NCBI GenBank assembly: GCA_964234715.1
Contig: OZ174284.1
Reading direction: 5' to 3' (one strand)
Origin: Podarcis melisellensis
Taxonomy: Eukaryota
Length of the DNA: 64,000 bases
In this document: piece by piece, positions 1 to 64,000 of the stretch
Position numbering within the stretch: the first letter of the stretch is position 1
Layout: every line of letters begins with the position of its first letter
Made by a program: the position numbers and the translations under genes
The notes under the pieces: generated by a model
The model's database searches: none
What the model was told of the DNA's origin: nothing
What the model saw: only the letters and a program-made list of their open reading frames with translations

Positions 1-160
1 ACTGGTTGGCCTTCCATCCAGGACATCGGGCAGCTCTGCAAACTTTGTGGGTTCGAGGCTTCTTTAAATGCTGGCACATATTATCACCTAGTTTAATTTG
101 GAAGTTGTTAACGCAATATATGTCGCGATCCTTTACACCCTTCCCACAGGATACAGAGCA
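1..160 (-). CDS. ADAMTS20: ADAMTS20 exon 29 (TSR; cut by window edge)
   Basis: Acceptor ttttacag then CSVSCGKGVKDRDIYCVNNFQ...KKPRTHKVCRAARCPGWKANQ. Confidence 0.93.
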
Positions 161-1964
161 CTGTAAAAGAAAGAAGAATCACACGTTCTCAGCTGTTTGA
201 CTTTAGAATGACATTTTCATAGCAGAACCATGGCCAATTATTGGTACAAATATTGCATGGCAAAGAAATGCTACTATGTTGAATCAGGTCCATTTGGGCC
301 ACAATCATACACCCACTTAAGGGAGAGGGCCCTATTGAAGATATTGGCACTTACTCGTGAACAAACACTCATAGGGTTCTACTGTGTGGTCAGCCATGTG
401 AGTCTTGAAGTTCTCAAACAGGACATGTTGGCCAGTGATGCAGTTACACAATTTTGGAATCCAGACTTAATGGTCTTACAGAGAATCTCTCTGTGTTGCT
501 TTGCTTACTTTGAAGTCAGCCCCGCAGTGTTTGGTGGTCCCCCTACTCACTCTGCTAAGTGGGTCCTCCTCCGATTCTACTCTCAAGTCCTGCCCTGGCA
601 CCACCACTGATGTTGACAGTGGACCATGTCCTGCTCTTTGTTCCCATGGCCTAGCACCCAAACATTCCATTTTGCTTACATGCTTAATAGCATGTTGATG
701 TATCTATCCTCTGTGTGACCATCCATCTCTGTATGATTCTTTACTCTGATTCTCACCAGTCTTATAACGGTGAGAGGAAATCTTACTGGAAAGTCAGGTG
801 GAGTTAATACCAGAGCTGGTCAGTACCAGAGCACCCTACGAGGCCCTATCACTAACAATTCTCTTTCTGTTTTCTGTTGCCCTGATCTGCCCTGGGCTTG
901 GCAGACATTTAAATTTACCACATTGGCAGTGACACTACTACATGGTGGGCCATAATGGGAACTTAAAATAGCAGTTAGACCCAAATGCTCAGGGCAGCGA
1001 AAATAAGTCGGCAGTTGCCTGCTTATTTGTAGTTGTGTTTAAGATTTGCCTACTTCAGCAGCCTTACTTTCCCGAAAGCAAAAATTAATACAGTTCTTAT
1101 TTTCAGCAAATGGAAACATTTCTAAGGCTACTGACTGAGACTTGCATTTTACATCGCTGTATCTAGCAAGTTGTCTCATATTTCTAGGGAAGTTACATAT
1201 AGATTGTATGGTGGAACTTGCCTATAGTTTTACTGAAAAGTAGGATTTACTTCATTGTATATACAGCTAGGACTAGGGATGTCAGCGTATTTGTTTTCTT
1301 ATGCTAAATTTTCAACACTACAGGCTTTGTATTCTGTTACACTTTGAGGGTATTCTAATGAGGGGGAAAGACCCATGCGAAGGATATTTGATATTTCCTG
1401 CAAGGTATTCTTTTCTCTTATCCGAGCCCTTGAGCATGAGGCGACAGAGAACCTGCCACTTTTGCAAACCTTATCATTATAAAGGCATTTCAAAGAGCCA
1501 GTGCTGGAAGGATTAAGTATCAAAGGACCCCAGTGATAAGCTCCACATTAAAGTCTTTACACTGTAAACAGAACTTGATAAATGGTGGCACTTAAGTAAG
1601 GCAGGTGTTTGAAAAAGACACAACGTATTTCCTATTGTCTCAAAAGGCTCATCTTTTTTCTTTTTTTTAAAAAAAGTTCACTTATACTGTAAGGCAGATC
1701 TAATCATTTAATTTCTTTATCTGAAGTACCAACATGAAAACAGATCCAGTGTCAGTGTATTAGGCTGTCCCCTCCTTCCTCAGCGGTTTCCATTTCCGCA
1801 GTATGAGCTATTCCTCACCAGACACTTTACTTCCATTTTTCCTCTGTTTCCGAGGTCTGCGGTTTCCAAACAATATTCACCGAAGGCAACAGTGTTAAGG
1901 TAAGAATGTTGTTCTGTTCTTTACTTTCATAGCAAGGAAACATGCCTGGTCTATTCAGTGATTA

Positions 1965-2223
1965 CCGTATTTTTTGCTCTATAAGACTCACTTTTTCCCT
2001 TCTAAAAAGTAAGGGAAAATGTATGTACGTCTTATGGAGCGAATGCAGGCTGCGCAGCTATCACAGAAGCCAGAACAGCAAGAGGGATTGCTGCTTTCAC
2101 TGCGCAGCGATCCCTCTTGCTGTTCTGGCTTCTGAGATTCAGAATATTTTTTTTCTTGTTTTCCTCCTCCAAAAACTAGGTGTGTCTTGTGGTCTGGTGA
2201 GTCTTATAGAGCAAAAAATACGG
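1965..2223. mobile_element. Tc1/mariner (Tc2-like) MITE
   Basis: TIRs CCGTATTTTTTGCTCTATAAGAC / GTCTTATAGAGCAAAAAATACGG; TA target duplication. Confidence 0.85.
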
Positions 2224-3739
2224 TAATAATAAAAAATTAAGGGTGCAATCCAGCCACAGCTAAGCAAGTCCTTTTTTCAGCAGGAATTCACCAGAGTTCA
2301 GTTCCTGCACCTCTCAGGTGGGCACCATTGACATTATAAGAGAGCAAAGCAGGCGTTCATCGTGAGTTCCGGCATCTCTTTTTCCAGAAAAACAGCACTG
2401 CTTTAAAAGCACCATCAGTTTCAATGGAATAATTAAGCCAGTGCTGAACTCTCCCCATTTGAAATCTACAGGATTTGCATTAGAAGGATAATGCTTACAG
2501 TGCCAATATAAAAAAGCAGACGGCTGTTAATTAGTAATTCATACAGCGGCTTGTTATAAATGTATTGTTTGAAATGTAAAGATATAAATGCTTTAATTGT
2601 GACCTGCTGAATCCCTCAAATGTATAACGACAGCATGCAAATGCTCTGAAATAAAACCAATGCTGTCTTTGATCAAATGGGCACCAGTTTTGCTTGCAAG
2701 GAATATGGGGAATATTTTGCTGTTTACAAAAAGCTCATTTTAAGTTGTGCTTGTATAAAATAACACAAAACAGGACGCAGACAATCTATACTATAGAAGA
2801 TGGTGTTTGTGCAAGTGTGTTTTATGAAGTCACTGTAGTAGGTTTAGCTTCTTAAGAGGATTTCTTGATAATGGTCAATGAAGTGTCAATTAATGTACAA
2901 TAAAATAATGACAAAACAGACAGAGTATAGAGTGGAAGTTAGTAATTCAGAAAGGATAAAGGAAAAAACATTAGCTGTACACTAGTAATGGAAGGAAAGC
3001 AACAAGAAGTGCAGCAGCTGTGGAAAAAATATTAGGAGTGGGGAAAGTACCAAATGTATGGTTTTAAAAAAAGTCTTCCTTGGCCTAGTTTGATGATGTG
3101 ACACTGCTTATAAAAAGTTTCAAAACATACATGCAAGAGAGTATTGTACTCTACTGAATGGGCAAGCGGATTCATCTGCCTTAGATAAAGCAACTGGTCT
3201 ATTGCGACAGGCTGATGCCTGAAACATATTGGGAATTAAAATTATCTCTTTGTCTACTACACAGATGGTGCCAGAGGGCAGGATCCATCAAAGTTGTTCT
3301 GTCAGCCCAAGAACTCCAGAGCAGATTTGGGAGAGGCATGGGGTGTGAGGAGAGCAGAGGGAGGAAAGTTCTGTTGTGAAGACGGAAATCTTTGTGCCAG
3401 CGGATACATATAGAAAGAGCCCTTAAGTGTTAAGACACTTATTTGCTCTAGATGAAAAAGCTAAAGGCCAAAGACTCATACTCCAGTGTTGCTCTCTACT
3501 GAATTTTACTAAAATCTATGGGATTTGTTCCTTACACATAACTGTGCCCGACTGTGTCTCTCTATTATTAACTTTGCACTAGTGATGGGTGAGCCTCCTC
3601 TGCCTCGGTTCACTTCAGGTTGGCTTGGAAAGAAATTGAGTTATCTCCTCCCAAATTGGGTCCACTCCCAACCTCGTAGTCACTCAAACTTATCTTCCGC
3701 CGGTACCTCAAAATCCCCCCCCCCTTATCAGGTGGCAGT

Positions 3740-3784
<45 letters not shown>

Positions 3785-4047
3785 TTATTATTTATACCTC
3801 ACCCATTTGGCTGGGTTTCCCAGCCACTCTGGGCGGCTTCCAACAAAATATTAAAATACAATAGTCTATTAAACATTAAAAGTTTCCCTAAACAAGGCTG
3901 CCTTCAGATGTCTTCTAAAAGTCTGATCATTGTTTTTCTCTTTGACATCTGGTGGGAGGGTGTTCCACAGGGAGGGTGCCACTACCAAGAAGGTCCTCTG
4001 CCTGGTTCCCTGTAACTTGGCTTCTCGCAGCAAGGGAACTGCCAGAA
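3740..4047 (-). mobile_element. L2 LINE 3' end with (TTA)n tail
   Basis: ORF2 C-terminus RTFLVVAPSLWNTLP...FRRHLKAALF; (TAA)n at 3740-3783. Confidence 0.85.
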
Positions 4048-4584
4048 TGTACATTAAGCTGTAGGGAGACTGATGTAAGGGATGCCTTTCCTTCCTACTC
4101 CTCTTCTCTTGATACTTTTGTGTGATATGTAGCAGGGCACCAGACCAACCAAAAGGAGCCTTTGGGGATGTAGTCTGCATCTATTTGTAGCCGTGGCCTA
4201 GGGGCAGCACATTTTCCAGGGCCCACTTTGCCTGGGTTGGCATATTGCTACACCCCATGGAGATGGGAGGCCTCTCTCTGTCACCGTTCCCTGTAGCCTA
4301 GACACAGTGCAACTTGCTGCTACAGCCATACTGTGGTCTTCACTGTAGTCCAGTTAGTGGTGTGGGAGAGCAGGGTAGGGTAGAGGGGCCTGAGGGAATC
4401 AGCTGAATGGAGAGGGCTTGGGACACAATGAGTACAAGGAATTCTTCTCTAGCTCAGATCAAAATCTGAACTGAAGAAAAATTCAGGGATCATGTTTCGT
4501 GGTTGAGCTACTACTACCCCTTGAAACATGGATGCGTTCCTTCCAACATGTCTCCAATGAAAATAGGAGTGTCCTACCTATTCC

Positions 4585-4760
4585 ATCATCATCACCATCA
4601 TAATTTTATATATGCCCTGCCCACCTAGCTGGGTTGCCCCAGCCACTCTGGGCAGCTTCCAATATATAAAAACACAGCAAAACATTAAACATTTAGAAAC
4701 TTCCCTAAACAGGGCTGCCTTCAGATATCTTCTAAAGGTTGTATAGTTACATATCTCCTT
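4585..4760 (-). mobile_element. L2 3' tail fragment
   Basis: CCCAGCCACTCTGGGC...GGCTGCCTTCAGAT shared with the 3740 copy. Confidence 0.75.
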
Positions 4761-4782
4761 GGCTCAGGGGTGGCATAACTCC

Positions 4783-4963
4783 ATACCTTCCAATGTTTCT
4801 CTGACAAAAATAGGGTCATCCTACCATACCTTCCAACATTTCTCTGATGAAAATAGGGACGTCCTAAGGAAAAATGGGACATTCCAGGATCAAATCAGAA
4901 ACCGGGAAGGCTTCTGTAAATCTGGAACTGTTCCTGGAAAACAGGGACACTTGGAAGGGTCTG
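4783..4963. mobile_element. hAT-like MITE with duplicated left end
   Basis: CATACCTTCCAA repeated twice, right end TTGGAAGGGTCTG, internal GGGACA motifs. Confidence 0.6.
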
Positions 4964-6426
4964 TGGTGTGTCTCAGCTTGTGGGCACATAAATTTCATGA
5001 AGGAAGTCCCAAACTCTGAGATTTGCATCACTTTCTTCCTAAGTAAGAGGACACACTAGCATGTAGTATACTAAGAAAACTATCAGCTGAAAATTCATGT
5101 GATCAACAAGGTGTATTTTGCATTCAGCTATCCATATCTAAGTGGAGAAAAAAGCACTAGGCCAGCATTTAAAGGTTCAGTAAATAATCTCTTGTTACAA
5201 AGGTAGTTTCCTGTAAATTGCCCTAGACATTAATCTCTATAATAGATTAATAAATGCATTTTCCCCCTAGCCAAAGCACTTTAAACTCCCACAGGTTTCA
5301 ACAGGAGAGATTTATGCATGTGCTTAAATCTCCCACTGAAATTAATAGGACTTAAAAGTGCTTAACTTTGGCTGGATCGTGTGAATTTTATTGCAAAGTT
5401 AAAAGTTTTTTCACTGCTGCCACTTAATTCCATCTGTAAAACTAAACTGAGAAGTCTGTTCAGGTTTGTGTTCAAAAGCTTCTTTGCTTGCGCTTTAAAG
5501 GGTCGCTTTTCAGGAAACCGTACAGACAGGAACTCTTCATATAGCTTTTATATCTTTCCTTTCAAGAAACACCCCACATATGTGCCACCAAGGGGCCTCC
5601 ATCATTTGGACTGCAATTTAGATCAATCCTGCCTCTTCAGTAGTGGAAAACATTACCTTTTACAAAAAATACTGTGCGGCTATTTGGAAACAAATAAAAG
5701 CAGACTATTTTATAGCTACAAGAAAGGAGTAAGATTGCTTGAGATATCTGTTTCTAACTATGCATTTCTGCTTGTTTCAGGGCTTACAACAGCTGTGCAA
5801 GGAACTCCAGTGCCCAAGAAACAACTGGCCACATCTCTCTAGAAACAGTATATAGAGTGCATAATATCATATGTGTAGAAACATGGAGATACACCAAGTC
5901 AATTCTGCAGGTTCCAATCCATTGGATTGTGTCTAAGATCACAGGCCTAGGTTATCTAAATGGGTGGGTTGTGCAGACAGGCCTGGTTAACCATGACTTT
6001 AGGGTTTTTCACCTTTCTGATTTTCCCTATCTAAGTTATTGGTTGCTAAGGGGTGGTGGGTGGAAGGAGAGTGATGCAGTTTGGGGACAATTTAGGGCAA
6101 AACCGACCCTTCTCTGTAATAATGGGATTGTGTAGGCTATGCCAAAAGTCACTGCATACTTGTTTCCCCTTCCCTCGGGAGTCCTTGCAATATACGAACT
6201 CTTTCTCCACAAGCAAACTGTTCATCAAAATGATGGGTATTTAGCGAGCAATAATATAGCTGCCAGTTAGTGTCAATGGAGTAGAACGCTGTCCTTCCAA
6301 CTTAATAAACACAATAGAGTTATCACTGCTGACACTTGGAGGATTTAACAAGTTTCGTTTTGTGCTAGTTCAGTGCCTTTTCCAGGGAAGGTACCTGCTG
6401 TCTGACTCCTTTAAAAAATGATCGTA

Positions 6427-6933
6427 TGTCAGGGACCGTGCTGAGGAGGGCTGCACTGAGGAGGAATGGAGGGAGCCTCCCCCTCCCCCTGTTCCTGATC
6501 AGAATCCTGAATCTTCCCAGGACAGTATAGATTTGGAACAGTGGTTTGCAGAGGGGCATAGTTCAGAAGGCAGAAGCTGGGAAGTACTAGATGGGGAACA
6601 GCTAGGAGGAGGAGAACCGGGAGAGAGTTAACAGACTCACTGTCACTTGAAAGTGTTCATCTGCTCAGTCCAAGGTCAAGAAGAGCAGATAAGGTGGCAG
6701 CAGACAAAGCGCAGTGGTTGCAAGATCAGGTTACAAGATGCAGTAGTGACGGGGTGACTAGGGAGGAAGTGGGTGGAACCCTTAATTGGGAGCACCTTCA
6801 TTCCTAGGAATGGACTCTTTGCTCTCTCGCTGTGATCATTAAAGTTTCTAACTGGTAAGAGACTCTTTTATCTTTGTTCTGCTTATCTACTGCCAAAGGG
6901 GGAGGAAGGAAGCCAGTTCCCTGAAGCCTGACA
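6427..6933 (+). mobile_element. Solo LTR (about 507 bp)
   Basis: TGTCAGG...CCTGACA ends, 5-bp TSD TCGTA/TCCTA, ATTAAA near 6838. Confidence 0.75.
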
Positions 6934-8929
6934 TCCTATCACACCCATTGGCACTTTATTGCATAAGTAGTTTTTGGCAAAGTAATCAATTGCTTGCTGC
7001 ATCTCACACAGACAAAAGAAATAATTGGCTCTAGCCTTAAGGAAAGGCCCATTGATTCCAGTGGGTTTACTCTAAAAAGGATAATCCTAGCTAAAGCTCA
7101 GAAAAATAGTATAGTCCCTTATAGGCAGATGCACACACTTTCTACAAAAGTGCCCCCCACCGCTCTGTTTTTTCTAACCATTTTATTTCTCTTTGAACAT
7201 TTTTGCAATTATACTGTTAGAAGATATGCAGCACAATAATCACAATCATCTCTACATCACCACTCCAACATAAGTCTTATCATTGTCCATGGGACTTACT
7301 GCCAGGTACAAGATTTCAGTCTTAAATCTTATTCATTTGATGATTTATACAAAATACTTGCATTGGACGTAGCATACAGAAACCATTCGCCATAATTTGA
7401 AGAATCAAATATACCGACTAAATTGAAGCTGAATGATCTCTTATTTATGCTAAGATTCTATTACTTATCTCAACTGGACTAAACTAACATCTGTTGTATG
7501 GCAGATTCTTTTAAAAATATTAACACATCAAAGGGCAAAAGCTGGATTTGATTAGTATTGTTCAAAGTCTGTAGGCTTCTCTGGTAACTGGGCCTTTGTC
7601 TGCTAAATCCCCTTTTCCTTTAAATAATAACATTCAAGGGAGATCAATCAAATGCAGCCGCTGGAATACAAATGAATTCATATGATACAGGTGTAATATT
7701 CACATTCAGACACCTCAAGACACAGTTGATTGCAGAATCCTGAATAGTTGGGATGTTCTGCAATAAACTGTACTGGAAGAGATTGAGGTGACAAGGCCTG
7801 TGAAATTTCATGAAGCCATTCACCATTTGTATCCCCACCCTCCTTCCCCAGCTATAGTTCCTCTTCTTCCTTTTTGCACCATCTTTCTCCCCTCTTTCCT
7901 TTGCCTTATTGAGGAATTTTTACACTCAAGCTTGAGCTTTCAAGAGGCAAGAAAAACCTTCGGAAAAACCCCACACCCATCACAGTAGCCTTTCAGGTTT
8001 TCCTAGCCCCAATAATATTGTTGCTTCAGATCCATCTGCAGTGATTCTTCTTCACTGAATGATCCCAACCAGTTAGGGATTACACAGAGGGTCCCTCCCA
8101 ACTTAGCAATTCTATGATTCCATGACTGCAGTCTGACACAGCCAATGAGATTAGGCCACATCACTAACAGATAGTGAAACCACCCCTTCGAACAGTGGAG
8201 ATGCGCTTCTAATATTCTCGCCTTGCTGTGCTGTGCAGGAGGTTACATTGCCTATTTAGCCCTGCACAACCAGGCTTTGTCCCCAGTCCAACTCTAGTGG
8301 CACGTTGCTGTGTGTGGCTAAGTGTGGTGGAATGTGGATGAAATTAAATATTCGGATGGAAAAAAAGCAACGTGTTGTGAATTAGTGACATCAGCTTTTG
8401 GCTGTGCATCCAAAGACACATCTTCAGCCTCATTCGGCTGCAACTGTGTCGGATTGGATCAAGATGAGAAGTATCAAACCAGTTTCTCTGGCAACAACAG
8501 CACATTCCCCCCCTCCTTTTTAAAAATCATTTTTATTGATTTTCCAATAAAAAATATCCAATCATAATCCAATTAGAACAAAAAAACTAAAATAAAAAAG
8601 ACCAATTTATAATCCAAATTGTAATTATTGATTTTTGGGGGCTCCCCATAGTCTGGACCTCTGAAGCATATCTCCAAATCTCAGTCCTGCCTCTCCTTGT
8701 TGTTTTCATATTTTCCACATCCCAATTTAACCCTCTCTCCTCAAAACACCACCCTCTTGCAACCCTCCACAAAGAAGTGCTTAAATATTATATCAATCCA
8801 TCAATCAACTGTCTTCAGGCACAACAAAGCACTTCCATCTAATTATCAGGACAGTTATTGGGATATTAGGTGGAGGGGAGCCAATACCTCAAAGCTGAAT
8901 CTATGAAAAAACAAAGATGTTGTGTGCCA

Positions 8930-9500
8930 CAAGTTCTCATGCCTGGGAAGTGGGGAGACAGCTCATTCTGGATGGGGTTGCACTCCCTTGCAAGGCGCAG
9001 GTCCAGGGGTGACTCCTGAATTCAGCACTGTCACCAGAGGCTCAAGTGGCCTCAGTGGCTAGGAGTGCTTTCCCCCCTACTCTCACTGGTTTGCCAAGCT
9101 CTGGCCCCTTTTGGAGAGAAATGACTTGGACACTGTACTCCATGCTCTGGACACCACCAGATTGGACTACTGCAATGCGCTCTACATGCAACTGGCTTTG
9201 AAGATGACTCAGAAATGTCAACTGCTCAAAAGTGCCGTGGCCAGATAAGAGGTTGCATTTAGATCTCTGTTTCAAAACAGAGACACATCTGAAAATGTCA
9301 CTTAATGGCTTTCAGCAAACGCTGAAGTCTCAGCTCTTTACCGTGACCTTTGATACCTGAGATACATATTTTTAAGACCTTATTTTGAGATTGTAACTTT
9401 TTTAAAAAACTGTTTTTAATGTTGTATTTGAAATTGTTGCAACCTACCCTGGGACTTCTGAGTGAAGGGAGGGTAAAATATAGCAGCAGCAACAACAACA
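8930..9500 (+). mobile_element. Degraded L2 ORF2/3' fragment
   Basis: RLDYCNALY motif (agattggactactgcaatgcgctctac), typical of L2 ORF2. Confidence 0.65.
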
Positions 9501-10425
9501 ATTTCAGAATCATGATTCTGACTTGGTGTGCTAAATTCAAATGGACTGCAGGACCAATAATTTGCCACCAAGCAAGGAACACACCCATATTTTAAACCTG
9601 AAAATAACTCATCTGTCTGCATCACTGATCATGATGCAGCAATCATTGATAGATTTGCACCTTTGTGCTTAAAAAATTAGCTCTGTAAAGAATAGAGTTG
9701 AATGTGAATTCAATTCAATTCAGTAGAATGTATTCTCAACTATTTATGAAGCATAGATTTTTTGGTAATTGCTGAATATTATAACAATTTGATTATTGTG
9801 GGATATTAAGAGAAAATCTTTATTGTATTGCTAATTGTTTATACCAGGAATAACAATGACTTTAGTATAGATTGTCTTCAGCTCTTAAATTGCCTGATTG
9901 TTTATATAGATATTTTTGTATGTATAGGATGCTTATAAATAAATACATTGATTTGAAAATGAACATCAGATTTCAAACTATAAAGATAATTCAATAGTAT
10001 ATTGTGCAGGAGTATTTCAGGAGGTCACTAGGCCATTATGTTTGACATCTCTATTGCAACTGAAATCTCTATAATAAAATCGTGTTGGTCTACTCTTCTC
10101 AGCTATGTCCCCCCCCCCCCCAGGATTAAACTACATATTGGAAAAAATATAATGCTTCTAAGATTCAATTATTATTGAACAATATGTAAGTGTGTCACTA
10201 TATAAACTGATTTTCACACTGCATAAAAGTTTAAAATTACTTATTCAATACTTACTATCAATACACACTTTCCCCCAACTGCACAGATATATCATCATTT
10301 CATGCAGTATAATATGCTTTTTAAAAATAATAAAAAAGACATACACACAAACTTGTTACAACAGAAGGAACTATTATTTTTGCTTTTGTCTTAACAGGGG
10401 TCTTTGCCGTGGCATCTGATTACCA

Positions 10426-10553
10426 NNNNNNNNNNNNNNNNNNNNNNNNNNNNNNNNNNNNNNNNNNNNNNNNNNNNNNNNNNNNNNNNNNNNNNNNNNN
10501 NNNNNNNNNNNNNNNNNNNNNNNNNNNNNNNNNNNNNNNNNNNNNNNNNNNNN
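10426..10553. other. Assembly gap (128 N)
   Basis: Run of n. Confidence 1.
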
Positions 10554-10763
10554 ATGTGGTGGGATCAGCTGTCAATAAATTTCCTCCCTACTTCACAATT
10601 TGAAGGCCAGTCATTATTTCAAGTACAGATGCCATTACAATATTATCACCAGCTGGTAAAATGGCAAAGTTTTAAAACCGCTTGATATATCAATCATATG
10701 GTTACTGTATGCATAATCACAAATGTCTTCCCATATAAACTATACACAAGTGTGTATTGTAAG

Positions 10764-11130
10764 AAAGGTAAAAAGGAGTCCTGGACAGTTAAGTCCAGTC
10801 AAAGGCGGCTATGGGGTTGTGGCGCTCATCTCGCTTTCAGGCCGAAGGAGCCAGCGTTTGTCCACAGACAGCTTTCCGGGTAACATTGCCAGTATGACTG
10901 AACCGCTTCTGGTGCAACGGAATACCATGATGGAAACCAGAGCGCATGGAAACGCCACCACAGTGGTACCTATTTATCTACTTGCACCGACCTGCTTTCA
11001 AACTGCTAGGTTGGCAGGAGCTGGGAAAGAGCAATGGGAGCTCACCCCGTCACAGGGATTTGAACCGCCAACCTTCTGATCAGCAAGCCCAAGAGGCTCA
11101 GTGGTTTAGACCACAGTGCCACCTGCATCC
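10764..11130 (-). mobile_element. Sauria SINE
   Basis: Reverse complement of the 46653 copy; tRNA-like head and TTTACCTTT tail. Confidence 0.9.
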
Positions 11131-12200
11131 TATCTATGCATTATATTGCTGTTCAGATATAATCCTTTACTGGATATACCCTTTGCCAGTATACTGAAGT
11201 GCACCTTATGAAGTAATGATTATAATAATTGGGTATCTATTGAGGCTAAACCAAAACAATGACTTTGCAGCTCTGCAAAAACGAGGATCCCTTTCCAACA
11301 TCCTTCTGGAAGGCTCAAAAAGGGGCAAAGTGTTTTTAGCATGGCTGCATAGATGTACTCCTATTTCCCTTTAGGTTTCATTCTGCATTACCTGTCAGCT
11401 GGATGGTGTAGAGTTGGATGGTCTGGTGTTCATCTATTTCTGCAGCGCTATTTCTCTTTAAACTAGTTATTTTCCCATAGAAGCAAGTGAGTTCCTGCAT
11501 AACCAGATTTGGTCACATGAGATTATCACTGAGAACCAACAAGCTAATTCGGAGTAATGTTCAGGAAGCATTGCCTTCACTCTGAACTGATTTCATTTGG
11601 TTTCAGTGATGTTGCTATGTAGCAACACCTGACGGACATGTGATGATGCCATTATTACTAACAAGATACCTAAGCTACTTCTCTTTTAGAAAGAAAAAAG
11701 TTCAACAGCTGATGAGGCTATGTAGGCACACTAAACTAGCATGAGAGAATGAGATTTTCAGGGAACATCTTGAACCACCCTAAAACACCATCCAAAATGT
11801 TTAGCTGGAACTATCAATCCCTCCACCCACCTGCTTCAGAAATGAGGAATGCATGCATTTATCACAAGATGAAAGTCACATTAGGGAAAGAACACTGACA
11901 AAGATGATGGCTGGAATGATTCTGTCAACAGCAACAAAAGAATTCACACACAAAGATGAAAGTACGAATAATTTGCTAAAAGATCACAGAAGAACCAAAG
12001 AATATTTCAGCATGTTCCTCTTCAAATGTAAGAAAACTATTATGCCAACAATATTGAGACAGATGTACTTTTACAATGTACCTGCAACTGTTGGGCATGC
12101 ACAGGAGCGAACGCAGGGACCCATTTGCTGTGTGTTGGGTCTAGGTTAAGCATGGTGAATGGCAGAGGGATCTGCTGTGTAAATCAAGAACATTTCAGCA

Positions 12201-12460
12201 TGGATTGACAATATGGACAGACTAGTTACATACGAACGAATTGCATATTGACGCAAATTAAGAATGGATAAATATGAAGAAATCTGGAAGGAATACTTAA
12301 GCGATAAGGCGGGAAGTGGTGGGAAGTAGGGAGGGAGAGGTGGGGAAATATTGTTAAAAGGGTGTAGTTATAGGTATATCAGTACTCAAATCTGAATTGT
12401 TAAATTGTATTATTAGTGTTATTGTGGTATTGAAAAAACGATTAAATAATTTTTTTAAAA
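12201..12460 (+). mobile_element. 5'-truncated L1/Tx1-like retroposon end
   Basis: Perfect 15-bp TSD AAGAACATTTCAGCA (12186-12200, 12461-12475); residual ORF WIDNMDRLVTYERIAY*RKLRMDKYEEIWKEYL; ATTAAA near the 3' end. Confidence 0.8.
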
Positions 12461-14555
12461 AAGAACATTTCAGCAGGGACAGCATTAGAATCATGAATCA
12501 TGAATAGGACTGATGACATTAGTAAATTACATCATATTATTTAATATATCTTTAGGAGCTTATTAAGAGAATTGATGATATTCTCTAACCACATTATATT
12601 ACTTAATGTAATTACATATATTTGATGATAACAATGAAACGTTAATATTGAAGCAAAAAATATCAATAAAATGGTCGAAGAGGATATGTTTGAATCACCA
12701 CTTGCTTGACAAGAGTCCTGCTAGAGAACAAATAGCTGTGTGTGGCAGAAAAAGTAGGTTTCATTGAATTTCCATGCGGAACTGCTGCAACTTTTACAGG
12801 AGCAGATTGGAACACGTACAGTTTGATTGACTGATTCATGTGTTTCAGGAACAACAAAAACAAAATAGATTGAGACATTCTGTTTTCACTGAGGAATACC
12901 CAATTAAGGCAGATGAAATTTAGGATTTAAGAACATAAAAATAGCCCTGCCTGATCTCAGGAAAGGCACATTTTTGCAAAACCGCAAGCGAGACAGGAGG
13001 GGGAAAGCCTACCCCTGCTGCTTCCTCCCAGAAATTGGTATTCAAAATCATTCTTCCTCTGAACATGCAAGTAGCCACTGATAGACATATTCCCCATGAA
13101 TCTGTTCAACTCCTCTGGTTCCATGTCATTTATGTACATAAGAGTACCATACACACAGTTTAGGGGTCACAAATGCCTACTGTGGGTATAGTGATAGTTC
13201 TGCATAGTATAGTGATTGTTCTGCATGAACAGAAGTACTTTCCAAACTAAGGCAGCTCATATTTGCAGCCGTTGAACGATCTAGCAAAATGTACTTTAAA
13301 AATTGTTGTAGGGAAAACGGCTCAACAACTTATTATAGCTAAGCAACTTAAAAGCAGCTCATTTTGTACATACCTCTTCAGGTTAGCTCTTCGTTCTTCC
13401 CCAAACAGGGTAAAATATGGTTTGGGATGCTGCAAAAGAATGAGCTACAACTCAAACCATGTCGTTTCACAGATCCCCCAATGCCTGTATTATGAACTTG
13501 GTGGAAACAACCTCAGGATCCAGGAAGAACTGCAGGCACCAAGCAAAACTGAAGAAGCAGAGCTCACTCCATCAGCTCTGCTGCGACAGGCCAGCTCCAT
13601 CAGGCCTCCTCTCCCTTCAGCTGTCCTCTGGGCGAAGCCATTTCATCAGGCTGCCTCAGTGGGAAAGATAGGAAGCAGGGTACATTGCATCCACTTTTCT
13701 GGAGCCCCAGCTCCACCAGGGACCTCCTGCCTCTCAACTGTGCCTGAGTTTCAAGTTTTATTTTCCTCTATCCTCCTTGTTCCTTTTCCTTTGTGTGTTG
13801 TATTTTAAATTATTTATTTGAATGTAAGCCTGCAGGTAGGGAGTGTCTTGCTTTGATTTCATGTAACCTGCTCTGGAAGCCTTTTTTGGCTGCTCTAAAT
13901 AAATAAATGTGCTCTAAATAAATAAATAGATGTACACACACACCCATCTCTACAAAACAGAGTTCACGTGTAACAATAAGCAGCTAGGACTGCTGGCTTA
14001 TGGTGGATTGTTGTGCATAAGAAACTTCCTAGTTTATCACTCCTGCTTCATTCCTTCCCAGGAATGAGTAGAGAAACAAAGTAAGACATGGTTGTGCTCA
14101 ACCTCCCATTACATCCAAACCTAAGATCAAAGCATGTTGCACTCCAACAAGCCAGGTTTGGAAGCCAGGAACAAACCACGGTTTAAGGCTGGCTAGCAAT
14201 CATGGCTTGCACAACCCTGGGTTTGGTTATAACAAGAAGCCAAGTTTGGTTCTCCCAATTGTGTCAGAGGAGTAACGAAGCTGGAGTAAGCAAATAGTGT
14301 GTCTGCACACAATAAACCATGTTACACCAGCAACCCTAGTTACTTGTGACATAAGAATGTGGCCAAAGTACACCACAATTAGTGTGCATATTTAATCCGT
14401 ATTAGCTGTTAATATAGTTACTTCAGTGCCAAAGGCAGAAAAATACCACCTTTCCCCTTCCCTTGTGGTCAATGACAATTGCATATTAATTTGATAACAA
14501 TTTGTATTTTTTCTCTTTCGTAACACCCAAAACCTACTACTTGAGATGTCTAAAT

Positions 14556-14926
14556 GGTAAAGGACCCCTGGACATTTAAGTCCAGTCAAAGGCGACTATG
14601 GGGTGCGACGCTCATCTTGCTTCAGGCCAAGGGAGCTGGCGTTTGTCCACAGACAGCTTTCTGGGTCATGTGGCCAGCATGACTTAACTGCTTCTGGCAC
14701 AACGGAACACCGTGACGGAAGCCAGAGCGCACAGAAACGCCGTTTACCTTCCCGCCACAGTGGTACCTGTTTATCTACTTGCGCTGATGTACTTTCAAAC
14801 TACTAGGTTGGCAGGAGCTGGGACAGAGCAACGGGAGCTCACTCCATTGCGAGGATTCACACCGCCAACCTTCCGATCAGCAAGCCCCAGAGGCTCAGTG
14901 GTTTAGACCACAGTGCGACCTGCGTC
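14556..14926 (-). mobile_element. Sauria SINE
   Basis: Closely similar to the 10764 copy. Confidence 0.9.
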
Positions 14927-16274
14927 TACTGTACTCCACCTAATGGTAGAACCAGCCCTGATTGAAATGACACAGTCATACTGAAATAGTATTTGTTCTA
15001 GATCACATTGGTTAAAGGATTCAAACTGCCATGAAACTTTAGTAGTTATGGAATGATTTCCTCCTACCTGAGGTATTTTTCTTTCTGACACAGAAAGGAA
15101 TGTACCTAGATTCCACCAAGCGCTAAGTGTCTTTCTGGTTCAGAATATATTTTTGATAATAGATAATATAAGTCCACACATAAAGGCCATGACAAACTCT
15201 ACAATATTTCAATCTTTAATTATTTAAGGGTGTTGTAACAATTATTCCCCTATGAAAGCATTAGCACTGAAGAACAGCACATTTATTGTCATATAAAACA
15301 CTTCCACATCAATGGTTAATTCCAAACAGCAATCCAAAAACAAAGGATGAATTAATAAAAGCACATTTAATTATTAACAATTATGAAGCCACGAAAGACA
15401 AATGACACAACAATTAAATCAAAAAGCAATTATTTTGCATAGACACCAAGTAGTATCCATATAATTAAATTAAATTATCAGACATAAATTATTATTTATT
15501 ATTTTATTCTGTTAACTACAAGGTAATAGAACATTAACATGGACATTTTTAAACAATAACAACAACAACAATACAATCAACACATTAAACTTGTTTGAGA
15601 ATTTTAGAAATGTCTATTTTGTTCTCCTTTTTCAACACAATTATGCGCTGGATGGAGTGTCAAGTGTTTAGAGTCTTTTGATTTCATTGTATGAATTATG
15701 TCAGACACTGGCAGATCATTCTTTTCTCCCAAAGCATTAAATAAAATCAGCAATCAGCGTATAGTAAGACTGAAGTTAGTAAACAAATCATTGGACAAAT
15801 ATCAGTAATGAGGTATTCTGACGCTTGACAATATTCAGCAGCAGAGGAAGAAGTACGTAGTTGGTTTTGAAAGCAAGATCCTGACTTCCCTTTTAATATA
15901 AAAGACTATTAAAAATATAAATACTTTCAGGCACTATAATAAGTGAGTGGAGGCACTTTTATGACAGAAAATTCCATCTTTACATTAACACGGGTCAAAT
16001 AAATATTCTTTTACTTATATATACTTCATCTGACTCCAAGGACTACTGAAGCCAAGAACAGATGGTGGCCCCTGACGTAATGGTGAAAGGGGTTGAAATA
16101 TATAAACACAGAAGAGGATTGATAATATCTACTGCTTCTTGATCTACAAAATAAAAGGAAGCTAAAAACTGCACAGTAAATCTTATTTGTACATAATTTC
16201 AATAAACAGAATTAGTTACATCCTGAGCAAGTTAGTTGCACTTGGACCCCACTGACAACAAGGAGAAATATCAC

Positions 16275-16523
16275 GAGGAGAAGGAGTTTGGATTTGATAT
16301 CCCGCTTTATCACTACCCAAAGGAGTCTCAGAGTGGCTAACATTCTCCTTTCCCTTCCTCCCCCACAACAAACACTCTGTGAGGTGAGTGAGGCTGAGAG
16401 ACTTCACAGAAGTGTGACTAGCCCAAGGTCACCCAGCAGCTGCATGTGGAGGAGCGGGGAAGCGAACCCGGTTCACCAGATTACGAGACTACCGCTCTTA
16501 ACCACTACACCACACTGGCTCTC
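16275..16523 (-). mobile_element. tRNA-derived CORE-type SINE (Squam3-like)
   Basis: Minus-strand head GCCAGTGTGGTGTAGTGGTTAAGAGC with B-box-like GGTTCGCTTCC; core-like GTGACCTTGGGCTAGTCAC; TCC-rich tail. Confidence 0.8.
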
Positions 16524-18739
16524 AGCAATCATGACTAACTTCCCACTGATTTTAATGGAGCCCAAATGCAATGAACTTGCTCTGGATCCAGCCCAATGTA
16601 CTGCTGAATTAATGCATTTAGGATAAAAATGTCAGTTCACTTATAAAGCCTTATGAGAGAGAACAGAAACCCATCTAGGAGTAAATACAGAAGTTCACAG
16701 CTTCACCAAGTTGGTTGGTTACTTCCATTCACATGAGAGGGTATTGGAGCTACAAATGAAGACAAAAGTAGCTTCACATATTCTAATAAACTTAGAGCCT
16801 AAATAATTTTCTATTGCATTTACTTTTAACTGAGTAAAACTATTATTCTTTCCAGTACTGGCGGCTTTGCCATGTCTTGATCTTATTTTCATTTATGTTC
16901 TAGAATCCATGCCTCGCTAATTGGGTTACTGGCATATTCATGCATTAGTTCCAACATCATTAGTTTTTACCATTTCAGAGAGTCATTAAGGAAAATAAAT
17001 ATTACGAGGTATGACCCAGACACATCTTTAGCACCACTGAATTCAAATGGAGAGAATTCAGCCAGAGTTTAATTTTACAATTTTACAATTGTAATGAGTG
17101 CAATTTAAGCATGGAAATGCTTTGCAAAATATTCTGGTGCTGAATGTTCAGTATGCTTTAGATTGAAAGTTCTATTTGCAGCATGAAAAGGTTTTAAGAA
17201 TTACTTAAATATTTTTGGGCATATAAAATATTTCTTTATAAAATTGACTTCGAAACAGCGGAAGAAAAATAACTGCAAATGGATATTATAGTATTAACCT
17301 GATAGATATTGACATAGTTAAAGAGAATGCTGAACAATTTTGCTTGCAAAATTGTTGTTAATAAAACCAGAGGCTTCTAATAAATGCAGTGAGTTTTCCA
17401 GCACGATCTGCTTAGCTAGACTAATCAGTGTTGTTCTGTTATCCAGTAACTCCCACTATCCAATTCTACTCCCAAAATAATAGTATTGTGATTATGCTAA
17501 GAACATGACTCAAGCATCTTTAACTACAACCTACTTAGGGCTCATCCATGCTTACCTTAGCTCCGCACAGGTCTGAACTTTCCAAGTCTGAGTGTCTGAG
17601 CGCTTTTGTTTCTTGCCCCAGCACTTTCTCCATGAAAACCTGCTCTTTACCATTGAATCGGAGCAAATGGCAATCTGCAGAAAACCTGAAGTGCTGTTTG
17701 CTCCAATTCAGTGGTAAAGATTGGGTTTTCCTGAGGGAAAATAGCACTTGGGCACACACTGGGAAAGTGCAAACCTGTGTGGTAAGCATGGATAAGCCCA
17801 TTAACTGCTTAACTTTGGCTGGATAATTCACATTTTTTGGGAGGGGAATGGCACTTGTGAAAGCATCAATGGCAATAGCTATGTATGTTTTTGGTACAAC
17901 CAAGGTGTGATCTTGTTCAAACACAACAATAAAACATGCCTTGTTGCTCTCCCCTTTGTGTGTGAAGGGAGGAGACTTAAATCTCATTGGTTTGTTCTAA
18001 ACCATTTTTTCCCCATTTCATCTGAACTCAGGCAACTGCAGTCTGTACAAACCAGGAATAGATACTTTAAATATCCTTACTCACACACAAATAAGACGGG
18101 GGGGGGGAGGCGGGGACACAATCCCTAGACATGTGCAGACTAATGCTTATAACTTCAAATCAAAATCTATCTGAACCATAAAATGAAGGCTGTTGTATTT
18201 TATACACAATGCAGTATTATACATATTTCTGTAGCCAACAAATATGAGTCTTTATCACACACTGTATGGATGGCATGGTATACATTACTGAATATAAGGC
18301 AAGCCAGCTATATACACAACAAAGAGTGTTCATTATTTTCTATGTACAAAAATAAATATGTAGAAAACATTATAGACTTTTACGCTGACTTTTAAACAAG
18401 TCCCCCTTTTCGTTGTCTTCAAAACCAGTTAGTAACAAAAAGCTTAGTCACTCTTGATGATCAGAAACCTACATGTTTGTTCCCACACCCTAGAGTGTAC
18501 AAAGCATCAACTTGACTTCTATTAGAGTCACTGAAATTGCCACCATTGACTAGCCACTTCCAAGGCTTGTAGCAATGCAGCAGTTACAGGGGTTTACACC
18601 AAGTAGCAAACTACATATACAAAATGCATGCTGAATGCACTGTTCTTCTTGTATTTAAACAAAACTTCTACTTAATAAACAAAAAGGCAAAGGGGAAAGG
18701 AAGAAAGTAAAATAAACATGATAGTGAATACTACCGTAC

Positions 18740-18916
18740 CGATTTCCATGGTCCACGATGCCATGAAACTTCAACAGGACACGCATGTATGTTGCACTGT
18801 GCTCTTTCAGGTGGTTTCTCTAACAGTTCACAGTTTTGATCATTCAGCACTTGACCATTTGCAAGCTGACAGATCACCAGTCGTGTCTTTATTCCATCGC
18901 CACATGTCTGAGTACA
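18740..18916 (-). CDS. ADAMTS20: ADAMTS20 exon 28 (TSR)
   Basis: CTQTCGDGIKTRLVICQ...CNIHACPVEVSWHRGPWKS, 177 nt; donor G|GTACGG. Confidence 0.95.
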
Positions 18917-19785
18917 CTGGAAGTTAAATACAGATCAGCATTTTCATGAATGGCACTGTTATCAAGAAGAGCCTGTAGTTTATTGCTAATAATTTTAATT
19001 ATCAAAGACATCTGTATTCCTTATTCCAATCAGCTGTGTGTGGCATTCATTGGGCTTATCCTTTCCATATGAGGAAAACAAAACTGGTGTAGCCATTTCT
19101 TTTACATAAATGTGTATACTGCCTGGTTATCTAGAACTGGTGTTTTTTTTGTAAGGAAAATAGCTATATTAGCGTTGTTCTTACGTGGTTAGGCTGATAC
19201 AAGGTGATTGATCCAAGGTCACTTCATGGGTGAGTGGAAATGTAAACCCTGGTTCCCCAGGTCCTAGCCCAACAGTCTAAGAACAACTACTATGAGTATT
19301 ACCATAGAATGCTTTTTCAAAAAAGAACTAGCTAAAAGAGGAAGCCTATATGGGTCTAATGGGTTTACTCCCAGCAAGTGTAGTGAGTTGCAGCCTGTTT
19401 TATATACCTGTAGAAAAGGCGTACAATAAAGAAGACATAGATATTTGAGAAGCATGACACAAAATGACAGGTGAAAACAGAAGAAGATAAGGGGGGGGTG
19501 GATTATTGGAAATGAGATGGAATATCCACTGTTAAAAATACAACAGACAGCAGTGAAATTAACGTTTCTTTACTATGCTAAAACATCTGCAAGTCAGCCT
19601 CATTCTCATTCCCTACTTGTGAACCAGGGCTGGGTTTGTCTAGAAAATGGACTAAATTGGTAACAAATGTTATATTGCTGGGTTCATAATGCTGCGTGGA
19701 ATTTGTCTAACATCAAATAGTAAGTTAGAAAGCATTAATAGAAATAAATACTCTTTTTTAACCAAATGGAGTCTAATCATCTTAC

Positions 19786-19947
19786 TTCTCCCCAGTCCCC
19801 ATAGTTCCATCTTGGACAGGGACCAGAATCGCAATGGCTGGAGTCAGGTGGTTTCAGTGCTTCATCACAGAAGCTAGCACTTCTTCCTTCCTCATCTTGG
19901 CACACCACGACCCGGCGGTGAAATCCACCAGCACAAGTACTTGAGCA
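19786..19947 (-). CDS. ADAMTS20: ADAMTS20 exon 27 (TSR)
   Basis: [21 protein letters not shown]...[13 protein letters not shown], 162 nt. Confidence 0.95.
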
Positions 19948-20635
19948 CTAGGAGGCAATAAACACAATATGCTGCCCTAGTTGTGTGAATACCAAAAGAA
20001 TACAATGATCCAGTTCACACTTAGCACAAAACGCAGTGGATACACACAGGTGTGTTGGGTCGAGGAAATGAGATCAGAGTCCCTTTGCTCCATCTTTGGT
20101 CCTGCATCTGCTGTGGTGGCTGTGAGCCGCTCTGAGCCCAGCTCCGGTAGGGGAGGACGGGATACAAATAAAAACTTATTATTATTGGCTAAGTGTGCCA
20201 ACTGAATTCAGGCATGAGGTTTGTGGTGCTTCAGACAAACCAGGAGCTGCAACAAAGGCTTGCTCTTGGCTTACAGTTTGTGGTTTGTATGGAGTAGACA
20301 AAGTACAAGCTTGGGTTCAGACAGCACACAAAGTACAACCATGGCTTAGCTCACAGCTGCACCGCAGCAGCAGGTCTATAGGAGGAGCAAAGTGGCAGCA
20401 ATCTCCTCTCTGGAAGACTGTATTTTCACACTATGCCATCCTTCAGTTTAGAGCAAGGAAGGAGAACCTGGTTTGCACCTAAAATATAACATCAGGGTTA
20501 TATATAGTTGTGGTGTTCAGTGAGGGAAGGGAAACATGTAAGGAAGATTACAGTATATGTGTTGACAGTTTGCATGTGGACACCTCTGGATCAGGGACCT
20601 ACAGGATGGAAAAAGTGAACGGCAGCAAGATCTGT

Positions 20636-20990
20636 TCACCTTTAAAGCCCTAAAAGGCCTCGGCCCAGTATAGCTGAAAGAGTGTCTCCACCCCCATCGT
20701 TCAGCCTGGACACTGAGGTCCAGCTCCGAGGGCCTTCTTGCGGTTCCCTCACGGTAAGAAGTGGGGTTACAGGGAACCAGGCAGAGGGCCTTCTCGGTAG
20801 TGGTGCCTGCCCTGTGGAACACCCTCCCATCAGATGTCAAGGAAATAAACAACTATCTGACTTTTAGAAGATATATGAAGGCAGCTCTGTTTGATATTTT
20901 ATCACCTTTTTTCTGTTGGGAGCTGCCCAGAGTGGCTGGGGAAACCCAGCCAGATGGGTGGGGTAATCATCATCATCATCATCATCATCA
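20636..20990 (+). mobile_element. L2 LINE 3' end with (CAT)n tail
   Basis: RAFSVVVPALWNTLP...FRRYMKAALF; same family as 3740. Confidence 0.85.
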
Positions 20991-21031
20991 AATGTTTGCA
21001 GAAAAATGTACACAGACAATGATTTACTTAC

Positions 21032-21322
21032 TGCTCCCCATGGTCCTGTTCTCCACTGGTTTCCTTGAGGAGAGTGGTGATTCCTTGAGTTTACATTGTC
21101 ATGTGAATCATGGACCTTGTGTATTGGAGGATAATCCTGGTGGTTTGGATGTTCACGTGTATCCGGATTGTGGTGATAAACTGGCTGGCAGGGTGGCATG
21201 TTACATTCTTGTTCTTTTGCAGGGTGGCCTTCGGGATCACAGTAATTCTCATCAATTTGTTGATGGTGGTTGACACAGACAACTTGCCTTGTTACTATTC
21301 CATTACCACATGTAACTGTGCA
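21032..21322 (-). CDS. ADAMTS20: ADAMTS20 exon 26 (TSR plus linker 2)
   Basis: CTVTCGNG...IDENYCDPE...GNQWRTGPWGA, 291 nt. Confidence 0.95.
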
Positions 21323-21570
21323 CTGACCAAAAATTAACCCAACATTTATGTGACACAACGTAACAGGAAAAAGTGATAACCAATGATTAACAATTATTTT
21401 TAAAAATTGCAATTAACAATTATCTACATTTGTGGAGCAAGGGTCAAAGCAACTCTACGCATGCCTCACCAGAAATTAAACATAGGAAGTCTTTCTACCT
21501 AGGTGTACACTGGCGTTCTAATATAAAATAGGAAAACAAAAAACGAAATGGGAAAAAGAGTAATATTTAC

Positions 21571-21735
21571 AGGTGACCAGCTTCCAGATTGCCAAACACC
21601 ACAGGGACTAAAGCAGCTTGAAAGTTCTTCGGGTCGTGGCAAATGTGCACAAAATGATTCTTCTGCTACTCTGCCATGACCATCCCGGCAGCTTACGTAA
21701 CGAGCGTGGTTCCCCTTCCCACAAGATGCGGAACA
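21571..21735 (-). CDS. ADAMTS20: ADAMTS20 exon 25 (TSR)
   Basis: CSASCGKGNHARYVSCRD...CAHLPRP...WQSGSWSP. Confidence 0.95.
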
Positions 21736-22502
21736 CTGCAAAGACAGACCAAAACTGTTCTAACCAAACAGGAACATACTCAGGACCCAGAGTGAAGAAA
21801 CCTCTCCTTCCCTAAGTGTAGCTAGGGTATGTTCCTTAGTTAGGGATGGCATGCTAGTCAGCTGGGCGCCTATGGTCAAATACTGCCAAATATTCAATGA
21901 AGTCAAGAATGTCACTGTGTAGTTGGCAGTTTACCTAGATTATTTTCATTATGGTGCCATTTGTTAGCACTTGACTCCCTAGCCCTGCAGCTGTCAAGGT
22001 AAGCCATCCTGCACAACAAGACTTCTTATAGTGGCCTTGCTTGAACCCCAACCGGAACAAAGGACCCTGACCAGGACGACCCATCTTACTCGGACAGCAG
22101 GTGGGCTGTTCTATTACTGATCCTTGCCCCATGCCAAGTCAACCCCATGTTCTTGCTGTAAATTGCAGCCTGTTTTTTTTTTTTAACCCACAACTAGTCT
22201 GCCTACCCATTATTCTGCTCCTGGGGACAAGGTGTCCTATGCATGGTGCACAATTTGAAACAAGAGATAAGACCAGCAAACAAATGCATAATGTTGTACT
22301 ATAAACGTTGCAAAACAAATGGGCTAAATTAATTTGCCGAAAAGCGATGCAGGAGTTTTTCATCTCTTTTTCATATCAAGAGAAGACAATTCTTAGGATC
22401 TTATCCTTATCCCAGTTTACATTTTGAAATGGAGAAGTTTAAGTAATTGTGAAATAAAGAAGGAAAATGCATGTTTGATTGCACCATTGCAACATCACTC
22501 AC

Positions 22503-22610
22503 TGGAGTCCATGATCCATATCTCCACTGAGCCGCTTTATCAGTCTGGATCACAGGAAGTGATGTTGGCCACAGCTTGATGGTCTCTGGACAAGAAGCCA
22601 TTTCACATTC
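22503..22610 (-). CDS. ADAMTS20: ADAMTS20 exon 24 (linker 1)
   Basis: ECEMASCP...AQWRYGSWTP, 108 nt. Confidence 0.94.
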
Positions 22611-22722
22611 CTAAAGGTGACAAAGTACATTTTGGAAACATGAGATGGCTGGTAGGGTAGAATAAAACTCACTTAATTGTTATTTTTTCACAGCACTTTC
22701 TCTAAATACTTGTTTTGCTTAC

Positions 22723-22845
22723 TTGGCTGTCTCCTGGACGAATTGCAGCGCTGCACTCTCTGTTATCGTCCAAAATAGTTCCATAAATGCTAGCAACACA
22801 TTTGACTGCACGCACTTGATACCCATGCCCACATGTGACAGAGCA
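22723..22845 (-). CDS. ADAMTS20: ADAMTS20 exon 23 (TSR)
   Basis: [17 protein letters not shown]...RPGDSQ, 123 nt. Confidence 0.94.
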
Positions 22846-23297
22846 CTAAACACAAACAATTCCATAAAGATAGAACAGATTAGACTTAGGATCCACAGAG
22901 ATAAATGGAAAATTCTTCAGTTCCAACTGTTGCTAACCATGTATTCCTCTTCTTAAATTTCTACAATGGATTCCTATACTGCTTTGAATGAATTTGAAGG
23001 TTCTAGCTCTTGCCTTTAGAGCTCTCTATCTCCTGGTTCTCTTTCTCTCTATATATATTCTCTTCTCCCATAAGTTCCTCCATTGCCTGTTTGTCAAGTT
23101 CTCCACCTGATCCTCAAAGTCTTTCATCAAATATTCTTAGGCCATGTACAAAGACTTAGGCTGTAATAAAGATTTTTTGGAGCATCGTTAACCTCAGTGT
23201 ACCTGTCCCCCTGTCTTTACAGAAATGGTTTAAGAAGAAGCATTTTAGTGGTGAAATGCTTGAAAATAATATTATGTAAGGACTTCTATGTACTCAC

Positions 23298-23462
23298 TGC
23301 TCCCCAGGGTCCCACTTGCCAAGCTGCACATTCATTAAGTTCACATGCTGTCACTGAATGTGGCATAGAGTTTGGATTGCAGAAAACGTTTTCCAGTTGT
23401 TCGTCATTCAGTTGACACCATACTTGTCGATGCCTCATTCCCTTCCCACAAGTCACAGGACA
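23298..23462 (-). CDS. ADAMTS20: ADAMTS20 exon 22 (TSR)
   Basis: CPVTCGKGMRHRQVWCQLN...CAAWQVGPWGA, 165 nt. Confidence 0.95.
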
Positions 23463-24061
23463 CTAGGCAGAGTATCAGAGATGGTAAAAGGATTTGAGTG
23501 TTATTTGTTGATTGATTCATGCAGCTTTTATATTACATCTCCTCCTCCAACAAGGCTCTTGGAAGTAACAAACAAAGTAATAAAATCTGCATAAGTAAAA
23601 AGAAAAATCCTAACTTTTATTATCACCCGCTATAAGTTCCTCACACTAATAGCATGTTAAACCTATGTTAAAAGCACAAAAATCAGCAAACCTATCATGC
23701 CACTCCCTGCCAGGTGTCTGACAGCTGTTTTAGAGGTGGGTGCCTGCCACTGCCACTTTTAAATGTGAGTCAAGCTTTGCTCCCATCCATGGCAACCTAA
23801 AATGTACTGTCCAGCCCACAGAATTATGAAATATATTGATTTTAAGTGAGGAGTGGGAGCTGGGTAAGTAATGAGTTTGGGCAAAAGGAATTTAAGTTGA
23901 GAAGGGATCCTAGGATGATGAGAACTCCAAACTCAGCCTAAAGGCGCAGTTCACCAGGAATCTCTGGCAATAAGAGACCTATTGGCATTCTGAGTATCCT
24001 TAGCACCGAGTGGAAAGGGCTTAATGGCTTCAAAACAGTGAAGTCAATCTGCACACATTAC

Positions 24062-24226
24062 CTCGCTCCAATCACTAGTGGTCCAGCTGGGGCACAAGAA
24101 CTCGTTGCAGCTCTCCGTAATAATCTTTGGAAGTTCGTGACACTCTCTATCTGCCAGCCGGCGGCCAAAGTTGTTCATACAAAAAGCTTCTCTGGTTCTC
24201 GCACCTCGTCCACAACTCCTCGAACA
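24062..24226 (-). CDS. ADAMTS20: ADAMTS20 exon 21 (TSR)
   Basis: CSRSCGRGARTREAFCMNNFG...CPSWTTSDWSE, 165 nt. Confidence 0.95.
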
Positions 24227-24520
24227 CTGGTTTAATCGAGAAAAGACAAGAAACCTATTATTATAAAATAAACAAGTGTGTGTTAAGGAATAGAAGCACA
24301 GATATACATCAATGCATGCTTTGGGCTGGAAAAGATTTAGCATCTTGTTCTGCGGTTGTTATAAACTGTTGAATGAATGCTTAAAAAAAATTCTTATGTT
24401 CGAAAACAGCCGGTGGTTTACACACGAATGGAGCTTTCTGTTGCTTATCAGAAAATACAGTGAGGCTACAGGACACTTTTTAATGCAAAAGCGAATCATA
24501 GGAAGGTTCTAGATCTGTAC

Positions 24521-24731
24521 CTCGGACCATCCTGTGTAATGCCAGCTTGTTAGAAGACAGTCTCCATGACAGGGTTCTCGGATTGGTGGTTTCTGTTGAT
24601 CAGCACAGTATTTATCATCCACTGGAACACTCAGTCCCTTTGAAACAGAGTACTTCATACAGTGGATGTCTAAAGATCGAAACCCCGGGCCACACCGAGT
24701 TGAACACTCACTTTTGCCAGTGTTATGCCAC
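24521..24731 (-). CDS. ADAMTS20: ADAMTS20 exon 20 (TSR)
   Basis: WHNTGKSECSTRCGPGFRSLDIHCMKYS...CHGDCLLTSWHYTGWSE. Confidence 0.94.
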
Positions 24732-25037
24732 CTATAAGTATAAACTATTATATAAAACTAAATATGTTTTAGTGTGTAAAGGTAACCTAAATTATGAAGG
24801 TCTTCAAATAGAATGGGGAGCAAACAAACAAACATTAAGCTTACTTTTTATTATTTGTAATCATTCAATGCAAGAAACAAAAACTCAAGGAATTTTTTAA
24901 ACACTTAAGGAAATCATATAAAAAAAAATCCAAACACAGTGAATTAAATGAGTTTGTGGAACACAAAAGGAAATCCAGAATATGTAACAGTTTGAGTTAA
25001 CGTTAATCTAGTCATACAATTTGATAAATGTTTATAC

Positions 25038-25164
25038 CTTAATTCACATTCTGTATTACACTGTTCTGTTACGGCTGTGGGACGGGTTATATGCTCACAT
25101 CTTTGGTCAGAGACCACCAAATGATCACTCCTTCGTATGCATGTAACCTTCCTCCTGTGAAGAC
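25038..25164 (-). CDS. ADAMTS20: ADAMTS20 exon 19 (TSR)
   Basis: LHRRKVTCIRRSDHLVVSDQRC...CNTECEL. Confidence 0.94.
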
Positions 25165-25849
25165 CTTAAATAAAAGGTTTAGAAAAAGTTAAAGATGAGA
25201 TTTATACAGGATGAAAGTAGATTTTATTTCAGGCTTTAATCTCATCAAAGCTTAATCTCATCAAAATTTGCAATAAACATTTTAGTTCCCCTCCCCATCT
25301 ACCTTCCTTGTTCACTTCAGAGAGCTGACAGTCTCCAACATCAGGGAGGAGACTCAGCATTGATAAAACTGAGGTAGCCATGAGGAGTTCGATTCAGAAG
25401 TTTTCAGCTCCATTTGAATTAAACACAGCCTGTCATATTATTTGAGCCCAATATGTGGTTAATCTTACTTATGGTTTGTTTGAAACAGACACCAACCTGT
25501 GAGTTATGAAGCTGTTGTGTTTAAACAAACATTGGTTAACATCAACCACATTTTAGGACTGAATTACTTACTAAACTGGAGTTAATTAAAACCAGTGAAA
25601 GCTGCCCATCTCTTTGCAGTCTTGCCTTGAGGAGGAAGGGAGAAGTGTGAAAGTGAGAGGCTCAACTCTATTCCTGCCACACTAGTAGTTTAGCACAACA
25701 CCAAAACACAGGGATCGTACATATAATTTGCAACTTAGTTATGAACAGGACAGCATTCACAAAATGCAAATTTTCTTGCATGGACATTTCATAAAGATGG
25801 GAGCTTCTCCCTAAGCTTCTTGGTATACTGAACTAGAAATGTCATTTAT

Positions 25850-26390
25850 TTATTTTTATTTTTTTAAATTTGTTTTCATTGAAAGATTCTCATGGATAAC
25901 AAGGGTACATACAACATCTCTGTTTTCAATTCATAAGATCTTTTCTACAGGCCAGTTACATTTGGGGTGAGACATTGCTCTGTTAAGCATTGTGAGGTTG
26001 GGAGGAAAGAACTGGTGAGTGAGAGGGGGAGAAAGAGGGGGGGATAATGTTATTTCAATCTTTTGTGTCTAGAGGTTCTTTATTTGTCTGTCTGTCTGTC
26101 TGTTTGTTTGTTTGTTTGTTTTGGTTGGTGGTAGAGATGCTGGGAAACCCAGAGCACAGTTGGTTGCATTCAGTGAATCACAAAGTGTTTTGTTTGTGTA
26201 TGAGAGGGGGTGGGGGGTGCTGGGTCAATTTAGCCATATCAGTCTACATGCTGTCAGGGGGATTGTGTTGCTGTCTTGCATATGTAATAAAAGGAAGCCA
26301 CACAAGGGTGAAGGCATCCTCTTTTACTTGTCCCCATCTAGTAGAAGCATCATTTCCGATTATTTTTCCATTGTTCCAAAGTTTTTAAAA
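25850..26390 (-). mobile_element. L1/Tx1-like 3' fragment
   Basis: Residual ORF end DAFTLVWLPFITY followed by UTR-like tract and A-rich tail on the minus strand. Confidence 0.55.
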
Positions 26391-26600
26391 TCAGAATTTC
26401 CTTGCTTTTAAACAGTGAATCTTAGGAAAATTATGAAGACGGTCTACCAAGTTGCGACCTACACAAAACTATGTTTCGCACACACTTCCATGATCAAACC
26501 ACAGCAAGGTGAAAGAGAAATAAATATAATTTATAGCAGGTTAACAACAAGAAATTTTGAAATATCTTAAAAATCACATCAACCAAGGAAACGACAATAC

Positions 26601-26730
26601 CTTGACACATTTTGCTGCAGTCCTGCCAAAGCCCATAGGGGTCCCATATAAACAGATCCTGGCCTTCTTCTACAGGAACATTGAATGAGTAGCGAATGTC
26701 GGGGTTGTATAAATTCCCTACGCACAACAC
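26601..26730 (-). CDS. ADAMTS20: ADAMTS20 exon 18
   Basis: [19 protein letters not shown]...[15 protein letters not shown]. Confidence 0.95.
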
Positions 26731-26835
26731 CTAAACAAAGATGTTTTAAAAACTGTTTTTCAATGAATTTTTCCTCACTCCTGGTGCATAAAAAAATGCA
26801 AATGCGTACTATTAATTAACATATTGAAGATTCAC

Positions 26836-27002
26836 CTGCAAAAGAATCTCCTCTTCCAGCTGGCCAGTGCTGTTTATTCGCTCCACTGTGTTGTTTGACC
26901 CACTGTACTCAAAATTAGTTCCGTACATACTGATTTCTTTTTTAGACAAGCTCACAACAAAATTTCCATTCAGGAAAAAATGCCCCTGAGTGTTGGATAA
27001 TG
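26836..27002 (-). CDS. ADAMTS20: ADAMTS20 exon 17 (spacer)
   Basis: LSNTQGHFFLNGNF...EYSGSNNTVERINST...ILLQ. Confidence 0.95.
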
Positions 27003-27297
27003 CTATAACAACATTAACAGAAACAATCACCATTAGTGCATCTTTCCTTCATACTTACATGCATTTTGCACATTGGTAATGATTTAAATATTGCTAGGGA
27101 ATTACAATATGGAACATTAAAACAAATTCCAAGATTCAATTAATTGTAAGAATTAATCTGATAAATACCACTGAACATGGTAAAATACCACTGAGTCAGC
27201 TTATAGTAATATTATGCAAAGGTGTTCAAGAGAGTCTTAGGGCTGTTGGATTTCTCATAGGGAATAAAGCCAGTAATGGATTATCTGAAACACTTAC

Positions 27298-27393
27298 CAA
27301 GATAGTTGTCGTCTTCTGGCTTCCCTGAATAGCTGTGCTGATGTATGTCAAGGTTTGTTGCTCCTTTGGGAATTTTTACTACAATGTTATAGC
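27298..27393 (-). CDS. ADAMTS20: ADAMTS20 exon 16 (spacer)
   Basis: [31 protein letters not shown]. Confidence 0.95.
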
Positions 27394-28127
27394 CTAGAAT
27401 ATAATTAAACTTAAATTAATCCTATGAAAGATTATGCTTGTAAACAATAAACTTCCCAAGAGAAGTGATAAACCTGAAGAGAAATTAAAGCAGCTTTTTG
27501 GTTTGTTTGTTTTTGTCCCCTGCCAGAATAACAAGTTACCGCTAGATAATCACTTCCAAGGAGCAACAGAAACAATTTATTCCCTATATAATATTGCTTT
27601 GTTTATTAATTATCTTAATCACAAGCCATAACAACAAAGACAAAATAAGAAAAAGAAAATTATGTATCTCACAAGTAAAAACACAGCATTGGTAATGCAT
27701 GTTTGGGTTAAAGGTGGGCCCCAGGTCTGAAAAAAGTTTCGAACTACTGATTTAAACCATTAAAATATGTGGCACTATACTAAACTTGCTCATAACACTC
27801 CAACAGCTTTCCTTTCTGTAGCTGGGTTTGGGAATGAAATGAAAGTGATGTTAGAAATAAAAAATATTATAATATAGGGGTTTGAAATTACAGCCTTTTT
27901 TGAAAGGAAAATATGTCTGGCATAGTGGACAGCATTGTGGAATGTAGAAAAAACGATTTAATGCCAATATTTATTATTTTAATTTTGAATTGTTTGAATT
28001 CGCTACTAGAAAAACACAGCTGACTGCACACACACAAAATCAAACTTGAGAATCTGTTTGGCATATGAAAGCCAGTGTCATATGCAATTAAATATGTAAA
28101 TAGATAGATGGATATCAAGAAACATAC

Positions 28128-28245
28128 CATAATGAGCGCTATTGAAAGTTCCTGCAAGAGTTCTACATGAAGAATCATCACCACCACAGATTCCACATTT
28201 ATCTCGCCTTGCCTTAGAGTTTAACACATGATCACAGCCTGCTTG
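28128..28245 (-). CDS. ADAMTS20: ADAMTS20 exon 15
   Basis: [39 protein letters not shown]. Confidence 0.95.
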
Positions 28246-28489
28246 CTATGGAAACATGTCAAAATGTTTTTAAGTACATGCAACAGCATTCAATTTACAG
28301 GTAATTCAAATTGCTCATTTTAACCTCTCATTCCTCACACCTTGCAAGTAATAATTCATTTAACAATTCTCATAATCAATAATGCATTTGGTGCTGTGTT
28401 GCAACAATGACTAGCTTTACTAGTCTATAAAAGAAGATTTCCAAACAAACGAGCACACCAAAACCATACTTCTAATTCAAGTCTGTTAC

Positions 28490-29070
28490 AACAACAAAAT
28501 ATGAAAAGCACAGGTGTGCTGGATTGTATCTAGGAGCGTGTTCGAAACAAATGGAGAGGTTGTGCTCAGGGGAGGAACAATCAGAAACGGGGGTGTGGCA
28601 ATAAAAAACACCCACCAACGTGTCATCACACACATCATCTGTCTGCAAATGTTTTTTTGTTTATTAATTGGATTTTCCATGCTCAGGGAAAATTCAGGTT
28701 TAATATGAAAAAGTGTGTGGACTGGCATTTTTATGATGACAACATCATATGGACATTGCTGTACATGTATGTTTGTGTGTGTGATCAGGAAGCTCCCTAT
28801 GAACTTGATTTTGTGGGCAACAGTTCACAATACCAATTTCAGGATGTCAGTTTTATCAACTCCAACTAGGTTGGGTGTTTGTTTTCTAATGACCACTGTT
28901 TTTAGCACTATTTGTACTTCTCTATCTTTCATTTCCCTCTGACCTCTCGCTGTTTACAACTCCACCTCCCAACAATGCACACATATGACATCTGCTATAG
29001 TTCATGAAAGCTTATGCCATAATAAATATGTTAGGACTTTAAGGCACCACAAAACTCCTTGCTGCTCTCA
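28490..29070 (+). mobile_element. Degraded Penelope-like fragment
   Basis: GAAAGCTTATGCCATAATAAA..GTTAG..CTTTAAGG..CCACAA end; inverse copy at about 53800-53890. Confidence 0.5.
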
Positions 29071-29115
29071 AACAGTTTCCAAAAAGATTTGTGTTGTTTT
29101 AGTGAACTCAATTAC

Positions 29116-29252
29116 CCTGCATAAGCCTTGCACACATATATCATGAGTGTCTGTTCCACATGGAGTACCATCAACAACCCTGTCTTTCAGTTGATAGTAG
29201 GATGTTGTGCCAGAAACACGGCAAAAAAGCTTACAGCGATCCTTCGTAGAAA
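29116..29252 (-). CDS. ADAMTS20: ADAMTS20 exon 14 (Cys-rich)
   Basis: [12 protein letters not shown]...[21 protein letters not shown]. Confidence 0.96.
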
Positions 29253-29348
29253 CTGTTGGGACAAAAAAAGCCAAGTATGTTTTTTGTCACATGTGAAATT
29301 TTACGCAAATAAATATTTAGTTTAAAGAGGAAGTTTCTCATTACTTAC

Positions 29349-29530
29349 TGCCAGTGTATTTTGGAAGCCAACGCACGGTAGATGTTAGCCCGTTGATGTT
29401 GAAATGTTTACCATCAAACTCGGAGCACTGCTGCTCCCGAAAATCTTTTCTGCCTTTGGGACATGAATCAGTATTACAGGATCGAAATTTCATCCTGCGG
29501 CCAACGCAGTATTGTCCTCCATGCTTTGGC
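29349..29530 (-). CDS. ADAMTS20: ADAMTS20 exon 13 (TSR1 end, Cys-rich)
   Basis: [35 protein letters not shown]...VRWLPKYTG. Confidence 0.96.
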
Positions 29531-29629
29531 CTAATGAAAATTGCATTGCAAGCATGTTAAGCAGAGACAGACAGTCACATTCAAAACAAACTTTCCAAAG
29601 AGATCTTACTGATTTAATCTAAATAACAT

Positions 29630-29868
29630 GGATGGCTTTAAAAGACGATTGGACAAATTCATGAAGGAGAAGGCTATCAATGGCTAGGCTTTGCCTGCAG
29701 AGGTAGTGATACTTCTGAATACCAGTTGCTTGAAATGACAGGGAGGAAGACTGCTCTTGTGCTCAGGTCCTCCTTGTGGGTTTCCTACAGGTTGGCCACT
29801 GTGAAAACAGGATGCTGGACTAGATGGGCCATTGGCCAGACTCAGCAGGATCTTCTTAAGTTCTTAAG
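29630..29868 (+). mobile_element. CR1 LINE 3' end (second subfamily)
   Basis: GATGGCTTTAAAAG..TTGGACAAATTCATG...GGATGCTGGACTAGATGG; related pieces at about 33300-33480 (+) and 12925-13110 (-). Confidence 0.7.
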
Positions 29869-30418
29869 GTGATGGCCACCATTGCATAGCTTTAACAGAC
29901 TTCTATCACAACACTATAAACAATATTTTCAGAACTAAACTACACTGCTGTGATTTTCGTTTATTTGAATACACACACACACACACACACACAGCCTTTC
30001 AATTAAAAATTTCCAGAGCAGCTTTCAATAGGTAATAAAACACATTGCAAGCAAGAATATTTAACACAGCTTAACAGCTGTAATGTGCATCATGGTGGGA
30101 AGCCATTTATACAATTGCAAAGTGAATGGGAATTAAATATAAAATGTCATCATTGCATAAGCATGAATTTTTACAAACCCCACCACATTATTCTTAGGCT
30201 TCACTATCCACTGCCAAAATGCCAGGATTAAACAAACCAACTATTACAATATACACAATAAAGATAGCTTATGTTTCATTTGGCTTTGGGTAATGCACTA
30301 TTTATAATTTCTGCCTTTAAATTTCAAAAGACACATAGAAATTATGATCCAAGTATGGTAATGTGTCTTTAAGAGCTCGAACAGGCATGCTACTCTTGAT
30401 AGATGATTCAAAGTATAG

Positions 30419-30642
30419 CAGTTTGAAAGCATACCAGTGCGAGTAGATAAACAGGTACCGCTGCAGTGGGAAGGTAAACAGTGTTTTCATGCGCTCTGGC
30501 ACTCGTCATGGTGTCCTGTTGTGCCAGAAGCGGCTTAGTCATGCTGGCCACATGACCTGAAAAGCTGTCTGCGAACAAATGCCGGCTCCCTCGGCCTAAA
30601 CTAAGATGAGTGCCTCATCCCATAGTCACCTTTACCTTTTAC
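30419..30642 (+). mobile_element. 5'-truncated Sauria SINE
   Basis: 3' half only; TSD CAAAGTATAG at 30409-30418 and 30643-30652. Confidence 0.88.
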
Positions 30643-30992
30643 CAAAGTATAGTCATGTGTTTTTAAGAACTCAGAGGCAAACAGCCATGCCTGCCTGCAT
30701 CTAACTAAACAGAACAATAAAATTGGGTTCCAGATTAATAGCATCTGTTGTGTGGCCTAAGGGGTTGAAAACAAGCTTTGCGGTCCACCACTCACCTGTT
30801 CACATGTGGCAAGTAGCAATTCCTTCCAGGTAAAGTAGGTGGTTTCAAGTGATAATGGAAAGGCTAAACAGTATGTCATTATCTGATATGCTATGGAAAC
30901 CTGCTATTAATTTATTATTGCTTTCAGAGGACTAAGCAGAGTAAACAAAGTCTCAATGGACATATATTTAAAATGAAGAACAAAACACATAC

Positions 30993-31138
30993 TCTGGCCG
31001 ATTACACAGTCTGGTTGCGCTTTTGATGCCACCTCCACATGTCCTGGTACATGAACTGTAGGGTCCCCAGGATCCCCATTCTCCATCTACAGGGAGCTTT
31101 TCCTTTTCTTTGCTTACACAAATCCCATGCCGGCAATG
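30993..31138 (-). CDS. ADAMTS20: ADAMTS20 exon 12 (TSR1)
   Basis: HCRHGICV...[31 protein letters not shown]. Confidence 0.96.
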
Positions 31139-32984
31139 CTGTTCAATTAACAAACATAACAAAAATCATCAAAATTAGAAAAAAAACTAATTCAGTGTGC
31201 ACAGACTCTGATAATCAAATAGGAGAACAGGAATTGATATCAAAGAAAATCAAATTGGTGTTAGAAGATTACTGTGTCATTTAAACACTATTTAACAAAT
31301 TTTACTTTCAAAATACTATTAACAATCTGGAAAGTTCAGCATCTAAGCTTTCTTTTATGCATTTAAATGAGATGTCTAACAATTCAAAAGCAATCTGCTC
31401 CTAGTATCTTTCATTCAGAACATCAGAAAATCTGGCAGCTGATATTTTTACACATACACTGTGCAAAGAGATAAGCATGAACCCTAATTTATGCTGATCA
31501 GAATAGAAAGCAAACCTAAAACATGTGCAATAAGATGGGCCTCCAATATGCAACAGACTAAAGGAGTTTATGTGTGTAAAACTAGTGTTTATGTACAATG
31601 GATTTGTTCCTATGAAACATGGGACAATAAGAAAACCAGCTGTTTTCATAGCACTTGTAGAAACTTTTTCATTTTCCACTCAGACAGGATAGATTTCCTG
31701 CTTTCATTCCAAATTAAGGGGTTTATTTTCAGTATGGTGTGCAGCCACACAATCTACCCATAGCATGTGAGTAAACGATGGAGGCCTTATGCAACCATGC
31801 CAGTCCAGGCAGGGGGCAAATAAGGTACCTTTAATCAGGGGTGCCAACATGGTGACCTCCAGCTATAGCTGGACTACAACTGGTATGGCCCCAACTAATA
31901 GTCTAGCTGCAGCCACTGAGAATATTCCCCCCTTACCCCAACTTGTTTCAACTTTTGGTTGTAGGCATCAAGTTGTCTTCAGAGACAATGCAAGAGTGTG
32001 CCATTGGGGGTAAAGTCAAACCATTAGAAAGTTAGAGCGCCTGCTGTGGCTGTAGAAACCAACAGGACACAGAGAGGGGCCTCACCTTCTGATCTTAAAA
32101 GAGTGGACAGGATAATATGGCATGATACCTGAGAGCGAACTGTGTAGCACATGAAATAAAAGTGGAGTTAGTTTTATATTTGCCTGGAAAGACGATTCTG
32201 GAATGTTTGAAATTAAACCTAGAAATATTGTACTAATATGGCCACTTCCATAGAACTGGAATAAGCCCATGTTAACATCTGGGATTTAATAGCTTATTCG
32301 ATAAAGATGTATCAGTTTTTTATGCTGTGCAGCATCTCTACAGAAAAAACAAGATGAAGTCACAGTAGAAAAATTACACACCAGACCCATCCCAGATGTT
32401 CGTGTCATACAGTTTTTCTTCAACCTAGCAGTGCTTGTGCTTCAGATATACTTATTTTATTATTTATATATCAAGCACTGCACGCAAGACTTGTAATCCA
32501 TGAGCACAAATGCAAAGATAGGAGTCCAAATTAAAGGGTAAGAAGAGCCATCTCCACTGATAATTAAAGCTGTGATAATAATGCCTTTTGCTACAGGGCA
32601 TTACTGAAGCAAGTACCCCGATTTTAGGTTTGTTTAGTGTATTTCACAGGAAAAAACTTTATGAAATGTTATCTACTGTGAGAACAACTATGTACTTCCC
32701 ACAGTAAATTCCAGTCATAAATCAGCCACTGTCTGTTCTGGATACAAGGAAAGGGCAATGGGATTCCCCCCCCCCTTGGCGATTAGGTCAGTGGCTTTAA
32801 CACAGCAATTGCTTTCCCACTCTGCCAACTACCTCAACTCCTTAGAGAAACCATCCCTCTATTCTAGCCATGCACCTCAGAACACAGCAAGATATAGGGA
32901 CAGCCTGAGCTTAGAGAAAATATTTCCACAGTCACTCCAACCATTTTTGTTGCTGAGGAGATCAGCTGGAGATTAGCCCCTGTA

Positions 32985-33210
32985 CAGTGGTACCTAGGGT
33001 TAAGTACTTAATTCATTGTGGAGGTCCGTTCTTAACCTGAAACTGTTCTTAACCTGAAGCACCGCTTTAGCTAATGGGGCATCCTGCTGCCGTCACGCCG
33101 CCGGAGCCCGATTTCTGTTCTTATCCTGAAGCAAACTTCTTAACCTGAAGCACTATTTCTGGGTTAGTGGAGTGTGTAACCTGAAGCGTATGTAACCTGA
33201 GGTACCACTG
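32985..33210 (+). mobile_element. Tigger/pogo-like MITE, copy 1
   Basis: TIR CAGTGGTACCT...AGGTACCACTG, TA TSD, internal TAACCTGAAG repeats; strand label is relative. Confidence 0.85.
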
Positions 33211-33893
33211 TACTTGTCCCTGGAATATAACGCTGCTAACGACTGCCACTCGTGAGGGCTGTAGACTACCTTCAGGATGCTATAGGAATAGGATGCCTCT
33301 GAAATCTAGTTGATGCCTCCACATACCAAAGGCTACTGGTGTTCAGAGACATTCATTCACTGGGACAACAACAGAATGAGAGGGCTATTGTGGGCTTCCC
33401 ATTGGCACCACTGTGAGAAAGAAGATGCTGGACGAAATAGGTCTTTGGTCTGATTACCCAGTGTAAGGACTCTTATGTCACATGTCTCTACCATTGTCTG
33501 GACTGGGTACAGGGAAACACTAGGCCAGATTGCTTTGCACTACATCTAAACTTCTGATGGGTTTAATGGCTGCCTTCTAGTGGAAAAACGGATTACAGCA
33601 GGAAATAAGATACTGTTTCCCTCCAATGGAAGCATAGATACGTTCTGAATTGTTAATTCAGAATTGCCTTCTACATCACAGTTTTCATTCAGAGGAGACC
33701 TCCAGCAATGCACTCCACTAATGAAAAATCAAGATTGATTTCTTTCAGTATTATTGGTATATATATATGGATGTAACAGCAGAGAGATAAGGGATGGCAT
33801 GAAGACATTTCAAGATAAGGATAGATCTAGATGTGGACAGAAAGCCAGTGATTTAAGGAAAGGGAAATGGTAGACGTGGAAAAGAAATCTTAC

Positions 33894-33998
33894 CATTCCA
33901 TGGCCACATTCTGTTCCATCGGCCAAAGGCATGTGCTGTGTACGGCAACCCTTATGAATGCCTTCTGCACTTGTGCACCACAAACGTTTGCATTGTTT
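33894..33998 (-). CDS. ADAMTS20: ADAMTS20 exon 11 (disintegrin-like)
   Basis: [35 protein letters not shown], 105 nt. Confidence 0.95.
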
Positions 33999-34573
33999 CT
34001 ACCAAACAAACAGGATACACTTATTTTTCATCAATCTATAGATGCAATATCCCCAACTTAAACTATGTTTTGGTTTTAAGCTACAGGCCAGACCTAGTTG
34101 TCAACTGGGAACAACCCCAAGGGTGTCTGGAAGAATGCAACCTAAGGAGAAGGATGTTTTACAGAATATTGGGTGGTAGATATTTGGTAGATCCCAAAGT
34201 AGATCCCTTAGCATAAGGCACCGTCCCCAAAATTTGCTCTGGAGGGTTGTGAGAACTCTCGGAACAGTTGTGGGAGAGAAGGGACTGGAGCCAGAACTAT
34301 TCCACAGCCAGAAGTCCTTGCACCAGCAAAAGTATATCATTAGATACCACCCATGTGTCCTGAGTTCGAACACCAATATTCAAATATATTGAATTAAAAA
34401 TGAAGCGTGCAAACATTCTTAAATGTGTCTTCAAATACTTTGAAGGAGCAACCAAGAAAAGATTGTGGTTCTGTTTACATTTTAAAGTGAAAAGCCCTGT
34501 TTGAAACATGGACCATTTATCTTGAACATGATCCACATGTATTTTGTACTTAGATATCTGCCTGCCAAATATA

Positions 34574-35408
34574 CCGTATTTTTCACACCATAGGACGCAC
34601 TTTTTCCCTCCTAAAAAGCAAGGGAAAATGTGTGTGCGTCCTATGGAGCGAAGGCAGGCTTTCGCTGAAGCCTGGAGAGTGAGAAGGGTCGGTGCGCACC
34701 AACCCCTCTCGCTCTCCAGGCTTCAGGAAGCTATCCGCTATCCGTGGGAGACCCCACGGCTAGCGGAGCGCTGCATTAATCCCGAAGCTTGGGGCGTGCG
34801 GAGCTCAGCGCACCCCAAGCTTCTGGGTGCCGGCAAGGTCTCCGCTAGCCGTCTAGACCTTGCCGGCACCCAGAAGCTTGGGGCGCGCTGAGCTCCGCAC
34901 GCTCCAAGCTTCGGGATTAGCACTCCGCTAGCCGTGTCTAGGCTGCGGATAGCAGCCTGCTTCCCGGAGCGTCGGGTGCCCTGAAAACAGAGCACCCGGC
35001 ACTTCGGGAACACATCCACAGCGTGGGGACCCCTGCAGGAGATCCCCGCAGGGCACCCCACGCTGCGGATAGCAGCCTGCCACCGTGCCGGGCAGACATC
35101 CGCAGCGTGCGGAGCCCTGCAAGAGTTCCCCGCAGGGCTCCCCACGCTGTGGATAGCAGCCTGCCACCCGGCGGGTGGGGCCCGCTGAAGTAGAGCGCCC
35201 CGTGCGCCAGGCAGACATCAGCCAGCCCCACAAGCTTAGGGGACAGCAGGGAGGCGCAGCGCCACTATCCCGCTGTTCCTCGACCTGGTTCGGTTTCCCT
35301 GACCTGCTTTTGGGGGGGAAATAAAGGGAAATTTTTTCCCCTTTATTTCCCCCAAAAAAACTAGGTGCGTCCTATGGTCCGGTGCGTCCAATCGTGCGAA
35401 AAATACGG
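34574..35408. mobile_element. Tc2-like non-autonomous DNA transposon with CpG-rich palindromic interior
   Basis: TIRs CCGTATTTTTC...GAAAAATACGG, TA TSD; ends related to 1965-2223. Confidence 0.85.
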
Positions 35409-36612
35409 TAATCTTGTGGTGAGTGAGGCTAAGAAATCTCTAAATGGTCATGTTAGAAGATACTCAGCCCACTAAAGGTACAATTCTATGGCTATCCTAA
35501 AGTGAATAGGAGTTTGGGGGATCTTCCTCTCCATGGCCAAAGCAGGTGGTTCACCTGTTTGTTGCAGTTGCAGAAACCACAACAGCTGTCTCTGCTCCAA
35601 TGGTGGTTGGAGGGAGAATGGGCATATCAGGGATGTGCTGAGGGTAAATGGATTTAATCCAAAGCCCTCCCATTTCTAACATGCCCTCAAATAATGAAGT
35701 ACTCCACTTTGGGATTGGGATACTTATTTCCCCTCCCCAGTGGGACCAACAGGAGTTTCAACAGAAGAAGCAGGGGATGAAATATGCTTCTTCCACATTC
35801 TGTCAGGCAAAGTGAGTCCATTTTTTATTATTATTTTGGATATGACAGTAACCACTCAGTCCCCCAATCTGGTAGGACTGGTCTGTTATTAATAAAGTTT
35901 ACATTATAAACTTTTGGCCTTGAGCTAAGATCCAAAGAACTACACTAGGTAAACTTTAAATTCCATTTTGGAATCAAAGGAGGGGAAAGAGGAAGGAAGG
36001 GACAAATCTATGTATCTGATAATACGTCTCTTTCTTAGCTCAGTGTGATTAAGAACTATTCACAAAATACATTTGGGTTACTTTTAGATTAGCTTTTGTG
36101 AATTTGCTGCCCCTTTACTATCAAACTCTATTTCGATACTGCATTTCAAGCAATATCTTACTTCTTCTGAATATTGTCCTTTGCAGAGGAATGAACACCT
36201 CTACCTTGGCAACATTTTTTAAAGATGCTACTTTATCATTTTATTTATTTTATCATTCTTTTATCTTGCTGCTAACCTTCCTTTATTACCGATTACTGAG
36301 TTAACAGAGTTGATGTATTTTGTTTCCATTAAAAGTATTCATTAAATGTTGTTAAATATTTATTTCTAGCTCCTCCATTACCTGGGTCACTAACAAAAGA
36401 AACAATTAAAAGCTAATAGAAATCTTGTGGTATGGCACTAAAATGCAGGATACATGTGTTTTCAAGGATAGCAAAGGAAACAAGGAATTACAAATTAAAG
36501 GGGGGTGCCAAAAACATTTTCAACCATCTTCTCAGGATTTCAAGATAATTTCAGCCAAGTTTTGAAGTGTTATGCAAGTATTATAAATTGTGTTTTGCAT
36601 TACGTAACTTAC

Positions 36613-36754
36613 CATGTAAGGACATACTTGTGACCCAGGTCCAAACATAAGCTCACACTGCTTGTTCACATCATAGAGGGAACCAGGCAACTGAGATTGA
36701 AAGTCATAGATTCTTCCATTTGGTTTGTCAAGAAGGCATTCCCCATAACCAGTG
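36613..36754 (-). CDS. ADAMTS20: ADAMTS20 exon 10 (disintegrin-like start)
   Basis: [11 protein letters not shown]...[26 protein letters not shown]. Confidence 0.96.
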
Positions 36755-36816
36755 CTATAATAAACAAACAGAACTTCTCTTAAACGACCCATTGCTTTTG
36801 ACTCAAACATACTTTG

Positions 36817-37252
36817 TGTCCGGGAACTGACATCGGAGCCAGAGGTGGAGGCAAGGCTCCCAAGCGATGCCGGAGAAGGGCCCAGCAGGGAGAGAGGGAG
36901 CTCATCGGCTGGGGAAGGAAATCAGCGTAACACCAGGGATAAAGGGGGGCAGATGGGGGAATCGGCAAGGGGCTCCAGGACTCCTCGCCGGAGACCAGCG
37001 GGGAGAGCACGGGTCCTCCGCTACCCACACCCACCCTGCGCAGAAGACTTCCGCACAGGGAAAGTAGGCGTAGACTTGGTGTCAAAGAACTTCTTTGCTG
37101 GAAGAAGTTCAAGAAACGCCCACTGACGGATTCTGCTAGCGACTGAAACAGCCACGAAGTGAAGGGCTGTCCAGCCAGGAACAGGTTTAACCAGGCAACC
37201 TAGCCAGGAGTGGCAGCAACTTACGCACGAGCAACCCCATATAACCATTACA
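36817..37252. mobile_element. Solo LTR (436 bp), CpG-rich and probably young
   Basis: TGT...ACA termini with perfect 5-bp TSD CTTTG (36812-36816, 37253-37257). Confidence 0.8.
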
Positions 37253-37643
37253 CTTTGTAAATAAATTTTAGGACTGGGGTTGATTTGCTATGGCGCACTG
37301 CTATTAAAGAATTCAACTTAATGCAGTGCTATTACAAGAAATCAACTCTGGGTTTGTGAATTGATGCATAACCTATGTTCTGACACAAAATAAGCACATG
37401 TTCAAATGTAATATAGTTGTGTTCTAAACTATGATGAATTGTTTTTACCTTTTGTAAGGAAACCCCAAAATGTTAATTTATTTGAAGCTTTTCTCTTTCT
37501 CCCCCTGCCCCTCATTTAACACCTATTTTAATAAAGTTAAGGGTTGAAATTCTGCATGACAGAGAAATCACACAAATGCTCACCACTACAACGTCCATGT
37601 GCTAAACATATGCAGAAGGTGGCTGGACTGGAACCATACTTAC

Positions 37644-37790
37644 TCAAGAAATTCAGTAATGTACTTCTCACTGCATTTTGACCAAGTCCATGGGTTTGAA
37701 TGGTAGTTTAAAGTCGGGGCCATTACATGATATTGATGTTTAATCCCAACTTCTTTACATTTAAAGCTATCATCATGGGGAACATTAAAC
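37644..37790 (-). CDS. ADAMTS20: ADAMTS20 exon 9 (third zinc His, Met-turn)
   Basis: [11 protein letters not shown]...HVMAPTL...[13 protein letters not shown]. Confidence 0.97.
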
Positions 37791-38720
37791 CTAATACAAA
37801 TACAAAACAAATTCAGAAATAGCCTTTTACTTTTCAATAACGATACGAGCAAACATTAAACTGATGCATCGCCTCATTGATTATGACAGCACTTAAATAA
37901 TATAATGGGGTTATTTGCCTTTTCAACAACTCACCTATGGAAATATATAATTTGAATCTCAGCAATGTTTTTAGAAACTGGGAATGAAGATATTGAAGAG
38001 TAAGAGCTGTGCATATTTGGGGCAGAAAGTGAAAAGACACAGGCGAGTCTCAACACAATCATATTCTGGCAAATTCCTACACAACAGCATGGTGGGGCAG
38101 CAGCGCTCACCTGACCACTGGCCAGTCACGTTGCCGCTGCTTATCAGGAGGTAAAAGTGGGGAGGAGGCAATGGTAAGATTGGCATAGTACAAACACACT
38201 GCGGAATCACTCTACTGCTCCCACCAGTGCATTTACGTCTCACTAGCCTTGCTCCTCCCACTCTACTTCCTGGTAAGCAGCAGCAATGCAACCAATGGTC
38301 AGAAGAGCACTGCTGCCCTACTGCCGTCTACTACTTAAATTCATTTCAAAATATGCCAGGTTTTGATGATAACCTAGAGTAGCACAGTGGCCAAGATATG
38401 ATACTAATTTACACCAGAAGGCCAAGATTCAAGCTATTCTCAGCAACGCCACTTGCAATGACACGAGATATCTTACGATGTTCTTGTTGGGAATCAGTAA
38501 GATAAAGTACTGTATATGAACCACTACGAACACTCCCAACTTTAGAGTCTAAACTGCTATATGAATGCTAAGTATTAGTATGTAAATACAGCACTTCCTT
38601 GCAAGCTCATGCTTTTTCAGCCAATCATGCAGAGGCTTCCCTGCAAAATAAAAATAAAAATACTGTGTCCCCTATGTAAGGCAAATGCAAGATTTACTTG
38701 GTAGAAAAGACAAGACTTAC

Positions 38721-38826
38721 ACGTGTCCAAGTTCATGTGCTATTGTGAATGCAGCACTTAATCCATTTTCCTCGCTGATGGAACAGCTACGCAGTGGGTC
38801 ACACATTGTACCCAGTTCAGCTAAAC
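38721..38826 (-). CDS. ADAMTS20: ADAMTS20 exon 8 (zinc-binding HELGH)
   Basis: [36 protein letters not shown]. Confidence 0.97.
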
Positions 38827-39080
38827 CTATAAAATGGAATTTGTTACCCGATTGCAAAACAGGTTATATAGCAGCAGTGTTGTCTTCACAGACAAATGCA
38901 GGCCTAGGACTGTGATCCAGATATTTATCATCATGTAACCATATGCTTGAAAAGGTTCAAAATATGTTCAAAAAGTTTACAAAACAAGATAAATTACATT
39001 AAATACTCATTTACAATTTAAAACAACAATTGTTTTTATTTGCAGAAAGATGGTATGGTCATCTTTTTGCTTTAACTTAC

Positions 39081-39121
39081 CTAAAGTGTCACATTTTTCT
39101 CTAGCTCTGCAGATATCTTCC
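39081..39121 (-). CDS. ADAMTS20: ADAMTS20 exon 7 (41-nt small exon)
   Basis: EDICRAREKCDTL(G); acceptor tttaag, donor GTAAGT; restores frame between exons 6 and 8. Confidence 0.93.
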
Positions 39122-39634
39122 CTTAAAGAAACAAAGGTTTTCTATGAAAATTTCAGTCTTAAAAACAACAGGGAAAACATATTCCAGATACCTATACATA
39201 CTTTTCTGAATCCCCCTCCCAAATGGAATTCTTTCATTAAAATTTCAATGGTTTTAATGGGCAAGTGCCCCATTTGACTAGTTCTTAAAGATGTACTTGG
39301 AGTAAAGCAGCACCTTGGGATCAAGGGGCCTAGCTGTGACCCTAAGCATACATATTTTTTATTAAGATCAATGGCACTAAATTCCAAAAGAACATGCCCC
39401 ACATGTTTACAGGTGTAATATCAGCCAATCCTCAACTAGACTAAGACCGGAAGCAGATCAGGGGTTTATGCATTCCTTGTCAATATCCCTTCCCTCTTAT
39501 TTGCAAATTCCTCCTCCTCCTCTTCTTAATCCTGATTGTTCACACAAAGCTTAAGAGGGCCCAATGGTATTTCTATGCAGTAATGTTATGGAACAGGGAT
39601 AGTAATGAAAAATGAGTTTTCTCAGATACTGTAC

Positions 39635-39759
39635 CTAGTGATAAGAACTGCAGTATCGTGGTGGGAAGGATGAGCATCATCCATAATGTTTTGTGTTTGC
39701 TGCCATAAACAGAAGTTGCGAAGAGTGGTAGCTGCGTTAAAACTGATAGCTGGTCCTTC
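39635..39759 (-). CDS. ADAMTS20: ADAMTS20 exon 6
   Basis: [42 protein letters not shown], 125 nt. Confidence 0.95.
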
Positions 39760-39947
39760 CTGTACATAAGTTGCCAAGACAAAACAAGGATGGCAAGTTT
39801 AAGTCCATTGCAGTTATATTATAACGCAAGACCAGCTGTGGAAAAGATATCTCAATGGTACATATCTGTATGAATTTTGAGCAAGTTGATGACCAGAAAG
39901 ACTAGTTGGCAGAGTCAAGGCTGCGCCTGGTTAATATTAAAATATTA

Positions 39948-39991
<44 letters not shown>
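39948..39991. repeat. (ATT)n microsatellite, likely an L2 tail
   Basis: Direct reading. Confidence 0.9.
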
Positions 39992-39992
<1 letters not shown>

Positions 39993-40285
39993 GCCACCCT
40001 ATGCCCGGAGGTCTCAGGGTGGTTCACAGAATAAAATAGCCCCCCCATGATAAATAATAAACCTGGCCATGTTAATCAGTATTAATAGCTAGATCCCAGT
40101 TCTAAACATTTACACCAGCCTGTCTGCCTGCAATGTATGTACAAAATACTTGGCAGAGCAGCTAGCAAATCTCATTTCAAGATTTCATTTCAATACTTTT
40201 AAAAACATTAACTTCTGAAAGTACACATTAAAACTGAAAATTGCAGCAAGTTACTCTGAATCGTGAAATGAATGCATTTTCTTAC

Positions 40286-40369
40286 CTGTTCATTGTGAAC
40301 TACAATTAATTTTACAATCATAATATTTATTTGATTTCCTATACTTGAATCTTTGTAGATTGTAGCAAC
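40286..40369 (-). CDS. ADAMTS20: ADAMTS20 exon 5
   Basis: [28 protein letters not shown], 84 nt, read by hand (too short for the ORF track). Confidence 0.95.
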
Positions 40370-40974
40370 CTAGATAAATAAAAGCCAGAGTGTTAAAATT
40401 CTATGGTACTGTACATTCAGTGGATTCCAACATTGCATTGAGCATTCATTCAACTCCTCTGCCCTATTTGATTTAGCATGCAATCTTATCCATATTTTCC
40501 AGGCAGCAAACCCCACTGAATACTGTGGGTCTTACTTAGGAATAATGAAGCATACGATTGCACTGTCTGAACCAATTTTCATGTCACATTTTCTCTAACT
40601 GCAATATATACACAAGCAGAGAGACTAACAAATGCCACCTTAATGACAATTCCCGGTCAGAATCAGCACGACAGTTATTTAGGCAAATGTAATATGAAAA
40701 TTAGCTAATTGTCCTGTTGTCATCAATGGGACAAACCCATCAAACTTGAGAAACTACTGGTACATTCTTGCCATACCAGGAAAAGGTCATGTATTATGGC
40801 AAACCTCTGGCACAGTATTCAAATCTCTCCCCTTCCAAAAATTCTAGTTATTTTCTAGGTGCAGCAAGTATTTTAATAAGCCTGTATACTGGCTTAAGTT
40901 CCTATTTTTATATTTAATAAAGGCAAAGATAATTCTTATGATACCGTATCTGTGCTTTAATAAATATATATATA

Positions 40975-41164
40975 CAGTGGTACCTCAGGTTACAGACGCT
41001 TCAGGTTACTCTGCTAACCCAGAAATAGTACCTCAGATTAAGACCTTTGCTTCAGGATGAGAACAGAAAGTGGCGGCAGCAGGAGGCCCCATTAGCTAAA
41101 GTGGTGCTTCAGGTTAAGAACGGACCTCCGGAACGAATTAAGTTCTTAACCCAAGGTACCACTG
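40975..41164 (-). mobile_element. Tigger/pogo-like MITE, copy 2 (opposite orientation to copy 1)
   Basis: Same TIR, inserted in a (TA)n tract. Confidence 0.85.
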
Positions 41165-42129
41165 TATATATATAAGTTCCATGACTGTCTTAGCTTTAGA
41201 CCTCATCCACAACCCAGTTAAGGCAAAGTTCTTTAATTTAAATGAAATGAAAAAGGTTTATTTTAATCCATATTGGTCTGAACTGTACCTAACAGATTAG
41301 TAGAAGCAAATCTGACATTATATGTATTCGCAGCATTATTTGTGGATATCTGGGGCTCAACATTCCTCTGACATCATTTTTAGAGCCAAATTTACTGTCA
41401 AAAAGAATTTGTCACTGGATACAGCCAACCAAGTAATATGGGCCTGGATCCAAAGAGCTGCCTGGGCTTGTGCCAGGTTACTATGCTAGCCCAAATGAAT
41501 GTTGTTGTTTTTCTTGAATAGCCATATCATTCCTTCTAAAAGCAAAATGTGTGACCCTGTGCCAATCAGCTTGGAAGCAAAACTGGACATTCACAAACAA
41601 GGTATTTTCTGCATACACAGGGGAACCCCGGGATATACAGAAGCCTACTTCTTTCCTCTCTATAACCCCTTCCTGCAAAAGAGAGTCAATTTTTCTCCAA
41701 ATTAAAAATGTTTGCATTATGGAATCCTGGCAGCAAGAGGCTGGAGTGCAGGTGCAAATCTTTTGCTCTGTAACTGTGAAATCCCCTGTCTCACAAGGCT
41801 GTTCAAGCTGGGGAGCATGTTTGGCTAATTCTCCAACTCTCCTTCTCGCCTGGAGGAAGACCAGGGAAATTGCACTCATAGGCTCATGGATACACTGCAA
41901 CATGTCATCCGGTAGGGGAAGGTTGCCATTTGGGGGGGACGACACAAAAAGCCTTTGATCACAATTCTGGAGGTTGCAGTCTAAATGGTACGTTGCTTAA
42001 AACAATGACGGGGAAGCCAGGAACAGTTGTCTGGGCTCTGCTTTGGTCCCTCCAGGCTGACAGGGATACAACATTAATTCTCCTCAAGTACCTGTTGGAA
42101 TACATCTGTAATAATATAGGCTTACTTAC

Positions 42130-42389
42130 TATTGACATTAGCGTTAATACATAATGCTGCAAGTTCCGTCCATGGTGCTGAACCATTCTGACATCAGCCG
42201 TAACCATCACCTCTACGTATCGTGGATAGGAAAGGAAGCGTTTCCTCCGGGAATGTGGGTTGTTTCTATCACTCTCGACAGAAAGGTTTTTAGAAGCATA
42301 TTCTACAACGGTGCGCTCCTGAAGTACATTTATGTCTTTCATTAAGCTGCTCTCATATGGAAATAGTAAAGTGCTTTTCTTTGGCTCTT
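42130..42389 (-). CDS. ADAMTS20: ADAMTS20 exon 4 (RRKR/FLS activation site, start of catalytic domain)
   Basis: ...[20 protein letters not shown]...YVLTLMSI; donor GTAAGT. Confidence 0.96.
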
Positions 42390-45300
42390 CTGCAAAATAA
42401 AAACGAACAATTACTATTGCAAATACAATTTGCAAGGCTAACACCCTAATGCTAAACATATTTCTTGCAGTCCCCTTTCAGCTTAAAGGATCACACACAA
42501 AGTGAGGGAATCGGCTTGAAGAATGAACCTAAGTTTTTGTCTGTTTGGATTTCAATTCCTCCCTCTGCCCTTTATGTGCTAGGCTGAAGAAACAAGTTAC
42601 TTGCTTTGTTTAGGTGTTAACTCCGAATTCTGGCATGTGCGGGCTCACACCTGAGTTCTTTGTTGCTTCACATGCACACTTCTCAGTCCCTATGACCTCT
42701 TTCAGGTCATTTGGGAGGATAGTTTATATATACTGTATATATAAAAACCAGTAATGGGATTTGCTTGCATACTTAAGAGGACTCTTTGCACCCACAGGAA
42801 CTCAGTTCTGCCCTTTTTGTTTTTCTTGCTTTGGGCACCATTGTACAAACAAGGGGACAGATAGAAAAGAAGATTGGAATGTTACCATTCTGCCCAAAAG
42901 AGAACAGAAACTAATCTATGCTCACTTGTCTATGTATGCCAATAAGCAGAGTCAGGCTAGCATAGAAATTTGTTTACATTCAATGTCATTACTACATTCA
43001 ATAGCTAAAATTTCAGCTTGGGCTATTTGGGCAACACAAGCTCTTTCTCTGCCAGTCAATAATTGCCTACAGGCACCTTATAAAGATCCAGGACGCATGG
43101 GAACAAGGCCAACAATCCCCAGCCCTGAAAAAGAAGCCTGAATCAGTCTTGCTCATATTCTTCACCCCATTCCAAACAAAGATGGGGATGCTGAATACCA
43201 AAAGAAAAGATGTCCTAAACTTGCTAGTTTGCCTGAAGGCTTTCCTATAACGCTCTACTTCTGTTGTTCTCGGTGGATAAAGCAACTCTGAAACTTGGCA
43301 TTTGCTACATAACACATGCACAATAAGAACAAAAGTGTTATTCCAAAACCCATTGGTTAGAAATCCAGACACCATATGGCAACACCTGTGCGTGGAAACG
43401 GCAACCCTTAAACAGGCCTCTTCACTGCTGGCTGTTATCCAGTACATAGTGTGCTTCTTCAAGTGTGTAATGCTTATGGAATATTGTCTACCACCTTTCT
43501 TTTTTTCCAAGTTTCAATTTCGCTCAAAACAAACTTTAACAAGAGTACCCCTCTTAGTGCTATTGTACCCACTACCAATGTTTTATGTACTGTGAATCTT
43601 TTTCTGCTTAGTTCAATGGCTTAGCAAAAAGGTTTCTTTTCACAGAAAAAGAGGTTGAGAAGATACAACCTATTTATACACAATGTGAGTTATCAATTAC
43701 AGCATTAGGGAACAAAAAAAAATATGGTTGAGATGCAGTGATAGAAAAACAACTGGCCAGTGAAATTAAAGATACGCAAAATTAAAAATACAGGAATGAG
43801 TCACAAAAATGGCAGACTGATAAACTGTGAATTATAAAGTAATAAGCTACAAGTATTACATACTTATAAAACTGCGTTCCTACCTAGCTATATGGGGGGG
43901 GGGAGAGACTTTCATAAAGAAATGGCAGTAATGCACAGTGATGAACATGGCTTGGAAATTAAGATGCTGACTCTCATATGAAACAGCGAAGAACTAATAA
44001 CACTGCCTAATCTACACAAAAATACGGGATTGCACCACACAGACCTTCCTAAGGTGACACAATCTTCTTGCTAAACATACATTTCCCTACCTAGTTTTCC
44101 ATGAATGAACATGTTATATCTGAAGACTCACTTTGCAAAACTGGTATTATATGTCTTGACCACCTATGATACCATTATATACACAATAAAAATTCCAATA
44201 GATTTCTACTCACACTGTCTAAATCCCACAAAGTTAAATGGAACAGATTTCCAGTTACCGTAAATGTGTATCGGATTGCAGCCATCATTTTTTAAACAGC
44301 TATACTGCAGGGTGGACACCAGGGGGTGACAAATGTAAAGCATAGAGAAGCAGATGTTGCTCTGATGCAGGTGGAGAAGAGTGACACCACAAACAGAAGG
44401 GGGTGCCATAGATTTAATTTAATGCAATCTGAGTTTGATTAGTCACAAATATGACATAACCACCAAAAATCTCAATAGGCTACATAATGCACAGGCTTTC
44501 TAAACCCTAGTAAGCCCTTGTACAACTCCTGCTTTGTCTGGAGAGAGATAAACCAAGATCCTGAATGAAGATGCAACATTAAGCCAAATCTTAGGCTTAG
44601 GTCTTCATAAACGCCCAGAATTTATTATGCTTTATTTTGAACTCAGTAGTTGTGATTTTGTGGGATTTGGATTTTTCCATTTTCTAGCAGCAGGGTGAGT
44701 AAAAAATGGAGAAGTAATTTGAGGAAGCAATGGAAAAGTCTGATTGGCAGGTGATGTTGGGAGGTAGCGTTGGCGTATAGTTATGTTGGACACAGAAACT
44801 CTACTCCCTGTACAATGCTGCCTCTTTCCCTAACCATAAGAGGAATCGTGGTATACAAGAAATGCCTTTTTAAACAAAATGCACTGAACAGATCCTCACA
44901 ATTATTTCCTATGTATCAAATTAAGAAACAATTCTGCACATGATGAATTGCAGAAAATTGCCAATCTTGCTTCATCAAACCAGAATTGAAAGGCTAAAGT
45001 ATATCCTAAAGCATGATGCCTTCATTTCTCTCTACCGCCCTACTTCACAAAATACAGTACTGTTTAAGGGGCATTCTGCATTATTCACAATTGTCAGAAT
45101 ATTCTTAATCTGTATGCAAGCCCTAGGCTGAGCGCTTGGCAATGGTGCCAACTCTCAAAAACGCATGTGATCTAGTTAAGAAAAATGCTGCTCGGAGAGC
45201 ATATGTTAAAACAACAGCACGTATCTACCATTTTTGCTGTTTCCAAATTTATAAACATAAGCCTTTTCCTTCAAAAGCAAACAAACGCTTATCCATTTTT

Positions 45301-46087
45301 AATAACAGTCCCAGGTTATCTAATTGAAAATCATACAAATTTCCACTACACAGGAATTACTGGAAATGCTAGGTCCAATTCCTAGAAAAGGAATGGACAC
45401 TGTTCAGTAGCCAACTAAAAATGGTGGGGGGGGGGGAGAGTATTTTGGCATTATCTGATGCCTGATCAGCCAAGTGTCACGACACACCTCCAGACTGCAA
45501 AGCCTTTTAATGAAAGGAAGCCATGTAAGACTAAACGAAGGAAGAAAATGGCCTGTTCACATCTTCCAATTAAATTTCTAAAGCTAAACAAGAACTTTAT
45601 CCAACCTGATTCTGCAATTAAACCCTGCTTGGTATTCTCCATACAAGCGCCATTCTCCTCTGGAACTAAAATACACAATACAATTTTTAAAAATAGCTCT
45701 AGTCCAATCATACCAAAGGACACTGCAGCCTTTAAGATGGAGCATCTAATAAAGAACATGGAAGAAAATGCTGGCCAGGTCTCTTGAGTACAGATCAGAG
45801 CAGCCGTATTTTACTAACCAGCCAACCTTTCTTAGATGCCAGCAGTAGCAGATCATGTCACTTCAGCACAGATACTGAGAGGACAGCTACACTGCAGACT
45901 TCAACTAGTTTAACAGTCTTTCCCTGCTCCACAGGAAATGGGAAATGCAGTTTTGTGAAAAAAGGTGAGGCTCTCTAATATAATTCTCTGTCTAATACCA
46001 ATTCCTAGAATTCTATGTGGTAACAAGTCTGTTAAATGTGAATTCATTACTTAGATACATCCTTCATCTTCAACAATCATGTACAGC

Positions 46088-46198
46088 AGGTATAGGGAAC
46101 CTTTGACCCTCCAGTTGTTGCTGAACTACAACTCCCATCAGCCCCTGTAAGCATGACCAATGACCAGCATCTGCAGGGCTAAAGGTTCCCCACACCTG
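46088..46198. mobile_element. hAT-Charlie-type MITE, internally deleted
   Basis: CAGGT..GGGAACCTTT / AAAGGTTCCCC..ACCTG ends; shares ACTACAACTCCCATCA core with 61707 element. Confidence 0.65.
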
Positions 46199-46355
46199 AC
46201 TTACAGCATCTTACCCAACACCACCAACATGATAGAGAAACACAAGCATATCTCAATGAAGACTAATATCACCATGGGATAATATCAACAAACCACTGGT
46301 GATTCTAACAAGATAATAAATATATTGTCCATCACTGTTTAAGATTTAGTTGTAC

Positions 46356-46521
46356 CTGAAGTTTCACAAGGTTTATAGGAATTCTGATAAGAATCTTTCT
46401 TAAATTCTTTGTGTTTATATATTAGATGTGGTTTATTATGGTCATCTTCTTGTTCATCTTCAGCTGCTGTCATCAAAGGTTCCAAAAAGTATTCACCGTC
46501 ATGGGACTTAAATGTGCCCAT
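46356..46521 (-). CDS. ADAMTS20: ADAMTS20 exon 3 (prodomain)
   Basis: MGTFKSHDGEYFLEPLM...HNKPHLIY...PCETS; acceptor tttcag, donor GTACAA. Confidence 0.95.
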
Positions 46522-46652
46522 CTGAAAACGAAAGAGAAGGTGTCACTGGAGAAGCTGCAGCAATCCAAATGTGAGCAGGTTAATGCCTTTAAAAACGTAA
46601 TCACAGTTGCATTATTTATTATATGAATTAACGGTCCTTAAACGTTACAGGA

Positions 46653-47008
46653 GGGACGCGGGTGGCGCTGTGGGTTAAACCACAGAGCCTAGGACTTGCA
46701 GATCAGAAGGTCGGCGGTTCGAATCCCCGCAAGAGGGTGAGCTCCCGTTGCTCAGTCCCTGCTCTTGCCAACCTAGCAGTTTGAAAGCACGTCAAAGTGC
46801 AAGTAGATAAATAGGTACCGCTCCAGCGGGAAGGTAAACGGCATTTCTGTGCGCTCCTCTGGTTCACCAGAAGTGGCTTAGTTATGCTGGCCACATGACC
46901 TGGAAGCTGTATGGCAGCTCCCTCGGCCAATAAAGCGAGATGAGCGCCACAACCCCAGAGTCGGTCACAACTGGTCCTAATGGTCAGGGGTCCCTTTATC
47001 TTTACCTT
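46653..47008 (+). mobile_element. Full-length Sauria SINE
   Basis: A box GGTGGCGCTGTGG, B box GGTTCGAATCC, TTTACCTTT tail, degenerate TSD TAAACGTTACAGG/TAAAGCTTACAGG. Confidence 0.93.
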
Positions 47009-47214
47009 TAAAGCTTACAGGCAAAACTGGGATTTCAAGCTTTTTTATGACGCTGAAACACTGATGTTGCACTCCTATATGCACTTACCTGGGAGTATGT
47101 CAGAATGAACAATATAGGGTTGGCGTATTTCAAAAAGTGAAAATCTGGACACAAAAGGGGGGGCAAATCTAAATAAAAAAAGGAGATGTTTTTGAGCTAT
47201 TTTGGGGGAAATTC

Positions 47215-47507
47215 ATGCTGAGCTCCAGGGATATGTGCATTTATCAGACCAAAATCAACCCAGGCTTGCCCATCTGCTTTGATGATTCTAGATAACATTG
47301 GGTCAATCACACACACAGACACAGACACACACACAGACACACACACACACCCCCATGGCGGCGGCAACACATTAAAATGTTTGCCCTATCAACTTTTGAT
47401 GGTACTTTCTGTGCCTACCATGGTGACCAATCAGTTACGGTTCCTTTGTTCACTCCCACCGTTCCTTGGATAACTGTAGTAATTCTAGAGCTAATAAATG
47501 CCAACAA
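47215..47507 (+). pseudogene. 18S rRNA 5'-domain pseudogenic fragment, circularly permuted
   Basis: Recognisable 18S motifs GTGCATTTATCAGACCAAAA, TCTAGATAAC, TGCCCTATCAACTTT, GTGCCTACCATGGTGACCA, followed by ATCAGTTA.GGTTCCTTTG and TTGGATAACTGT.GTAATTCTAGAGCTAATA. Confidence 0.9.
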
Positions 47508-47515
47508 ACTTATTA

Positions 47516-47688
47516 TAGGATTGCCATATTTCAAAAAGTGAAAATCCAGACACAAAAGTTGTCGAACGCTTTTCCCCCCTCATTGCAAAGTTGTTGAGCT
47601 TTCTCTTTTTTGGGTGGGGGAAGAAGGAAATCTCTTCGATGAACGAATCCCATCTATGTCCAGGAACTTCCGAATGCATGGCAGCCAG
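47516..47688. mobile_element. hAT (Tip100-like) MITE; a second truncated left end lies at 47115-47210
   Basis: TAGG.TTG.C.TATTTCAAAAAGTGAAAATC..GACACAAAAG repeated at 47115 and 47516. Confidence 0.65.
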
Positions 47689-48039
47689 AAGACATGCCCA
47701 GGATTTCATTATTATACTTGTAGGTAGTTTCAAGTCATCTACAAGAGCCTTTATCTGAATGCCATATCTAACTTTTAAAATTAATTATTGTATACTAAGA
47801 ACGTATATTAAATTAATCGCTCTCATTTACAGCATTTCTGGAAACTGAACAAAATGCTTCTGATGTACCAGGCACAAAATTCTAGAAACAGTTGCACAAT
47901 TTACTCCTGCCTGGAAATCTGTAGTAGTACCATTACAGATCTACATTCTTATTTTATAACAGCACTGAAATGTGTATTAAGGTATTATAGTTTTGCTTTA
48001 TGAACCTTTTCATTTTCTCTAGAAACTGTGGTCAGTGAG

Positions 48040-49560
48040 AATTCATGTCACCTGAGCACAAGAGTGTCTGATTTATTATTATACTGAATGCATACCATGC
48101 TGAGCACTGGATGGTTGGCAAAACAGCATCCACTACAGTCTGCTTTTGCAGCCTAAATTGCAGCAGCTGAAACACAATGTGGTGTGGGCCTTCCACCGAA
48201 TAATATTTTACTTTGATGTTGAACCAGGCAAACCACGTATTCCAGTATCAGTCTTAAGTTGTTGAGGGTTTTGCCTTTAAGGCCATGTTTTGAAACTCAT
48301 ATGCAAGAAAGCTTGTTTGCTGTTGTTAACCACCTTGAATGGCTCATTCAACTAATTTCAAGAAGGGCCAGATCTGTGGGAAGTTTTCCTATCCTTATTG
48401 CATGTGTGATCTGATACCTGTATGCTTGATCAGTAGACAGATCCTTTACAACATTGTCAATCAGTGAAGTAAGAGGCTCTCCAATTGAGAGTTTGGTGAA
48501 TGAAAGCTCAATTTCAAGTTATGTAGAAGTGTCTAGTATCTTACCAATGTTACCTGTCCACTTGTTGTTAGAGAAGGTGTTCCCATCAAGTGTTGTGATC
48601 TAGTGTTGCAAGGGTAGGTCATTGGTGCAAAGAGCACAAACCAACCAGATCAAGCTTACGACCAATCTTGACCTGTACCCACTGCATGGTAACATGCTCC
48701 CAGCCAGTGTTAGCATTTGTATAATCACTTTCAATGGCCTGAAGGCTCTTACCAATGCCCTTCGTCTTCATGACATCTACAAGATCATTAGCAATAACAT
48801 CAGCTGTTTTTTTCTCTCTTTGAGCCTTTTTCCAGAGTGAAGTAGTAGAGATATATTTCACCTGGCTCACTGTACACAGAATAATGCTGTTCTGATGCTG
48901 GGGAACTGGGAAACTGCCATTGTGAATTGTCTGCTTTCAACATAACTTTAGTTGTATCTTCATGACTATCAGAGGAGATGCAGTCAATTTCACCCTTCTG
49001 ACAAAGATAATCCAATTCCTGATCCAGAGACTACATAACTTTTTATTGGGCTCCCTTGACTTTATTGTGATAAACTCCAAGTCTCTTGTCCTCTCGGTGA
49101 TCAAGCCAGCATCCATAAAGGTGGTTATGGTGATAGCAGCTGTGGCACGCAGGCTAACACCCAATCCGATGCTCTGCATAGCAACATTATGTATTTCTAA
49201 TGATGTTGTACTCTGCCTTTTTATTAGAAGTGGAAGGTTTACTTGGTTTTCCTAAAGTCAATTCATAACGTCCATCATTTCCATCTTGGACATCAGGTAT
49301 TTGTTCTTTTATTTTCATCAGCAGAGAAAATTATTTCATTTGATGGTATGGAAGCATCCTGTTTACTTCTTTGCTTATATCCAGCAAGGCTTCTTCTCTT
49401 GCCTTCTTGCTGCTTCCACTTTTTGACTTGCCTGTTATTTTTCCCAAGCAAGAGGATATCCCACTGAGTCCAATTCTTCAGCCTTAATTCTTCCAAGAAC
49501 TTGGAAAACTGCAGTTTATGTAACAGCAATTGCTGGCTGCTCATTTCGTAATACTGTGAG
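48040..49560 (-). mobile_element. Decayed DNA-transposon DDE transposase (tentatively Sola2-like); multiple stops and frameshifts
   Basis: Stitched frames give GVSLRATAAI..DAGLIT, EQHYSVYSEPG, LQAIESDYTNANTGWE, RKL-IWLVCALCTNDLPLQH, DLSTDQAY, HSRWLTTAN, AWFNIK, SAWYAFS. Confidence 0.7.
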
Positions 49561-50655
49561 ATTTATGTGAAACAAAACTCAGAAAAGTAGCTATGGCAGG
49601 CTGCCATGGGTTTTGGTAGACTTGGGCCTCCAAGGACAGCTGTAAGTAATTGAAAGATGGCTCTTGGGGAATTGTCAGTCACTGTATAATGAGCCCCAGG
49701 TGAGAGGAAGATGGGGCTGATTAACAATAACAAATCTTCAGCCAGAGTAAGCTTGAAGAGGATGTTAGAGAGTCTGGTGGTCTCTGATCAGGATTATTGA
49801 ACAAAAAATATAAAGCTGAATAAAGGGTTGTCCAGTAAATGAAATCTTATTCTGGAACCAAGAACTGGAAAATTAATGCATTCAGAGAATCAGGAAGCAT
49901 TTTTGAAGGTTATAAATCCAAGTGTATGAACTTATGGGTAAAGGTTTTCCTTTGAAAATATGTACTTCAATGAGGGATGGATCTACACACGGGGGGCGGA
50001 AACCACTATAAATAAGCTATAATTTAAATCGTTATAACAAAAGAAAAAAACCCACTATGTAAAATTACATAGAAAAGTTTTGTGCTCTACAGTGTCAACT
50101 GGTGTTGCATACTTATAACACATTTGAAATGCTGTTTTTCGACTAATGTAGCTGATTCCAATATGATGGTTCGGTGCTGATAGAATGAGGTCACCCCTCT
50201 GAGGTGCATCATGCTCTGACTTTGCTCTTTCTTTGCTGACAGGTGAAAATACACCTTTCAGGAGGGATAAAGTGCATTAGGTACCGATAGCACCTTCTGT
50301 CACACTGTCCTGATTTCTGATTTTGTTGCTGCGGTTTTATCGCAGATGTTTACTATCAATTGTTTCTTGATGATGTTGATTTTTATTTATCTTGTTGTTG
50401 TATTATTGTATTTGTATTTTCTCCCCTGGAAACATTGGGTGAAGAACAGACTATAAATGCTTGCAATAAATAATACGTTAGTTTTGGCCATCCAGTAAAT
50501 TCAGCATGGCATTTTTACAATTAAAACATTATAACCAGTGAACATAAACAAGTTCCAAGGCCATGTAACTCTAAACATGATGAAGACATGAACAGCTATT
50601 TCAGATAAGTGTTTTGTCGTCATCTACAGAGGCAAAGAGCGTTTGCTCAAGATGG

Positions 50656-50657
<2 letters not shown>

Positions 50658-50691
<34 letters not shown>

Positions 50692-50702
50692 ACACACACA
50701 CA
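50658..50702. repeat. (CA)n microsatellite; others at 29971-29993 (CA) and 55984-56011 (CTGC)
   Basis: Direct reading. Confidence 0.9.
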
Positions 50703-53610
50703 ACTGGCAAGTCTGCAGCAGGGGAACTATGACATCCCAATTCAGACATAATGACCAAAAAAACCTGACACTAATTTTGAAATGGCTTTACAGTATTATA
50801 TGGATTATATGAAGACAGGAAAAACATCTTCGAATGGCTAAAGACCACTTGTAGAAAGATGGTTACACACTTCTGCACTAGCACATGCACAAATAAACAT
50901 AGACTTGCACAAACTATCTTGCTATTTTCAAAATAAATACCCCAGGTATGGACAAAGGCAAGGTGGGGATGCCTACTTTATTGACTGATCTATCTGCAAG
51001 TCATAATTTAAGAATGGAACAAAATAGATAAGTTGCCTCTTTTTCTTCCCAGAATGAGGCAAAACAAAGACTCCTGCATTCCTCTTCCCCATACAAAAAA
51101 GAGATATCTTTTTTCTATCTGTTTTTAGCAGCAACTCTTTTAAATAGGTTTTGGATTTTGGTGAATTATGGCACAATACACTCTGGCCCACACAGCTGCT
51201 TATGCAGCCAGGTTCTCCCATCAGAAAACATTAATAAACCAAGCTTTGTTCATGTCCCCCAGAAACTCCCATTCCTGACTGACACAGCCTACTCGGACAT
51301 GCATGGGAATCAGCGGAGAAAGAAAAGGCAGGATCAGATTAATAAAGGCTATGGTGACCTTGCAAGAACCCACATGGCAAGTGAGCGAAGGTCTCAATTT
51401 GCCTATTGAGAGAGGACCAAGGGTTTCTTACCCCTGCTGTTTATAAAGAATTATACATGATGGAGCAGGGAGGCTGCGTTTCTAAATGCATTCACTTCAA
51501 ATAGAATTTTAATATCACTGCACTATGTGATAAAACGGTGAATGCAATGTGCTGTAAACAAAAGCACATAACAAACAAGCTTAGCACTCCAGGATAAATC
51601 ATCAGTTGAATCAAGTCAAATACTCCTTTGTAGAGCAACAGACCACAACTCTATCAAAGGCTGCTTTAAAGCCCACTACATAGCCATGAGGTCAAATTCT
51701 GCCTTTCCATCTACAAGTTTAAACCTCGTTTACTTCAATTGGAATTGTACATGCATGAAGAGGACAAAAGCCCTTTCATTTGTGCATACTAAATGATAGA
51801 ATGCATGTTAGAAGGATCTTCTCAGTCTCCAAGTTAAAGAGATAGAAAAATGGTGTGTTGAAAACATTTTACAGCTTGGCAATAAGGTGTGCTGACTCTG
51901 AAAACAATAACCTGTGCTCATTGCTTAACAAAAACAATATTAAACACACACACACAAAAGGAAACATGGAGGCAATCAACTGGAACATGGCAGGCACAAA
52001 AAGAACAATGTGTAGATTTTACCCTGGATCATGTTCTGGACCTAACCACTAGCCTAAAATTTGGGTTAAGAAACATTTAGCATTGGACAGCAAAGCAAGT
52101 TTTACTAACCAGGTCACATAATAGGATTAATGCATATATACCAGGGCTTTCCAAGCCATGAAATTTTGTGCATGTACTCATGTATGCAATGATACCGTTA
52201 CCCTTCTAACTTTACTATCTGTTAATATAATCAGTTCAAAATTCTATGAATGGAAAGACCTTTGGAATGAATGTGAGCTCTTTAAATATTACCAAAAGAG
52301 GAACAGTTGCTGAAGGCTATCTTAAATAAACAAGACTTAAAACAGTAGAATACAAAATGGCAGAACAACACTCCTTGGAAGAAGAATGTCAGATTTCAGG
52401 ACAGTTTTACTTGTTTGCCTAGGGAAGGGGTGGCGAGATTCTTGTCTATGAGCCAAATGTAGCTGGGCATGGGACCCTAATAGACCCATGAGGTCATTTC
52501 CCCAAAGCCACTTTCACCTACACCCAAAAGGTAATGATAGGGCAGCTTCAGCTTGGATGAAAATGATTTTCAATCTGGTTTCAAGTCTGGTTTGGGGTAC
52601 TCAAACTGCTTGGTGACCTGTGCTGGGAGAGGAACAGGCAAGAAAAATGTTGATCCTCTTTGACATCTTGGTGACTTTTGACACCATTTACCGCACTGGG
52701 GCTACTGCCAAAGGGTGGGACACAAAACTCTTAAATAAAGAACTAAATGTATTTGATAAGTCTTTCTTCCACTTCTTGCTTTCTTGATGACTCATTTAAT
52801 CACATCAGTCAAATTGCACATATCTTGTCATGCATATATTCCCAGGTCACACAGAGAAGCCCCATCCCCAGACACTTCACAACTTATTGCCAAGAGCTTC
52901 ACTGGTTAAACTAGTTCCCATTATGCCCAGTAATACTGGTATTATTACTGCCTTGCAATGCATGTCATGGAAGGCTTAGACCAGTCAATAAGCTATATAA
53001 GAAATGTATCATCTCTCCTCAACAATATCAAAACAGCAACAGGAAATTCCTGAGTCCGCTCAGATACCGCAAAGTTCAGTGCCACCTAGGGACATACAAT
53101 TACACTATTTACTGAGTATATCACTAAACTATTACTATATAATTGGTTCTATATGTAAGCACCAGTTAGGCGCAATCACTAACTCAAATACTAAATGACA
53201 AGCAAGTTGTTACCCACATATATTCATGTAAAATTCTTACATCAACTAGTTTGTTACAACAGCTTTCTGTCTACAACTACTACTACTTTAATGAAGTTTC
53301 ACATAACTCCAACACTAATTCTACCGTATAAAGTGAAAATATGTAGTTTGTTACGTTATAGTGTGCATTATCTAATACTATTGTGGCTAACAGCTTCAAC
53401 AACAAAAGTTGTGAAGTTGAAAGCAACTTCACAAATAGTCTTTAAAGCAATTCCTAATACTTTGAGGGTTTTTACAATCAAGTGGTTATAAAATTCTGAT
53501 GCACAGCCCACCGATTCAAAACTGAAACAAAATAAACAAAGGGATTCAAGGAAAACATACCATGCAGTAAAGATTAGTGTGAAAATGTTTGTCAAATTCT
53601 TAATTCTAGA

Positions 53611-53779
53611 CAGTGGCGTAGCATGGGTTGAGAGCACCCGGGGCAAGGCAAGTAATTTGCACCCCCTAACCCGTGGATTTGTGCCCCCTAACCCGTGGAT
53701 TTGCGCCCCCTAACCCTAACCCCCAGATGTTGCGCCCGGTGCGGCCGGGCCCCCCTGCACCCCCCACGCTACGCCACTG
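53611..53779. mobile_element. hAT-type MITE with CCCTAA-containing internal repeats
   Basis: Perfect TIR CAGTGGCGTAGC/GCTACGCCACTG and perfect 8-bp TSD ATTCTAGA. Confidence 0.92.
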
Positions 53780-56314
53780 ATTCTAGAGCAATAATTGTGT
53801 TGTAGCAAAAACAGCAAAGAGTTTTATGGTGTCTTAAAGACTAACAGCTTTATTGGGGTATAAGCTTTCATGGACAAAAACCCACTTAATAAGAATAAAG
53901 GCACTGGTGGGAATTACTCCAGTGATGAACTCCATATTTGTATTAAATGAGAAAAAGAATACCTGTGACTGACTTTTTTCTGTAGATAAGGATAACACAT
54001 TACGATAAAATAACTGCTAATACTTGGGGGGCGGGGCGGGGAGAACAACACCCAGTTGTGTAGCAGAAAATTCCCCAATGCTTTATTTTTCCAAGGTAAA
54101 TTCTTTATTTTTGAAGTTCCTCAGTAACAATGAACGGGTACGAATTGCAAATAAATATTATGCAATATGATTAGTTACAAAGTAGTTAGCTTTGTTGACG
54201 AAATACAAGTAAAACAAACATGCTGAAATAAATAACCTTCTAGGGTCTCAGACCTTTTTCCAATGAAAACTGAAAATCTACAATACAAATTACTATATGC
54301 AAATTTACTTAGGAAAATTTTCTAATTCAAAATTATGGACTCAACTAAAAATTGCAATGATTACTAACAATGTGATCCTGACCTATGGTATCACAAACAC
54401 CATTTAGACATAAATCTTGAGCCCTAACATTTTCTGTAATGGAGAACTACAAAGACACCACAGAGCCAAACCTCCTAGCAGACCTCGCAAACAATAAATA
54501 TTGAATCTTTAACTAAAGTGGCAGCTCCTAGATTTTAAAGTATGAAGCCACATCACTGGAAATGTGTTTTATTGTAGAAAAGTAACTCAGTCATCAGACT
54601 CTCATCAATGCTGAAGATTGCATGCTCACTGCTTTTCATGAAGGTTGTTTAATAAAGAAATAAAGAAATAAAGAAATAACTCATACTGTTTTGTCAAAAC
54701 TGGACAGAGTAACAGCTCCTGCAGGAGAAATATCCAACTTTCGACTCGGACGTGCCACAAATACTATACCACCTGATTCTAATACCACATTTCCCACCTA
54801 CTAGATTGTCTGAAGGCATTTTCAGTAGGGCTGTGTCATTTCTATGTTTAGAACATGATCTTACAGACCACAGGCATCTAGCAGACTATGAGTATCAAAT
54901 AATTATTTAGCAGCAGCAGCGGTGGTAGTAGCAGCACTATAGTCATTTTGACCCTATATAACAAAATGGATCATTCGCCGTGCAGTAACCCTTCCTTAAG
55001 GTTCGCAGAGTATATCATGACGACACAAATGAGACCCAGACCTATATAGATCAAGTAAGGGTAGACCCATAATGAGTGAACCAAGTGCTTCTGGGCGGAT
55101 AATTAATTTTGGAGGAGATAAATTGGGGGGAATACATTTAAGATGGCTTTTCCTAGATGATTTGGGAGTGATGGAGAAGCATTGGTCAAATGAAATTAAG
55201 AGTTATTTGGAGCAGGACCTGTGAGGAAATTAGTTTTGGGTAAATGAATTAAAAGATGAATGGATTTCAGGTGAACTAGGGTGGGATGCAAATGAACTTA
55301 CTATGAATTAACTGAATATATAGGGGTTATCCTGATCGAAAATTAGTGAGTTTGCCTTCTGTAACATTTAAATTATATATTTGCATACACAGATAAAACT
55401 TGGCATATGCAGATATTATGCAGATTTGTGTCTACGGGTCTGTGCCCTGTATCTTTCAAGCAACTAGCAATACCCTAGGACCATTTAGAGATGGAAAGCT
55501 GATATCTTAACCACATATAGCAGAATTAGATCCACAACATCTGGAACTATGGAAAAGTGAGGTAATATTTGACCATAAAACTGGTTTAATTACAGGTAAG
55601 ATGTTTCACCAAATTTATTGTGTCTGCCAAGAGTAACACCAGATTCTCCAAGAAGCCAGGTCTTTTACATTAGGAAAGGACTCTGTCCTATTGAAGAAAG
55701 ACTGCATTGTGGTCAATTGTATACTTCACTCTGCCTTTCTTAACAGACTTTGGTGACAACTAAGTTTAATAAGAATTAATATATTTTACCTCTTTGTTTC
55801 CTCTCTGGACTATGTTTAAGAGGCCATTTTGATCCACCTGCAGCCACTGAAATCCTCAGCAGATCTGGTTGCCCATTTCTGTAGGAAGCTAAAACTGACC
55901 AATGAAGTGAAAGTAAAAGAAAAATATAAAACTTAGAAAAATGTAGTTAGCTTGTGGTGTCTAGAATGAATTCTAAATTATGTCTGCCTGCCTGCCTGCC
56001 TGCCTGCCTGCAAATGATCAGGCACATGTGTCATTGCACATAACTCCTGTGTCCTTTGGTTACAGCACTGATACATATTTCCATTTTTCCCCTTAGCTCC
56101 CTTTTCAGTCATTCCCTTCTAACATCTGCATGCCAGAACGTATGCACATTGCATGACTGAATCACATCTTTAAGAAATGTTTCTAGTTAGCCCACAGCAT
56201 TTATTCAAGAAGTACTTATCATATGCTTAGAACCCCTTCAGTGTGTTTGTGTGTGCGCGCACACACAGCAAAAACACTGCCATGTAAGCTGCTTGACAGT
56301 GGAATGGTCTCCTT

Positions 56315-56464
56315 CAGGAGGTTGTGGTCTCTCCTTCCTTGGAGGTTTTTAAGCAGAGGTAGAATGGCCATCTGTCATGGATGCTGTAGCTGAGATTCCT
56401 GCAATGCAGGGGGTTGGACTAGATGACCCTTGGGGTCCCTTCCAACTATTCTATGATTCTATGA
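56315..56464 (+). mobile_element. CR1 LINE 3' end
   Basis: GGTTGGACTAGATGACC...GGTCCCTTCCAAC with (ATTCTATG)n tail; related pieces at about 8065-8125 and 58735-58815. Confidence 0.85.
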
Positions 56465-58134
56465 AGAAAATGTTATATACAATGGTATGTTTACACCTGG
56501 CAACCTATACATAGATTTTCATTAGATGTGCTTTCCACAGAGGAATTTTGTCATATCTGAAGCAGTGCTTGTAGAAGTGCCCTCTTAATAGTACACCCCT
56601 AAACGTGACTACTCAGAAGTAAATGACTTTTTGTTAAAAGGGGCTCACTCCCAGATAAGTACGTGTAATATTGCACACTGGAACCCGCAGTGAACAGTAA
56701 TGAATGTATCTCATTTATTTCAGGGTTGAGTACATATATTTGAGTGAAGGACTGCAGTCACTGCGCCTAGACCTTCAGTCCTGCCACTGCTATAAACTCT
56801 GTTTATTTAAACAGGCTTGGACAAATGCAGAATTATGATAATATACTCTACTCAAGTAACTATATATCTGATTATATTCAGGCAAATTGCATGCACATTC
56901 AGTATATGTTTGAAATCTTAGCTTGTAAATGTCTTGTAGGCTTTTTTAAGTCCTATTTTTTTCTTCCTCTGACATTTACAGCAATGATCCATTGCAGTTC
57001 CTCACAAATATGTGAAAGTGTGTGACATAATTGTCATCAAATCAATCAAAGGAACTTCTCATACTTCAATTGCAATAATGAAAGGAACTGTTCTCTAATG
57101 TATCAGGGTTTGGCACAAAATGAGGAAAGATTTTTTTCATCTGGAATCATTTTCACACTGCTTATTATATAATTATTGATATTAATATAACTAGCCTTCT
57201 ACAAAATAGGATTGCATCCCCATAACTCCAAAAAAATGATGCCACTTGATAATGACACAACTTGGTTATTGATATTTTGAATGATTTACAAATGCTGAAG
57301 ACATGGATTGGTTTGGATTTAATATCAAACTATGGTTTGGCGCTCTTGCAATCCTGGTTTGTCTGGTTTGGAAATACTTCCTCATATGGTGTAGAATGAA
57401 AACAGAATGCAGAACACTCATTAGGTAACAAAAGCATAAACATGGGTACTCACGAGGAACTCACAGGAAGAGAGATAGGGTAGAAAAAGATACATATTCC
57501 CCGCCCCAAAGTTAGAATATCCTTCAGAAGCTTGGAGGACCATTTCCACTAAACATTAGGTATTAAGTGCTGAGCCAATTCAAGACTACCTTTGCCTGGA
57601 GGGTACCAGTAGATTGAGAGGCCTTTAGAGCAAACATGGGAAATGTGTGGCTAGACTACAAATCACATCACCTCTGGCCCTGGGGTGGGAATAGGCAATA
57701 AAGATACAGTTTGATTCCACATAGCCAGAGTTAGAGTCCTGGCTGCCAAGGACCACACCTGTGTCCTAGATTTTTCTTGCAGCTTTAAAGTATGCTGAGA
57801 AGCTTTCTGCTGCCTTGTGAAAGAAGAACAAGGGTGAGGGAGGTGTCTGTCATGGGTAGAGACCATTATCAACCCTTTAGAATTCCCCCCCCCCCCGATT
57901 TCTCAACTTCTGTATTAAGAAGCATGGAAGGGAGGTTACAAGTAGGTTGATAATTACAGATTTTCTGTGTAGCAGACCCAGATTTGTCAAATAAAAAGGG
58001 TTTCTTTGACTACGTTCAAAGAAAGAGGAAGAAGAAGCAAGCAATAGGTCTCTTGAGTGAAGAAGATGGAGAAATGCTATTGGGTGACAGAAAGAAGGTG
58101 GAGCTGCCTCTCTCTTCACCCAAAATGAAATGGT

Positions 58135-58725
58135 AATGGTAATGATTATGTTATTTGTCCCAGCCACTCTGGGAGGCTTACAACAAATTATAAAAGTACA
58201 GAAAACATCAAACATTAAAAATTGCCTATACAGGGCTGCTTTCAGATGTTTTCTAGAAGTCAGATACAGTGGTACCTCAGGTTACATACGCTTCACGTTA
58301 CATACGCTTCAGGTTACAGACTCCACTAACCCAGAAATAGTGCTTCAGGTTAACAACTTTGCTTCACGATGAGAACAGATGAGAGCAGGAGGCCCCATTA
58401 GCTAAAGTGGTGCTTCAGGTTAAGAACAGTTTCAGGTTAAGTATGGACCTCCGGAACGAATTAAGTACTTAACCTGAGGTACCACTGTAGTTGTTTATTT
58501 CCACAGAGTGGGCAAAACTACAGAGAAGGTCCTCTGCCTGGTTCCCTGTAATCTCACTTTTCACAATGAGGGAACTGCCAGAAAGCCCCTGGAGCTGGAT
58601 CTCAATGTCCAGGCTGAATGATGGGGGATGGCGATGCTGCTTCAGGTATACAGGGCCGAAGCCCTTTGGGGCTTTAAATGTCAGCAGCAACACTTTGGAT
58701 TGTGCTCAGAAATGTGCTGGGAGTA
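58135..58725 (-). mobile_element. L2 LINE 3' fragment interrupted by a MITE
   Basis: Homologous to the 20636 copy. Confidence 0.75.
58267..58487 (-). mobile_element. Tigger/pogo-like MITE, copy 3, nested inside an L2 fragment
   Basis: Same TIR and TA TSD; flanks rejoin as L2 sequence AGTCAGATAGTTGTTTATTTCC. Confidence 0.85.
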
Positions 58726-59280
58726 ATGGATTCTTTAGCTGAGATTCCTGCACTGCAGAGGATTGGACTAAATGACTCTCCAGGTCCCCTCCAACTATCA
58801 ATTCAATGTTTCTATGAAATCTCTTTTTGTTGACTGATAATAGGCAACAGTGAAGCTAGAAGATACAACACTGTTAAATTATAACAAATAAGACAAACTG
58901 AAACCACAACAGCAATATCCTATTTTGAAGTTACAGTATGCTCATAATGTATCTCTTAGTATGCAGGTTTGCCAAAACGAAATTGAGAAATAGGGGCTGG
59001 AATAGTACTTAGGAAACAAACCAAAACGGCAAGCCACAAATTTTCACATCTTAAATATGCATAACTCTAGATCATAAATCTCAACACACTTTGAGCCATA
59101 AATGCACTTCAGCAAAGGGCCGGAAGAGATACTAGAACAACTACTGAAACATGTGTAAAGATTAAGCACCAATTGCACCATCAATTCTACTACCTAGGAA
59201 ATAATAGTAAATAAAATGAAATCCTAATGTGATTAATACCAATAATAAATAAAGGGGTTTTTTTGTAAATAATATAAACA

Positions 59281-59638
59281 AAGGTAAAGGTACCCCTGAC
59301 TGTTAGGTCCAGTTGCGGATGACTCTGGGGTTGCGCACTCATCTCGCTCTATAGGCCAAGGGAGCCGGCGTTTGTCCACAGACAGCTTCCGGGTCATGTG
59401 GCCAGCATGACTAAGCCGCTTCTGGCGAACCAGAGCAATGCACGGAAATGCCGTTTACCTTCCCACCAGAGCAGTACCTATTTATCTACTTGCACTTGAC
59501 GTGCTTTCAAACTACTAGTTGGGCAGGAGCTGGGGCTCAACAACGGAAGCTCAATCTGTCGCGGGGATTCGAACTTCCGACTTTCCAATCAGCAAGCCCT
59601 AGGCTCTGTGGTTCGGACCACAGCGCCACCCACATCCC
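59281..59638 (-). mobile_element. Full-length Sauria SINE
   Basis: Reverse complement of the 46653 copy; TSD AAATAATATAAA. Confidence 0.92.
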
Positions 59639-61125
59639 TGAAATAATATAAATAGCTTTCAATAAAAGAGCCAAATGGTTCTCAGGAAACAGTTAAAAGA
59701 CTAGAAAGCCAATCATTTCAACAGAAATTACCCAGGATACAATCCATTCCCCCTTTGCATTTAACCCATCACTTTTCATGCATGGGGATTTCTTCCCACT
59801 GACCCATCCCCTCTCAGCAGCCCTCCTGTGGCCAAAAACTGGACTCACAGGACATTTATACATGCTCAATGGCATATACTAAATGGACCTCAATTGGACA
59901 CATGCTCAATGGACCTTTCCATAACCCTCTGTTCACCTTAAGTACCAAAACACAGCTGGATCTCACAGTGGAAATGCCTTTGTAGGTTTAAATGGCTTGC
60001 AGAATATAGTCTATTTAACTCCATTCATCCATGTACCAGTAAAGCCTTATGTCAAAAAGTGTACAAAAGTGCAATAGCTAGATTCCCCCATTCTTTTCAA
60101 GATTCCAGCACTCAAAGAGTTTCAGTCTTCCATAGCTCAGATCTCAAACAAACTTCCTTAAAAAGAACTTAAAATGTTAGTTAATCTGTTGACATTGCTA
60201 AAAGTAGATCTGGACATAAATTAAGTCATAGCTGGAAATATGAAACACGGGCTGAAATTCAAAAGACCTGAGTTATTCCAGCAGCAGATGATGAATCCAC
60301 TTTTTTGACACGAATCTAGGCTCAGAAGGGCTAGCTGGCTGTAGAAAGTGCTCAAATATCACACCCATAGGCAACACAGTAACTTTTTAGAAAGCAGATA
60401 GCACATGGGACCTGAGAGTTCTGCTTCCAAGCCCTAGCACAGACTGTTGCATGGTCTTGGATACATCACTTCTCAGCCTTAATTTCCAATCTGTAAAAAA
60501 AAATACATGAATAAAGCCTTGCAATTTGCTAGTGGTGTGGAGCACTTTCCCTAGTGAGTAAGGCGGACAAAACTTGAAATGAAGTGACACACCGTGTATG
60601 TTGCAACGGTTCTTTATAATCCCTTCTGAGTTTGCAAAATCTCACAAAACAAAACACGAGTTTTTCAGCTGTTTTTAATGAAATTAACCAAAAGCTACAC
60701 TTCCTACATTTATGCGATTTCCAACATTTAACCGATTTCCGCCCAGACGCTGTTTAAAAAGGACATATGGCAACCCTATATAGTCCCATTGGAAAAGGTA
60801 TATTCTACTGAATTCCAGCATCATACTGTACTTTGGACGGAGAAAAGAGACTGCCAGAATCCCAAACCGCAACACAGTTTTGTTGCATTTTACAAAGTTC
60901 ATGATATCAGACAGAATGCCATTAAGGTAAATGTAGATATTATATATAAGCGCCATATATGTATCCCAAAGAGTATCATCTCTGTTTGAAGCCAACAGTG
61001 CTTCAGAATCTCTTTCCTTTATGGTCAGCAACCCATAAAATCTCCACTTCAACAGTCAGCTGTCCAACAAGTCCGCTCTCCCATTCAGACAGAACAAACC
61101 TGAATAAAAGAAACACAGTACTTAC

Positions 61126-61472
61126 CAAGCCACCACAAATGCTGAAGATTGCTGTGTGCATTTCCTGTGCATTAACATGCCCACGGTAGAAGCAGTGGCG
61201 CAAATCTGAGGGGGGCTGCCTTTCAGTGGCCCCCACATGTACTTCAATATAGTGAGGAGCGATGAAGCTGGTGTCAGCACTCAGATTCAGCTGGAAAACC
61301 TGTCCATAGGCACTGAGGCGGTAGTGAGTCCTGAAAGGGATGGGTTCCACACCTGTCTCCATGCTCCTTTTCCTCCTTTTGAAGTGGTGAGTATGAGGAA
61401 AAGTTTCTCCAAATTCATTCACCCGCGTGGGTGTCACTATTTCATAGGACGGCAGATGTTTCACCAAAGTCT
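61126..61472 (-). CDS. ADAMTS20: ADAMTS20 exon 2 (prodomain, RRKR furin site)
   Basis: ETLVKHLPSYEIVTPTRVNEFGE...DLRHCFYRG...SICGGL; acceptor ttgcag, donor GTAAGT. Confidence 0.96.
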
Positions 61473-61706
61473 CTGCAACAAAACAGCAAAGGTACACACT
61501 TTGAATATGGTGCAGATTCCTGATACAGGCATGGGCTCCATCACAGGCTAGACTTCCTATTCTTTGGGGAAACCAGTGCAATACAATCTGCCATTTTGAA
61601 AGCAGAGAGGTTGAGCAAATAATCTGCACATGCACCAACTCCAGATAGGATTGGGGCAAAAGCCCTGGTCAAGCACTTTGGCAATCCATTGCCAGTCAGT
61701 GTAGAC

Positions 61707-61842
61707 CAGGCATGGCCAAACTTGGCCCTCCAGCTGTTTTGGTACTACAATTCCTATCATCCCTGACCACTGGTCCTGTTAGCTAGGGATGATGGGAGTT
61801 GTAGTCCCAAAACAGCTGGAGGGCCAAGTTTCGCTATGCCTG
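61707..61842. mobile_element. hAT-Charlie-type palindromic MITE
   Basis: CAGGCAT...ATGCCTG ends, long internal inverted repeat, 8-bp TSD GTGTAGAC/GTGCAGAC. Confidence 0.85.
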
Positions 61843-62489
61843 GTGCAGACAGCAATAAGCTAAGTCGGCCCAATTCTCTGACTCAATCTTTCGGTCGTCA
61901 TGGTTTGAAAAAGATGTAGAAACTAACAATGGTGCAATACATGCATCATCAATATACAAAGGGCAAAAACAATGGCTTTTGCTTCACTCATACCTGACCT
62001 TCCTAACAATACAATACAGGCTATATTCTGGCTACGCTCCTACGCACCATTTTAAAACTTCAATACTGATGATGTTAAGTCACCAGATGAATAAAACCAG
62101 TCCAAAATCTCAGGGCTCTTTCTAGCATTCATTGGGTGCAAATTGATTAAAATTTGCTCAGAGTACACATACTAAAAATTAACGAGCCTAAGTTAATCAT
62201 GCTAATTCAGTGGGCTGACCCCCGAGTAAAATTTAGCTGAGTTAACACTGAAAGTCTGGCATATTCCAAAACACATCCTATGATACAAAACTGAGAAAAT
62301 GTTATTTCCTCAGGAGCTTATGAATTAATCCCGACGTCCATGCAAGAATAACAGAAGGCCAGCGAAAACAGGCACTGCTCCTCTTTGACACTGAATAACT
62401 AACTCCAAACACAACCCAGGACAAATGTCTTTCTTATGGGTGCCTGAAATGTTATTTGCTCTGGCCTATCTGCCACAGTGTAACCATGT

Positions 62490-63500
62490 ACGAGGACGGG
62501 GAGAAAAAGGCCTTCCAGCAGGCGGGAATGCACCTGAAAGAGACCAGCGCCCAGTCCCAGCCGCCAACCCCGGGCTCTGCCTTCGCGTCGGCGCGCGCCG
62601 CGCGCCCTTCCCGCACGTGCGAGGCTCCTTGCGCACGCGCGCTGGCCTCACGCCGCCGTCCCTCCTCCTCCTCCGCCAGCGCAGCGCCAAAGCCTCGGGT
62701 TCCTAGAAAGCGGCTGCTGGCGGAGAGGGGCGTGAGGCGAGTGGCCGGGGCTTTTGGCGCGGGTGCCCGAGCCCGGGCGGGCGGGCGGGCGCGCTCTTGG
62801 AACCGGCCGGCTCTTTTACCTTGCTTGGGGTGCAGGCGGGCTTCCCACGTCCTGGCGGCGAGCAGGGCGGCGAGGTACAGCAGCCGCGCCAACCCCTCCG
62901 GACCCCGCATGGTTCCGCCTGCCTCAAACGCCTCGGGCGCCGCTCCTTGCTGCCTCAGCGGCGGCCGCGGCAGCTACTGCAGCCGCTCGCCGGCTGGGCC
63001 GACCTCGGACGGCGCGGCTCCCTCATGTTCCCGCGGCGCCCGCGCTGCGCCCGCCGCCGACGCGTCTCCTCTTCCTCCTCCTCCGCCGCCTCTTCCTCTC
63101 CGCCCCGGCGTCCCCGCTCGCCTGGGACTTCTTCGCGAAAGGCGACGCTGCCGGCTCGGCGCGCCCTGCTGCTGCCGCTGCCGCCGCCTCCCCTCCACGT
63201 TCGCTCCCTCCAGAGCTGCTGCTGCCGCCGCCGCCTCGCTCTTTCCTGCCGCGCAAGGAGGGAAGGGTGCCAGCTTCGCGGACTCTCCGGCCACCCCGGG
63301 ACCCCCGACATCAAAGACTCTGCCCGCCCCCTTGGGGCAGGGACCTGACCAGCGATTGGAGGAGTCGCGGCGGCGGCGGCGCTACCGACTCGCTCGCGCT
63401 GGCTCGCTCTCGCACACGGAGCGGGCTGGAGGTTGCGCGGCTGGCTTGCCAGAGGCCGGTGGCGGAAAGGAACCGGCCCTGTAAGCAAGGCGTGCGGTTC
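62490..63500 (-). promoter_or_regulatory. CpG-island promoter and 5'UTR of ADAMTS20
   Basis: Abrupt GC/CpG-rich tract around exon 1; CCAAT (ATTGG 63355-63359), GC box 63323-63330, TCF/LEF-type ACATCAAAG 63308-63316. TSS cannot be located. Confidence 0.85.
62820..62910 (-). CDS. ADAMTS20: ADAMTS20 exon 1 (signal peptide MRGPEGLARLLYLAALLAARTWEARLHPKQ)
   Basis: ATG in context GGAACCATG; hydrophobic stretch; 91 nt; donor G|GTAAAA; phase fits exon 2. Confidence 0.9.
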
Positions 63501-63611
63501 TTGATTCCTGCATATAGGTAGCCTCGGGACAATAGAAAAGGAACCGGTGCAAAAATCCACCTTAAAAGTTCTGGGAAAGAAAGCACGAGAAATCGAATCC
63601 CAGTTGGGTTC

Positions 63612-63873
63612 TAGGGTTGCCAGATTTCGAAAAGTAAAAAAACCAGGACACCCCGAAAGTTCGTAGGAAGACCCCAAACTGCTGAACGCTTTTTTAAAAG
63701 GAAACCACCTAAATCATTGAGCTTTTTAAAAGGGAAAGACGTGGAAAAAACCCCATGATTTTTCGATTGACTTTCCTGAACTCCAGGACAAAGCACCACT
63801 TTTGGGAAGTTCCCCCCCAAATGTCAATTCCGCCTTTGAAATCCCAGTAGTGTCCAGACGTATGGCAGTCCTA
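63612..63873. mobile_element. hAT (Tip100-like) MITE upstream of the promoter
   Basis: TAGGGTTGCCA...TGGCAGTCCTA inverted ends; related ends at 47115, 47516-47688 and about 60765. Confidence 0.7.
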
Positions 63874-64000
63874 AACCCATAGAAGGCAGCCAGAACAAAC
63901 CCCCAAAGTAAGGCGGTTAGTCTCACTGGACTGGGCAAAGATGCTTAGGGAGGAGAGGGGGCTGCACTCTAGGTTGATGCTTGTCTGCTACTGGATTTTT

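Follow-up and report, generated by a model that had tools for sequence, protein, structure and literature searches.

The window, by which we mean the whole stretch of 64,000 nucleotides of Podarcis melisellensis DNA analysed here, carries the gene ADAMTS20 on its minus strand (Table 1). Pfam matches on the translations of its exons correspond to the propeptide, cysteine-rich and TSR domains of ADAMTS. The exons are colinear with ADAMTS20 of Podarcis muralis at 95-100% identity per exon, and the window is colinear as well with residues 1-1471 of the gecko protein. Taken together, the Pfam matches and the colinearity with these two proteins reveal the module order of ADAMTS9/20, from propeptide, reprolysin-type protease, cysteine-rich and spacer modules to a long run of TSRs, by which an ADAMTS20 orthologue is recognized. 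The gene is nearer to ADAMTS20 than to ADAMTS9 since exons 27 and 28 match bird partial proteins named 'ATS20 metalloproteinase' at 91-100% (the start of exon 28, plus 91% for exon 27), whereas the ADAMTS9-type exon 28 peptides of fish are only about 50% identical to that of the window. The number 28 is itself approximate and comes from an exon count against gecko and P. muralis ADAMTS20.

The surroundings of exon 1, from 62400 to 63700, are promoter-like and GC-rich (58%). At the opposite end of the gene, exon 29 is preceded by a good acceptor (...ttttacag, 170-161), and it is from the start of this exon that the length of intron 28 follows. The exons encoding the GON domain would fall past position 1 of the window; in the long form of P. 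muralis, residues 1429-1912 yield the corresponding match (PF08685, E=1e-89). Intron 28 contains a run of 128 N (10426-10553), which is either an assembly gap or a masked stretch. In intron 26, a GAT-type triplet repeat at about 20900-20960 on the minus strand would be read as eight Asp in the read-through frame of exon 26.

Table 1. Features of the ADAMTS20 locus in the window, in the order of transcription
Feature	Position	Strand	Remarks
Exon 1, coding part (signal peptide)	62821..62910	-	ADAMTS20 start, CpG-rich promoter region
Exon 27 (control)	19786..19947	-	donor GTAAGA TGA (19777-19785), reads V-R-stop
Exon 28	18740..18916	-	59 codons, phase 0 at both ends, acceptor ttccag
Donor and read-through codons GTA CGG TAG	18731..18739	-	Val-Arg-stop
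Intron 28	161..18739	-	18.6 kb
Conserved non-coding block	15132..16034	-	+2706 to +3608 after the donor, single-copy, AT-rich, 29% GC
ATTAAA	15892..15897	-	+2842; shared by lacertid, Phrynosoma and rodent; poly(A) signal candidate
ATTAAA	15366..15371	-	common to two lizards
ATTAAA	15215..15220	-	common to two lizards; block conservation stops ~90-130 nt downstream
Exon 29	2..160	-	first exon missing from the short form; cut by the window edge

Exon 28 encodes one ADAMTS-type TSR followed by the W..W start of the next one (PF19030, E=1.9e-13). Its peptide, CTQTCGDG...SWHRGPWKS, aligns to residues 1370-1428 of P. muralis ADAMTS20 and closes on the codon TCG (18742-18740). Beyond this codon, the donor GTACGG occupies positions 18739-18734, with its GT at 18739-18738 and a non-consensus C at +4 (18736), and an in-frame TAG lies at 18733-18731. 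The initial annotation had read this junction as TCG followed by GTA CGG TAG, so that a transcript left unspliced at this point would end in ...GPWKS-V-R-stop, and a direct reading of the minus strand confirms it. The predicted product of 1430 residues is also that of the initial annotation: exon 28 being colinear with P. muralis residues 1370-1428, the addition of Val-Arg gives 1428 + 2, a length that borrows the P. muralis numbering.

The donor had further been described as non-consensus and as retaining CpG dinucleotides that would normally decay, and the first of these descriptions needs to be qualified. With five matches to the nine consensus positions and a C at +4, the donor is indeed weak and ranks among the weakest of ADAMTS20, but it is not a unique outlier, since the donors of exons 23, 25 and 27 are predicted to be as weak or weaker; we have thus discarded the notion of a uniquely weak site. 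Two CpGs are found at the junction, one at the exon end (tCG/G) and one at +4/+5 (aCGg). The latter is present in all the lineages read with the exception of plaice, while the former is less protected. Exon 28 closes on S (TCG) or P (CCG) in the majority of species and on L or W in a gecko, a skate, a sturgeon, a jerboa and a mole-rat, and from these residues we infer that its final codon has G as third base throughout.

A short form of the same kind is known in the mouse. Isoform 2 of mouse ADAMTS20 (NP_001158257.1, 'isoform 2 precursor', 1425 aa), a curated RefSeq entry that is also isoform 2 in UniProt, was found here in a 90% cluster around a murid ADAMTS20. It ends in ...SWYRGPWKS-VR and splits from the long form of 1906 residues after residue 1423, past which the long form reads CSASCG. 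The comparison of these two C-termini bears out the statement, made in the initial annotation, of a mouse short form ending in VR at this same boundary. A cDNA for the short isoform of Adamts20 was put together from the mRNA of E17.5 mouse embryos (Silver et al. 2008, PMC2265537), and the short mouse protein was employed to digest versican in an assay, where it was active (PMC2265537). Secretion and proteolytic activity of the short product are reported for the mouse form (PMC2265537). The mouse and lizard forms share the ...GPWKS boundary, the added Val-Arg, the immediate stop and the loss of the last TSRs and of GON; they differ in that a cDNA and an activity assay stand behind the former, whereas the latter is predicted from sequence. 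A rodent contig (L004) carries the same donor core, GTACGA TAG, with CGA in place of the lizard CGG as the Arg codon. The 'short' ADAMTS20 models of rat are unrelated variants and were rejected as equivalents of the VR-ending form. Mouse isoform 3 (517 aa, curated) leaves the long form after residue 500 and has a tail of 17 residues.

The donors of other species were read from ORF-called fragments and from gene models of other assemblies, the bird contigs being placed by 94-98% identity to named bird proteins and the rodent contig by 88% identity to murids. After an exon ending in TCG, the intron starts with GTACGG TAG in the Podarcis window (a lacertid), GTACGA TAA in Phrynosoma and GTACGA TAG in two birds and a rodent. 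After an exon ending in CCG, it starts with GTACGA TAG in a percomorph fish, GTATGA TAG in plaice and GTACGG TAG in another teleost lineage, whose nearest match is Scleropages (73%). In these eight ADAMTS20 lineages compared at the DNA level, every substitution within the nine bases of the donor keeps the early stop. Four kinds of change have occurred at the site: two are synonymous in the Arg codon, one replaces a stop by another and one is a CpG transition creating an earlier stop. The last of these belongs to plaice (L009:4282-4293), where the +4/+5 CpG decayed by C to T and moved the stop one codon upstream, the old TAG still standing behind it; the plaice assembly annotates exon 28 as a separate protein of 70 residues.

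At the protein level, gene models end in VR at this boundary in Phrynosoma, gecko, the frog Dendrobates tinctorius (RefSeq) and the halosaur Aldrovandia, and that of sole ends in V; a number of these proteins with a VR ending are predictions of automatic annotation, and amphibians and cartilaginous fishes enter the comparison at the protein level at most. The donor alignment proposed with the initial annotation therefore finds V-R-stop in the DNA of lacertid, Phrynosoma, two birds and rodent and, by gene model, in frog and gecko. That annotation dated the switch between long and short forms to the amniote ancestor; its conservation in amniotes is borne out and its age exceeded, since the early stop is also present in three teleosts, the frog and the halosaur, and a similar one occurs in ADAMTS9. 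The switch would thus predate the amniote ancestor.

Two further gene models leave exon 28 by other routes. The Ensembl model of the sparrowhawk Accipiter nisus follows exon 28 with a tail of 42 residues and omits the first ~140 nt of intron 28, including the stop. The tail is coded in the bird contigs (L001:7327-7452 and L002:7398-7502) at about +141 to +266 into the intron. It may reflect genuine alternative splicing or an artefact of the model, and either way suggests transcription into intron 28 in one bird. The Ensembl model of the tuatara Sphenodon punctatus has, after ...GPWKS, a tail of 12 residues in place of VR (GFNVGAAELRIF), which has no match in the lizard window.

On this evidence we consider, with a probability of roughly 0.7, that the lizard junction is orthologous to the terminator of mouse short ADAMTS20 and that it would act as a switch opposing a weak donor to intronic polyadenylation. 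Exon 28 ends in phase 0 at the weak donor TCG/GTACGG, and a transcript keeping intron 28 would add Val-Arg and stop. The initial annotation attributed the short form to a failure to splice; this has to be corrected, as a stable short mRNA would in addition need a poly(A) site within intron 28. Most likely, splicing at the weak donor would compete with cleavage and polyadenylation inside the intron, giving rise to a composite terminal exon. The locus does combine a sub-optimal donor with a long intron, as such an exon calls for. We infer that the lizard would make use of this switch; support from transcripts comes from the mouse (curated RefSeq, PMC2265537) and from an RNA contig of fish ADAMTS9. 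The product would be a secreted protease of 1430 residues comprising the catalytic module, the spacer and 10 TSRs but lacking the last TSRs and GON, and candidate signals for its 3' end would be those of an ATTAAA-bearing conserved block 2.8-3.5 kb downstream.

Within 1.66 kb of the lizard stop, neither AATAAA nor ATTAAA is found, the first of these hexamers standing at +1666. Further into the intron lies the conserved block (Table 1), which is 71.5% identical to Phrynosoma over 945 columns and is essentially the one extended stretch that aligns across 10 kb of intron 28. It lacks a long open frame and is single-copy in the loci compared, for which reason it was rejected as a repeat; it was also rejected as the source of the alternative tails of tuatara and rat, neither of which matches it. 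A profile built from the two lizards alone recovers ~180 nt of the block from the rodent intron 28 (same strand, E=1.2e-7), and this match takes in the ATTAAA at 15897. The candidate poly(A) block is ~1.7-1.8 kb from the stop in rodent as compared with ~2.8 kb in the lizard. Sequence and profile comparison did not find the block in fish introns. It would suit a composite terminal exon as its distal 3' UTR and poly(A) region and is a candidate for that role, although it could be an unrelated conserved element; the role is only a candidate one because the first 1.66 kb hold no hexamer and the fish introns compared gave no counterpart.

The paralogue ADAMTS9 displays a comparable design. At the homologous donor, a genomic contig of fish ADAMTS9 reads TCG, GTACGC, TCA, TGA, and two annotated forms of Synchiropus ADAMTS9, of 1437 and 1462 residues, end in ...PWSS-VRS (models such as KAM8868525.1). 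Further ADAMTS9-type fragments end in VRP; their cluster was found on many metagenome contigs and may be human host DNA. A search with an alignment of 38 exon 28 sequences brought new matches to ADAMTS9-type fragments only. A spliced RNA contig of fish ADAMTS9 (L011, Logan SRR32360494, 2352 nt) joins at least eight exons in frame, then reads TTG, GTACGC, TCA, TAA and continues for at least 950 nt into an intron homologous to intron 28. The short forms of ADAMTS9 resemble that of ADAMTS20 in the homologous exon end, the unusual GTACG donor, the early in-frame stop and the predicted absence of the distal TSRs and GON. They differ in belonging to a paralogue, in their V-R-S or V-R-P tail with the stop one codon later and in the bases +7 to +12. 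A GTACG donor with an early stop common to both paralogues suggests an origin before the ADAMTS9/ADAMTS20 duplication, a proposal that draws on vertebrate sampling.

The same RNA contig lends itself to another explanation, in which intron 28 would be retained or detained so as to adjust how much full-length ADAMTS20 is made, the RNA remaining nuclear or being degraded and the stop serving only to avert a long aberrant tail. L011 contains a single ATTAAA 849 nt past the stop, shows no poly(A) tail in the ~100 nt that follow this hexamer, and may therefore come from a retained-intron RNA. The weak donor, the large intron and the lack of a canonical poly(A) signal near the lizard stop would agree with this possibility too. 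However, any intronic stop would suffice for decay, and the introns of this gene reach one within 2-55 codons anyway, so that the persistence of the stop at codon 2-4 throughout the sampled range is left unexplained. Moreover, the mRNA of mouse isoform 2 is curated and was cloned from embryonic material, and an ATTAAA-bearing block is conserved downstream in amniotes. We regard a detained intron as an improbable account of the site, albeit the least improbable of the alternatives to a switch.

A slightly less probable alternative, likewise doubtful, holds that the nine bases are kept for the sake of splicing, as a donor with an adjacent intronic element, and that the stop is incidental and the short transcripts noise. 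Any donor is under constraint from +1 to +6 and a phase-0 intron always yields Val (GTN) as the first read-through codon; the GTACG core, common even to ADAMTS9, fits a constraint at the level of splicing. The other donors of the gene provide the control. In the lizard, the read-through tails at the nine phase-0 donors of exons 20-28 measure 3, 5, 3, 6, 31, 23, 55, 2 and 2 codons. Besides that of exon 28, four of these donors thus have a stop within 3-6 codons, and V-R-stop is likewise the reading at exon 27. Since several ADAMTS20 donors have an early stop, such a stop is ordinary in a single genome, and with exon 27 as an example we have rejected V-R-stop as a special feature within one genome; the chance occurrence at exon 27 in lizards speaks to that extent for a by-product of splicing.

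Comparison between lineages gives a different answer. The V-R-stop of exon 27 is found only in two lizards, birds running 14-16 codons and fish 17 before a stop, and looks like a coincidence at the level of a lineage. When lizards, birds and fish are compared, none of the eight other donors (exons 20-27) keeps either its stop or the bases at +7 to +9, so that conservation of +7 to +9 sets exon 28 apart from every other ADAMTS20 donor; it is this conservation across lineages that lifts the exon 28 stop above chance. Teleosts and tetrapods separated more than 400 million years ago, so that unconstrained intron positions +7 to +9 should by now be random; by our estimate, ~5-6% of random triplets are stops. 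Past +6, changes preserve the stop and not the bases, Phrynosoma having TAA for TAG and ADAMTS9 either TCA TGA or TCA TAA, and the C to T of plaice makes an earlier stop. A by-product of splicing also has to contend with a real mouse short cDNA whose product was active on versican (PMC2265537). Lastly, an inherited relic, working in mammals and unused in this lizard, could be argued from the different lizard Arg codon (CGG) and from the distance between the stop and the first canonical poly(A) hexamer, but is very improbable, as an unused stop is unlikely to outlast the separation of lacertid, iguanian, gecko and bird, the TAG of Phrynosoma changed to TAA, again a stop, and a 900-nt intron block is conserved between two lizards.

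Returning to the switch between a weak donor and intronic polyadenylation, what it would separate can be read from the domain content of the two forms. The short form holds the protease, disintegrin-like, cysteine-rich and spacer modules with 10 TSRs, and the 484 residues that it misses carry the remaining TSRs together with GON. The two forms would differ in function, extracellular proteolysis being kept in the short one and a GON-dependent role lost. A role in ER-to-Golgi transport that does not depend on the protease has been assigned to the GON domain of GON-1 and ADAMTS9 (PMC3338439). In a broader version of this reading, which we advance tentatively and to which we give somewhat less than even odds, the GTACG donor with its in-frame stop would be a regulated switch predating the ADAMTS9/ADAMTS20 split and kept in both genes across jawed vertebrates. 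It would part matrix proteolysis from a GON-dependent intracellular role, in the secretory pathway or at the cilium, and the conserved intronic poly(A) block would provide its 3' end in amniotes.

Composite terminal exons formed by intronic polyadenylation are familiar from soluble VEGFR1 (sFLT1) and from secreted versus membrane IgM, whose C-terminally truncated forms have a changed localisation or changed partners. The proposed ADAMTS20 switch resembles these systems in setting a donor against a poly(A) site in a large intron and in truncating the C-terminus by means of a few intron-coded residues and a stop. It differs from them in that both ADAMTS20 forms would be secreted, in that the loss concerns a C-terminal module and not a membrane anchor, and in that the poly(A) site of ADAMTS20 is a candidate.

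ADAMTS9 and ADAMTS20 take part in the survival of pigment cells, the closure of the palate, the separation of digits and the formation of cilia. To our knowledge, reviews barely mention the short mouse ADAMTS20. A review of ADAMTS regulation published in 2021 reports alternative splicing in seven family members, among which ADAMTS20 is not included (PMC8275829). The literature searched yielded no paper on the conservation of the short ADAMTS20 terminator or on the design shared with ADAMTS9. Already known are the isoform curated in the mouse and a few automatic annotations; the breadth of conservation appears to be new as far as that literature goes. A read-through terminator has been held from teleosts to mammals through changes that preserve the stop, and is mirrored in ADAMTS9, which argues that the GON-less form has been selected and is not a cloning curiosity. 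The C at +4 of the donor, the stop and the conserved ATTAAA block offer targets for isoform-specific experiments.

Follow-up and report, generated by a model that had tools for sequence, protein, structure and literature searches.

A decayed 18S rRNA fragment with exactly swapped halves in the genome of Podarcis melisellensis

Insertions whose parts stand in permuted order are among the few genomic traces left by circles of DNA or RNA that have re-entered germline chromosomes, and the known cases comprise circles of back-spliced mRNA on the one hand and segmental duplications of very large size on the other. The former were described by Dong et al. (2016, Cell Res; PMC4897178) as circRNA-derived pseudogenes, which carry a non-colinear junction and have no poly(A). 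According to the same paper, the appearance of a circle could also arise from an open, structured RNA if reverse transcription crosses between its closely spaced ends. As for the latter, Takahashi and Innan (2020; PMC7188851) reasoned that two parts swapped without gap or overlap point to a circle that was opened at a new position before its reinsertion; their screen did not extend to cases under 500 bp, and evidence for reintegration in cattle and yeast is cited in their work.

Here, we describe a 293-base decayed partial copy of 18S rRNA, located in non-coding DNA of Podarcis melisellensis (contig OZ174284.1), in which the two halves are exactly swapped. The analysis covered a stretch of 64,000 nt of this contig, referred to below as the window, and all coordinates are positions within it.

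Two 18S segments in exchanged order

The fragment consists of the following features; L003 is a metagenome contig carrying a short piece of 18S, to which we return below.

47215-47429, + strand: segment A, decayed, corresponding to 18S model positions ~181-355 (cmscan E 3.3e-4); its first 48 nt align without gaps to the L003 18S, immediately following the end of B
47308-47350, + strand: (CA)n microsatellite within segment A (TRF period 2, 21.5 copies), where 18S has a TCGCACGC-type stretch
47429-47430, + strand: non-colinear join of A and B, where model position 355 is followed by 104/105; the A at 47429 is common to both segments
47430-47507, + strand: segment B, corresponding to 18S model positions 104/105-180 (cmscan E 2.4e-5); its last 26 nt show 3 mismatches to the L003 18S

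The assignment to 18S comes from Rfam scans in which each segment was treated as a single piece. Positions 47429-47512 matched positions 104-185 of the model SSU_rRNA_eukarya (RF01960) with 23.9 bits and an E-value of 2.4e-5, while 47200-47436 matched positions ~175-360 with 21.6 bits and an E-value of 3.3e-4, the latter alignment being reliable from ~181. Both scores fall under the gathering score of this model, which is 50, as expected for decayed fragments of 80-240 nt. Scanned at the gathering threshold, the whole window of 64,000 nt gave no Rfam matches. An E-value scan of 900 nt around the locus missed the SSU pieces and returned SCARNA7 alone, a spurious minus-strand match caused by the (CA)n/(GACA)n microsatellite.

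Both segments lie on the plus strand, A before B, whereas in native 18S B stands directly before A. Together, they make up one unit of ~252 model positions (104/105-355), or 293 nt with the microsatellite, the ends of which were placed against the Rfam consensus and not against native lizard 18S. No further 18S or other rRNA homology was found in the flanks of A and B. The locus is an 18S-derived pseudogene fragment and not a functional gene: unlike a full-length, colinear 18S gene with intact helices, it covers model positions 104-355 only, is permuted and CpG-mutated, and contains a 36-nt microsatellite insertion. It is dead, decays neutrally and has no present function, being a single-locus fossil rather than a working element.

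The exchange of the two halves is exact at both of its points. When the end of B (47482-47507) is joined to the start of A (47215-47262), the composite aligns without gaps across the permutation point to positions 1144-1217 of L003, with 61 of 74 positions identical; the reference for the opening point is L003 alone, i.e., 74 nt of a foreign, vertebrate-type 18S from a metagenome contig, which we do not take for human. The loss at the opening point amounts to 0-2 nt, the two doubtful bases being 47215-47216, which read AT against GC in L003 and represent either two transitions or foreign bases. At the join of A and B, base 47429 aligns to model position 355 in the scan of A and to 104 in the scan of B, leaving a 1-nt overlap with nothing inserted. 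This overlap was judged against the Rfam consensus and not the native sequence, and it decides nothing between the explanations considered below. The initial annotation of this stretch had recognised the two segments and claimed that B lies upstream of A in native 18S, in the same orientation, with little lost at the break. The order is borne out by the two Rfam scans and the L003 alignment, and the small loss by the gapless alignment of B plus A. Its coordinates and quoted strings also proved correct on reading 46600-48200, the clear 18S match in A beginning at 47217.

A comment on the reference itself is in order. L003 is the metagenome contig MAVL01000320.1 (1-1217), the terminal 78 nt of which (1140-1217) are vertebrate-type 18S that starts abruptly at ~1140 after unrelated sequence. 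This 18S part begins ~20 nt ahead of the permutation point seen in the lizard locus. Either this contig was assembled as a chimera, or it represents a further dispersed fragment of 18S in some eukaryote. No fuller non-human 18S reference was found in the genome and viral collections, and the metagenome scan yielded this one usable piece of 78 nt; the other two candidates of that scan, L001 and L002, were rejected as chance bacterial matches.

The exactness of the permutation bears on the possibility of a tandem origin, according to which a B-A-B-A array, produced by local duplication or as a multi-unit rolling-circle cDNA, would have lost its first B and its last A. Rolling-circle reverse transcription of circles generates concatemers, and the A-to-B join is what a tandem array would contain. 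However, trimming such an array to one unit to within 0-2 nt would take two deletions with matching end points, and the sequence just outside A and B is not 18S. By our estimate, which is not a computed value, A and B would come to share the same edge by chance, whether through a trimmed tandem or through two template switches, in ~5 cases in 250, i.e., 2%. We consider a tandem origin quite improbable.

The copy is old and has long existed as neutral, methylated DNA. Thirteen mismatches separate it from the L003 reference: nine of them fall at the 16 CpG positions, all in the direction of decay, and four at the 58 non-CpG positions. Today, the rRNA piece has 4 CpG against 61 TpG plus CpA. The microsatellite is another mark of age. 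It can be described as (CA)21 with GACA variants at 47308-47350, set in a wider (CA)n/(GACA)n stretch at 47300-47352. In the Rfam alignment, 47 nt of the window stand where the model has 11, after a TCGCAC-like stretch, meaning that ~36 nt were added. Probably, the microsatellite grew out of a CpG-decayed TCGCACGC-like stretch of 18S, followed by expansion by ~36 nt.

Such decay is also relevant to another explanation, an assembly or scaffolding artefact in which rDNA-like reads were joined in the wrong order. Nothing specific supports it, apart from the general proneness of rDNA-like, repeat-rich DNA to misassembly. The heavy CpG decay argues against an artefact made from live rDNA: both segments are equally heavily decayed, unlike functional rDNA. 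Moreover, an expanded microsatellite lies inside A, and the joins are located within unique, decayed sequence. An artefact thus appears scarcely credible.

Flanking repeats, filler and the site of insertion

The rRNA piece does not directly adjoin ordinary flanking sequence on either side, but is enclosed by two copies of a direct repeat and by additional bases at both joints:

47113-47157, + strand: left 45-nt direct repeat, the start of a MITE-like repeat family (89% identical to 47514-47558, BLAST E 2e-11)
47158-47214, + strand: filler of 57 nt without rRNA homology
47508-47513, + strand: 6 nt (ACTTAT) between B and the right repeat, matching neither the 18S reference nor the left flank
47514-47558, + strand: right 45-nt direct repeat, with 5 differences from the left copy
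47559-47690, + strand: probable, weakly supported remainder of the MITE-like repeat starting at 47514 (likeness to 63650-63900, shuffle p ~0.02)

The two 45-nt copies are spaced 401 nt apart, start to start. Three of the 5/45 positions at which they differ fit independent decay of a shared CpG (e.g., CTGG versus CCAG). Since the rRNA piece and the repeat copies have decayed to a similar degree, the duplication and the insertion fit a single event.

Four occurrences of the first 19 nt of the repeat were counted in the window, where 0.03 would be expected; the copies other than the flanking pair lie at ~63610 (+) and 60780 (-). In all four copies, similarity starts at the same TAGGGTTGCC-type motif. 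Four copies with a common start mark the 45-nt repeat as the beginning of a dispersed repeat family. The initial annotation had overlooked the flanking repeat, its family and the microsatellite. An element of ~275 bp occupies 63605-63879; its termini form an inverted repeat of 18 nt (TGGGTTCTAGGGTTGCCA and its near-complement), and short inverted repeats also occur inside it. This element has the left end motif in common with the repeat flanking the rRNA piece, and its inverted terminal repeat gives the family its MITE-like character. The fourth copy of the end motif (TATAGGGTTGCCATAT) is located on the minus strand at 60762-60784. The interior following it resembles 63650-63900 only weakly and in dependence on the gap setting, with a shuffle p of 0.003 under lenient gap penalties and 0.44 under stricter ones; this copy may represent a related element family that has mainly the terminus in common.

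Several further readings of the flanks were tried and given up. We dropped the idea that the repeat at 47514 is a complete MITE, since its right inverted arm was not significant (p 0.28-0.77). The 57-nt filler shows a weak collinear likeness to what follows the second repeat copy, at 47514-47558 (shuffle p 0.016-0.05); its interpretation as a second decayed end of B, which would imply more than one unit, was rejected after comparison with 18S (shuffle p 0.39). When the direct repeat was extended to the left across AATG..AACAA, so that it overlapped B at its end, the similarity was not significant and might be a microhomology at most. The clear 18S match in A opens with 15 nt (47217-47231, CTGAGCTCCAGG) that also resemble the interior of a repeat copy at 63776-63787, with 11/12 matching positions (p ~0.07). 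For these bases, the 18S reading was kept over a repeat-derived one because all differences but one are CpG transitions; the likeness may be due to chance or to a microhomology that served in forming the left joint. Immediately before the locus, at ~46650-47010, lies a GC-rich (0.54) SINE-like stretch with, as judged by eye, a tRNA-like head and an ACCTTT-type tail, in which neither ARAGORN nor Rfam called a tRNA.

The layout described above could be taken as evidence of capture by a transposon, with no circle involved. A MITE-like element would have picked up the 18S cargo, A and then B, by gap repair after excision or by template switching during replication, and the resulting arrangement (left end, cargo, left end plus body) may be a mobile composite of the Pack type. 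The piece is indeed flanked on both sides by the start of a repeat family, of which more copies exist at 63612 and 60780, and the likeness of the filler to nearby sequence fits such a process. However, two independent switches would have to share an 18S nucleotide, to within 2 nt of ~250 (the same rough estimate of 2%). Outer inverted repeats are represented by a left end motif in four copies, against a right arm with the p-values of 0.28-0.77 already given. Moreover, no target-site duplication surrounds the whole composite, the flanks at 47105-47112 and after 47690 showing no match, and BLAST revealed no second copy of the locus within the 64,000-nt window. We regard capture of this kind as unlikely; in a version where a circle served as the template, it would merge with the circle explanations.

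Signs of LINE activity were likewise sought at the joints. No 3' A-rich or LINE-type tail stands beside the right flank, where the last base of B, 47507, gives way to ACTTAT and the repeat. The flanking repeat is 45 nt long, against ~5-20 nt in target-primed reverse transcription, and the implied nick site is not T-rich/AA and not L1-like. The initial annotation had remarked that the usual signature of target-primed reverse transcription is missing, and these observations agree with it. It had also pictured a plain integration of a circle; the permutation in this picture stands, but the insertion was not a clean one, given the 45-nt repeats and the 57 and 6 nt of extra sequence. A long duplication at the boundary of a repeat family, together with filler and the lack of a tail, points instead to break repair at or beside a DNA-transposon end, and not to the LINE machinery.

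The ends of the unit in the rRNA fold and the nature of the proposed intermediate

The positions of the unit's ends acquire additional meaning in the Rfam consensus structure. Model positions 106-109 pair with 307-310, forming the outermost helix of a multi-branch subdomain, and a hairpin (311-359) follows directly after position 310 without a spacer. The unit starts 1-2 nt ahead of the helix 106-109/307-310 and stops 1 nt short of the strand that closes the hairpin 311-359. In other words, its ends at 104/105 and 355 lie at the same helix junction in the consensus structure, though 250 nt of sequence separate them. The opening point falls within an unpaired linker (174-180), and the piece consists of mature rRNA only. 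Very roughly, we would expect a fragment of 200-400 nt to show such adjacency of its ends by coincidence in 10% of cases, this figure being an estimate and not a computed value. The adjacent ends, the opening in a linker and the restriction to mature rRNA argue for an RNA intermediate, while under a DNA microcircle they would be coincidences. Between the two kinds of circle, we therefore favour an RNA-level origin, judging from the consensus fold.

Such evidence induces us to propose, tentatively, the following scenario, in which a circular or circle-equivalent intermediate at the RNA level was copied into cDNA once around and captured by end joining at the repeat. The source would have been a compact piece of 18S (model positions 104/105-355), comprising a closed multi-helix subdomain and the next hairpin of the 5' domain. 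After excision, either the two ends of this fragment would have been ligated to each other, or the fold would have brought its 5' and 3' termini next to one another. Starting from a primer in the single-stranded linker (model position ~180), a reverse transcriptase may have run as far as the 5' terminus, passed over to the 3' terminus and continued synthesis until it came upon its own start or primer. The product would be a cDNA exactly one unit long with permuted ends. Its insertion would not have taken place by classical target-primed reverse transcription; rather, the chromosome would have broken where a MITE-like repeat starts, and end joining would have taken up the cDNA there, with duplication of the first 45 nt of this repeat and addition of filler of 57 nt and 6 nt at the two joints. 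Break repair of this type, at or beside a DNA-transposon end, could have involved staggered ends that were filled in, or an aborted gap repair followed by end joining.

The attraction of this scenario is that a circle opened once, or a closed path copied exactly once, gives swapped halves without a gap automatically, and that a reverse transcriptase meeting its own primer explains the exact length of the unit. From these features of the locus, we infer that the intermediate was RNA, that it was copied once around and that end joining captured the product. A covalent circle is not required, as a jump across the close ends of a folded fragment gives the same product; our literature search brought up no circular rRNA fragment from a eukaryote, covalent circles of 18S pieces included. 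The initial annotation had derived the locus from a small circle, naming DNA first. What holds of this derivation is that one contiguous stretch is present once, swapped, with 0-2 nt missing; the covalent circle, on the other hand, has become unnecessary, and RNA is favoured over DNA.

The alternative is a circle of DNA. In this case, a microDNA of ~250-300 bp would have been excised from an rDNA unit; a single cut at 18S position ~180 would have opened it, and end joining would have returned it to the chromosome at the same break. MicroDNAs typically measure 200-400 bp and stem from GC- and CpG-rich genic sources. The unit fits this description with its ~252 model positions, or 293 nt with the microsatellite, and with 16 CpG positions in the 74-nt reference; a unit length of ~250-290 nt and a CpG-rich rDNA origin suit microDNA equally well. 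Furthermore, rDNA is a known source of circles (PMC10946416), an exact swap without gap or overlap is the published criterion for eccDNA-mediated duplication (PMC7188851), and insertion by end joining with duplication and filler needs no reverse transcriptase. What a DNA circle leaves unexplained is why the ends of the unit meet at one rRNA helix junction and why the piece is confined to mature rRNA, and the circle junction offers a microhomology of 1 nt only. To our knowledge, there are few reports of germline reintegration of circles of microDNA size. Taken together, we consider the DNA circle possible, though rather doubtful.

Returning to the RNA-level intermediate, it is tempting to extend the scenario and to suppose that vertebrate germline cells turn the folded 18S subdomain (model positions 104-355) into a closed circle, or into a template with abutting ends, that is reverse transcribed once around and fixed by break repair. 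In this general form, the idea is speculative, and we would sooner doubt it than rely on it. If true, it would amount to a splicing-independent route to 'circRNA-derived' pseudogenes, one that can be read from rRNA structure. End points at a helix junction also offer a concrete way to separate an RNA-level from a DNA-level origin.

Comparison with known systems

Among the described systems, the circRNA-derived pseudogenes (PMC4897178) resemble the lizard locus in their tail-to-head junction, in a content limited to that of the circle, in the lack of a real poly(A) and in an unknown route of insertion. However, they consist of back-spliced mRNA exons joined at splice sites, often in many copies, while the lizard locus is derived from mature 18S, has its junction at a helix junction and is known in one copy. 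In the strict sense, a circRNA-derived pseudogene contains the back-splice junction of annotated exons, and the source here is an intron-less mature rRNA.

With eccDNA-mediated duplications (PMC7188851), the locus shares two parts that are swapped without gap or overlap. The published cases are segmental duplications of 20-130 kb with a single-copy donor, whereas the lizard unit measures ~250-290 nt and comes from a multicopy rRNA gene or from RNA. At the level of sequence, the locus shows the features expected of an insertion derived from a circle, i.e., swapped halves in the same orientation, no gap or overlap (0-2 nt lost) and a preserved junction.

Ordinary rRNA pseudogenes and LINE-mediated retrocopies of small RNAs are similar in being truncated, CpG-decayed copies of an abundant non-coding RNA that lie in introns or between genes. 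Unlike the lizard locus, which is permuted, tail-less and flanked by a 45-nt repeat, they are colinear and usually have a tail and short target-site duplications. As in Pack-type or composite DNA transposons, a CpG-rich host fragment lies between two transposon-end copies of the same direction; capture alone, however, leaves the exact permutation unexplained.

Overall, this kind of event is already known, and what is new is its source, mature rRNA or rDNA, its small size and the agreement of its end points with RNA structure. By itself, the locus is one neutral fossil, and its value lies in the search pattern it provides for a genome-wide screen. Compared with the cases described before, it shows that a piece of this kind can be inserted at the end of a transposon, accompanied by filler and a long duplication, and it extends the signature of permutation to the most abundant cellular RNA or to the locus most prone to form circles.
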